From Sarea resinae (taxonomy: Eukaryota), in the NCBI GenBank assembly GCA_026026165.1, contig JAPEUD010000041.1, positions 1 to 64,000 of the forward strand: DNA of 64,000 nt, in the 5' to 3' direction. Made by a program: the position numbers and the translations under genes. The notes below the pieces were generated by a model. That model was given only the letters and a program-made list of their open reading frames with translations. It had not been told where the DNA came from and made no database searches. Of this stretch, positions 1 through 64,000 are shown in pieces. Each line of letters opens with the position of its first letter. Within the stretch, counting starts at the first letter, position 1.

Positions 1-51
<51 letters not shown>
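1..51. repeat. poly-G homopolymer at window edge
   Basis: 51 consecutive G. May be an assembly or sequencing artefact. Confidence 0.9.
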
Positions 52-53
<2 letters not shown>

Positions 54-928
54 TAAAAAGGGGTTTCTGGTTTCACTACTTTTCCAAAGTATCAGAATAT
101 ACAGAAATTTTAATGGGTGGACGTTGTGGTGATGGTGGCCAGCCAGCCAGCCAGCCAGTCAGCCAGTCAGCGAGAGAGACTACTTTCTATATTCCCTATA
201 GCGTACAACATGTTCCAAGAAGCGGGGGGGATGGGCATAGGCAACGTGAAGCCTGAAGTGAAGAAAGCAAGGAAGAAAGCGATGGGTGGCGTGCATTTCT
301 TTCCCATCAGTCATGTCTAACCAACCAACCATCCATACATACATACATACATACATACTCAGCTCTGATCCAATAACCCAAAGGGCAAGGAAAAATCATA
401 GACCCCAGCCTTTCACGTTTCGCCTTTCGCTTCCTCGGGTAGAATAAAAATCCAACAAATGATACGTGTTTTGACTCATAGTATTGCCCGTCCTGTTCGC
501 TACATGGCAGAATCTGTGGGCCACTATGTCGCGTTCCTCAAGTCTTCCCTCAGAGAGAGAGATCGTCAATGGCTGACAAGGCTGAAAGAGCGAGTGTATC
601 AAATTCTGGTAACCCCTTCGAGACGCATACAAGACCTATCACGTACCACGTAACATGCCCTCGCGCATTCGTCAAGGCGGTAGAAAGAAAGCAAGGACGA
701 AGAAACATAGAAAAAAGAGAAAGACGGTGTTCGCAAGACAAGGCAATGGCAAGGCTACCCTCACTCTTCGTCCCTCTCGGATAGTATTGCTCACCGTCGC
801 CCCGCCGCAATGATCCAATCCAAAGCAAGCCAATCCAAAGCAAGCCAATCCAAAGCAACCCTTCTCTCGTCTCGCCCACCCATCCACCCAAACAAACAAA
901 CAAACAGACGAAAGAGAACCCCACCTGC

Positions 929-3573
929 TCACTTCCCCATCAGATGCTTCATGGTACAGAACATCAACTCTCCAATACCCTTGACGCCCCTCATACCAAG
1001 CCACTTCAGCACGTCGAGTCGATACTCCTGCCAGCCGACCTCGAGGCCGCCGTCCCTGGCCAGCTTACTCAGAGATCTAGCCGTCACGGGGCCCACATGT
1101 CGCGCCTTCAACTGCCGCGGCTGTCCTGTCTCGGTGCTCTCTGACTCGGCACCGTCCTCCAGGTCGCGGAAACAGGTGCTGCTGGCTCGACAGATACGGG
1201 TGTCGAGCGAGAGCGAAAAGATGGACGATAGCGTCGCCGTGTCCCTGAGCGTCTTCTCCGTGTACGTGCGCAAGGGTGCCAGAAGCGTCGGGGGCAGGAG
1301 ACAGGCGAGGGCGTTGGGGTCGTCCGGGTTGAAGGCCCGGTTCCGCCAGAGACAATTGCAGATGTCGATAAGGTAGCCGTTGAAATGGTTGATGTAATCT
1401 CGTGGATAGGACGCCGGCGGGATAGCTCCGACGGTGTGGACGGTGCTGCTGCGGCGCGCTGGTGTGTGAGGCGCCATGCTGGCTTCAAAGGCGCGTTTGT
1501 AGGCTGCGAGGATGGAGCAGAGGCGCGAGAGAGTAGTCAGCGAGGGGGAGAAGAAGAGGAGGTAGACTATTTGCGAGGGCGGCACGGCAATGTGAATGTG
1601 GGGGTGAGTAGGGACGTGGGAGAGGAGTTCTGTGAAGGTTTCGTAGAAGGATAGGATGGAAGATGTTGTGGCCTGAGTGGGCGAATTGCAGAGTATAGTT
1701 AGGCAGAGCGTGGAGACGTGGTTGAAGAGGTCGGTGATGGGTGAGACAGGGATTGCGGGAGCGGCGGAGAGGAATCTGATGGTCCAGCGGCGGAGTAAAG
1801 AGGTGTAGAAATCAAGGATGCTGATCTGTGCCTTGCGGTTGTGTTCGAGGAGTCTAGCCCTGCTCTCGGGGGTATTCTCATCTAGACCAGATATGGGAAC
1901 ACTGAGTATGACACTTTCCAACGTGCTGAAATATGATCCCTGTAGGTCTGCAAATTGTTAGGTTATGTGACGAACAGGCTCTAGGTGACATTACCTCTGA
2001 AGTCATCCAACTCCGAGTAAGAAAGCAGCTCAGTCACGATCCTGTCGGGGGGCAAATCGTTCCAACCCCGAGATTCTATATATTGGGGGAGATACCAGCG
2101 AAGAGGAGCGTTCAACGACTGAAGTGGTCAATGGTCAATCAAAACTGATGTTGAAGAGATACGAACCTTTGTATATCGGACAAAGCTCAGCAGTTGGCTA
2201 AGCAGTGGCAAAAGAAGTGCATTATCTTGAAAACTCTCGAGCATCTGCATGTCCTCCAAGAAGAAACTCTCAAGCCAGCTCTCGATACGTCTAGATATCA
2301 CCTTCGATGGCTTCAGTACGACGAGTTTCTGCAACAAGGGATCACCAAGCGCAGAGATCATCTGGTTAGGGTATTCGAGCTTCTCGAGCTTATTGATGAA
2401 GTCTTCGACGTTCTCGATCTCTTCTAGCGTAATAGAAGACTACTAGATTGTTAGTATGACGAACTCAGAATGGAGAGAGGCGACTTACCTCGCTGGCATG
2501 AGATGTGTGTACTTCTGGCAGAGCAGAGACCCTACTTCGCTTTGCGCCGTTCCTCAAAACTCTGAAGCTTGACTCTTGCGGGTGAAATACAGCGGCAATG
2601 CGAGCTTGCGCCTCCTGGATTGCATGAAGTCTCTCCCGCCATTCGGGATTTGGATGCTAGAACACGTTAGTTGGAGCTCAATGACAGGCGTGCTGCAGGC
2701 CCAACTTACAGCAAAGTATGAGGCTTTGCGCCCTTGATGATGATATTGCATGATATCTGGATAATAGTTCTGAAATACTCTGATAAGCCCAGAAATAGCA
2801 GGCTCATAGCCTACGCTCCTTGAAAGCTCTAGGCTATAGGTCTCGCGTTAGAGTCAAAAATACCCAAGCCCTCTCAGAAAACCTACAGCATCTGGATCCT
2901 AAAAGGTTTCACATTCTTGCGTCGCGTGATCAATGATAGTAAGTGGCACAACGGAGCTCTGCGAACATTAGCTTTCGAACAGGCTCATGGAGGTTCTATA
3001 TCACAACTCACCGCAGGCTAATCATGTCCAGCATGTTGAAGAGCACACCGTACAAGCTTATCAGAGCCTTCGGATCCTCCAAAACCTCGTAGACCATGAT
3101 AAGCCATTTCAACAAAGAGGCCTGCGTAGATGGAGAAGGCTTGCTCTGGCCAGGGCCCAGACAACCGACCACTCTGAACACAACATCGCTGGAGACCTTG
3201 CCCGCGGGATACAGGCTCTTAATGATGCCGGTATTTGCTGACTGATTCAAGCCGTTGGGCCGCGTGATAGTTTCAATGAGAATATCCAGGACGTCCGCTG
3301 GAAGTCCATACTCGTAGGCGTGACCGCAGACAACGTTGACAGCCGAAGCATATTCTATTCTCCGTGATGCTATCATGATGATATATATCAGTTCGGCAGC
3401 AGCAGTGACAGTGGTATACCAGATAAGACGAACCGTGACGGATTGTATCAACAGCATCACGCAATTGATCACTTTCGTGATGCTGAGCTGCTTCATCTGA
3501 CTGGGGATTAGGACCATATTGAGGTAGGCAGCGGGTTTAGGTGTATCCTACCTGAAGGAAAGAGAGACGGCAT
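929..3573 (-). CDS. mis6: Centromere protein CENP-I (Mis6/Ctf3 family), multi-exon
   Basis: Spliced exons read MPSLFPS|DEAAQ..DAVDTIRH|ASRRIEYASAVNVVCGHAYEYGL..LFNMLDMISLR|APLCHLLSLITRRKNVKPFRIQML|..SITLEEIENV..; the last exon has FNGYLIDICNCLWRNRAF and GVKGIGELMFCTMKHL, typical of fungal Mis6. The start is inferred from intron 3497-3551. Confidence 0.85.
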
Positions 3574-3651
3574 GTTCACGAGGTAAATCAGAAAGAAATG
3601 TGTTACTGCCCCGCTTGTCCTGCTTGAAGGCAGTCGAGACGTGGTTTGCCG

Positions 3652-3658
3652 TGTTTAC
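3652..3658 (-). promoter_or_regulatory. Forkhead-type site GTAAACA upstream of mis6, with CGCG elements near 3690-3700
   Basis: TGTTTAC on the + strand, about 80 nt upstream of the inferred ATG of a mitotic gene. Short motif only. Confidence 0.3.
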
Positions 3659-4504
3659 TTTGTCGTTATCGGACACTCTTGGGCAATATCGCGTGTCGCG
3701 CCTCGACACGTCTAAATAGCCTGAGGGGCAATCCGAGCACCCGCGACGTTCAACATAACCTGACCAAGAACCTTGGAGAACCCAAGACAGATTATCAGAC
3801 GTCTCCCAACTTACTTTATTTGGTATATGGCATTGTGGAATCTGATCCTGGTACTATTTTACTCTTGATACCTCAAGGCGCATGGGGGGTCGTCGGTCGA
3901 TACCAGCCAATATAGCTCACCACAGCGCGTAGGCTCAGACTTGAGTCGCAAATCGTCTCGATCAGGTCAAGTAAGAAGTTACAGCGAATGGACCAACATA
4001 TTGAACATCACGAGCGCAACCTATCATCATACAACAAAAGCGTCCATTTAATTGCTATCATTTCGGCGTAAAGAGACACATCAGGGCGCACCGGCGAAGC
4101 AGTGAGAAAAGAAACTAGGGTTCAGCCAGGATAGAATGGGGATGGTAAGAACAATAGAAAGGAAGATAGGAAAACAGGAGAAGAAAACTACAAAGCTGTT
4201 CCGTTGGGAAAAGCTACATAATTCTCTTCCCTTTGCCTCCGCTTCTTCCGAAGTACCCCTTTCTTATGCCCCTCTTCCTTTTCAACCTGGCCAAGCGTAT
4301 CTCTAACAACACCACCCCACCCAAACTTTCGATCCCACAACTTTTCGAACCTTGTTTAAAAGCCTGGCGAAAGCAAAAGATACTGTTCCAGGAACGTCGC
4401 TTGCAGGCTTGTCGTGACAACTTATGAGAGATCTGAAGAGGAAACGCGAGGCGCTGCCACGATCAGTGCTTGCTCACATATTTGTTCGAAGAGCCGAGTA
4501 TACC

Positions 4505-6049
<1,545 letters not shown>

Positions 6050-6364
6050 CTTGATCGATTAAGAGACTGAACCTGTGAATAGGTAGAGGAAAGAGGGTCC
6101 CCAAGAAGTTGAAAGGCAGCTGATGTAGATGAAGTCTACCAGCTAACCCAAGTATGTGAGAGGAGAGTAGAAGAGCCGACAAGGATACGTGTCGTGGATG
6201 ATGGATGGACAAAGAGGTGAGAAGGGAGAGTGAGAGGAGAGAGGAACGGGAAGTGTGCGGTTGTGGTTGTGGTGGTTGGCTGGGGGTGTGGGTGCAGGTC
6301 GGCCGGTGGTGGGCGTGAATGTGGGCCTGGCGCCAGACGAGACTTGCTCGTTAAGGAGGTATGA

Positions 6365-6379
6365 TTTCCTTATCAGGAA
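6365..6379. promoter_or_regulatory. Mcm1/SRF (CArG-like) box in the actin promoter
   Basis: TTTCC-TTATCA-GGAA, about 320 nt upstream of the actin ATG. Confidence 0.45.
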
Positions 6380-7492
6380 GTATTAGTGTCCGTCAGTGGG
6401 AAGGTGCGAGGGCGAGAAGGCTGGGGCAAGGTACAAGCTGGCACGAGTAGGAGTACTTGGTACGTACCCACCTCTGTTAGGCGACGGCGGCGGTGGACGA
6501 GGGCCGAGGGGGAAACGCGCAATCAATCGACGGAGAGGAAGTCGGTGAACGAACTGGAGAGTCGTGCTAGGACGTGACGGACTGTCATTCGAGCCAGCCC
6601 TGGAGGTCACCCGTACTCGTCCGGATGCCTGATGAGTGCTGTCACTCGAAGTCTTCCGTACTTGGTCCCCAACCAAAAGCTCCTCATTCAGGCAAGGTAC
6701 GGAACACCTCAGGTAACTTCCACCTGAAGCTCTTGGAGCGAACGGGCACGGACACGGGCACAGGCACAGAAGCACAGATGGGAAACACATGAGATGGATC
6801 CATGGATGAGTCTACGAGTGTTGACCGCGAACGAGTATCGCAAAGGCTTGCTGATGAGCAGCCAGCACCGTCGGACATCCTCTGAGTACGCGCGTCGATG
6901 CCTGGGAGACGCAATATCATCCATCCCATTCATGATAATTCGACCACAGATATCGGAGTATGTACGCCGTAGTTCTTGGCCTATGGACTACCCAGGTCTG
7001 CCAGAGAGCATTGCGCGGACAGAGGCACAATGAACATCTCACTGTCAAACAACATACAGCGCCAGCCTGCGCAATCTTCTCACCATGGAGATTCCCATCT
7101 CACCCATGGTGGGGAATGTCCAGCATTGGCAAAGGTGGCTGAGCCTGAGCCGCAGCCGCACGTTGAAATGCTGACCCCCTACCCTGGATGGCGGGGTACC
7201 TTCTACGTAGTACATAGTACTTTGCCATCTCGACCCAAGTCGTCATGGACGGTGGAAGCCGGGAGGACCATAGATTCAGCGAGGCCGACCAAGGCAAGCA
7301 GTGCCAAACCTCCATGATACTGGGCTGGTAAGAGAGCCAGGTGCTGGGTATCATTCTAACAGAATTCACCATCACCTCAATTGCATTTGCACTTGCACAT
7401 GTTTTCGTCATCGAGACAATCCAAATCTTCATTCCGCCCGCACGTGGTTAGGACAAGGCACCCTGCAGAAGCGCAGAGAAACTCACAGCACG

Positions 7493-7556
7493 TTCCCGAA
7501 GCAGCGGGAATCCGCTCGAAATTGCACCAAATGTCTAACGCGTCCGCCGTATAAAA
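7493..7556 (+). promoter_or_regulatory. Heat-shock element plus TATA box of fes1
   Basis: TTCccGAA (7493-7500), further GAA at 7508 and 7518 (10-nt spacing, step-type HSE), then TATAAAA at 7550-7556, upstream of an Hsp70 co-chaperone gene. Confidence 0.65.
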
Positions 7557-7701
7557 TTATCTCGATGCAGTCATAGTTATCGTAAGGAGGGACGAAGAAT
7601 AAGTAAAATCAAATTGGAACTCCGCATTGGCACCATATCTCAGATCAATCTCTTCTTTCTCCACAGTACTTCGAGCAAGAAAAACAGATATCACATCAAA
7701 A

Positions 7702-8436
7702 ATGAATGATCCAGGCTTGAATCAGCTCCTAAAATGGGGTGTCGAGAACTCCACCACCTCGCAGTCCGACCAAACCTCCGCCCCCTCAACCGCAAACCGG
7801 AACCTCAATCCAGATGCCCTCGCCGCCCTTTTCGGTGGTCCGTCGGACGCAGACCTCATGCGCGAATCCATGGCCGTCATTACTTCTCCTGACCCAGCTG
7901 CCACGCTCGACAATAAACTGATAGCCTTTGACAACTTCGAACAACTCCTCGAGAGCGTGGATAACGCGAACAACCTCGAGCCTCTAGGATTATGGACGCC
8001 ACTAGTCGGACAACTCGAGAGCCCAGAGGCGGATTGCAGACGATTCGCCGCATGGTGTGTGGGCACGGCTGTACAGAACAATGTCAAGGCACAGGAAAGG
8101 GTAAGTGGTTTTTTCCCATTGGTTCTGGATGTTCTTGACCATATACTGACGACTTTTTGTGAATAGCTTCTGGCACTCAACGCAATACCTACCCTGGCAA
8201 CCCTCGCCCTGACCGACCCCGTGGAAACCGTTCGCAGAAAAGCAGTCTACGCTCTCTCCTCCGCAACCCGTAATTATCAGCCTGCTCTCGACTCCGCCGT
8301 CACACATCTCCCCACTGACATCGTGGGGGAGGCCAAAGCCGATGCAGGGGATATGGAGAATGTGGATGGTATTATGCAGAGATTGAGGGATCGTTCAGCC
8401 AAGAGGGAGACGGAGGGTGTGGAGAATCTGTATTGA
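7702..8436 (+). CDS. fes1: Hsp70 nucleotide exchange factor Fes1
   Basis: [50 protein letters not shown]|..[11 protein letters not shown]; intron 8101-8167. Confidence 0.95.
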
Positions 8437-9220
8437 TTCTTTTTGGCCAGAGATTCGTGTGAGGATGTGGATGCTGTGTTATGGCATCAAATGTATGCGT
8501 GGACTGGAGTTAGGGCGTCTGGAAGACCAAGGAGAATCGACGGATGAATCGATGAAATATGAGGGATCCTCATTTAAAACCAGGGTAATTTGACGACTAG
8601 ACTTTTTTGGGCGATTTTTCTATATGAGAGACAAAATATACGCCAATGTTATTTCAATATCAGCTTCAATATGGATGACGATAACATCAGCATTGCTTTC
8701 CCCTATGAACCAAAGGATCATATATTCACTGTCGTATAATACAGAAGCAGAACGTAAGTCAGAAGCAGATGCCTGTACGGAGCAAGTGTCCATATAATTA
8801 ATAGGCTGCCTACCTACCTACGTTAGCCCATGGCGCACTTGACATTCGAGAATTCAAATCGAACAAAAAGTGTTACGATATGATATCTTCAGGCTATAGC
8901 TGAGGGTCTCAACATGGCCATAATACTCGGGCAAACTCGGCTCAAGAACTTGTTGCTTTGCTCTTGTTTCTGTTTCTAGAGATGTGCTAGAGCTCCAGAG
9001 TGTCACATAAAGAGATCAGCCTCGCTTGCCAGACAGGGGTGCCAGCTACCTTAGCCGCGACGCCGCATCATCACTCTGTGAACCATCCCGCGTAAGCTTC
9101 AACATCCTGCAAGCTGGTCACGCATTCACGAAAAGCTGGCTGCAACCGTTCATCTTCACCTTGGACTGAAATCATACTTGAAACGCTTGCTCGGCTGTCA
9201 AGAGGAAGCGAATCTGCGCA

Positions 9221-9903
9221 ATGGAAAGCCACAGGCTATTCCGATTCCCCAAACCACAATGGATCAATAGCGCCAACACGCGAACGGCGGGCGTCTATCT
9301 TGCCGGCGCACTGGTATGCTGCGCTCTGCTGGTGTCACTCGCTCTCACCTTTCACTAACGGAATCCTCTATAGTTCTCACTCGGATTCTTCTTCTTCATC
9401 GACGCCTCGACGTTCTCACATTCCGCCAAGAATGGCTCCGACGTCCACATCAAGTTTGTGGATTGGATACCAGGCATCTGCTCGGCGCTGGGCATGCTCG
9501 TCATCAACTCCATCGACAAGACGAGGCTGAGTGCGGATAGCTTCAGCTACTCGGGGAATCACGTTGCATGGAAGGCTCGGGTGATTCTGTTCTTCGGCTT
9601 CGCGCTTATGGCGGGGGGTTTGGCTGGCTCGGTGGTAGGTTTCGTCATGGGCTCTCCTGATAAAATAGACACTGATTCAGCTGGGGGATTTAGACTGTCT
9701 TGGTGCTGAAATATGTGGTCCCCAATTATCCATTCCCGACGCTCTACTTTGGTATTGCGAACGTCATCGCAAACGGCCTGATCATGCTGAGGTTTGTTTC
9801 CTTCTGGTGGTTGTCAAGTCGGGTACTGACAGGTTGCAGTTCTGTTGTGCTTTGGATCGCGCAGAACATGGAAGATGACTACACATACAATCTGGCGTTG
9901 TGA
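9221..9903 (+). CDS. vps68: Vacuolar protein sorting protein Vps68 (UPF0220), 4 exons
   Basis: MESHRLFRFPKPQW..RTAGVYLAGAL|FSLGFFFFIDA..FVDWIPGICSALGMLVINSIDK..|..VVLWIAQNMEDDYTYNLAL. Confidence 0.93.
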
Positions 9904-10629
9904 GTGCCAGCGAATCGATACGACGGGAGGCTAGGAAAACATCGAGCGAAGTGGAAGCGGGGAGATTGCTGCAAACATTATCCATACGATGCGGAGCATT
10001 GGGCGCCCTCGGTGCATATGTACTCTAAGGTTTAATAATTTACTGTTCCACCACTCGCCCTCGTGCAAAGGCTTCTTTCACACGGCGCAATGTCTCCTTA
10101 TCAGTACTCTAGGGCCAATATTTTCAAGTGAATCTCGGTCACATGTCACGTTTGCCAGCTTCGCTCAAAGCAAGGCTCGGTGTTGATTCCAGCGAATGCG
10201 TATTTCTTGCATTCAGATGTATCATGGCAGACAACGTTGACCGAGATGCCAGCTTGGCCATTGACTCGAAGCCTGCGCTGATTCCCAACGTCTGCGCAAA
10301 CCGGCAGGCTGTTGACGCGTCAGTTTCGCACCGGCCCTTTTCTCATATATGAATCAGGTTTCCTTCAGACTTATCGACGCATTCACTTGGTCTACAGCTC
10401 AACGGCCCTCGCATTCCACCCGGCTGGTAGACACCAACTCCCAGAAATGTGATATCCGCACTTTCTCCCTCTGGCACCCCCACCCACCCTCTCGCAACGC
10501 AGAATCTTCCCCTTAGACTCCTCCATCCTCTCGCAACTCCGAGACCTCCTCCCAGTCCCCGTCCCCATCGGCAATGGTTTAAAGACCCCGTCCAGCACCA
10601 GCAATAGCAACAGCAACCAAACCCAAGAA

Positions 10630-11760
10630 ACCTATCTAATAAAAATCCTCATGCCTAGCACCAAGCTCGAGGAGAGGACGGCTGGTTATAGCCCAAGCCT
10701 GTCAATCCCTAGAGTACGGCTACGGCTATAGCTATAGCCTCCTCTCCTGCCTATTTCCTCACCGGGCTATTGACTCCTCTATCTATGCTATCTACCTTGG
10801 CTATAATCTTTATAATCTCTATGACTCTACACTATATCCTTCACTCTACACTCTACACTACCTTTACACCTCTTATAAGTATATAGATTATATACTATAT
10901 ACTATATATTACACTCTACACTCTATATTACCTTGAAGTACCTCTCTCTTTCTTTTCTCTCTATAAAAATTTTATCTAAACACTCTATAACCTCTCTTTT
11001 TAAGCACCTTTAACTACGCCTCTAGCCTACCTACCTACATACCTACTTGTATCTACCTACCTACCTTACCTACTACTTACCTACCTACTTATTAATACTT
11101 ACTTTCCTACCTATCTAACCCCTACTCTTTAGCCTCGACTCTCTAACCCTTACTCTCTAATCTCTAAACGTCTAACCCTTACTCTCTAACCCTTTATATA
11201 ATATAATATCTTTCTCTTTTCTTTCTCTTTTCTTTCTCTTTCCTTTCTCTTCTCTTTCTCTTCCTTCTATATGACTCTTACTAAGTCTAAGAGATTAAAA
11301 TATAGAGGTAAGAGGTAAGAGGTTAGAGGTTAGAGGGTTAGATAACTATAAAGGCAAAAAGAGAAGGAGAAAGAAGAGAAGAAAGAGAAAGAAGAGAGGA
11401 AAGAGAAAGAGAGAGGAAAGAGAAAGAGGATAATAAAGTGTAATAGGATTATAGAGTACAGGATAGGATAGGATTAGAAAGGATAGAATAGTACAACAGA
11501 ACAGAATAGGACAGAATACTAGATAGAACAAAAATAGTAGAAGGACAGAGAAAATAGTAAGAAGAAGAAGAAGAAGAACAGAAATACTATACACTCTAAC
11601 ACTCTAACACTATACTAGATAACATGAACCAGTAAATATCTACTACCTACCTACCTTACCTACCTACCTTACCTACCTACCTTACCTACCTACCTACCTA
11701 TATACAGCAACTCTAGAGTACCTATACAACCTCTACACCTTTTCTTTCTTCTGTCTGTCT
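10630..11760. repeat. AT-rich, TpA-rich low-complexity island with RIP-like signature
   Basis: Arrays of CTAC, CTACACT and CTCTAACCC/GAGGTTAG plus purine and pyrimidine tracts. TpG is visibly depleted and TpA enriched relative to the flanks. Confidence 0.75.
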
Positions 11761-12310
11761 TTTCTTTCTTTACCTTCTCTCCCTGCCTACCTCACCCTAC
11801 CTCCACCGTCCACCTCCCTATAAATCAAATCCACACACACAGCACTAGGGGGACCACAATCTTCTCAGGCAAAAAAGGGGGACACGATTGATTGTTCCGT
11901 TAAAAATACACTGTGACCATTTCAGAGAAAAAGAAAAAGAAAAAGGAAAACAAGGGAAAACAAGAAAATGCAACTAGTAAAAGGGAAACACGAGAGAACG
12001 AGGCTTTCGCAGCGACCGTCTACCCGTCCATCCATCGTACCCAGCCTTTTCACCGTTGGTTGGGAGACAGGAAAAGAAAGGGGAAGGGCCGTCACTTCAC
12101 TTCACGTCACTGACTGCAGCGACTTCACGTCACTAGCCTCATCTAGAAAAGAGGCGGCGATATGAGAAGAACAAAATCAAGAATTGACCGGCACGCCGAC
12201 AAGGAAAGAACAATTAGAAAAGAAAACGACAGACCAGACCCCGACGGAAGCTTGAAGATGTCCCTTGCCTGTGAAACGCTTGTAAGGAGCCGTAGAAAGT
12301 AGTACACCCA

Positions 12311-14061
12311 TCATATCTCCACCTCCTTCATCTCGTCCGTGCCGTCGACACCTTTCGCGCCCGAGATGCCACTCACTCCTTCGACACCGAGACCCGTCAC
12401 CCCTTTTGCATCCCCGTTCTGCTTTTGATCCGGCGCGCCATCACTCCCGGCCCTGTCACTCGCCCCCAACCGCTTTTCTTCATCGCTCACCCTCGGCGTG
12501 CCCACTTCGACGAGCTTGCCACTCTTCTCGCTCCCCACCGCGCTCCCCACCGCCGTAGTACCCGAAATCGAGCCGTTCTTGAACGCGTCCCCTCCAGTGT
12601 GAACGGTCAACGGAGCTGGCATCTCCTCCGCTACTCTAGCCAGAGGACTGGACTTGCCAAATGGGCCACGAGGGCTGTTGCTGGCATTGCCGCTCGGGAA
12701 ACGCTGAGGTGATCGTCCTCTCTCTTCATCTCCGGCAGTGGGACTGCCATATGGCGACCCACCGCTTGACTTCCGGTGGCCGTTCGAGTTTGCATTTGCC
12801 GGAGCCTTTCGCCTCGGGCCCTTTCGACCGTACTTCTGGTCCATCCTCCACCGCAAGATATCCAAGTATGCAGGCTCGACGTTGTCCGATTTGAATTCTT
12901 TCAACTTCAGCTCTCCGGTCTCTTCGTCGACGAAGACTTTCTCGCTGGTCATATCGTCCGCCACGGTCGCGAGAAAAGCCGACCAGGATCGAGCGACGAC
13001 ATACTTGCAATCGTAGTCTCGACCAAAGATGATGACCTGACCCCATTTTCCTGCGGGCCCGGGCGCAAGGTCGACAGCAAGGTTATTTCCACCCCAATCA
13101 CGCGCCAAAGGGATCCAAGCAGGGTGGGCATAGGCTTTCTGTACCGCCCTCGGAGGCTGGGAATCCTGCTTGTCAAGAAGCTCTTGTCTCCAGAGCGTGG
13201 CTGGAGCTTGCTGTGGTGCCGAAGAAGAAGATGACGACGCTCCACCGAAAGCCTTGAGAGGAGTCTGCGGCTGCTGATAGGTTGCTCGAGAGAGGTATTC
13301 CTCATTGACCGTCCTCCAATTCTGCCATTCTTGAACTATTTCCTCGCAATCCAGCAGCATACAACCGAAAATGATACCGGTCGGAAGACCACCACGCTCT
13401 TGGCCGTCGTGGATCTGCAAGGTCTCGCGAACCTCCATGGGCAGAGAGACGTCGAGCTGGTGTTCGAGCTCATTCACGTCATTCTGTGTGCACCCTTCCG
13501 AGAGCTGATCGAAGAGCTCCGTGTAGTTGTCTTCCGTCCACCGTTCGATCCGTTTCCACGAGTGAGCGACTGGCGGAGGAGGTGGGAGACCGTCTTGAAA
13601 GCTCTGCATCTGAATCTCTCCAGGGTTGACGCTGTCAAACGAATTGCCATCCGCCGACTGCTTTCCAAGCATGGTGCTGGATCTCATTCCGGGCGAGTAA
13701 GGCGAGTTGGGAGATTTGCCCGGCCAGCCATTCGCACCGTCACCGTTCAACGGCACGGCAGACTGCGGACCATTGTTGTCATTGTAAGTCGACTCCAGAT
13801 CGGCTCGTGATTCAAAGGCCGTCGTTGCAACCGAGGTCAGAGGAGCGTGCCGACTCTGCGCCAACGGAACGTGTTGACCGGTGCGATATGGAGAGTCGTG
13901 CGAGGCATGGCGATCGTAGGATGTCATGGTGTGCCAAAAGGAGCGTAACGTCGACCCAATGCTATCGGCAGGAAAGATGATCAGCACCGAGATGGTCCCA
14001 ATCATGAGACGGGGCATTGATGCTCGCCAGTGGGAAAGGGGATAACATACGAATTCGCCAT
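12311..14061 (-). CDS. smi1: Glucan synthesis regulator Smi1/Knr4
   Basis: MANS|IGSTLRSFWHTMTS..HDGQERGGLPTGIIFGCMLLDCEEI..YAHPAWIPLARDWGGNNLAVDLAPGPAGKWGQVIIFGRD (SMI1/KNR4 domain). Confidence 0.95.
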
Positions 14062-14146
14062 GGTGGGCGCAGGGCACGATAGCCGCCGACACGAACGATG
14101 GCAGAACGATTGAGGCTGCTAGTGAAGAGAAAAGCAGGAGATGAAG

Positions 14147-14232
14147 TTGATGATGACGATGATGGTGATGGCGACGATGATGATGATGATGATGATGAGG
14201 AAATGCCTGATGATGAGGAAATGCCTGATGAA
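14147..14232. repeat. (GAT)n tract with an 18-nt tandem duplication (TGATGATGAGGAAATGCC) in the smi1 leader
   Basis: Seen directly in the sequence. Confidence 0.8.
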
Positions 14233-16191
14233 GAGAATGGAAGATTTCTTTCTCCGTCGAGACGTCGATGACGGGACGCCAGAGCGGGAAGGGGAATTGT
14301 GATTGTCGATAGTCGATTGTCAGTCGGTCATGTCAGTCTGGCAGTCTGTAGCAGGTATGGAAGGTACTGTAGGTTGGATGGATTCGCCGGTCGCGTAAAT
14401 TGGAGAGGACGGCTAATCCCCAAAGGAGGCAGGGACGCAGGACGCAGCAGTGCAGCGAGGACGAACAATAATAATGGGCGAGTGAGGGCCAGGAAGCATC
14501 GAGGTACCACGGGGGCGAGTATCGTGATGGAGATTACATATGGCTTGCGGCCGGAATGCGCAGCAGCAAAGGGACGGCTCTACTTGGGCGCTGGTACCGG
14601 TCCAGGTTGCTTGACCTCACTTGCCGCTTCACGTTGTTTTGTCGTCTGGTCGTGGTGAATGGACCTTTGCTGTCTCACTCTCTCGACGAGTACCTGGCTC
14701 CATATTACCTGAGGTACGCAGTGCCGACCTGCTGTCCGCTCCTCTATCCTCTCTCCTCCCTCTCCTCTCCTCCCTCCTCTCTCCTCCCTCCCACTGCGGT
14801 CCTCACTCCATGGCAACGCAGCAGAACAGAGCAGAGCAACAGGGAAACACAGCGGGAGCCTCGCTTACGTGTCTGATTGGAGGACCAGGCACGGCGAATG
14901 AAGGTGCCTGCGTACCTGAGAGAACTGGCAGTATCGAGTACATACATAGTAGTAGTACGGCGTACGAGTGCAGGATGCTCATAGTACATTGGACATGCTT
15001 GGATGCTTCCTTGCTCTCTCTCCAGCTGCTACCGGCCTTGCTGTGGGGCGTCAAGGAGACGGCGCGAAAATGCGACAATCAAGACGGCGCGGCGCACCAC
15101 CTGCACCCATGAGAGTCCTGTACAAATGAGGTATCATTACATACGCTGTATGTGCTGAAGTAGTGCACACCCATCCATCCTCCCGATATCAAACTCCATG
15201 GGCAGAACCAGCTGCGCATAGCAGCGATGATGTCCCACCGTGCCCGTGTGTCAGTGTCCACGGTCGCCGTGTCAGTGTCAGACAGAGTAATAATAGACCA
15301 TGACATCCGGAATGGTCGTGCCCTGTGGTTCGGGCAGGCATTCGCTAGTGCAGGTCCCCGACGGCGGCACACCACACAAGCACCAAGCACCACGGTCGGA
15401 ATAGGGATAACGGTCGAGTTCCCAATCCGAAATCTTGGCCGACTCAGGGGCCAGGGCGAGGTACCTCACTAAGGTACCTATTCCGGAGTACCGTACCTAC
15501 CGTAGTCAAGGTACCTGGTCAGAAAAGACGTCGGCCAAGAGAGGGTCCGAAGGGCTGCGGGTCGCCGTCGTACCGGATACCTCAATGGCAGGTAGCGATT
15601 GCATCTGCTACGTCCGACATCTGTCTGGCCTAGAGGTATCGTCTACCTCGACTTGGTAAGCGATGCAGATGGAATCGATTGAGAAACAATCGGCGTCCAA
15701 GGTACTTCATAGGGGCGGCCGCGGACCGGACTTTCTCCTCATGGCACAAGGCCGGGCGAGCTCGCAGCTGCAATTACCACCATGACATCATCCATCACTT
15801 TCAATCTCGCTTCCCTCCAGCTTGCAGGGCTTCATCGACCATCTCCAGGGCTCCAAAGACGTCAAGACGGCAAACCCGGAGATGATCTTGCCCGCTCCGC
15901 CAAGTAGCACTGTACGGAGTACATACTGGAATAGCCTAGTCTAGGGTTCACAGAGGATCGACTTCTCCAACTATGACGTTCTCCAGTCCAGGCTTCTACT
16001 ATGTAGGACCTCACCAGGCCAAACAGGGCTCGACGACATTATTCCTGTACAATCCCTACCGATATCAATCACTATACCTAGACCGCCAGTCGTAGCCCAA
16101 CCTCAAATGCAGCAGATAGTCCTCCCAGAGTAGTAGATCGAAAAGGCAAAACACGCTTCAATGCTGATACGGGGTATCTTCCTTCCTGACG

Positions 16192-18534
16192 CTAGACAGA
16201 ATCAATTTCTTCCTTGGGCAAGAATGCCCAGATCGTCCCGATCACGGCCATGATGGCACAGACGATCATCAAAAACCAGTCCAGAATTCTCTCCTTGAGA
16301 CTGATCTTGTTGCCGAAAAGCTTGAGGTAGAATGCTATCGGCAGAATGATGCATATCGTAAAGCACGCCGCCGAACCGAGTAACGCCATGATGCGGTCAA
16401 AGGATGGAAAGACGATGGCGACGGCGACGAAGACAATAGTAGTCAGGATCCGGATGACGACTTTCAAAATCCCCCGCTTGAGCCCAGACATGCCATCGAG
16501 TGGGGGCGAGCTCGACATGGCGCGGATATCGATACCAGCCAAGACTTCCAACGTGCTGACGATTGGGCGAGCACTATGAAGAAGTCAGCGAATACGATCT
16601 ACGCAGGGCGAGAAAAAGAACCTACTTCAGGGGAATCTTGGTGAGCGGAATGATGGCAATAAATATTACTATAAAGACGGACAATGTACGGGGATAGCCT
16701 GTGGTAAGCAGGATGCTGGACGTCACTTCATCTCGGACCCCGTCGCCAAACATTAGTAGGCCAGCTACTGCCATGCTAACGTCGAGCAGATACTAAACGC
16801 TTTATTAGTTGGAGCTTTCAAGATCTCGAGGGGGGGGCTTTACCGTGAAAGCAAAAGTAACCTTGAGACCGCCGTTGTACTTCTGCGGATGGCGCATATC
16901 TCGGTATATATTAGGGAAGACACTGTGACCTCCCCACGGGGCTAAAGAATGTTTATCAGCGTCGCTGGAAAAAGACAGGAGGGACAAGAGATTTACACAT
17001 TAGGAGCCCAAGACTCAATGGCACGGTTGACCAATTCTTGGGAAACAGGTATGTCGGTGCAGGCTCTCGTAGAGACCCTGGTGTATGCGGCTTGATAAAG
17101 CCATCAATAAAAACGATAGCGACAACTGCCCAGCCTGTCAGTAGGATTTTATTTCCGGAGTAATGAGCGAGAGCTTACTGCTAAAGCAGGAGAAGATGCC
17201 CAAAATACTGGAGAAGCTAAGCATGCGTAGAGGCAAGAATCCCAACGGTATGAGGATGATGCCGCATACGATCTTCCACTCAATTATACCCAATGCTGGG
17301 ATGAGGGCATTAAGACTATCAGCGAATAGAACGACTAGAGCCACACACGCTGCAATAAGCTCGAGGAAGAAAAGTATGCTGGTTGCGATCCGCGCCTTGT
17401 GACCGAAAGAAATGTACGCCAGGTCAGCAAATGTGACCAAGGAATGATCCACATCAAGGCATTTTGCCAAAAGAGTGGCAGTATATCCTGTTGATATAGC
17501 AGAGAATAACAGGAAGAGCATGCCGATTAACCAGCCTGCATATCTGATGCCCAGTGGCAAACTCAGAAGTCCAACGCCAATGAGTACATTGACGGAGTTG
17601 AAAATTGTCTGGTAGATGGTCGATTGACCGACTACCACATTGATCAGCTTGCCGTCGTCACGCTCAACCCGCTTGACAAGGAGAGGCTCGTGCTCCTTGT
17701 CATGCTCTTCGGATCCTGCAGCTTGTTGCTCTCTCCATAAATGTCCTGCGTGCCGCATGGAGGATTCGTTAATTCGCGATCCAAGGGTCCCGTAGCTAGC
17801 TCCATAGCTTCCAGCCCCAGTAAAAGGTGACGTGAATAGAGGACTAGCAGACAAGAGACTATCGTTCCGCTCTCCAGCAGATATTTGACGAGACCGTTGT
17901 GTACCAGAGCCTTCTCCAGCGATTTGACTTTGTTCATCGTCTTCTAAAGCGGCCTCGGATAGGCTCTCTTCATTGTCGAATTGCTGCCGCAATAATGATC
18001 TTTCCGACTGAGGATGGCCCTCCTCGTCACTGCGTCTAAATTCATCGTCGTTGCTGCCATCATCGGAGTAAACAAAGGAAGGACGGGCCGGGGCGATTTC
18101 GAAGAAATTAGCAGCGCGCTGCCAGGAGCGAGCAAAATTTTCAATGCTATTCACCCCGCCAACTTGCCGTAATGAGTTGAAGCGCATCGACATGGAGGAT
18201 CTATAGACGCGACAGTTTCTGTTAGCTTCGAGAGATTCGGGCTACTGAAACATAGATGCAGAGGTCCAAGGGGCTTCGAGCATCCTCATTCCAAGGTGCT
18301 AGGTCCAGTAGAGGGAAAATTCAGCAAGGGAAGAACCTACCGACGTCTCCGTAAGTCTCCATCAAGGCCATTTGAACCCCAACGACCTTGGGGTATGTTT
18401 TCGGGAAACGAAGAAGCATTCTGCGAGGTCTGACTGAACTGCACCTGTGCTCGGCTCGGACTCAAACCTATCGGGCAAATTTGAGCATGGGCACCGTCGC
18501 GAACGAATTCGTCCTTCTCACCTGGGCTATCCAT
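16192..18534 (-). CDS. avt1: Vacuolar amino acid transporter, Avt1-like (Aa_trans/AAAP family), multi-exon
   Basis: GGVNSIENFARSWQRAA, GQSTIYQTIFNSVNVLIGVGLLSLP, PWGGHSVFPNIYRDM and many transmembrane segments. The start ATG at 18534 is inferred through intron 18202-18340. Confidence 0.9.
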
Positions 18535-19935
18535 GACAGAACTCAAGAAAATGTGTTGTTGATCTGGCTGGAGGATTATTCATGGGCACCGCGATTGAGT
18601 CGTAGAGCTAAGCCTCGGAATTACGGGGCAGAGTCCCCAGAAGGCCCGCCGGATGGTTCGATGCTAGAAGCTGCAGCGCTTTCCTTATCTATCAAGACTA
18701 AAGCCAAGGATGTATGGGAAAATCGCAGTCGCTCGGCAACTCAAAGTAACGCTCTCTCGAGGCAGGGAGAGAATATGAAGATGCACTCAAAGGTTCGAAG
18801 ATGTAAACATATTTTTCTATCTGTCTTAGGGGTCTTCCGTACTCGACAGAACCAACGACAGGAGAAGAGGAGGGGTATCAACGGATCACGACGAGAAGAG
18901 GCTCGTGTGCCTCTGATCTGAGGAACCTGCCGGCAACAGCTCGGAAGGGATAAGATCATCTACTACGGCAGGGAGGTAGTGGAGTTTACGGAGCGCTCTA
19001 GCATGATGGCCTTGGGCTACTGGGGAGGTAGGAGACCCGTTGGCGTTTGGGCCGAAGTACGGGCAGGTAGGGAAAGATAAGGAACAACCTCCATCAAATC
19101 CATCGTCCTTTGAATCATGCACACGGCTCTGCTACCCCGAGCCCATTGCCCGAATTGTCTTGTCATCCATGGATCCATGGATGAGTGCGGCTCCATCAAA
19201 AGTCGCGGATATTGAGGATCGACTACTCTACTGTAGAGTACTCCATCGTAATACTCTGTGTACATACTCTACTCCGAGTAGTAGTGGGGTCTGAGGGTGC
19301 ATGGGGAAGAAGAATCAGTCCCTACGGAGTACTCTCTGCGCACGCACGTGATCAAAGCAGATCCGGTGTACGAATACTCGTCTTGCGTACCTCAGGGAAG
19401 TGGACGGAGCAAGGTACCTACCTTGCGGAGGACTTCTAGGGACTCGGGCTGACTGATCTTGGGCAGCCCTCGGGCAGGTACCTTGTGAGTCCACGGTGAC
19501 GCGGTGTGAGTCTGAAGTGACTGACCCTTGGTCTTTTGGGTGACGTCCCAATGTCCTTCGTCTCTAGGTACCTGAGGTACCTAAGGTACCTATAGTAACC
19601 AAGGTAGTACCTACTGCTGTACGAAGTACGAAGTACATGAGAATTTTAGCCCACACCCGCACCCACCACCACCACCTCTCGAACCATTGTTGCCCACCCT
19701 CTGCTGCCCCACAGCCATTTCTCACCACCGGAATTTATCTGGTGAGGTTGTCGTTGTTCTATTTGCCAAGCCTCTGCTTCTTCAAAACTTCCTTCGTTCC
19801 TGGCTCCCGCCCGTCTGGACACGACACGACCCGACCCTCTATTGTTCCGTCATATTGCGAGCCGAGAGGAGCACTCCTCGTTCAACTTCCCCCGCCTTCT
19901 GGCATTGCTGTCCTTTGCCTTCACTGTAGCCCAGC

Positions 19936-21404
19936 ATGAGTTCACAGCAGGCCAACGAGGCCGAGAAGAACATCGAGATATGGAAGGTCAAGAAGTTGAT
20001 CAAACGCCTGGAAGCCGCCCGAGGAAATGGAACCTCCATGATCTCACTCATCATCCGTGTGTGACCCTTGGTGCCCTGCCGTCGCCCACCGCCATACTGA
20101 CATGCATCTCTCACAGCGCCAAAGGATCAAGTCTCTCGATCGGCCAAAATGTTGGCGGAAGAATATGTAAGTTGCCCGCTGAGGAAATTATTTCGAGGAC
20201 TCGTGCTAATGTCAACAGGGCACGGCCTCAAATATTAAATCTCGAGTCAATAGGCTGTCCGTGCTTTCAGCCATCACCTCTACGCAGCAGAAACTCAAGC
20301 TCTACTCCAAGGTCCCCACGAACGGTCTCGTCATATACTGTGGTGAAATCATCACATCGGAGGGAAAGGAACGGAAGATCAACATCGACTTTGAGCCTTT
20401 CAAGCCAATCAACACGTCGCTCTACCTCTGCGATAATAAATTCCACACCGAGGCGTTGAGTGAGCTTCTAGAATCCGATCAAAAATTTGGTTTCATCATT
20501 ATGGACGGCAACGGTGCATTGTTTGGGACACTCAGTGGCAACACCAGAGACGTTGTCCATAAATTCTCGGTCGACTTGCCAAAGAAGCACGGTCGAGGTG
20601 GACAGTCTGCTCTGCGTTTCGCACGTCTCCGAGAGGAAAAGCGTCATAACTACGTCCGTAAAGTGTCTGAGTTAGCTGTCCAGAACTTCATCACCAACGA
20701 TAAGGTCAACTGTGCAGGGCTCATCCTCGCAGGTTCTGCTGACTTCAAGAATGATCTGAACCAATCGGACATGTTCGATCAACGTCTGCAGAGCAAGGTC
20801 ATCAAGGTCGTCGACGTCTCCTATGGTGGAGAGAACGGCTTCAACCAAGCTATTGAGCTGGCGGCAGAGACCTTGAGCAACGTCAAATTCATCCAGGAGA
20901 AAAAGCTAATTGGCAAGTACTTTGACGAGATTAGCCAAGATAGCGGAAAAGTCTGTTATGGTGTCGATGACACCTTGAAAGCTCTGGAGGCGGGAGCTGC
21001 CGAAACCCTCATTGTTTACGAGAACTTGGAAATCACTCGCTGGGTCCTCAAATCGTCGGCAGGCTCTGATGTCGTCATCCACACCACTAAGGCTCAGGAG
21101 TCAGACCGCGAACTCTTCATGGATAAGGAGACTGGCCAAGAGATGGAAGTCGTGGAGCAAGGGCCTTTCCTTGAGTGGCTCGCGGAGCACTATCATGAGT
21201 TTGGTGCCACCCTGGAGTTCGTGTCCGATCGCTCCAGTGAAGGCAACCAGTTTGTGAAAGGGTTTGGTGGCATTGGTGCAATCTTGCGTTACAAGCTCAA
21301 CTTTGAGCAGTTAGCTGATTTCGATGACGAAGACGAGTTCTACGATGGTATGTCAAATCTTCTAATTCGGAAGACCATATATGCTCATGCGCCATCTAGA
21401 TTGA
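19936..21404 (+). CDS. sup45: Eukaryotic peptide chain release factor 1 (eRF1)
   Basis: [42 protein letters not shown] and GGQ motifs. Introns at about 20057-20116, 20167-20218 and 21348-21399. Protein ends DEFYDD-TGA. Confidence 0.98.
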
Positions 21405-21591
21405 CGGTGTAGACACCTCGCAATGAGCGAGGAAGCCAGCCAAGACATCCCGTCCGGGGACGTACCGGTGGCTCCTCGCGAAGAGCGTCCACAGAACGCT
21501 CGTGGGGAGGAGACAAGGCCGGAGTCGCCTATGCGTTTCCGCGCCAGAATTTGAATGTGGCAATGTGACACTGGAGATCGTTGCGCGACTG

Positions 21592-21643
21592 GTAAGTGCG
21601 TTGAGGAGAAAATGAGTCATACATCATACTTATTACGCTACAG
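21592..21643 (+). other. Predicted 3'UTR intron of eRF1
   Basis: Consensus donor G|GTAAGT and acceptor CTACAG; 52 nt, the same size as other introns here. The branch site is weak (CTTAT). Confidence 0.7.
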
Positions 21644-21891
21644 ACCAAGACACGGCCGAACTGGAAGGCTGGAGCCTCGAGAAGAGCCTGTCAATCTTCG
21701 GCTTTCGACTTCTGGATTACAATGTATGCCGAATGGCCCATGATGGTGGAGTTGGCTGTCAAGGCCGGTCGCTATGTCCGTCTTGTCTGAGGCGATGGCC
21801 GGGTATCTCTGTGGATGAGCTGGCCTGGTTATTTGTTCCTCTCAGAATAGGATAGATGCGATATAGGATCAAGAAAATCGAGATTGATTGA

Positions 21892-21931
21892 TGACTCTTA
21901 CCATGCTACAAATGTGAAAATCGCGTGACTC
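21892..21931 (+). promoter_or_regulatory. Two TGACTC (Gcn4/CpcA-like) sites upstream of prephenate dehydratase
   Basis: TGACTC at 21892 and 21926, about 300 nt upstream of an amino-acid biosynthesis gene. Confidence 0.4.
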
Positions 21932-22215
21932 GATCCCCCAATCTAAACCCCGCAGGCGTGAACCTTGACAAGATACTTCTCCTGGTCGGTTGAGATTCAC
22001 CTTGATCTCAATCGCAAAGCTTTGTGCCTGATGTTCGTTCTGGGAACGGAAGTTGGATGCCTACCGTGTATAGTAGCATCGTGGGTAGGGCTCACCTCTG
22101 GGATTCCCTTTGACGATGCGACAATTCGACTTCCGACCACCAAACTTCTCCCTGCTCGGTAGTGTGTAGGCACCTATGGAGAACATCGCCCGCTGTGGAG
22201 CACCCAATTCTCCGC

Positions 22216-23329
22216 ATGACGAACGATAGCCGCTCTGTGGCCTATTTGGGGCCCAGAAACTCGTATTCACACCAGGTGAGTGTGCTCGTCGATAGAGACG
22301 TGCTAGCAGGTCCTCGTCTCGGAAGCATTTGTCGTTCGCTGACCACCCTGTCAAGTAGGCAACTCTAAAATACTTCCAGCATGAAGATTGTGCATTTGAA
22401 CCACAAGTCTCGATTCAAGGTTTGCAGATGATTTACTCCTAGCCTTTCAGATACGATTCCTAAGATACCATTGCTTAGATATCTTCGAGGCTGTCCAAGC
22501 CGAGACAGTGTGGCGGGGGGTGGTGCCTTTCGAGAACAGCACCAACGGCTCTGTAGTCTATACCCTGGACCTCTTCGCCGACCGTCAGAACCAATTCCCG
22601 AACATCTCGGTTTGCGGTGAGGTCTATCTCGATGTTCATCACTATCTGCTCGGCCATGCGCCGTCCTCCGAGCTACCTGCAGGACACGGCACGAGCTCTG
22701 AGCTGGGAGACGACCTGAAGCGGCCACTTACATCATTGGATAATATAAAGTACCTCTACTCGCATCCACAGGCCTTCGGCCAGTGCGAAGTGTTCTTATC
22801 GAGATACCTCAAAGGCGTCGAACGACAGGAAGTCTCGTCGACATCGAAGGCGGCTGAGCTGGTGATGCGGGACACGAGCGGAAGCAGCGCTGCTATCGCC
22901 AGCAAGATGGCCGGTGACTCACAGGGGCTGGACTTCCTTGCCAAGGATATCGAGGACAGGGAGGATAACACGACACGGTTTCTGGTTCTGAAGAAGGTTG
23001 TCGAACAGAAGGAGCAGATCACACGGCAGGGCGGGGGGCTGGACGATAGACGGCATTGGAAAACTCTTGTCTCTTTTACCATCGATCATCGAGTGCCTGG
23101 GGCATTGGCGGATGCTCTGATGGTGTTCAAAACATATGATCTCAGCCTTACAAATTTCAACTCGAGGCCGAGCGGTGTTGAGCCATGGAATTACATATTC
23201 TTCGTGGAGTTTGGAGGAAGTCGGCAAGACGATCCGCAAGGTCGTGTTGAGAGCGCATTACAGGATCTAGGAAGGATAGCTCGGGCATGGAGATGGCTAG
23301 GAAGTTGGAGGGACGAGTTGCAGAGATGA
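22216..23329 (+). CDS. pha2: Prephenate dehydratase, 3 exons
   Basis: VAYLGPRNSYSHQ|A..|DIFEAV..GVVPFENSTNGSV..YSHPQAFGQC..NTTRFLVL and a C-terminal ACT domain (NSRPS..WNYIFFVE). Confidence 0.95.
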
Positions 23330-23623
23330 GCGGACCATGTGCTGATGAATGATGATATGCAAGTGTTTGATAGAAGCGATATGGCATTGATACATTTCAC
23401 TGCGCATAAGCGCCGTGTACACATTCAAAGGGCTCCAGCAGCTTCACCAAATCGTGCGCAGTCTTTGCTGTGCTTCCCTAGGGCCGAAGTCCAGAACATA
23501 TTCGCGCAATTTGTGTTAGCTCCCAACCCCACTTCTTCGCCCGTCACTCTTCCTCTCTTCCTATGCCGCCCAGCTTTTACTGACTCTTTGAAGGCTCGAC
23601 GAAATAGATATCGATGACAATAT

Positions 23624-24292
23624 TTACAGCATCCATTTTCCTCTGGCCACCATACCTGCTTTTGCTTCCTCCCAAATATCTCTTCCAAACTTGTACACCC
23701 ATTCGCCGTGCAGGCGATTCCCCTTCCTCTCTTTCTCAACATCTCCGAGGCCCATGGATCTCATCAGACCGCGCCATGGTTCGTTATCACGTCTCGTCTC
23801 AATCAGCATATGCTCGCAACGCAGCACATACAGCCCATACTCGACCGTTGCGCACAGCGCCTCGAGAGCATAGCCCTTGCGCCAGTGCAAGTGATCGATC
23901 ATGATTCCCGTGTCTCCAATACGGAACTCCTTGGCAGAGCCATCCGGAGTGCGAGCGAAGTTCAGCGAGTTGAAGCCCCCAAAGCCGATAAGCGTACCAG
24001 CGCCATCATCCCTATTCTCCATCGTCGATGTGACAACTGGCAGGTCCGACGCATCTCGGAGGATGATGACCATAAATGCACTTTCGCCGCGCTCGGCGGC
24101 GGCCGTCCAGTCGACGATGCGATTCTGATAGACCTCGATGGATAAATCAGGTTCGACTGGCATGAATGGACTGTTGGCGGGATCTATACGCAGGTGTGCG
24201 ATCGCCGGCGCATCGTCCGGGACTGCGCTGCGGAGAATGAGGCGCGGGGTATCGATCTGGTGGTGATGAGCACGGCAAGTTGATGTGGCCAT
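23624..24292 (-). CDS. GNAT acetyltransferase (RimJ/RimL-like), intronless
   Basis: IDTPRLILR N-terminus, LIGFGG, acetyl-CoA motif HWRKGYALEAL, and NEPWRGLMRSMG. Confidence 0.85.
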   Translation of the reverse strand: MATSTCRAHHHQIDTPRLILRSAVPDDAPAIAHLRIDPANSPFMPVEPDLSIEVYQNRIVDWTAAAERGESAFMVIILRDASDLPVVTSTMENRDDGAGTLIGFGGFNSLNFARTPDGSAKEFRIGDTGIMIDHLHWRKGYALEALCATVEYGLYVLRCEHMLIETRRDNEPWRGLMRSMGLGDVEKERKGNRLHGEWVYKFGRDIWEEAKAGMVARGKWML

Positions 24293-24661
24293 CTCGTCCT
24301 CGAGCGCGGCTAGCTATACATATGCGCAAATAGAAGGACTGTCCCCGTAGGAGCCTTATATGCTCAGACGACTGTCACCCGCCGTCAACGTCAGCTTGAG
24401 GCATGATTGTCCCAGCCGAGAATATGTGAGGGGATGATACTGTAAGCATTGAGCAAGGAAACAGGCTTGAATCATGCATGTCCTTATCGATTAGGGCGAT
24501 TGCGCTTAGCGAGCAAAATAGAAAAATCCGGGGAAAGGGTCTAGTGATACATTACGGTACAAAATACGCGCGCATCAACCCCACACCCTTCCATTCTGCT
24601 TCACTTCCATCGCCGACACTCGGCCAGATGAGGGCAGTGAGCGGTCGCGACGTCTCACAAG

Positions 24662-26325
24662 ATGGCCAAAACGCGGTCGCCACCAACATGTACTCTGCGC
24701 CTGCTTTCCAACTCTGTACCCTTCGTCTACGGCGCCTCTATATCCATCTGTCCGCAGCGCATTCACCACCATCACTACCCCCAACGGAGGAGACACGCCT
24801 CGACCCTTGCCCGCCTCCACCACGAACTCACATCCCGCCGCCTCCCATTAGTATATGACTATCTCACGCCCCAAGCGTCTCACCTCCTGAACCTCACGCT
24901 TGCTGATTTTCTCCCGCAATTCCCGGCCAACAGTCACCCCACACCACCCACCTCTGCTACCCTGCCGCAGACCAGCCGTCCACGTCTCCTGCCTCCCTCT
25001 CACCACCTCATCTACTTCCCCCCTGCCGTACCCTCGTCTCTCCTCCTACCAGACGGCACCGACCCGCTCCAATCGCCCGGCCCGCCCTTCAACCGCCGCA
25101 TGTGGGCCGGTGGCTCCGTCCACTTCCACCCTTTGTCGCGCATCCAGTCGCAACTCCTCCTCGACGGTGCCCGCGCCGTCTGTGTAGAGGGCATCCGAGA
25201 TGTCCGTGTCAAAGGCATCGAGGGCAGCGAAGACGAGAAGGTCTTTGTGGATATCGAGCGCAGGGTGGGGAGGTGTCTATCCGACGCCGAGGACGAGGCC
25301 TCCATCAGGGCGAGACTGTGGCCTGAGACGGCAGAGCTTCTGGGACGGGAGGAAGCATCGGGAACGGGCGAGGAGGCGGCCGTAGTAGAACGCAGGGAAA
25401 TTGTCTTCATGCGTGACCGAAGCGTCGAGGCTGCAAGAGAAGCAGCCGGGAAAGCAGGTCGAGTCGTTCGAGGTAAATGAGCCAGCCATCCAGTCATCTA
25501 TACATCTATACATCCATCCATCCATCCATCCATCCATCCATTTGTCCATCCACCCATTGACCCACCCACCCTACATGCTTTTTCCCCTCCTTCAACCTCC
25601 ACAAATCTTCCTTCTATCAGTAGGAAACCCGCCTCAAAAGGCCAGAAAGAAGAAGAAGAAACAGAGAAACAGCTAACCCTCTCATGGCCGCACGAATAGC
25701 ACCGCACGCGCCGACATTCACCCACACGCTCGTCCCGACGGCGCAACTCCTGTTCCGATTCAGCGCGCTGACATTCAACGCGCACGCCATCCACCTGGAC
25801 CCATCATACTGCCGCGCCACCGAGGGCCACCGCAACACGCTCGTGCACGGCCCGCTGTCTCTCGTCCTGCTTGTGTCCTTTTTGCGCCACCATCTCTTCG
25901 TCATTGCTTCTTCTTCTTCTTCATCTTCTTCATCTTCCTCCTCCTCGACGTCTGCATCTCCCTCTCCCTCCCCCTCTCCCTCTCCGTCTTCTACAACACC
26001 CACGTCTCCGCCCCCCTCCCCCTCCCCACCACCCATCACGTCCATCACCTACAAAAACCTCGCCCCACTGTACAGCAGCGAACCGCTCCGGCTCTGCGGC
26101 CGCGCCATTGCGCCCACGCGCTACGAGCTCTGGATCGAGAACGCGCAGGGCGGGTTAGCGGTCAGGGGCACGGCGGACGTTATGCGTAGCGCCGCCACCG
26201 CCACCGCCGCCGCCGCCGAGGAGGAGGGGGGCAAGGCCGAGGACAGGGCGGAGGGGAAGGGGAAGGGGAAGGAGGATATGGATACGGATGTGGGAGACGA
26301 GGGCACGGAGGCGTTATTCTGGTGA
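24662..26325 (+). CDS. Mitochondrial hotdog-fold dehydratase/hydratase (Htd2-like; mesaconyl/itaconyl-CoA hydratase family)
   Basis: [19 protein letters not shown] and [30 protein letters not shown]; intron 25473-25699; Arg-rich N-terminus. Confidence 0.88.
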
Positions 26326-27123
26326 CTGGGGCTTTGGCTCTGCATGTCTGCGTTACGGGTAGGTCTCGCGAGGGCTGGGTTTATGGGTTCGTTAGATTGG
26401 ATCGGACTGGAGATCAGAAGAATAGAATTGAGCAGAACAGAGCAGAGGAGCATGGGTAGCACATACACCTTCACAGTCAAGTCGAAGCATAGAATTCAAT
26501 CAGTCAATCAGTCAGTCAGTCAATCAGTCACGCCGGGAAGTGAGACAGGGAACCAGGGGGCAAAGAGTTGTACTGATTATTCTATTCTCATGATCGGCGA
26601 ACGCGCTTCTCTAGGGACGAAGATGACGGTGAAGAAGACGAAAAGAAGAAGAGACAAGAGAAGAGAAGATATTACATTTCTCGTCCGTACAGTTGGTAAA
26701 GAGTACTCTTGCGAGCCATTATTCTTTTTAGAAACATAAAGAGAGAAGAAAAAAGAAGAACCATCTAGGCTAAACGGATTTGAATCAAGTGATTGAAAAA
26801 GGAGAAAAACCCCATCCTGTTTCGCCTTTTCTTCCTATCCATTTCCGAAACCTGACTAGGCGGCGCCATTGTAGACATGCTTTCATGCGAAAAATCGATC
26901 TAGAATAACGGCGAGCGGCGAAGGTGATATCCAGTTTTGCATGAATGAATTGTGAGTGATCCACGTCAGAGACAGCGTTGACGGCGAGAACACATGCAAG
27001 AACAGCACTAGGAACGGCGGGCGTCTCGGACGAAGAAAGGACAAGAAAGGCAGTCGTTGATATTACAAGTATCGAAGCTGCCGTGTGCTAGGAGAAAATC
27101 AAGTGCGGCGTCAAGCGACCAGA

Positions 27124-29147
27124 TCAGATGTATTTGAACCGCTTAGCAGCGATGAGACTGACAACCACAACCGCGGCAATGACGCCGATGATGCCGAAGA
27201 ACCATCCCAGATCATTCGTATTCTTGCCCGGAACAGGTACGTTCATGCCGAAGAGACCACAGATGAAATTCATGGGGACCAAGATGGTGGCGATGAGCGT
27301 GATCTTGCTGAGAACCTCGTTGGCGCGGTTGCCCTGCGCGATGCTGTCAACGCTCAGCTGGGCCAGGTAGTTGGAGTGAGAGCGTGAGAGCATCTTCTCG
27401 AAGTGACCCAGGTTGGACATCATGGTCACGACGTGATCTTGGATATCGCCCAGATAGAGACCAATCTCGCCACGGGGTGTGACCGAGTACTGCTCATTGC
27501 AGCGCTTGGCGAAGCCCTTGATGACATCGGCCTTGCCACCAAGGAGTCGCATGAGGCCCATGACCTTCTTCCGGCACTCGCCAATTTGACGGAGCAGAGT
27601 CTTGAAGTCTTCGGCCCGTGCCACAAAGACCTGGTCTTCGATAACGTCGGTCTCTTGCTCGATGTCATGAATGACTGGACCAAAACTGTCGACGATGTCG
27701 TCACTGCGAATGATTAGCTGCCGTGACCGTACGAGACAAAGCGGACAACTCACATCATGGCGTAACAGATCCAATCCGCACTCAGAGAAACATAGTCCCT
27801 CAATCTTCCGATTCTCTTCCTCACATTGACAGCATGTGGGCTCTGGCAGAACGTGAAGCTCAGAACGCCCTCCCTGAAGACAACGATGTAAACGTTGACA
27901 GGCTCCATGTACTCTTCGCTAGTCTTGTCCACCTGGAAGAAGGATCGGAAACAGACAAAGTAGTACTGTTTGAAGAGCTCCACCTTCTCTCGAGCTTCTT
28001 GAGTCTTGATGTCCTCCGCGGTAAGAGGATGGATCGAGAAGGCCTTGCAAATGGCAGTAATCTCTTCCTCTCTAGGGTTCAGCATGTCCATCCACCATAC
28101 ACCGCCCTCGGGACCAAGCTCGAACAAATCGCGAAACGATTCTCCAGGCATGATCAAGTCTCCTAGTTCGGCAGCATGGATGGTAGCGTCGAGTTCAGAT
28201 GAGAAGAAGCTGAAGCGATTGGTTTCAACGACGCTTGGCGCTTTGACGGAATCCACGCGACCCAAGGCTTCATCCTTCTCACCCGAAACAGACTTCTCAT
28301 CCAAGTCCTTCTCATCAAGATCGCCCTCACTGACCCCCTTGTGAGTATCATTCAAGCTGCTCTTCGGCCGAAGGTCATTGAAGATCTTAGGCATCGGGCT
28401 CTGTGAGCTCATGCTGTGCTTCCTCCGGTGGGTGGGGAGTTGCATCCTGGCCTGAGCGTACTCTGCAACAAATTCTTCGAGCTCTTCGAAATCGATGATC
28501 GACGTCTTTGAGGGTTCCACGGGTTGGGGAAAGCATACGTCGTCTTCTACTTCGCCTTCTGCCTTTGTCTCATCATGCGGACCCTCTGGTGGACGCTGTG
28601 ACCCTTCGTCGAAAGTAGGACGCCTCGCACGAGTGCCACCAGATACGGTTCGCTGGAGAGCCAAGTCTAGCTCGGAAGGGGCTTTGCTGTCCAATGTGTT
28701 CGCACGCTCACGGCGTCGAGGATCGGCGAATGCATCGACCGAATTGGGCGGGGAGCTCGATTGAGAGGATCCAGAGGAGCTCCTCGATCTGCTGACCTTG
28801 TCGGCGGGTTGTTGGCTCAATTGCAATGTTCCTCGGCGAACAAGCACCGGGCTGGCCGATCCCCGTCGTCCGTACATTCCCTCATATTCGTTGGGAGGTC
28901 CAATGAAACTGTGATCGTCATCGACGATGGCATTCTCGAAATCGATTGCAGCAGAGTTCGGAGGGCTTGCGACGGTGATTCGGGGAAGCCCAGAGCCGCC
29001 ATCTTCTGCGCTAGTCGGCCTAGCAGCAGTCGGGCTATGCGATGCATGCACGATTGGCAAAGAAGAAGGTTGGAACCGGTGGTCATCCAGGTCAGATACA
29101 GGCGTGCTGTACCTGGTCTGTGACCTCTCCGATCTTGGTGAGTCCAT
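27124..29147 (-). CDS. CorA-family Mg2+ transporter (Alr1/Mnr2-like)
   Basis: FSIHPLTAEDI, REKVELF, DWICYAM|DDIVDSF and GLFGMNV signature with two C-terminal transmembrane segments; one coding intron at about 27704-27753. Confidence 0.95.
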
Positions 29148-31139
29148 TTCGAGGAAGAAAAGCTTGCGTACTTTTGGCGTTGGAGCCTCTTGTCTAACGA
29201 ATTACTGGACATGGGTCAACATGACTCTCACGATATCGAGTGAGCTCCAAACATACATTGGTCCAGGACGAGTGCGCGGTGTGAAAAGTGAGATGAGCCG
29301 CTAACGAGCGCTCACCGCGTGAGAGTGTCCAACTTGATCTGAAGGGCTTTGCGTAGGGAATCGCGTCCCTACACTCGGCCGTGAATGGTTCCAGGGGAAT
29401 TCACCCTCCAGTCTCAACCCCTGAGAGCGGAAGTGGCGACAACGACTTTTTTGGTGATAGATATGATAAGCGATGGGGGCACCGAAGGCGAGTTATGGAG
29501 GCTTTGTTTCGCCTCCGGAGAAGACCCAGAACTTGGGGCCTAGAAGAGGACGGAGGAACGAGAACTTGTGGAGTACGATAGAAGCCAACTTGGTGGTATT
29601 GACGGTATCGAGGCGCCTAGGCGTCGCTATTTTGATCGTAGGGAGGGAGAGCGCCGGAGGTGATTGTGAAGAAGGTTCAGCTCCCAGTCGCTAGCGATGA
29701 GGCCTGAGTGTGAATGCAATCTTCACGATAGTTCAGATGGAAGAGTCTTGAGAATGATCTGGTTCAGTAGTGAAAGGGTCAAGGGAAGCACTTCAGGCGT
29801 GCAGGGAAATTGAGGAATTGAAGTAGGAAGAGAAGTGAACGATAGAAAGTAATGGGGTGTGGTGACGGGGCCAGATGAGAGAAGATTCTCAGGTTGGAAG
29901 GGCGACGGTAGTACTTTGTACGTACGCAGTATTCGTAGTGGTTTGGCGATAGTGAATTAATGCTTACCTTACATAGTAGAGGGACGACGGGAGGGGACAA
30001 CGTGAGCGCGGAAGAGTTTTCGCTTGGACGAAGGCGAGAGAATCGATTGTCGTGTCGACTTGGTCACTGACGGTCACTTCTGGCCGCTCTTGGCGGAACG
30101 AGCCGTAGCCAGGTGCTTTAGTACGCGCCTTGGGGACGCCGCCGTTCCAGACCGCCATGGAGACTGATGCGGAGAAGGATGGAAGGTTGACCAGGTACTT
30201 GGGTCTACTTGGGTCTACTTGGGTCTACTTTCGTCTACTTCCCAGGTTGGCCATCCGGGATAGCATGGAGGGATGGACAGAGAAAAAGGAAGTTCATGGC
30301 AGGGCGCCCTCGCAGATATGATGCAGCGCTTTGAACACCGCAGCTTCCGACGGAAACATACTCTGTAAGGTATCATGGCTGTACGCTGTACCGAGGGGGA
30401 TACGCAAGACAGTATTTCCAACAGTGAAGCCAACATTGGTGGATATCTTCCCGAGAAGCCCAATTGAACGCAGTACGGAGTATCCGGGTGTCCCTCGAGT
30501 AAATGGTACTATGTACAGGAGTCCTCCGTGGCATCTCAGCGAAAGTACGAGTACTCGCTCTGCTCTCCCCCCCCCCACCCCTACCCCACGTGTGATGCGC
30601 TATTTATGTGACATTCTCTTCCTTACCAGATTGCCAGATGCTGTTGACATTAATATTGGCAGGTTCGGGCATCATGATCAGGCAAATAATGCCATACTGT
30701 AGATACACAGCACGCCGTCGTACTCGTACTTGGCACATGCATCCATCGCCTATGCTGGCCCATCCATGACTATTGCATCAGGGAAGTCAGTGGTCAGGGG
30801 ATGTAGTATGTAGGAGCGGAAACCCTCTCAACCAGTCCATGGAGGTTTCTGATCCAGTACCCCGTCCATGATCCCCTGCAGAGGGGTGTTACGCGGGCAT
30901 GTACTATGTAGGAGTCTGCAGGCACAGGGTAGGGCTGTAGAGTACTCCGGAGATGGATCAATGATGGATGGAAGTCAAGCAACAGTAAGCGACATTGCCC
31001 GGTGCCAAAGTGACCTCGTTACGCGAAGAGCGTCTCTCTACAGCTACCCCAAATCTGGTAATTGAAGGGTGTCAATACAGCCTCACGTACTTTGACGCCC
31101 TGCAGCTCTCCACGCGCCTGATCCGCAGCGAAGACAACC

Positions 31140-31575
31140 ATGGCTGATCAGATCTTGGACAAATTGCGGGAAGCGTTCGAGGGACAAATCGTAAGACTGC
31201 GCTGATATGCAACCCATCCTGCACCCGTGCCATCCCTCCAAGATCCAGGACTGATGGATGCCATAGGACTTTGAAGGACAGCGTCTGGCAGATCTACTCG
31301 CAACATTCTTGCTGGCTGGTACCGGTGTATGTGCTTGACCACCCCTCGCCTGGCCGGAGACGGAACTGACGGTCGATTTGCAGCTGATTGCCTTTATTGT
31401 TGGCTACATACTACAAGATATTCGGCTGTCGCTCTATATGGGTCTTGCAGGCACCGCTCTGACCTGTCTCGCCGTCGTTCCTCCATGGCCATATTTCAAT
31501 AAGCATCCGGTTCACTGGTTACCGGCGGATAATGGGTTAACTGGGACCCGAATAATGGTAGATATGAAGACTTGA
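31140..31575 (+). CDS. spc1: Signal peptidase complex subunit Spc1/SPC12, 3 exons
   Basis: MADQILDKLREAFEGQI|DFEGQRLA..|..VVPPWPYFNKHPVHWL. Confidence 0.92.
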
Positions 31576-31976
31576 TGAGTTCAAATCCAAACGGGATATG
31601 GGGCTTTCAAACAGGACGGCGTTTTCTACAGTGACAAAATCTCGGAGTTTCTCATCAATGTCACCCAGTCATTGTGAAGCTATCATTGAGGGTATAGGCA
31701 TTGAGAATGGCATGATCATTATACGAAGACCGTGTTGATTGATCTACCTTACGATGCTGTCCAGAGAACATACGCCGCGTTCGAATCTATACGCCACAAG
31801 CACCCTCGAAATCATTATCGTCATAGGCAATCGCGATCACTCGAGGCCATCAGATCTAGCTTGCAATGGCGAAGTGCTGACGGCAATACTGAATCGCACC
31901 GGTATCCTGACCGATTCCACCGTCGACAGGTCCATTTCGACCATGTTGTCAATGTCTTCTCAGCAATATGTCGAAA

Positions 31977-32528
<552 letters not shown>

Positions 32529-32904
32529 GGTGATGACGGAGGTAGTGGCTTGGTAGTCAGGTGGTATGCGATGTGAGAAAAGGAGACCGTCGGTTCAAAA
32601 GATCCCCTTCCGCAATTCAAGTAGTGAGGTATGTACGGTAGTAATGTGAGACGGACCTTACAGCACCCAGGCGTCTGTTTAGATACCTCTTCGTGGATGA
32701 TACGACGCTCAAACGACCTTCAGGTTTATCATACATTGGCAGGAGGGAGCTTGCCGTCACAGGTATCTGTACAACGGAACTCGCCAATAGTAGGCCAACC
32801 ATCCAGTACCGATACCCGCTGCAATACGTCGTTCTACGTACCTTACCGCCCCGCCTTCTCATTAATCCTCCAGGTTGGGCTTCCAGTCGGTTCCGACTCA
32901 CCAC

Positions 32905-32972
32905 AACATCATCATCACCATCACCATCACCATCACCGTCACCGTCACCGTCACTGTCGCCATCATCACCCT
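32905..32972. repeat. (ATCACC/GTCACC)n hexamer microsatellite
   Basis: Seen directly, in the divergent region between rbx1 and ORF 33333. Confidence 0.8.
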
Positions 32973-33332
32973 CACTCTTCCGCATTCCTCTACATCGACC
33001 TCCTGTGGTTTTCGACGTACCTTGGAAGCCATGAACAACATCTTCTCACGTTCTTTCCACTTATACTCATCACGATTAATACCATATTCTGATATCTCCT
33101 CGACACTGTTACAATCCTGCGAACCACCTCTAGCCGCCGACCCATTGCCGCCACAGACACGACCACGATAACGCTGCTAAGAGTTCACCCTCGATCGATC
33201 TGCCACAAGACCAAGGCGCACGTCTACAACTCTCACAGACAGGTGTCTTAGACACGCGACTTCCAGTAATCTATTTGCTTTTACCGTTTCTGCAAAGGCT
33301 GCCTATTTATTAAGCCGAACGCGTCGACCGTC

Positions 33333-34943
33333 ATGTCGACATTCTCCACGCCACCCCCGAAAGGTCCGACGGGCAAACAAAGATCTTCGAGAGCCGTAGC
33401 TGCTTCTTTCACTCCAGACCGCACCTCCTCACCATCGACCCCGACAAACGCCTATCAACGTGATCAAAATGAAAGGATCAAGTACCCGTCGTATCAAGAC
33501 GCAAACTTTGGCAGGCCCTCAAGCGCGACATATCAGAAGCAGAGCCAAGGGCACGGCATCCCTGGTACTCCCATGGCTCGGCCCTATGTGGACGGTGCGG
33601 CTGCCAGTGATGGGCAGATTAATTCCAATAGAGACTCCGCTGCCAAGAAGAAGGCACGACACAAGAACAGATCCAAGGATGCAACGAATGTCTCCCAAGG
33701 ACCGAATTCGGACTCGACTCGAGCGCCAACTACACGATCGACATCGTCCAATCAGATACCAAATTCTGGATCTAGACGATCTATCACCACGCCTATGAAG
33801 GCTGCCGCTTACGCCGGTCCGACCTTTCATGCGTCACCTGCCCCATCGGCCTTACCCATGCCCAGCTTTTTTTCCAAGTCGGTACCTGAAGTGTCGTCGA
33901 AAAGCGCTCTACAAGCTCGACTAGAGGAGGAATCATCAGATAACAGCGAGAAATCTCCCGTGGAGCAGCCTTCGCAACTAGACAATGGTATCCGAGAGCT
34001 TGACGAATCTCCCTTAGACTTATTCTTCCGAGCAGACAGGCAAGAGAAAGCTAGGGCCAAGGATCGAAGTACCTCCAATACGCCGAACCGTGACTCAAAT
34101 TTATCTCCATTTGATGTGCAACGCCCTCACCACTCTCGGCACGCCACGAGCAACTCAGCCAACGAGCTGTTTCCGATCGAAATGGACGGCACAAGAACTC
34201 CAGCCCGACGGATCGACCCTCCGTTTGCTACCCCGTATAATGAGCGCATGGGTGCTTTGCGAACAACCTCCGCACCTCAAGGGGCAGTAACCCAAACGGA
34301 GAATGATGAAGTTCAACGGAGGGCTAAATCCGAGGCGCTTAAGAGGCTGTTGATGATGCAGCAACGCCCGTCTGATCAGCCGAACGGAGATGTGCCTCAT
34401 ATTCAAGCTCGTCCATCAGTCCCGAATGCAACCTCGCCATCAGGTCGTGACTATTCTCCTTCGCGCATTGTTTCAGGCCCCGAAACTCCTGTTCCCACAT
34501 CGAAGTTTCAGAATCATGTCACACCAAATCCGCGCAATGGTAGCTCTACTTTTTTCCAGCAATCACCTTCGACTGTCGCAAATGGGTCACCTAGGCCAAA
34601 TCCTCGCTCATCAAATTTGCGACAAGAGATTGCCTCCGCAAGGTCGTCTAATAGGGTTGAACTTCCCGGCTTCCCTTCGTCTCCTACTCCTAGGTCCAAC
34701 GTATCGAATCCCCTTACTGCGCCCCAAGAGAACAAGAATCGTTTCATGATCAATTCTTCTTCCCCACCACCACGCTTCGATCCTCAGAACAGTCATTCCA
34801 CCCCCGGCTTTTACGGCTCTCCGAGCTCAGTAGCGAAGCGTAATACTACAGACGTGAAAACAATGGAGGATAACTTACGTCGCATGTTGAAATTGGATGG
34901 GTTGGGCGCTCCGGGCTCTGGGAGCGGATCGGTTTTGTTTTGA
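33333..34943 (+). CDS. Disordered protein with a PNRC/Edc1-type decapping-activator motif
   Basis: 536-aa S/P-rich ORF with YAGPTFHASPAPSALPMPSF and C-terminal MEDNLRRMLKL. Confidence 0.85.
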   Translation: MSTFSTPPPKGPTGKQRSSRAVAASFTPDRTSSPSTPTNAYQRDQNERIKYPSYQDANFGRPSSATYQKQSQGHGIPGTPMARPYVDGAAASDGQINSNRDSAAKKKARHKNRSKDATNVSQGPNSDSTRAPTTRSTSSNQIPNSGSRRSITTPMKAAAYAGPTFHASPAPSALPMPSFFSKSVPEVSSKSALQARLEEESSDNSEKSPVEQPSQLDNGIRELDESPLDLFFRADRQEKARAKDRSTSNTPNRDSNLSPFDVQRPHHSRHATSNSANELFPIEMDGTRTPARRIDPPFATPYNERMGALRTTSAPQGAVTQTENDEVQRRAKSEALKRLLMMQQRPSDQPNGDVPHIQARPSVPNATSPSGRDYSPSRIVSGPETPVPTSKFQNHVTPNPRNGSSTFFQQSPSTVANGSPRPNPRSSNLRQEIASARSSNRVELPGFPSSPTPRSNVSNPLTAPQENKNRFMINSSSPPPRFDPQNSHSTPGFYGSPSSVAKRNTTDVKTMEDNLRRMLKLDGLGAPGSGSGSVLF

Positions 34944-36681
34944 TTCCCATGGAACGGGATCGGTTGATTGGGATAGTAATAAGGTCTTTCCTAGAGCGTA
35001 CTTCATTTGTATTCCGACGGTACTTCTCCTTGTTTGGCAAATTTCTCTTCGGCTTTGCGGTTTCGTCTTACAAACGCTCATTTCGTCATGAACGTGAGCT
35101 TTCATTTGGGTTCGTCCTCTTCTGTATTCATGATCGTATTGTGTTGTTGCCTACTCATCATTCTCTTCCGCGCTCATTTGTCCTGCTGCTTGATTAATTC
35201 GGGTGCCAAAGGGTCAATCTCAGGTCTCGCCCCAGTGTCATGCCAATAATCTTTCTTTTCCGCCTTGAGGTTGAGGCCATGTACCCTGATTGCGTCTGCG
35301 TCTACCATTGATTGAATCTTGGTCTAATTCTTCATATACGTGTTTCTCATACATTCAACAGTGCGTGTGCGAGCTTCTGCGCCTTTTTTGCTCTTGATAT
35401 AAGGTCTGGGAGGCCCAATGATTGACAGGGCTTTACTGTTCGTCTGCTCTGCTCTGGCGTTGCGGAATGGGGTCATCGATCTGGGTTCTCGAGTGCCGGC
35501 ATTTTTTCCTGCACGTCTACAAACCTTTTCTGCTTGGTCCAGGAAGAGCGGTAACGGACCGTCTGGCTCGGTGGATGTCTCCTATGGGTCACAAAGGGCT
35601 GATTAGGTCGACGGTGGAAGTCTATCATGGGAAGTTGGTCATGCGGGAGACTCTGAGGCGTTAATTGAGGTGTAGTTGCTGCATGGTGCGAGGTGCCTTT
35701 GTGTTCTGTGCCAGCAGGCATCTTCTATGTTGATGAGCCTGTGTGGCATTTGAAGCATGTGCGGCCTTCACACCTAGGTGGCACCTCAAAGTGCCTTTGT
35801 TGGGCCTGATACCCTGTGTGCTATCGCTTGCCTTGGGGCACTGATAGTCTCTATGCGCCCAGACGATGCGAATGCACAGCCAATATAGGTCGGCTTTTTT
35901 CACGACCAGCTGGAATAGGTGACGACGACATGTCATGTCATGTCATTTCGTGTCGTGTTGTGTTAGGCCGGGGGTCAGGAGCCACTAAAAGAAAAAACCC
36001 AAGAAAATCACAGATGGACATTCTCCTCCGCGGCAGGCTCTGTTATCTACCTAGGTTCCCGTATATCAGTAGGTAGTAAATTAGTTGAAATGTCAGCGCC
36101 CCGCGGGAGGGGGTTCATCCATCTGATATCTTGGGTCCTTCAAATGCTTATGACAATCACTCGGCAGAGGGGGCGGGGATCTTATCGGGTATATGTGCAT
36201 TGCTATCGTTCTTGTTCACCTGATCTGACAGCTGGATAACTAATGTAGGTATGATTGATCAAACGTTTATATGCATAGTGTTCTTCTTCTTCTTCTTTCT
36301 GCTTCTCTTTAGTACACGAGATCTCGACCCCTTCTCTATTGTGCCAGACGGAGTGTGACTGAGCTACGGTAGACACCTAGGTAGTCGAGATTGTAGGAGG
36401 GGGGGTGGGGCTGGGAGGGTGGCATCACCACCCGGATACCCGTGAAAGCAATATCCTTTCCCTCCTTTCCCCCCTCCATCCCTTTCTCCCTTTCCTCCCG
36501 ACCTTCCTTCTTTACCCCTTTTTTTCTTCCTTCCTTCCTTCCTTCCTTGACCCCTTTCTTTCCCCTTTCTCTCGTCCTTCTCCTCGAGTAAAGACTCTGC
36601 TGCTCCTTGGCCGGAACAGTATCGTGTATTTGTGACTTGTGTCACTTCTTTTCTTGAGCGGTACACTCACTAGCTGGTGAT

Positions 36682-36684
<3 letters not shown>

Positions 36685-36725
<41 letters not shown>
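36685..36725. repeat. (GA)n microsatellite
   Basis: About 20 GA units. Confidence 0.95.
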
Positions 36726-36726
<1 letters not shown>

Positions 36727-36991
36727 CTGGGTGGAGCTTCGACAAGCCATCCAGACCGCGAAGCCAGGCGAAGCAGGAGCAGAAGGCCGAAGCCGCGGAC
36801 CTTCCTAGGCTGGTGGGCGAAGAGGTCCTGTCGGATTGCCATCGCATTCGCTGACTCTTCCCCAGAGCGCGATTATGCAAACCTGGCTTGGCGCTCGATG
36901 TGCGTTGAGTGAAATGGCCTGGGTATGCTAGCACGAGTGCCCCTTTCGAGTAGGCGTCTGCTGTGAATCGGAGGCCCAGACGGCAGGCATG

Positions 36992-37951
36992 TCAGCGTAG
37001 GATGATGGCGAAATTGTTCCGCGTCTTGCCTGGGTGCACCTCGACTTTTTTGAAGGTCTGAGAGCGAGGTCGCCCGTTACTGCTGGTGCTGGCGCTGGTG
37101 CTGGGAGCCTGAGGCTCGCATCTCCAGAGGTAATAGACCAGTTTGGCGGTCGTTTTCTCGTGCACAAGGATGTAGCCTAGGCTTGTCATGATCGAGTGAA
37201 GTTTCTGGCGGTCGAGGTAGCGCGAGTTGTTGATGCAGGGTAATGGCAGCACGAGAAATAATGACGGGAAAAGGGCTGGTTCTGGAGGAGCCCCTCCCTC
37301 CTTCTCTACCGCGCCCGCCGCAGCCTGGCGATGGCGGAGGAATTGACAGGTCCGACGTAGCATCTCGCCCCTGGTAACGGCGTCAGGGACATAATTGAGG
37401 ACCAAGGAGAGGGAAATGACATCGAAGGTGTCGTGCTCCGCGGCGGGGAGAGGCCGTTCCATGAAATCCTGCTGCAGGATGCTGCTCTCGTCCTGGGAGT
37501 TTAGATCGATGCGCGAGACGTCGAACAGTCCGGATCGCGAACAGGCATTACTCTTCGACAGCGCGCCGACCTCCAACAGCCGCAATTTCTGCTCGCCGTT
37601 TTCTTCTTTCGCTCTTGCTCGAAGGGCCGCATGTACGGGTGTCAGCCACTCCATCAGCACTCTCGACGAGTCCCCGCCCCGCTCGGATGACTGCCCGGTG
37701 ATGCTGGCCTGCTGGTAGCTTTTGAGGCCGCCATGCTGTTCGATCTGGATCTCGAGCGTGCGAGCAAGGGCACCGTCGCCCGAGGAGAGCGCTTTGGCGA
37801 GCTCTTTCTGCAGGTGGTGATGCTTGCGGATGAGCGCACGGGTAGCCTTTGCGGAGAGGGAAGCTGGTGGTTTTTGGCCGAAGCGCTGGGGAGGGCGGCC
37901 GTGGGAGAGAGAGGCTGGTCTCTTGGCGCTCTTTTTCTTGATGGCTGTCAT
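36992..37951 (-). CDS. bmt2: 25S rRNA adenine-N1 methyltransferase Bmt2
   Basis: GGLKSYQQAS..RGGDSSRVL, LLEVGAL, IDLNSQ, LQQDFM, SLSLVLNYVPD..RGEML, NFAI. Confidence 0.93.
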   Translation of the reverse strand: MTAIKKKSAKRPASLSHGRPPQRFGQKPPASLSAKATRALIRKHHHLQKELAKALSSGDGALARTLEIQIEQHGGLKSYQQASITGQSSERGGDSSRVLMEWLTPVHAALRARAKEENGEQKLRLLEVGALSKSNACSRSGLFDVSRIDLNSQDESSILQQDFMERPLPAAEHDTFDVISLSLVLNYVPDAVTRGEMLRRTCQFLRHRQAAAGAVEKEGGAPPEPALFPSLFLVLPLPCINNSRYLDRQKLHSIMTSLGYILVHEKTTAKLVYYLWRCEPQAPSTSASTSSNGRPRSQTFKKVEVHPGKTRNNFAIILR

Positions 37952-38337
37952 TGTGCTTGGCGTTCGTCGTCGAACTTCTGCTCCGTCCTTGTTACATATC
38001 TCCTGTCGGTCCCGTTTCGGCGCAAGCTGAAGCAGCGCACACAGCATCCGGCCTGATCGACCCTCAATAATCCAGATCCTTGAAGCCGTGATACTCGAGA
38101 TATGAAGTAGGTACGAGGGTACCTCGATCGTAGGTACGTACTCCGTACACATCAAAGTGTCGAATCGGGTAAAGCGCCAACCACCTAAACGAGCATTAGC
38201 GCACCGGGGCTACAGAGGGCTCGAACCCTCCTCGCACTTCACAGCCAAGCGAACATCTCGAAGATCGACTTTGTAGGAACCCGCGACGGACGACGAGTGA
38301 CGACGACGACAACCCCAATCTCCGACATCAATCAGCA

Positions 38338-39170
38338 ATGGCGCCAAAGTCGGAAAACAAGAAAGGTATTGTCTCTTTCTCTTCTTCCACAGAGCGTTTC
38401 TCGTCGATGCGGGATATTGGATCGGTCGTGGTGGCAGCAGTCTCCGAGATCTCTGGCTTGCGATGTCTTCCGAGCACATTCGGCTCTCTATCTGCTCGAT
38501 GGAACCAGTCAGGATACGGGCGATGGACAAGGAAATCAAGACGCATTGGCGTGGACCAAACGTTCAAGAGAAAACAGGAAGCTGACTATTTTCCCCAACC
38601 TCAGGCCCCAAGCCCTCAGCAAAGGCCGGCCAAGCGGCCAAGGCCACGCTGAAAGGCGTAAGTTGCACCCACATGGTACCATCCACACCGAAACCAAACA
38701 TACTGAAGCGTTTTCTCTCCATCAGGTCAACTCGCACAAGGTCCGAAAAGTGCGGCTCTCGACGACCTTCCACCGGCCCAAGACGCTCCAGCTCTCGCGC
38801 GCGCCCAAGTACCCCCGCAAGTCGATCCCGCATGAGCCCCGGCTCGACCAGCACAAGGTCATCATCCACCCGCTGAACACGGAGAGCGCGATGAAGAAGA
38901 TCGAGGAGAACAACACGCTGGTGTTCATCGTGGACATCAAGGCCAACAAGAGGCAGATCAAGGAGTCGCTCAAGAAGCTGTACGACGTTGACACGGTCAA
39001 GATCAACACCCTGATCCGGTATGTTATTTCCGTGGCGTCCTCAGAGAAAGTCATGAACGGGGAAATGCTGACCATCTACCAGACCGGATGGATCGAAGAA
39101 GGCTTTCGCCCGGTTAACGCCTGACGTGGATGCTCTGGACATTGCGGCCACGAAGTTGGCAATTGTTTAA
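38338..39170 (+). CDS. rpl25: 60S ribosomal protein uL23 (L25), 4 exons
   Basis: MAPKSENKK|..[65 protein letters not shown]. Confidence 0.98.
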
Positions 39171-40143
39171 GCGCAGGAAAAGTCGGAGGAATGGTTGTTG
39201 TTGCTGTTGCTGGCTGGAAGGATCCTTCACTAGTCCTTGTTTCACAACGGCGATCCTTGACATGTAGATCGCTTTCACGAATGCAAAAGGCTTGAAGACA
39301 ACATTTTGCTATCGAGTGAGGCCGGGTCAGGGTCAGGGTCAGGGTCAGGGTCGTGTGGCTTGTGATTGCCTTACGATGGCGCCCTCTGAGACGTACATGA
39401 GCCAAAATGCAAGGACACAGACACGCCATCAATCTGCCGTCCTCTTCCTGACGAAAGAATATTTGTAGCCCTCAGCCATCCGACTGATTGCCCTTCTAAT
39501 ACATCGTTTCAACCAATAGGCAACATCTCATGGCTCCAACGGGACCTGTCTGCTCTATCGTCGCCGACAGATGCTTCATGAAGAGCTGCATCTCCTTCGT
39601 AGATTACAGATCTCCTTCACCCTGTCCATACCACAGCCAAGCCTACAGTAGTACCAGCCATTGCCCAACCCCTGCTGCCAAACCCGGCCCCCTCTCCCCG
39701 TGCATCCATATCGACACGACACGACACGACAGCGAGTAGCCCTCGTCCTCGTAGCATAATAGTGTGGAGGACGTCGTCAAGACCAGGGGAAAACCAACCC
39801 GATCGGATTCCTGTTCTGATCTGATCTGATATTACACGCCGCTTTTTCATATACCGGAACGAAGCCGTGGGATCCCATGTAAATCTTACATTGCCTCCTC
39901 GCTGCTAAAAGCCCTTCCCTGGGCCCCGCCCCCCCCCCCCCCTTCCCGGCGGCCGACCAAAAAGTAAAGGTAGCCTTATTCCAAACCAACCACACTTTCA
40001 CATCGTCCTCGCAGTTTGGCTTTTTGTCTGCCTTCCCTTCCCAAACGTACCATCCCGTCTCCCCTCCTTTCCCCTTTCTTTCTTTCTTTCTTTCTTAGCC
40101 CTCCCTTCCCCCCTTCTATATTAACACGCGTCCGAGTCCTCCT

Positions 40144-40598
40144 CTAAGCCGCTCCAACCCTCAGCTTCTCCAGATGTTTCAGCACGCTGAGATTGGCGTC
40201 CATGAACCGATCGACGCAGTTCGCGGTACAGCTCTCCTCGGCACTCGACAGGTTCCCACCGGAGATCTTGTTGGCGGCCGTGCATTTCTTCCAGCAGACT
40301 TCGGTGAGGGCGTGCACGGCTGTTTGGTAGGCGCGGTCGGATGCGTTAGCGCATTTTTCGGGGTGTGTGTGTGATAGGGGAGTGTGAGGGTGAGGGTGAG
40401 GTGATGGCGGATATGGAATCGAGGAAGAAAGAAAGAAAGAAAGAGAGAGGAGAGAGAGAAAAGCATAGACTCACACCCCTGGATCCGCGCCTTCTGGGAT
40501 TCGTTGACGACAAACTGCTGCAGTTCCTGCTGGTCGCGCGCCGAGAGCTTCGAGAGGTCCAGCTTCTGCTGTGCCATGTCGACGGACGAGGAATCCAT
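40144..40598 (-). CDS. tim8: Mitochondrial small Tim chaperone Tim8
   Basis: DQQELQQFVVNESQKARIQG|SVHALTEVCWKKC..CTANCVDRFMD (twin CX3C); intron 40320-40475. Confidence 0.93.
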
Positions 40599-41119
40599 CT
40601 TTTTATTTTGAAATGTAGGTGGGTGGTGTGTGTGTGTTCGGTCGATATGGAAGGTAGGGGGGATTTGTGGGGTTTTTTGGGGGGCGTTTGAGGGTTGAAG
40701 ATGGCGTTGGAGTTTGTTGGTGATGAGGTCGATGAGGTTGATGATGATGATGGTGGTTTCGAAATCTTTTGGTTTTCGCGAATAGCTGGAGCTCGAGGAC
40801 AGGTACGGAGATGGTTTGCACTGTTTGCCTGTCTGTCTTGCTGGCGCTACATCATCGATAGGTACCTCACCTTGCCGCATACTTCGTCACTGTTCCGGGC
40901 TGTCATCACATAGCTGGGAGACAAATGAGATGATCAATTTCCACACCGTGAAATTTGTCGGGCAATATCAATATCATTATCAATATCAATATACGATGGA
41001 GTCTAAGACTCGGATGAAAGAGTTGGCACCATTCTTGACTCTTTGCCGGCCAAGGTCTCTACGATACAGATTCGTTGCGAATGAAGAAGCTGAGCCCCGA
41101 CAAACTCGGAATCGAGACT

Positions 41120-41122
<3 letters not shown>

Positions 41123-41158
<36 letters not shown>
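41123..41158. repeat. (AG)n microsatellite
   Basis: About 18 AG units. Confidence 0.95.
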
Positions 41159-41161
<3 letters not shown>

Positions 41162-41288
41162 GTGTGAGATAGGCATTTCAAATACAAAACGCCTCCAACA
41201 CCACACAGCTGACTTGCCGCCCACCCAACACGGCCCGTTACTACTCCCCGCGTTGTAATATACTCATGACCCAGATCGCACTTCTCGC

Positions 41289-42008
41289 TCAGTGCGCAGG
41301 GACGGACGGCGTTCCGGTCGTCTGCACATAGTTCTTCCGGAAGGGGTTCTCATCGACATCCGGTCCGCGATTCAGCGGCGTCCACTTGGGATCTTCCTGG
41401 AATAGTCTCATGGCGTGGATGTACTGCGACGCCCATAATATTAGCCCATCTGGACGCGGAAGCCCACAATGCCAACAAGACCAACGACTCACATTCTGAC
41501 TGTCGGTAGTGAACCGATGGTAGATACCGGCTGGGACGATGATCAGATCGTCCTTCTGGACCCGGATGCGAATCCACTCGTCGCCCTCACTGCGCACATC
41601 GAAGAAGCCTTCTCCGTCTAGGATGTATCTGATCTCCTCGTCCTCGTGCAGGTGCTCCGAGAAGAAGGACTTGACCTTCTCTTCGTAGACTTCGCCCATC
41701 TTGTCCGGCGACACGATGATTTCGTCGCGATTCTTGTACTTGCGCTCGGCCGCCAGCGCGTTGACGGCGTCGATCGACGAGAAGGAGTAGTAGTGGATGC
41801 CGAGTGAGGCTAAGTGCTCGACGCTGACGGGTCGGCCGGAGTCGTGGTCGAGACGTTGGTCGCCCTGATTGCTGCATGTTAGCTAGCTGTTGCTGCGGAC
41901 GTCGCCCGGCCAGAGAATGAACTCCATCGACCCAGGCGCATTCCGTGTAGGAGAGACAAAAGCAAGAGGGAGGTTTACCGGCAAGTTGTCATACCAATAA
42001 GTCTTCAT
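41289..42008 (-). CDS. adi1: Acireductone dioxygenase (methionine salvage), 3 exons
   Basis: [40 protein letters not shown]..|YIHAMRLF (ARD cupin). Confidence 0.97.
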
Positions 42009-42759
42009 CTTTGCAGATCTCAACAGAGCAGTCTACCTAGTGCGCTGTCTGAAGTCGGTGATGATGGAGACGAATTGAATGAAGAGGCAATGGAATAATG
42101 TCAGCAAGGCGACAGCGAGAGAAAGATTTCGCAAACCGAGGGGCCCTCTGACGCCATCGTACCCCGGTCTCTTTCCTCCCCGCTTCGCGAAGGGTGTCTG
42201 TGGATTGCCGTAGTCTGTCCCCCTAAATCAGACTACCTTATCCAATTGAATGATGCATATTAAAAGGCCCGGAATCTGACTCGACAGCATCAAACGCCTT
42301 AGCTGTCGCTGCCCCCAACATAAATACTACTCTCCTGACTCCTCACGCAGACGATGCCAGACGTCTCAAGATGACTTGTTTGTAACATATTCGTATTGCC
42401 GCGCTATCTTCCATGAACTAACGCAAGCCATACCTATCTTGCCGTGCCCTTGTCCTCCTCGTCTTACCAATATGAAAACGAGATAAGACTCGAAGATAAT
42501 AACGAACGAGAAAGAAGAAGTGGTCGCTAGAAATACATACGCCTCGCCGCTGAATAATGCCCACAATACCACTGGATCCGAAAAATGCCCCTTGATAACG
42601 AACGCTGGAACATGAAGAGTGACAAACGCCTAGATGTTTGTGCCGCCGTTTTCCGCCTCCGCGACCAACCCTTTGCAACCCGAACGCCGAAATGCCCCAA
42701 AGAGAAGAGTTCATTTCATGAGCCGCTAGATGTAAAGCGCAACAAGGTAGGAACGAGTA

Positions 42760-45700
42760 CTAGATGTGCAACTCATGGTCGCTGATCGCGCTCTCACTCA
42801 CATCCCCAATGCTAAAACCAATCTTCTCACTGAGATCTGCCCCGAAGATCAATTCCTTTTCGATGGTTGGCGTGCTCTCAGTCTTGACCTTCTCCAGTAT
42901 ACCACCTAAGCTGGTGGCCGTCAACGGGCGCTCAATCTCCTCCCCAGCGAGGCTGGGCATCGGAATTCCCTCTGCGAGATTGAGATTTCTAGCGAGATAG
43001 AACTCCAACCTTTTGGTCTGTCTCTCCCATTTATCATCGATGAGTCGAACAGCAGCTTGAATGTCCTGCTCTGTGTAGACAGGCTGGTGCGGCGTGGACT
43101 TGGAAGACTTCGAGCTGACCGCGGCAAGAGTGCGACGGACCGGGCCTCTAGAGGGGTGTGGTGCGTTATCGCTGCGGATGGACTTGACCTCGTGCTCGAC
43201 TGTCTGGAGCGACTCGATATGATCGTCGCCCATTGAAGGTAGATAGAGGACGGTATTATTGCTGGCAAGTCCATTGACCAAGACTGTCAGGCCTTGGAGA
43301 TTGATGTCATTATGCTCGCAGTAGATCTCGCGGAGAGTAGTGTTGCGCTCCAAGACTGACGAAAGTGTGCCTGCACCCTGTAATCCTAATTTCTGATCTG
43401 TGCAGAACGTTAGCATGAAAGGCCTTGAGAGAGTTCAGGTATAGAAGCGTACATTCGATTCGAAGAATCTTGAGCGCCTTGTTCTTTTCCAGCCCAGTCA
43501 ACGCATGGTTCAAGCCAATGCCGAACTTGGCAACCTCTAGATGAGCGTGCTCGCCCGAAATGTCAAGTTCTTCCAAAGTCTCGTTCTCCGCGAACATCAG
43601 CTGAAGAGCTTCGCACGTGTCATCACTGGCGTCGTACGGTAGAGAGGCCTTCGAGATGTCGAGATACTTCAAGGTAGTATTTTTCCTCAGTGCTTGCACC
43701 AGTTCTCGAAAATGATCCTCCTTTTGATATTCCACCATCTTCATCGTCAGATGGGACGGTGTCAAGCCGTGTGCGACTGCTCGCACAAGCTGGCCGTGAT
43801 CTTTCTCAAGACGGTTTTCGCTGACGTGTAGGTGTAGATTGCGCGCTTTGCCCGGTTCTCGAGTCATTGAATGCATAAACACGGCCACATCCTTACTGGT
43901 CAGGCCGCACTGGTTCAGTCTCAACTCACGTAGCGTGTCAGATTTCGAGCTTGCAAGATAGGCGGAAATCGAATCGACCGTCTGTTCATTTACTTGTGTC
44001 TCGCTCAGATTGAGCTCTTCGAGCCTCCATGTCAGTAAAGTCTCCGGAGCAATCAAGGGCTCTGGCCCTGACGTTCGATGGACCCGGGAAAAATTGATCT
44101 TTCGAATGAAACCAAAGTGGCCAATCTGCCCCTGAAATGTAGAAGGGCTCAGACGAGCCAGATTCCCAGAGATGTCGATAGATTCCATTGTGTTGTCCTG
44201 TGAGAGCATGGCGTTGAGGATCAGCTGCATACTCCGGTCCGTCAGCCCGCAGCGACTGATCTCCAACGCTCTGAAATGGCAGGCTTTCTCGACAGCGGCA
44301 TCCACCAAGTAGTCAAGATCAGACTCCCCTAGCTCGATTCCGCTGAGGACGATCCAGTCGACATTGGTCAATTGTTTACGGCAGAGAGGAAAGAGCGCTT
44401 CAGCGATGCCACATCCGGGGTCTCGAATCCCACCGTCGTCGTCTCGGGGCTTTCTCGTGATGCAAAAGGAAAAGTCCATCCGCCTCAACCTCTTACTCTT
44501 CAAGGCGAGAGCACGAACTTCCTGCACCAGCAGCGATGTCTGACCCTGCCCCTTGATATTGAGGGGCATCCCTGACCGGGTCGTCCACGGCACATGTTCT
44601 GTCCCATAGATGTCTCGAAGTCCGTGTAAAACATCAAGACTGATACTGCGAAAAGAGATTGAACGAAACGACTCGTTGTATCGCAGAGCTCGCAAGACGG
44701 CTATCAGTTCAAGCGCGCTGTATTTCGGTCGTCTTGCGTTTGCAGGTGCCAGGAGCTCGAACTGAGGAGCATCTTCGGCCATGTAATTGATCATGTAACA
44801 GATATTGGACGTATCGATACCATATGCCGCACAATACGCGATCAAAGTACGATCGAAGCACTTGTGATCCTCGGCATCAGAGTCTACGGGCAATATGTCA
44901 TCCTCGAGCCCACGCAAGCCGTACAGCGTAAGTGGTTGTTCGATCCATTCTGGTCGCAAGTATTCGACGGCCTGGCGGAGCCACAAAGCAATATCTGACG
45001 AGGACAAGGATGCCAGATGAAGGCTTTGGGAGTGGCACAGAGGTTTCCTATAGAGTCTCCATTAGCCTTGAATCACAGCCATTGGAAAAGATTCTGGCCG
45101 ACCTGAAAACAAGTTCGAAGGCATCGTCGGAAGGATTGACGCTTATAGAGGTCAAAGTAGTAATACCGAAACAAGCTCGACTGTTCAAGTCTGTCAAGGA
45201 AGGGCTAGAAGTGCGAGGTGCTTGTTTCGGCAATGGGATAAGATGAAGTTTATGCATGCCAAACGCCAGATAGCATACTGTCGATGATAATTTTTGGAGA
45301 TCGTCAGAAGATGAACGGCCGCTAGACTTGTTCGATGCACGCTGGACAACCTTGAAAATCCGAAATTGCAATGGCTCATAGTCACATTCCAATTCAAGCA
45401 ATCTGGCAATATATTCAACAGACTGCGGGGTGAATGGGTCTGGATCCTGGAGTCGAGCCTTGAGTGCCGTAGCGCGAATGGACGTCAACCATAGTTCGGC
45501 CTCTCGGGGATCATTCAATTGCAAGATGAGCGCCGAGGCATGATTGCCTTCATCTAGATGGGACACCTCAACCGAAAAGAAGGGCTTCCCGTCCTCGAGT
45601 TTGTATACAGCGATGATATGGTCAAGGGAGATGCCAAAGTTGCTATCAGCGGACGAGTGCGAGTGAACGGATTGAAGATCTTGCGCGGAGCCAACGGAGG

Positions 45701-46331
45701 TAGTCGATGCATGCCTCATTGTATTGCTGCGGCCAAGGGATGCAGGGATACTAGGAGACTATTAGCTAGAGGTCGATGCGTGACTTAATGTGAGAACGTA
45801 CGACGGGAACATTTCGGATGCTCTGCTTTGATTCTTGAAGCGCACAAGATGCGTCTCCGTCAGCACTAGGTATTCCTTCCTCTTCCTGAACATGCCTCCC
45901 GTCGTTTGAACCTCTCCGTGCCGCAGGACATTACGTCCGCCGACGACCGTCCTCGAAGGATCCGAAGCCTCCTCCTCTATGGAAGGCGTCCTGGAAACAG
46001 GACTAGAGCATTTGTCATCATCCTCCACCGAATGCACCGACCTCAAGGAACCGAAGATCGAAGAAGGTCGGCCGCTCTTCAACAGAGTGCGTGGTCTCGC
46101 CCTGGGCGTAGCCACGGTCTCGTCGCTGGTTCTCGAATTCTTCAATTGCGCACGGTCGAGTTCCAGGTCTGGCGCGGCGGTGAAGAAGGATGCTGGCCGC
46201 CTCTTCTTCTTCAGCATGGTTGGATCGGAGCGGTTGTCGTGTACGGGGGTCAATCCAGCGATCGAAGGTCGGGTGAAGAAGCCCATGCTCCTCCTCCGGC
46301 GCTCGCCCAGCCCATCAGCATATTTCGACAT
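42760..46331 (-). CDS. PH-domain plus RNI-like leucine-rich-repeat protein (CARMIL-like architecture), 4 exons
   Basis: N-terminal PH-like segment (GEVQTTGGMFRKRKEYLVLTETHLVRFK..EAELWLTSIR) followed by many LxxLxLxxN/C repeats (LRELRLNQCGL, LKYLDIS, LEELDISG). Confidence 0.82.
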
Positions 46332-49300
46332 GCCGATGTCACGGGTAATTGATTCCTTGACGCCACCAATGATCCGCCCCGTAGATGGTGATGATCCGAC
46401 GCCCAAGTAGCCGGTGAAGAATGGACCCTACGAAAGGAAACTGTCCAAAATAATCCTATCAGTCTCGAGACGTCGGCTCGAGGCGGGGATGGGGAGGAAA
46501 CACGGCGGAGAGCGCATGCACGGGATCGAAGGTCAAGGAGGAGCAGATGCAGTCTGTTTCAAATGGTTCGCCGACAATGAAGCCGCAAAGGGAAGTTGTG
46601 AACCATCCAGGTCGGCGATGCAAAGTCAGAGCCACGGTCAAGTAAGATCGGTATCTGGACCGAGTGTAGAGAGAGAGATCTGGCAGCAGGCAGGCTAGGC
46701 CGACAGTGTCTCAGACATGCGGGGCGGGCAGAAGAGTGGCCGCAATCGACCGTCTAAAAGCTCCGGCACGAGGTAGTGGTCGTCGTAGTGGGCCGAAAGT
46801 GACGACAATGGGAAGGCAGTGAACGAAGGAGTGTGAGAAGGAGAAAGTGAAGAGAGCGTGGGGCCAGTCCGTCGGACAATCAGTCAGCCAGTCAGTCAAT
46901 TTTCAGGCCGTTGTGGAATATGTTGTTAAGGGCGAAGGAGGTCGATGAGACAGAGAGAGGCCCAGGACGTGGGTGTCTTGGACTTGGACTTGAATGAACA
47001 CGGAATCACCAGCTGCCGCGTCGAGATACTGAAACGAATGGAGGGAGCATGGAGCAATGAGCGATGAGCATGGGAAACGGAGCGCTGGCTACGCTGAGGC
47101 TTATTACGTTGCGCGGCGCACATGGGCGGGCAAGCGGGCAAGCATGGCATCTGGGGTTGGGGGATACGACGGATTACCGCAGTAGAGTAGAGTAGAGTAC
47201 GAAGTAGAGTACGAAGTAGAGTACGCCGTCTGTGGTGCTCTATGAAGTACTCACCTTACCTTCCATTGTGCTCTAGCAGGCACTGATTACGGAGTAGGAG
47301 CAAGAGGAACGGCGTGTCCAAAGATACGAACTGCCTCCAGCTGCCTACCTCTTCCTACCTACTCTGGGCGGTCTGTCTCACTTCAGTCGGTGGACGATCG
47401 AGTACCTACGCTCCCTCGACCGACCGGCGTCGAGTGGCCGCCTAAGAAGTAGAGCCAAGTAGAGCCAAGTAGAGGGAAAGGTTTCCTCGTCGGTCGAGCA
47501 GGAAAAGCCCCCTATGGAAGAGGGATCACCATACGATAAGCGGGCGAGCCAGTACGAAGTACTCTCTAGGTACTCTCTCCTCTACTCCGGAGTACTACGG
47601 AGTATCCATGGATAGGGTCATCGAGTGCGTCGAGTGCGTCGAGTGCATGACTGTCGGGAAAGGGACCATGGTATGAGGTTATGTAATGTCGACGGCGGGA
47701 CCTCTTCGTCTGATGATATTCATCATCCTCATCTGCGAGCATCAGCATGATAACATCGTCACCTTTTGCGTCTGCTCTCCCGCTTATCCTCTTCGCACCT
47801 AATCTTAGTCGACGCTTACTCCGTAGTACGTCGTAGTAGAGCGTAATACTTCAGTAGGTGTGGGATGGATAGATGCGCCGATCCCATGGATCCCACGGAT
47901 GGGCCTCTCCAAGCCGGATTGCGTCTGGCGTGACTTGTCGTTCCGAGTCCGTCTCAAACCAATCCTGTCCAGCCCGGTCCAGTCCACCCGTCGGCCACCG
48001 TGCTCGTCCCGCTGTTCAATAATGCCCTCCAGAAAAGCATGCCCTAGAGTTCGACTTGGGAGTTAACTGATCATAAGGAGATGATGGATTGGACGTGTTT
48101 GGGTGTCATCCATGGCGGAGGGCATCTGCTTCCATGTTTCTACTCTATCAACTTCCAGTGTGCCAGCTGCCACCTCTCACCTCCCACCTCCCTACGAGTA
48201 CATATGAGGTGCATCCGTTGGATCCAATGCCACCGACGAATCCAAAGCCCATCGCCGTCCATGATCGCGTTCCTGAAACACGGCCAGTCATGATCGTCTG
48301 TGCCCCCCAGCCCTGAACCCTGGTGCCTTGGTCTACCGGAGTAGCGCCAGCCTACTCGTACTGAGCCCTTGCCGGGTAAGGTAAAGGTGACGTGCTATTC
48401 GTACCGTACTCTACTCTACGGCCCAAGGCTAAACCCCGGTTGCGCCAGACGTCACCACGGCGCTATCGCCATCTCGGCCACTACGGAGTACTCGTACCGA
48501 CTTCCAAGGTACCTGTGAAAAAGCTGTACCTGATGGACGTGTATCATCATTGGCCGCCGCCCACCTCCAGCCAGTCACGACGACGACGACCACCACCACC
48601 ACCTGGAGCAACCAGCTCACAACAAAATAGCAGAAACGAAAACAAAAACCCCGCATGTAAATATCACAACATCACAGCATCACAACATGAGAGAATGCAA
48701 GAAACAATGGATGTCCTCCGTAATAGAGTGATAAGGTACTTTGTACATCAACAGCAACAGAGACATCATACTCCTACTCACCATCCCGTATACATCCATA
48801 GCTCATAGAACCCCACGGTCCACCCACCACCTCACCCACAGCACCATCCCATCACGATCGGCAATCAATCTCGCCAAAGAAAAAGACAAAAACTGGGGCC
48901 TGGGGCGCCCCAAAAACAAACGAGCGCGGTCTTCCATACATTCTGTACAGAGTGTACACACGCGGCTCCCCCATGATCTCCGGGGCGGATCCAGTGGGGG
49001 GTGGAGTCTGAAGAAAACACCAAAAGAACGGGATGGAAATTAGCCATCCCGCCCTGGCTGCTGGTCCTTAAAAGATGCACGCATGAGGTGGCTGTGGGTG
49101 ATGATGATCATGACGAAAGGCTCAGAGGTGGAGCGGCGTTGTTTTCAGACGTCATCTCATCTCGTCTCATACAGTAGACTTAAGAAATCAGTCACTCAGT
49201 CAGAGTCGCGTGGGCCGCGAATCTGCCAATACGCAGTTGCTGCATGGCGTGGAAAGGGGATTTCTTCTCTCTATTCGTTTCTTGAAATTAGAATCTTGCT

Positions 49301-49453
49301 GTTGAGATGCTCGTACGTAGACTAGAGGTACATTTGGAATAGACAAGGCACTCGTCTTTGCTGATGTTAATCGGGATATGTTGATACACGGATGTTATAC
49401 ACGCTGGGGACGCAAATGCCACAGCCACTACGATGTGAGCCTGAGCCTGACCA

Positions 49454-52330
49454 TCACGGCCCTTTCACAGGCGCCGCTGCTTCCTGGCCCAGGACAAACG
49501 TCTCTTTCTGCTGGTCCTCCTCGTCCCGCAATGCCCGCCATTCTTTCCCCTTGGCGCTCAGCTCCCTCATGCGCCTCAGATAATAGTTCTTTGCTATGTC
49601 GACGCCATCGTCCTCTTGGTTGTCGAGCCGGAGCTTCCTCCGATTCTGACAGGCGGCGTACAAGCTCCACGCACGACTTTGCGTCGGAATCTCAGCTAGG
49701 GCGTACTCGACCGACCACTTGTCTTGCGGGGAGAGATCCTCGGGCCGGAGCACGTATTGCCCGTTGACTTTGTTGCGCACGGTGAGGATCATGCCGAGAA
49801 GGCGACGATCCGGCTCCTGTGGGACGGCGGATTGGTGTTCTTCGGTAACCTGGTCGAGGAAGTCTTTGTCACCGTCTTTGTCGCCGCGTTGGGCATCGAG
49901 TTTGTCTTGATCTGCGACGATCTCTCCGGACTCGATGACTTTGCCATCTGTCTCTTCTATTTCATCCTCCTCATCATCATCATCATCCTCCTCCTCCTCA
50001 TCTACGTCTTCCTCGTCTTCCTCTTCTTCTTCATCCTCCTCATCATCGTTTTCAGCGTCATCGGCGGCAGTGACAGTCGTCTGATCAGATTTGACCTTAG
50101 GCTCTGTACTGTCGGGTCCTGGCGTAGGCGGGCCGTCTCCAGGGCCCATAGATGAACCGCCTGTACTGGTGGGCGGCTCCTCGATGGAATCCTCCGACGA
50201 GACTTCGTCTTTAGAGACTTCCTCTTCCACTTTTGACTGAATGTCATCCCACTCGGCTTTAGCCTGACTCTTTTCTTCCGTCGTATCTGCTGCGGCTTCT
50301 TCGCCGCTTCGCTTGAGCCCCAGAACATTACGCTCGAACTCCCTGACCGCCTCTTGGTTGGAACTCTGTATCTCGTCGGCCTGTTCTTCCGTGACCGGTT
50401 CCGCGAAAATATACATAAAAGGGGTTTGCGCTTCTCGAGTCTCAAAGTGAAGTCGCAAAGACTATTGAAGATCAGCATAATCCGGACAAAAAGATGCCCT
50501 GGAGACTCACTTGTTCGGGGTACTGTTTCGTCGCTCGCTCGAGGACCCGATTCAACATATCAACGCTCAATTTGAATTCCTGGTCTCCAACAACAGTCGT
50601 CGCCTGCCCGTGTATTGCGTTGTCCATCTCAGGCAAGCTTATATATTGGAAACCGAATATGCGTTCAGTGTTATGGAAGGCAACGAAGATGCCATCCATT
50701 CTCCCCATCCGCACTTGAAGCGAGTACTTCAGGAACGCCGATCGAATCATGTCAAAGTATTCCCGCTCAAAAGATTCATACTCCCCGTGGGAAGTCCGAA
50801 TTTGATAGTGCCGGCCGTGCTCGTAATTCTTTGCATCCATACGAACAGTAATGACGGCTCTGGTTTTCAGATCAAACATTCCAGTCCCTGGCAGGCGTTC
50901 ATCGTGAGCGTCTAGTTGAGAGCGCATTAGGAAGTCACCCATGGTAGAATAATGAAAGCTCTCTGGTGCCTCCTGTTCCTCCTGCGAAATGCCGTCCGGA
51001 TGTGATACCCGATAACGCTCATACTCGTCTTTTGAGAGTGTAAGCAGCTTCTCCATCGACTTTCCAAGCATGCTCAGGATATTTGCGCTGTCGAAGGCCT
51101 TATCGGCATCAACGGCGTAAGTTCCATCCTTCCACCGCAAAAAGATGGCAGACGGCGCTCGCTGCAACTGAGTGAAACTTCGAAGTTTATCAGGGAATCC
51201 TTGAGATATCATGCTAGTATTGATCGAGCGCCACTGTGAGAGGAGGAAGTGAAAGTGTGCAAGTGCCGCCGTCATACTCGAGGTAGATCCAACGTATTTT
51301 TTCCCCTGCTCCGTTGCTATCCGCCGAAGAGCTTCGTCCTTGGAGGATGTTATGTACTCCTTGAGGGCATCGAAATCAAATTCTGCTACCGGCATAATCT
51401 TTTGCAGATAAGGATCGAAATTGAAAACGCGTGACCTTGGATCTTGTAGATGGTACACTCCGGGACTGGGCAGTCTTGTAAGCCTTGAATGCCTTGAACT
51501 GGGGAAGTAGCAAAGCTTACTTGAAAAGAACCCTTTCCAACCCATATGAAAGGCTTGGGACAGGCGGTTGCTCAATCGGAATAGCTACAAGGTAATTAGC
51601 ACGAAGACACTCAAGTGGGGGTAGAGTAGGCGTACCTTTTATTTCAAGATTTTCAGCCTCGACTGTCTGTATATCAGGCCTTGTTGTACCCGAGATGGGC
51701 GATTTTCGGGCAGGGGCTTTCTGGTTCATGCCCTCTTTCAATGACATAGAGATCGCCCCTGGTACTCCACCTGGAGGATCACGGGCGAACTGCTTCCTAA
51801 TTGGTACATCTCCAGTTTCGTTCGGAGCAGGTTTCTGATCTCCATCTTTGCGCTTCCGCCGTACTGTCTTCGGGCGAGTCAGCTATATCAGATTCGGATG
51901 ACGTTCATATTCGGGAACCCACTTTATTCTCGCCAGCTTTTGCCTTTCCACCCCTTCTGCTTCTTCTCTTTGCCTTGTCTTGATCCTGTAAAGATTTCTT
52001 CTGCGCCTTGATAACAGACTCTAGGGCTGATAATAGCGCGGAGTTGTCGTGCTTTTTCTTCCCTTTGGAAGACTTTTCAGGCGGCTCGCCCGCGTCACTA
52101 GAGCTCTTGGAAGCGCCCTGAGAGTCCGACTCCGTCTGATCTTTCTCGTCTTTGGCATTGGAGGCTTCATTGGGCCGATTCCGGGTCGCGTCTTCAGCCT
52201 CGGTGGGCGAGGCGGTGTTGCTTGCCTGACGGACGCGCGACACTACAGGATTGGCGGATCTCCGAATGCTGCACGAGAGGCAAACATAGTTGCATCTCGT
52301 CGACCCGCCTCTCAGCGTACGGGCGAACAT
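49454..52330 (-). CDS. pet127: Mitochondrial RNA 5'-processing protein Pet127, multi-exon
   Basis: VPSLSYGLERVLF|..PGVYHLQDPRSRVFNFDP, MRSQLDAHD..GMFDLKTRA, LQVRMGRMDGIFVAFHN; N-terminus resembles a mitochondrial presequence. Confidence 0.93.
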
Positions 52331-52940
52331 GGAGAAGCTATTCTGCCTTTCGAATGATCGATAAAGCGAAATATACCGGAGTAGGACGAGACGAAAAGGC
52401 AAGGAGATCAAGCAGAGGAGAAATTATTAAGGCTTCGAGTACCGGTACCTGTCTACACGCGATGACCGTGCTGATCTTGCCTGCATGTCAGGTATCCTGG
52501 GGGTACTCCAAAGTACTCGGTCTAAAGCGAGAGTAGTTTAGCGCTGGGAGACTTTTGGCGCGACGAGCGAACAAAACTGGAGGAGGACAACAAGCATCCG
52601 TCTCCAATATCCAGGATCAGCAAAACAGAAACGAACATATTGCCCTCTTCATATGAGTGTCTATTATAGGTAGTCATGAAGAGCTTTGGCGCATACCAAT
52701 ATATGCATACCGCCTCGCTGTACGAGGGTAAGAAGACAATTACTGGCCACGAGCTCTGAAATCAATTGGAGCATATCCGATTAGATTAGACTGTAAGGGT
52801 CAGATATGATATGACTGTATGAGATTAGATTAGATTTATCACCCACCGCAATCAAGATCTCGCTACGCAGAAACAATTCCATTATCACGATCGAAACCCA
52901 TCGCAAGAAAACACCATCGGCATCGGTCGTCGCAACCATC

Positions 52941-53838
52941 ATGGCGCCCACTAAACCCTCCTCAAAATCGTCCTTCAAATCCGGCAACAAGTCATCCTCA
53001 TCCTCCACCAAAGGTGGCCGCATCTCCAAATCCTCCAGCTCCGGCAGTAAATCTAGCTCGCACAGCAGCAGCTCCAAATCCAAGGGCCCACCACGTCCCC
53101 CACCTAAACAGCAGAAGACCAAACCCTCGCATCCGGGCGCATTGAGCAAGAATGGCAAGCAGAAGAAGAAGAAAGTGTATACGGCCGAGGAACTGGGGGT
53201 GCCCGTTCTGAATGCGATTACGCCCGTCGGGGTTACGGTGCCGAAGGGGAAGAAGAAGGGAGGCAAGGTCTTTGTCGATGATAGGGAGTCTATGATGACG
53301 ATCCTGGCTATGGTAAATGCGGAGAAGGAGGGTGAGGTCGAGAGTAAGATGATGAGAGCGGTATGTTGCTTCTCGTCCTGGGGAGTACGGGGTTTGGCAT
53401 TTTCGAGAGCTGCGACTGATGAGTGTGCTGTGTGATAGAGACAACTAGAGGAGATTCGAGAGGCGAGGAAGAAGGAGGCTGAGAAGAGACAGGATGTTAA
53501 GAGGTCGAAACTAGTATGTGCTTTTCTCATCCCCCACGTCTCATCCCTGCCCATTTTCATTTCCCAATCACAATTTTCTTTCCGCTTTGCCTTTCCCCGG
53601 TTTTCATTTCCCCTCTCCGCCAGTTTTCCACCCTCGTACTCCTTACACACAACCGAACCTGCTCCCACAATGGATCATCATGCTGAATATGGTCCCCCTC
53701 CAGGAAGAAACCAAAGAGTCAATCCGCAAGCAACGCAAGCGTCGAAGTGGTCACGGTGGTGCCGATGATGTCGATGGTGATAGCGGGGCCAAGGAATCTA
53801 CCCCTAAGTCAGCGAAGAAGAAGGTGGCATTTGCCTGA
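52941..53838 (+). CDS. loc1: 60S ribosomal subunit assembly/export protein Loc1, 3 exons
   Basis: [53 protein letters not shown]..|EETKESIRK. Confidence 0.9.
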
Positions 53839-54138
53839 TTCCTTCCATCTGTTAGTCACGAGTGATGATACTTTTTCAAATGGCATGGTTGTTTGGGTCT
53901 CTAAGTTTGTTGTATGCATCATCATACGGCGTTTTGTTGTTCTTCAACGCCCTTTTGCTGTCTCCTTTTTCTGTCTGCCTCCTTGCTGGCCTCTGGTCTC
54001 TGGTTTCTGCTTTCTGTACTGTATTTCAGCTAGGTCTAATGCCTCTATATATATCCCCTCAAAATGCTCGTAGCTCTGTGCAATCTATAATGCTATACAT
54101 CAACGGCATCCTGCCTCCCTCACCACGTCTCCTGAATC

Positions 54139-56067
54139 TCACTCATCGGCATCGTGTAATTTCCGCCTCATGGGACTGAAGCGGCGTCTTGCCAAGCCCT
54201 TCTTCATCGCAACCCCGTCATTATCAGCATTATCAACACCCGTTTCCGAGTTGATTTCGATATCTGTGTTCATATCGTAACGGACCGCCCATTCCGGTTC
54301 CACGATTTCTGCTCTGCTCATCGCTTCCCAATCTACTGTTTTCGCCAGGGTGTTCAAGAAATTGACCGCCTGAGTTTCTCTTAATTAGTCATCGGAAAAA
54401 TTTGGGAAAGCGCGGTTTGTGTGTTGTTTTGGGCGGAAGAGACGAGGAGAAGGACGGGAAGGGGTGGGGGGAGAGATAGAAAAGGGAGGCTAAAGGTCCC
54501 TAGAGGATAGAAAAGATGGATGAAAGCGCTAGAGTACGGGAAAGGGTGCAGGGGAACTATGGCGTTGACTTACTGGCCTAGCAAACCATCTCCCTCCCCC
54601 TGGCTCGAACCACGAGAGATGCCCACCCGTCGACGTCGCGCAGAGTACCGTGTAGGGGTTTTGTTTTATCTCTTCATAGGGGACGCCTTCATCGACGGCG
54701 ATCTATGAAATGCGTGTGCCGTGTCAGTCCATTGCCGGCTTGTGATATTATAGTAGAGAAGAGACGGTGGAAGAGAAGAATGAGTAGATAGAGAGAAAGT
54801 AAGAAATTTCAAGGATTTGAAGGAAAAGGGAGGTTACCGGATCGTCGATGGCATGGATGGCAAACAATGGGATTCGAACGTTGAGCACGGAGTCGCTGGA
54901 CGAGGCATCCCGATAATAGGCCCCTTCCGTGGGGTAGCCCCATGTTGGGCCCTGAAGTGCTCTAAACAAAACGCACATCGTCAGCAACTTGGAGTAGTCA
55001 TGAAGCCGGGAGCATTAAATTGCGAGAAGGGAAGTGCAAGCCTTGGATTAAAGGGTTGGAGTTTGGGGCATGTTCTCACCGGTCAAATTCGTGCAAATAT
55101 TTAATCCCCATCACTTTCGCTATATCGACTCGTGGGTTCTTCGATACCGCTTCAATGTGGTTCTCGAATAGCCGCTTCATGCTTGTGCCCATCGTTTTCG
55201 AATATACTTCCAAGCCGAGCCACGTCCGTTGGAGTGCTAGTGAGCTTACTTCTAGATTCCACGGGTTCGAGCACACTACTGCTGCTTTCAGGACGCACTG
55301 GGGCCCTTCTTCGCCCAGGTACTAGATCCAAAGTCTCTATGAGCATTTGTGTTTTCTTGTGACTGTTCTTCTGAATTTTTACGTACATTAACTAAAATGT
55401 TCGCGCCCAATGAGTACCCAATTGCAAACAATGGCCGGTTTGGATATGCTTCCCGTAGCCATCGCACTGTCTGTCGCATATCCCATGTTGCACGCGCGTT
55501 ATACAGCACCGGCGTTGTGATTTTCGACATGGCGCATCCGCGCGAATTGACCACGCACGCTTCCCAGCCGCCTTCCTCGGTCACTAAAGGCGCTAGGACG
55601 TGGCGGAGGTAGATCTCGTGGGAGCCGCCACTGAGGCCGTGGAGAGAAACCAGCATTGGCCTTGTGTCATCTGAGGAGAGGGAGGAGAGTTCTAGAGGGG
55701 TGAAATAGCTTGTTCGGGGTGGCAGGGTGGGGTCAGGTGTTGATTTCGAAGAGCTGGATGAGGATGGGGCGGGGACGACAAAATCGACGGCAAATGTGCC
55801 CGCGTACGTAGAGTCTTCAGCCGTGAAGAGCTTGCGTTTGTAGTGGATCGGAATATCGTCGCCGGTTCTCAGGGCCGTCCAGGCTGTCTGCAGGTGGCCG
55901 TTAAAGAGGAGCGGGTTGAGGTTGCAGGGAGGTGTTATGGATTCGCAAAGTTCGGAGAGCGTTTGGCTGGTAGAGGCTTGTGAGGAGGGTAGCAGAGGGA
56001 GGGATACGGAGTTAGTGGCATGGTGGAAAGAGGTTCTGGCGCGGCCGAGGAGCCAAGAGATATCCAT
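54139..56067 (-). CDS. Alpha/beta hydrolase, Eht1/Eeb1/Mgl2 family, 5 exons
   Basis: LFNGHLQT, LHGLSGGSHE, NSRGCA, nucleophile GYSLG, HAIDDP and GGHLSWF catalytic triad motifs. Confidence 0.93.
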
Positions 56068-56367
56068 TGACGAGTTCGTAAGGCTGAAATGCGCTGCTGG
56101 AAAAGAAATGCGATGCGTGTATCAATGGTCTGAACGATGGTGATGCTGTGCTGTCCATCGATGCCGGGGTTGGACCTCGGCGCGGCGCTAATGGCGGCAA
56201 TCGCCCGTTGCGATCGTCTTTGATCGACCGCCAGCGGATGCGCGCCTCTACTCCAGAGTACTCGTGCTCACGACGTCAACGCCAGATGCGAAGTCGATTC
56301 GATAGGCATTCCACCATATCCAGGATCCTCGCCGAGCATCTCCAATGTTCAGTTGACGGTGCATAGG

Positions 56368-59276
56368 ATGGCATATCCATTGCATCCGGCCGCCAGCAAT
56401 GGTGGCTACTCCCCCGTGAATGGCCAGGCACAACCCATTCATTACCAGCCACGACCAGGTCCACCCGCATCGCCCGCTGCTCTTCAACGCCAACTGGAAG
56501 CTCAAGGCATGATGATTGCCCAGCCGCAACTGCAACAGCTGTATCCTCAGCCGTTGACCCCGCAGCAACCGCAATACTACAACCAGGCCGCATTTCAACC
56601 CCAGTATGACAACGTACCTCCCATACACTTTGCGCCCTCTCCTCTCGAGTACCAACAATTTCAACACCAGCATCAATCTCAGAACCAGAGTGTGAGCCAG
56701 CAGCAGCAGCAGCAGCAGCAACAACAACAATTCCAATACAATTACCAATACCCACCGGAGCTCCAGCTACCGAATCAACAATTGGGTTCTCCGGGTCAAA
56801 GCCCTACGCTGCTTGGCCCTAATATCCCCAGTCCAATCATGTCACCACAGCCACATACCCAGTACAACCAGCAGCCATCATACTCCCCACGCAGGATGCT
56901 CGCAGTGGAGATTCCCGCTCGAGCACTTCAACAATCTCCAGCGCCCGTATCGCGGCGGGCGCCAGTGTCGGCTCCTTCACCTGCTTCGACTCCTGCTACT
57001 GCTGCGGCGCGAACTCCGACTGCTCCCTCTCCTGTTCCAAAATCGACTAAAAGACAATCGTCCTCTTCAAAGGCCGCAGAGCTCTCTACAGCCGCGAATC
57101 ATGCTGCCGCTCCGTTGGATTACCAGCTGCTATTGCTTTCGTTAGCGGAGGAGTACTTCGATGCAGCTCATAGACAAGGATCTGTGGTAGCTCTTGCTAA
57201 GCGGTCCATGCAGATGGATGACTATTATAAACTAATCGCCACTGGACTTTCGTGTCTGGAGATTGCCTTGAAGGTCAGAGATGGTTCATTCAAGGTCGCT
57301 GTGCGAAGTGCTGAAAACATGATAGAAATGGAGAATGCAACCACGGATGGAGGCCATTGCCCGACTTAGATATGCCAGTGTGTTATACGAGGAGACAGAT
57401 AATGACGGCGAAGCTGAGATGACGCTGAGCAAAGGCGTAAGTGAACCCTTTGCTCTTTTGACGTCCCTCTACTGACCTTTATCCAGATAACATTGTGTGA
57501 AAGGGTACATGTTGCAACATCCACCGTTTTTCTTTCACTGACAGAAGTATTAGTATCGAATGGCGGATCTTAAATATAGTATGCAACATCTACTTGTAAG
57601 GCTACTCTTCAAGTCGAATCCGAGGGCGGCCATGAGATTGGTGGACAGTGTGATCAGCGATGCCGAAGCGTACGTCTTGATATTCCATGCTAGTAGCCTG
57701 TACTCATCCTAACGATCACAGATTAAAACACGTTTCATGGATCTACGCGTTTCGATTCCTACGAGTGTCCCTTTCGATTGAGTCTACTTCACACCAAGAG
57801 GTTCTTACTGCATTTCAACATCTCCGAGCAATATCAGGAAAAGCTAGAGAACGGGGAGAGTCGGCTGTCTTCGTTCTGTGTGCTGTTCTAGAGGCTATAG
57901 GACATCTCAGATCTCCCGCCGGCGACTCCATCGAGCAGGCCCAACGCGCTTTAGCTGCAGCCAGAAGCCAGCAACTGGATGAAGTCACCAAAAGCCTGCC
58001 ACAGATTGTGGCCATAACACACTTTCTTGACGTATCTTGTAGTCTAGAGGAGGCAAATACAACGCAAGCGACAAACAAATTAGCTGCCATGCAGACGATG
58101 CTCGACCAGGCGAGCCCCGACGTTCACTGGGGTGATGGCGGCTCCTTTTCCGTCCCTTTGAAGCAGCGAGCGAGCCCTAACGTGGCAAGTGATGCTGGGG
58201 GAGTCTTACAGAAGTCCGATGACGGTCAAGACATGCTTGCCTTCAGCTGGCTACCGAAGAATGATGTCTTTGCGTTAGGATATTTCCTCAGCGGCGTGAC
58301 GATGAGTTATCGGAATTCCACAGATGGGCAGAAGGCGGAAAAGTACCTCCTGGAAGGGCTGAGAATCGTGAAAGGTGAATACGTTTGGTCCCAGAACCGG
58401 CCCTAGGGACTTAGCTAATGAGGATTTGCAGGTGCCTATCCTTCTTCTGACATCAGCTCGTCTTCTTTATCGTCGGCCATGTTCCAGCTATCCTGGCGCA
58501 AAAGGCTGGCCTGTTACTTGCACCTGCATCTCACATTGCTTCTTTGTGCGCGTACCGACTGGACAGCAGCCAGCAATTCTTTCAAGAATCTTCAAGAAGC
58601 TGTCCGCGACCTTGGATCCGAAGTCCCGGAACCTCTGCATACTATGACCATGTACATCACAGGTGTCCTTCACCAAGGTACGGGCGACACCTCTGCTGCC
58701 CTCAACATCTTTCGACATCCATCTCTAGCGCTTCCCGAAACCACATGCCCATTCTTTCGACTACGCCGCGACATTCACATCCTTGCCACCCTCAACACGG
58801 TATTTCTCGTCGTCGATCCCTCACACCCACAACACGACCTGGTTGAGACACTACTCTCCAACATCGAACCGCTGTGCACGTCGCATCCAAACGAAAACAT
58901 CCAATCCGCATTCTCGCTCGCGAAAGCAAGCGCGCTTTCCAACAGCTCGACCGTGAAACTAAAACATTACCTGCAACACGCCATCCGCATCGCCAAGAAA
59001 GTGGCAAACTCGCAGATCACCTGCATCGTCATCAACTTCATGGCCTGGAAGTTCTTCCGCGGCGTCGTGGGCGAACAGGCCGAGAAGAGCGCGCGTGCCG
59101 GCTTGGCCCTGGCGAAGAAGGACGCTAATAGTCTCTGGATCAGCGTCGCGGACGGCATTCTGGCCGAGACCTTACAGGTGCAGAGTAAGACGGCAGAGGC
59201 GCAGTCGGTGCGGACTGAGGCTGTCAGATTGGCCGAGGGGTTCCCTCCAGCGTTGCACAGGACGAGCGAGCAGTGA
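56368..59276 (+). CDS. Cohesin loader subunit Scc4/Ssl3/MAU2 family, multi-exon, with Q/P-rich N-terminus
   Basis: DYQLLLLSLAEEYFDAA..YYKLIATGLSCLE|..EAIARLRYASVLYEET..LSKG|ITLCER|..DLKYSMQHLL..|WIYAFRFLR; C-terminal FFRGVVGEQAEKSARA. Confidence 0.85.
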
Positions 59277-60635
59277 CCTTGTTGTCTCAAGGGCATGTCT
59301 TCTGGGAATGCCGTCCTAGGTCTTCGTATCTTACGGGAGGTCTCGAATCACTTTTTTTTCCGCTTTGCATATAGGCCCAGCTTCCTTTCTCAGTGTAAGA
59401 TCCTGTGTGCTTTTGCAGTTCGCCCTTTATCGCTCCCGGAAGTGAGCCCCGGTGTCTAACTTTGCCACGTCTACTTCGGTTTCATAGCATGCATCTGAGA
59501 GGAGCTTGTCCAGTAAACCTATTCATCCTCCATCATCACCTTCTTGCCTGTATCATCTCTTTTCCGTTCCCTCAATCATCTATTTCCAGGTCTGCTCTCC
59601 TTCGCTGTGTTTTCACTTCTGGGTCAGGTACGTGGCAGCGGCGTCGACGGTGGCGAAGGCGGTGGCAGTATACCAACTTGCTTTTTTTCTGCATGTCCGA
59701 ATACAGGCAAGGCGTTCAGACGGGCTACGGTGCATCCATCCTAGGAAGTCCAATACTATACTATAGTACCATCTCCTCTACCGGCTACCTCGATCCTCGC
59801 TTTGTTACAAAGCTGGTCGATTAATAAATGAGCGGCCTCTTTTTTTTGTTCCTTTTTTTTTTTTGCAGGAGTGATCAGAGATACGTGTTTGGATGCCGTT
59901 CAATAGAGCTTGGGACACGATCGGCTGAGGTATGCTAGGTCTCTTCTCGAGCTGGTTCGAGAACACGTAGGGTAGGTGCCCGTGTGTGGTGGTGTTTTGT
60001 TTCCTTTTAGGCACATCAACCTTGATAAAGCAAACTTACCTGACTTGGCTAAGTATCACTGGTTGAAAAGGAGTAAAGTACATAATGTAGATAGGTGGCT
60101 AGGTTAAAGATCTTACTGAATCAAATAGCTTATTCTATCGATTTGATGGTAATCATATAAGGAGTATATCTCCAATACTTTGTCAATGTACTAAAGGATT
60201 TTAGATATGCAAGGAAGATATTTGTAACAGCTACCTGATTTTAGGGTTTTAGACAGTCGAATCGCTAGAATCTGGAAGGAAATCTAGAAGCTTATGGCTG
60301 AGATTTATAGGGTGTAGATAGACAGGGCTATGTTTATAGTGTTGTCCGGATTAAGTTGGGGACGGGGTTGTAGTATAGGGGGTGGTGGTAGATAAGTAGG
60401 TGGGAAACAGAGGTGCGGTGATTTGACGTTTGAGATTTGAGATTTATAGCGGACAGCTTGAGAGATGTGTGGTTTCAAGGATATGGTCTACTATGTGATG
60501 AAGTGAGTAGCTAGCTATTCTGTGGGTTTCTGGGCCGGCAGAGGGGCGGGGATCTGATAAATCGAGTGGACGCTCCTAGTGAAAACACTGGCCGTGGCAC
60601 TTTTTGACCGATTGATAAAACAACAACAGAAGAAA

Positions 60636-61274
60636 CTAGACAGTATTGATCCATTTCGGCCTCATTCTTTCCCATCTTTTCAGCAAACCCCGCTCCGCCA
60701 GATATCCCGCAGGCATCTGCAGACCAGAGATGACGCCATAGCGATTCGGGAACTCGCACTCGCGCTCAAAGACGCACGCGGACCTGGACTGCTCGGAGAA
60801 AAACTCGCGCCGCTGGTGGCCCTTGCACGCAAAACAATAGATCCATTTCTGGTCGTCGTCGGGCCGATGGAACCGTTGGAGAAGCGCGACTTTGGAGTGG
60901 TGTTGTTCGATCTCGCGGTGCGCGGTCCGGCAGATGCGGAGTCCGGCTTGTTTGAGTTGTTCCGTCGAGTCGTAGCGGTCGGCCGCGTGGGACTCGAGAC
61001 AGAACGCGCAGTACAGCTGCGTCTTGTCGGTGCGTGCCTGTGTTTCCATGAACCGACGCAGGGAGGCACGCTCGCTCCAGTCGATGTCGAGGCCCTTCCT
61101 CACGGCGCGCAGGAGGCGCGCGTAGTCGGTGTTGAGGTAGAAATGTCGGCTGGTTTGGCGGAAGAAGAGCATGTTGCTTGGCGACAGGAGGCGCAGTATC
61201 AGGTGTAGTATTTCGGGAGGAAGCTTGTGGAATGGGGATTCCTGGATCGGGTTTTCACAGGCGTCCGGGGCCAT
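60636..61274 (-). CDS. F-box protein with Cys/His-rich C-terminus, intronless
   Basis: SPFHKLPPEILHLILRLLS..LFFRQTSRHFY (F-box), followed by CxxCxxxH motifs. Confidence 0.8.
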   Translation of the reverse strand: MAPDACENPIQESPFHKLPPEILHLILRLLSPSNMLFFRQTSRHFYLNTDYARLLRAVRKGLDIDWSERASLRRFMETQARTDKTQLYCAFCLESHAADRYDSTEQLKQAGLRICRTAHREIEQHHSKVALLQRFHRPDDDQKWIYCFACKGHQRREFFSEQSRSACVFERECEFPNRYGVISGLQMPAGYLAERGLLKRWERMRPKWINTV

Positions 61275-64000
61275 TTTCTTTGCGAATTACAGGCTGGCCG
61301 ACCGTAAAGTCGGATACGTAAAAGGAGCTCAAGAAGGAAAGATGGGAAAGGTCTAGCCACCCCTTCTCTGTCCACTCCTTCTCTGTCTGGCTGCGCCGGT
61401 TGCTGGCGACTGACCCTTGAAATAGTAACAGCTTTCTTTGTGGATTGAGGGTGAGCTTGACCGGGTACACTCTGTTTTCGACCCGCAGATCTGCTTGGAC
61501 CTTGACATGAGGGTTTGAAGGTTAGGCCGTGCTTTTGTGGATAGGCTCCGGTGAAAGCATGAATAGTATTAGATGGATAGTGCCCTTTGCAATAGCCATT
61601 GTACGCTAATCATCCTAAGATCGGTATTGACGGTAAGCAAGTGCTGTACTACGAGATTGCTTTCGCTGCCATAATCCCGTAGATAAAGAAGATGTGTAGA
61701 GTAGCTAGAAATACAGCAAGGATGCTACAAAATTGGATGAGAACGAGCTGAATTTGTATCGGAAGGAGAATGGATGAGCAGATGGATGTAAAATGTCTTC
61801 CTCAATGTGGAATGGAAGGGCTGTCAGCTTGAAGGGTTCCAGCTCTCTTTGCGTGCACTTCACCCAAAATGGACGAAAAAGACGAAAAAGACGAAACCGA
61901 CATGGAAATATTTTGAGCTGGACGGACATCCATTGCACTAGATATCCTCACTTCGAGGGTACTCATTTTTTCATCCACGTCCTGTGCCGTTTGAATGATC
62001 AGTCTGCGAGAAACCCGACAGTAGTTATCTGGGGATCCTGTTAGAGTCCTCTTCCCTTCTTTCGTCGGCGGTATCCGCTTGGGTGTTGTGCCCGATAAGC
62101 AGTTGGAAATTGCCGCTTTGAGATTAGCTCGGCGAGGACAGCAACGCTCGCGGTGATCGGACAGATTCATGCGACGATTTCCCTCTACTACCATAGAGGT
62201 CGGTGTGAATGATGGATGAGTTGCTTGGAGTTGGAAACGTTACCAGTAGAGCATGGCATATCAGATGAATATCAACGGAATGTTTGCATTGATAGCGTGA
62301 CAACTTTGCGATGCGGCTCATACGCATTGGATACCCTAAGGTGCTGTTCCTGCAGCTGCTTTCCACTATCGCCATCACCATCATCGATTCATCGCCATCG
62401 ACAGATCAACACCTTATGGTCAATGGTAATCGGTGTTGTTCATGCTTATCGCTATACTCTACTCGGAGTAATGATAGATCCCCTCCTGGGACGCCCTACA
62501 AAATTCGCTTTCGAACCCTTGATCTCAAGTGAACGGTAAGTCTCTCTACGTAATAAGGGTCCACAAGCCCAAGATCCCACGAGCCCACGACTCGGCGGTC
62601 TTCGTATCGCTCTTATCACCCACCTGAATATATGTCATGCAAGATTCTACTCTCACAGTCTTGTGTGGCGAGCTCAGCTACTCGAGGTCGCGGCCCGTAA
62701 ATTAGAATCATCTGCATAAAGCCACTTTTGATGTTTTGGCTTCTCTGGCGCTCGTCTCGCTCGCTCGTCTCTTCGTCATGCTTACTCGAGCGTTGTCGAA
62801 TGCGCCAAGTGCTTGCATCGTGGCTTGGCTGATACAAAGCACATCCCTGGAGTAGGAAGGTGGACGGATGATACCTATCTCTTGGAGATTGCCAATGAGG
62901 TCGTTGCTTTGATCACTGCCGTCCATAGGGATCAAGCTCCTACACTGTCTAATAATACTGCGCAATACCAACGCAGACGAATCGATGGGCGAACACCCAC
63001 ACCAGGAGCAGAAAAAGGAGATACACGGCACAGCAGCGTACGCACGCCTGCAGCTGCAGCAAATGCAGATCTGCTGCACCGCACCCTTTGAGCATGTACG
63101 GAGTGCCGTAAATAGTGGAGGCACCCCCCCCGACAGGCATCTTTATCTGTCTCGGCGTCGATCATCGGCGCTGTCGTCACTGGCAACAGAGACCCAACCA
63201 CACTCGGGAGAAATCCCGAAGTCAGGGGGGGAGAAAAAAGGGTCTCGTCACCTTGGAGATTGGTTCTTGGGTTGCAGTAGCTGTAAGACGACCCGCCGCC
63301 GTCTGCTTGGCAGCCCTCAGCGTCGATGCCGTCGCTTCGCCTCGGCGGTTTCGTGGGGTTTGCCCTCCTTAGCGAGCCCAGAGGCCAGCGGCCAGCGGAG
63401 GCAATTGGATAGGAGCGTCGACTGCCAAGTCGTCCATCTACTATGTAGGAACGGCGCCCTGGTAAGGACCCTGCTGGAGATTATGGACGGGAGCGATACG
63501 AGCGAGTTCGCTTTCATCGGAACGTTGTCAATCATTGGGCGGATAGAGTACTCCGTACACACGACAGACAGATGACGGGCGACGCTATGGTGGGTGAATG
63601 CCGTGCCGACCACACGTATCAATGTATCAAATGCACCCGACATGATTGCATGCAGTCCTCTGCGACTTGAGGTTGTTGCCATTTATCGCTAGGATTGACT
63701 GATTGGGCTCTACTACGTACAGTAATGCGCAGTACGCACCAATGCACCACTTCTGGAGCACGAGATGCGTCGTGCGATCTGCTACATCGTACTTCTGGGC
63801 GGCGACCGCGAGCAAGATCTGGACTGCTCCGGCCGGGCGAGACGCCAATAGTAGCAAGCAGGGGCGGATAAAGGCAGGCCATGTGGCCTGTCCAGGGGCC
63901 AAGAACATTCTGCCGACATTGATCGTACTCATCGTAGGCGGCAACAACTTGGCCGTCTTCCCGCGCAAGACCCAAAGGCAAATCTCGCGCGTGGGCCGAG

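Follow-up and report, generated by a model that had tools for sequence, protein, structure and literature searches.

The eRF1 (Sup45) gene of Sarea resinae probably ends in a device for negative feedback. Circuits of this type have been demonstrated for eRF1-1 of plants, and one has been reported for erf1 of Neurospora crassa. The level of eRF1 sets how often every stop codon is obeyed, and the constancy of this level is thus a basic question. The circuit itself is already published for plants and N. crassa, and the present locus adds a member. It also contributes RNA-level confirmation of a spliced 3'UTR intron and a comparative set of 70 sequences, in which a broad range of uncultured fungi retain every element that the published circuit has. 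The window referred to below is the whole stretch of DNA that was analysed (64,000 nucleotides of contig JAPEUD010000041.1). An earlier note on the window had proposed a readthrough/NMD layout for the 3' end of this gene, and every part of that layout that can be tested on sequence supports the proposal; the coordinates that it gave for both stops and the introns, the 49 codons between the stops, the distances of 187 and 37 nt and the extension peptide are all correct.

Structure of the eRF1 gene and its transcript

The eRF1 gene lies on the + strand and starts with an ATG at 19936. Its spliced coding sequence of 1305 nt has a single stop and ends in EDEFYDD*, which corresponds to 434 amino acids plus the stop. 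The domains eRF1_1, eRF1_2 and eRF1_3 are found on exon 3 (Pfam, E 4e-15 to 4e-48), and the neighbours of this exon in the ESM Atlas are eRF1 clusters only. The gene and its 3' region include the following features, with the basis of each assignment in brackets:

19936..21404, + strand: eRF1 (Sup45) coding sequence (sequence, frames, Pfam, RNA joints)
19936-20056, 20117-20166, 20219-21347 and 21400-21404, + strand: eRF1 exons (frame, RNA joints)
21348..21399, + strand: last coding intron, 52 nt, phase 1 (RNA joint 21346/21399, GT..AG, cut +1)
21402..21407, + strand: stop 1, UGA-CGG, with GAU before it (sequence)
21405..21551, + strand: putative readthrough extension, 49 codons (open reading frame list)
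21416..21432, + strand: hairpin after an 11-nt spacer (MFE and centroid folds)
21525..21551, + strand: C-terminal module, the last nine codons of the extension (comparison with relatives)
21543-21551, + strand: final tripeptide of the extension, Ala-Arg-Ile (sequence)
21552..21554, + strand: stop 2, UGA-A, 37 nt 5' of the exon junction (sequence, open reading frame list)
21592..21643, + strand: 3'UTR intron, 52 nt, GTAAGT..CAG (RNA joint 21590/21643, GT..AG, cut +1)
21644..21895, + strand: remaining 3'UTR, at least to the end of the RNA contig (RNA contig record 4)

The last coding intron interrupts the codon of the final Asp, 5 nt before the stop. It is bounded by GT at 21348 and AG at 21398-21399, and its removal joins G21347 to AT21400-21401 as GAT; in this spliced reading, TGA (21402-21404) and CGG (21405-21407) follow. 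The same intron is absent in 39 of the 70 loci, in which GAT, GAC or AGC is followed directly by GAT-TGA-C, and the spliced GAT-TGA reading in the window is thereby confirmed. Further upstream, the intron at 20167-20218 is confirmed by RNA contig record 2, and we infer the intron at 20057-20116 from the frame together with the spliced loose end of a relative at 20054. The TAG at 21410-21412 was considered by eye as an alternative acceptor; its use would shift the frame and bring a stop within the hairpin loop, and it cannot replace readthrough. Automatic gene callers would end the gene either at the UGA or at a TAG of the unspliced form, and the extension, the hairpin and the 3'UTR intron would go unrecorded. 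The next gene downstream encodes prephenate dehydratase and starts near 22217.

The RNA evidence comes from Logan contigs of a wood-decay metatranscriptome run, which are blind to isoform ratios and mRNA levels. Record 4 (874 nt, depth 23.4) is about 98.7% identical to the window and represents a close relative or another strain, not provably the same isolate. It covers 20918-21346, 21399-21590 and 21643-21895 with two 52-nt GT..AG joints, and is without both 21348-21399 and 21592-21643. Differences from the window affect 11 of its 874 letters (two in the coding sequence, one between the introns and eight after the 3'UTR intron); the sole difference in the extension, 21496 A>G, alters codon 31. 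The shorter side of the joint at the 3'UTR intron is 192 nt long. Splicing at 21592-21643, as the earlier note had proposed, is thus borne out by the RNA, and polyadenylation upstream of this intron is ruled out by the continuation of record 4 to 21895, at least 252 nt beyond it. With splicing observed and the transcript reaching 21895, the 3'UTR intron lies within the transcript. In two relatives, pairs of DNA and transcript-like contigs show directly that the equivalent 3'UTR intron is removed (L030 compared with L033, 48 nt; L050 compared with L059, 55 nt). Introns of roughly 50 nt suggest a filamentous ascomycete.

Stop context, hairpin and second stop across fungi

The comparison set consists of 70 distinct sequences: the window and 69 fungal eRF1 loci from metagenomes. 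The earlier note had looked to relatives for a conserved UGA-C, and GAT-TGA-C is present in 70/70 sequences. The triplet that follows stop 1 is CGG in 26, CAA in 17, CAG in 16, CTG in five, CCA in three, and CGT, CAT and CCT in one each; position +7 is T in 61/70. UGA-CGG and UGA-CUA constitute the “Type II” readthrough context in passages of Firth 2011 (PMC3159437), which agrees with the earlier description of UGA-CGG as leaky; the window has CGG, the triplet counted in 26/70 of the set. At least 48 codons after stop 1 are free of stops in 70/70 sequences when read in frame, and in 7/70 and 5/70 when read in the other two frames. By our own arithmetic, a lone 49-codon open frame has a chance of about 1 in 10 at about 59% G+C, so that although a single open frame is unremarkable, its retention throughout the set goes beyond chance. 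The extension matches no Pfam family.

The hairpin that follows stop 1 has six base pairs (5' arm 21416-21421, loop 21422-21426, 3' arm 21427-21432); the MFE and centroid structures both contain it, and it reaches -10.5 kcal/mol when folded alone. Across the set, a helix of at least 5 bp occurs in the MFE structure of positions +6..+40 in 70/70 loci, as compared with 33/70 and 45/70 in control windows, and the mean MFE is -11.9 kcal/mol at the hairpin versus -7.2 and -8.3 kcal/mol in the controls. The 71 nt of the window folded alone give a z of -1.0, with 34/200 shuffles folding as well, which is not significant. Five core pairs are nearly invariant, the sixth is C-G in 48 sequences, U-G in 10 and U-A in five, and one clade (L035, L037 and L048) has a different 5-bp stem at +14; covariation of the hairpin rests on this one pair and this one divergent clade. 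The loop measures 5 or 8 nt, a 3-nt difference that keeps the frame. In alignment A1, the third codon positions within the stem are fixed, and variation falls instead on first positions, either in those codons or in adjacent ones, the reverse of the protein-coding pattern.

A covariance model built from A1 (R1) matches the + strand at the eRF1 stop and nowhere else, both in the window and in 67 loci; these are its own training sequences, and the 64 kb of the window hold no further match. All counts leave out alignment A2, in which 13 rows are reverse-strand echoes. No Rfam family, including SECIS, matches within 21200-22000 at E up to 1. The conserved hairpin and the C-terminal peptide are features beyond the earlier note. 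No published hairpin or PTS1 in eRF1 was found among the titles, abstract openings and passages covered, which include few subscription papers.

Type II viral signals also combine UGA-CGG with a conserved stem-loop after a short spacer, and according to passages of Firth 2011 this stem-loop is positioned suitably for acting where the mRNA enters the ribosome (PMC3159437). Viral stems have at least 12 bp over about 100-150 nt, with spacers of 7-8 nt (PMC3159437, in part), whereas the eRF1 hairpin is compact, with 6 bp and an 11-nt spacer, and belongs to a cellular gene. A compact hairpin 11 nt past a UGA would give the viral combination of UGA-CGG and stem-loop a rare counterpart among cellular genes.

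The donor of the 3'UTR intron (GTAAGT, 21592-21597) is separated from stop 1 by 187 nt and from stop 2 by 37 nt. The earlier note had raised the spacing between stop 2 and the intron as a feature to compare among relatives, and heuristic intron models of these loci place stop 2 within 0-50 nt before the junction in 32/70 and have the frame cross the junction in 29/70; the rule that stop 2 lies near or past the junction thus fits 61/70. There is no predicted 3'UTR intron in 5/70, and stop 2 is more than 50 nt from the junction in 4/70. Three of the latter four (L068, L072 and L080) have a weaker donor 14-25 nt after stop 2, as judged by eye, and the fourth (L009) has an equal-scoring alternative donor 3 nt after stop 2. 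In 60/61 models the distance from stop 1 to the predicted donor is 169 nt or more, the exception being the weak-scoring L040 (76 nt). A scored intron model was used, and a canonical branch-site requirement misses the window's own RNA-confirmed intron. Among models within 2 score points of the top, the one with the conserved peptide was preferred, which biases the motif count.

In 32 class-A loci, stop 2 is TGA in 15, TAA in 15 and TAG in two, and the base after it is G in 20, A in 11 and C in one (purine in 31/32). Unlike the invariant stop 1, stop 2 is fixed neither in codon nor in context, and its context is ordinary.

The proposed feedback circuit and its precedents

In the proposed circuit, plentiful eRF1 would lead to termination at the UGA at 21402. 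An exon-junction complex about 20-24 nt upstream of the 21591/21644 junction would then stay on the mRNA and direct it to NMD. When eRF1 is scarce, a near-cognate tRNA would decode the UGA, aided by the C at +4 and by the hairpin at the mRNA entrance. The readthrough ribosome would reach stop 2, where its leading edge would meet and strip the junction complex, and the mRNA, now free of the complex, would escape NMD and yield more eRF1. The functional factor would be the normally terminated 434-amino-acid protein, and the extended form would be a by-product or have a side role.

The closest precedent is N. crassa, in which erf1 is reportedly autoregulated by readthrough together with NMD triggered through a 3'UTR intron (Kurilla et al. 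2020, FEBS Lett 594:3504). Similar circuits are said to have been proposed in the same study for many fungi. The likeness is one of the same gene in the same kingdom and of the same three parts: the main stop is leaky, the stop after it is near an intron, and this intron belongs to the 3'UTR.

In plants, three elements define the RT-NMD 3'UTR according to passages of Nyiko 2017 (PMC5397192): the context of the stop is leaky, an intron follows this stop at a distance of more than 50 nt, and the next stop is placed so that NMD is not triggered. All three are present in the window and conserved across the 70 loci at the level of sequence, with heuristic introns. In plant eRF1-1 the normal product is the functional factor, as it would be at the fungal locus; the plant extended eRF1 is reported as probably inactive in termination (PMC5397192, in part). 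The two systems differ in the signal, which in plants is stop-CAA-UCA, a TMV-like Type I context, and at the fungal locus is UGA-CGG with a hairpin; the words “stem-loop” and “hairpin” have no matches in Nyiko 2017 (PMC5397192). Plants differ further in that a second, unregulated type of eRF1 gene is kept (PMC5397192, in part). The +1 frameshift of bacterial RF2 (prfB), as outlined in a passage of the same paper (PMC5397192), is alike in that a stop within the mRNA of a release factor serves to gauge how much of the factor is present. In RF2, however, recoding makes the functional protein, whereas in fungal eRF1 normal termination would do so and recoding would only protect the mRNA.

The end of the extension and other readings

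Most relatives have a Ser-x-Leu/Met-Arg motif close to where the extension ends. In one clade, 15/15 rows share an invariant 7-residue motif in which synonymous changes affect the codons for Arg, Pro, Leu and Ser. This combination of amino-acid conservation and synonymous turnover at the end of the extension supports the view that ribosomes translate past the UGA in these relatives. Over the whole extension the third-position excess is weak, with pairwise difference rates by codon position of 0.37/0.39/0.49, 0.17/0.21/0.21 and 0.35/0.42/0.44 in three clades, and protein-like evolution of the entire extension is not claimed. A conserved C-terminal peptide is superfluous for the feedback model and therefore points to an extra function; its conservation suggests that the readthrough product, or the nascent chain, may have a job of its own.

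One candidate for such a job is a targeting signal. The window's extension ends in ARI, a PTS1-type tripeptide by the search expression of Stiebler 2014, in which ARI, ARL, SRL and SKL are all included (PMC4207609, in part). It is conceivable, although on balance unlikely, that the main purpose of the readthrough is to produce a second eRF1 isoform, longer at the C terminus, which would have a separate activity or location, peroxisomal via ARI in the window's group, with the 3'UTR intron being secondary; such an isoform can coexist with feedback. The extension ends match the PTS1 expression in 15/70 sequences including the window, compared with 0.56 expected from internal tripeptides, and a simpler consensus is matched in 16/70, or in 16/19 among extensions of at most 57 codons. 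Between relatives, the tail's codons for Arg and Leu vary synonymously, and SRL, SKL, ARL and ARI interchange. On the gene tree the label needs five changes, at least four of them forced by well-supported branches, so that the tail has been kept or regained in several lineages. Exposure of a PTS1 by readthrough is moreover an established device in fungi, according to passages of Stiebler 2014 (PMC4207609). Yet 55/70 extensions end otherwise, for example in a tail of the type ...Ser-Val-Met-Thr-Ala-Ser, with no PTS1; Arg, Leu, Ser and Ala are abundant in the tails; and the sequences are related, so that the 15 matches cannot be counted as independent. We can name nothing that a release factor would do in peroxisomes, and the probable inactivity of the plant extended form in termination (PMC5397192, in part) also counts against an isoform of this kind.

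A less probable role for the peptide would be inside the ribosome, where by analogy with the C-tail of mammalian AMD1 it might slow release at stop 2; a pause near the junction would allow the complex to be cleared, or a queue of ribosomes would limit readthrough. The motif is conserved in amino acids and lies 5-12 residues before stop 2 in most relatives, whether stop 2 comes before or after the intron, the nucleotides just past stop 2 are also conserved in one clade, and the readthrough tail of AMD1 provides a precedent for such an arrest peptide (PMC13025110, in part). Against this, the comparison is purely one of analogy: the peptide resembles no known arrest peptide in sequence, and what follows the Arg in the window's group is a shorter and different tail. 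That the layout is incidental, an ordinary 3'UTR intron with a chance open frame behind a normal stop, is disfavoured and very improbable. Seen in the window alone, neither an open frame of 49 codons at this G+C content nor the folding would stand out, but GAT-TGA-C, the open frame and the hairpin in 70/70 sequences, and the spacing in 61/70, argue against coincidence. Least credible of all is a UGA decoded as selenocysteine, with the hairpin as insertion element. A UGA closely followed by a hairpin resembles bacterial-type selenocysteine sites, but 21200-22000 has no match to SECIS or any other Rfam family at E up to 1, the UGA is where the functional protein stops in every relative, and we know of no selenocysteine machinery in ascomycetes.

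Within the feedback reading, which is preferred over these alternatives, the extension may not be passive. As a tentative idea that is more doubtful than the circuit itself, the hairpin would program readthrough, and the C-terminal module in the window's group would end in a working PTS1 (ARI, ARL, SRL or SKL), so that a small share of eRF1, dependent on termination efficiency, would go to peroxisomes or otherwise out of the cytosol. Freitag et al. 2012 are said to have described cryptic PTS1 signals exposed by stop-codon readthrough. The cases presented in passages of Stiebler 2014 (PMC4207609) are alike in having a UGA readthrough extension that ends in a PTS1-type tripeptide, and differ in that the proteins are metabolic enzymes, the stop context is UGA-CU and the extensions are short; neither eRF1 nor sup45 has a match in the main text of that paper. 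If the idea is true, peroxisomal or removed extended eRF1 would form a protein-level arm on top of the mRNA-level feedback.

Structure and splicing of the eRF1 gene

The gene for the translation termination factor eRF1 lies on the + strand and begins at ATG 19936, as read from the sequence of 19000-22600 and its stop-to-stop frames. The Pfam domains eRF1_1, eRF1_2 and eRF1_3 are all located on exon 3, and the 49-residue extension that follows the main stop matches no Pfam family. When sequence and frames were re-read, all coordinates in the earlier note proved correct, and the peptide it quoted for 21405-21551 is the exact translation found.

Features of the eRF1 3' region and introns, from the sequence and its frames
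20057-20116, 20167-20218 and 21348-21399, + strand: eRF1 introns
21402-21404, + strand: stop 1, TGA followed by CGG; the CDS ends GAT-TGA once the last intron is removed
21405-21551, + strand: extension, 49 open codons in the same frame as the eRF1 CDS
21552-21554, + strand: stop 2, TGA, which closes the extension frame
21592-21643, + strand: 3'UTR intron, GTAAGT from 21592 and CAG acceptor to 21643; donor 187 nt past stop 1 and 37 nt past stop 2

The transcript has four introns, of which 20167-20218, 21348-21399 and 21592-21643 share a length of exactly 52 nt and 20057-20116 measures 60 nt. When 21348-21399 is retained, the frame continues for 21 codons to TAG 21410-21412, so an unspliced gene call gives a different, longer C-terminus.

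One public RNA run covers part of the stretch: X1, a wood-decay metatranscriptome (word share 0.30), whose contigs were aligned to window 19700-22300 and are evidence of presence only, silent on isoform ratios and expression level. One contig, record 4 (874 nt, depth 23.4), spans 20918-21346, 21399-21590 and 21643-21895 with two 52-nt GT..AG joints, and neither the last coding intron nor the 3'UTR intron is present; a second, record 2, confirms intron 20167-20218. Record 4, in which 11/874 letters depart from the window (2/429 in the coding piece, 1/192 between the introns and 8/253 past the 3'UTR intron), stems from a different strain or a very close relative. Because it lacks 21592-21643 and reaches 21895, the 3'UTR intron is spliced out of the transcript, which continues past it for at least 252 nt. 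Splicing at 21592, as proposed in the earlier note, is thus borne out by the joint, and the two objections anticipated there, an unspliced intron or polyadenylation upstream of it, are removed.

Five copies of GGTACCT lie 5' of the eRF1 start (window 19410-19600), of which three form a tandem array at 19567-19596 (period 9 nt); a promoter element and a simple repeat are both possible readings. The next gene downstream (about 22217-23329, + strand) encodes a prephenate dehydratase (Pfam PDT, E 3e-44; ACT domain weak) and by eye has at least two short introns close to its 5' end; its start codon follows the last base of the eRF1 RNA contig by at most about 320 nt.

Stop 1 and the adjoining hairpin in relatives

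Metagenome contigs were searched with the last 199 residues of eRF1, which gave 80 loci at 74-90% identity. Four with less than 330 nt past the stop (L034, L045, L048 and L075) and seven duplicates, judged by the first 150 nt past the stop, were dropped, leaving 69 loci plus the window (n = 70). The last sense codon, stop and next base read GAT-TGA-C in 70/70, and the triplet after stop 1 is CGG in 26, CAA in 17, CAG in 16, CTG in 5, CCA in 3, and CGT, CAT and CCT in one each. All 70 sequences keep the post-stop frame open over 48 codons or more (median 73), versus medians of 13 and 2 codons in the other two frames, which reach 48 codons in just 7/70 and 5/70. The last coding intron (phase 1, within the final Asp codon, 5 nt before the stop) occupies the identical position in 31/70 and is absent from 39/70, scored by the six bases preceding the stop; since these 39 read GAT-TGA-C directly, the spliced reading of the window is confirmed. 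Presence and absence of this intron are both scattered over the gene tree, a single-site presence/absence polymorphism.

An inverted repeat at 21416-21432, 11 nt past the UGA and absent from the earlier note, forms a hairpin of 6 bp with a 5-nt loop. Alone it folds at -10.5 kcal/mol, and the MFE and centroid structures predicted for 21400-21470 both include it; that 71-nt fold as a whole is no better than shuffles (z = -1.0; 34/200 equal it). A helix of 5 bp or more is part of the MFE structure of positions +6 to +40 in 70/70, compared with 33/70 and 45/70 for two control windows further downstream, and mean MFE is -11.9 kcal/mol versus -7.2 and -8.3. The helix starts 9-11 nt past the stop in 57/70. 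In the alignment of the region after stop 1 (68 rows), the five core pairs are near-invariant, hence uninformative either way, and the sixth is C-G in 48 rows, U-G in 10, U-A in 5 and unpaired in 5. One clade has two extra outer pairs, and another (L035, L037 and L048) has a different 5-bp stem, displaced 3 nt downstream. In the stem the third codon positions do not vary, while change at first positions, in the same codon or a neighbouring one, alters the encoded residues; loop lengths of 5 and 8 nt both preserve the frame. This pattern points to RNA rather than peptide constraint on the hairpin. No Rfam family matches within 21200-22000 at E up to 1. UGA-CGG is among the "Type II" viral readthrough contexts, which Firth et al. 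(PMC3159437) showed to be often followed on the 3' side by a stem-loop, at a spacing of 7-8 nt; the fungal hairpin is much smaller and its spacer longer.

The extension contains two more conserved blocks (window about 21447-21490 and its counterpart in many loci). About 10 nt 3' of the hairpin is CCAGA, at least 70% conserved in the alignment. A Leu-Thr-Ala-Pro-Arg-type block lies about 60-90 nt past the stop, where several relatives carry an out-of-frame TGACGG that echoes the stop 1 context.

The extension, stop 2 and the 3'UTR intron in relatives

The middle of the extension peptide is poorly conserved, and pairwise differences by codon position in three clades (0.37/0.39/0.49, 0.17/0.21/0.21 and 0.35/0.42/0.44) give a weak third-position excess. 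The end is conserved: Arg-Pro-Ser-Pro-Leu-Arg-Ser is invariant in 15/15 rows of one clade (17 members, with L069 and L072, which have the same motif in a tail one residue shorter, omitted), and its Arg, Pro, Leu and Ser codons vary synonymously (e.g., four Arg codons at one position). Invariant residues with synonymous codon change are a protein-coding signature. A Ser-x-Leu/Met-Arg core occurs near the extension end in many other loci, including some where it lies in the exon past the 3'UTR intron, and in the window, whose last nine residues are encoded at 21525-21551. The extension end, the best indirect evidence on this point, suggests that ribosomes pass the UGA of stop 1, at least in relatives.

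Two pairs of near-identical contigs each differ by one precise GT..AG segment, of 48 nt between L030 and L033 (donor 179 nt past stop 1 and 29 nt past stop 2) and of 55 nt between L050 and L059 (donor 183 nt past stop 1; the frame crosses the junction, 98 codons in total). L033 and L059 are taken to be transcript-derived, the alternative being precise intron loss in DNA. In the other loci the intron was placed by a scored donor/branch/acceptor heuristic, biased in that it favours the conserved-peptide model when this is at most 2 score points below the top model; on these heuristic models, stop 2 falls 0-50 nt before the junction in 32/70 (class A), the frame crosses the junction in 29/70, no intron is predicted in 5/70, and stop 2 lies more than 50 nt before the best-model junction in 4/70. 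Among these last four, L068, L072 and L080 have by eye weaker donors 14-25 nt past stop 2, and L009 has an equally scoring donor 3 nt past it. Among the 32 class-A loci, stop 2 reads TGA (15), TAA (15) or TAG (2), followed by G (20), A (11) or C (1); it thus looks like an ordinary, efficient stop, unlike stop 1 with its frozen UGA-C. In a clade within L057-L080, the bases just past stop 2 are conserved too (TGA then GTTG in 12/15 rows), and the 3'UTR intron donors are weak or non-consensus.

Probable feedback by readthrough and NMD, and alternative readings

What is observed is the identity of the gene, splicing of the 3'UTR intron, and conservation of the UGA-C, the hairpin, the open frame and the spacing from stop 2 to the junction. 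By analogy with the Neurospora report and plant eRF1-1 (PMC5397192), eRF1 probably regulates itself through a feedback of readthrough and NMD. If ribosomes terminate at stop 1, the exon-junction complex at 21591/21644 would stay bound and the mRNA would be subject to NMD. When eRF1 is limiting, ribosomes would read through as far as stop 2, which at 37 nt 5' of the junction is near enough for them to displace the complex, and the mRNA would be stabilised. The conserved C-terminal peptide is not required for this feedback. The circuit itself is already published for plants and N. crassa, and the window eRF1 is a further case; the N. crassa erf1 report is said to propose a similar circuit for many fungi. 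As additions to it, the hairpin and the extension tail may or may not be new: the titles, abstract openings and text passages searched contain no conserved hairpin and no conserved or PTS1-like tail of eRF1. The words "stem-loop" and "hairpin" are absent from the plant eRF1-1 paper (PMC5397192), whereas the fungal loci carry a hairpin.

That the layout is due to chance is very improbable, and selenocysteine insertion at the UGA is more remote still. A nascent-chain effect at stop 2, for which the AMD1 tail is a precedent (PMC13025110), would be compatible with the feedback and is unlikely as an explanation. Somewhat less doubtful, and equally compatible, is that the main role is to make a functional extended isoform, perhaps directed to peroxisomes. 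Extensions in the window and several other groups end in ARI, ARL, SRL or SKL; the PTS1 expression that Stiebler et al. 2014 give in their methods (PMC4207609) lists ARI, and the main text does not mention eRF1. That expression matches 15/70 extension ends versus 0.56 expected from 44 matches among 5486 internal tripeptides, and a simpler consensus matches 16/70 ends, or 16/19 among extensions of at most 57 codons. No PTS1-like tail is present in 55/70 extensions, and because the rows are related the matches represent a handful of lineages rather than 15 independent events. On a maximum-likelihood tree of 570 nt of coding region (67 rows; L017, L019 and L020, where an intron interrupts the stretch, left out), the PTS1-like label requires 5 changes, at least 4 of them forced by well-supported branches. 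L023, with which the window groups, ends in SML, differing from the consensus in a single residue.
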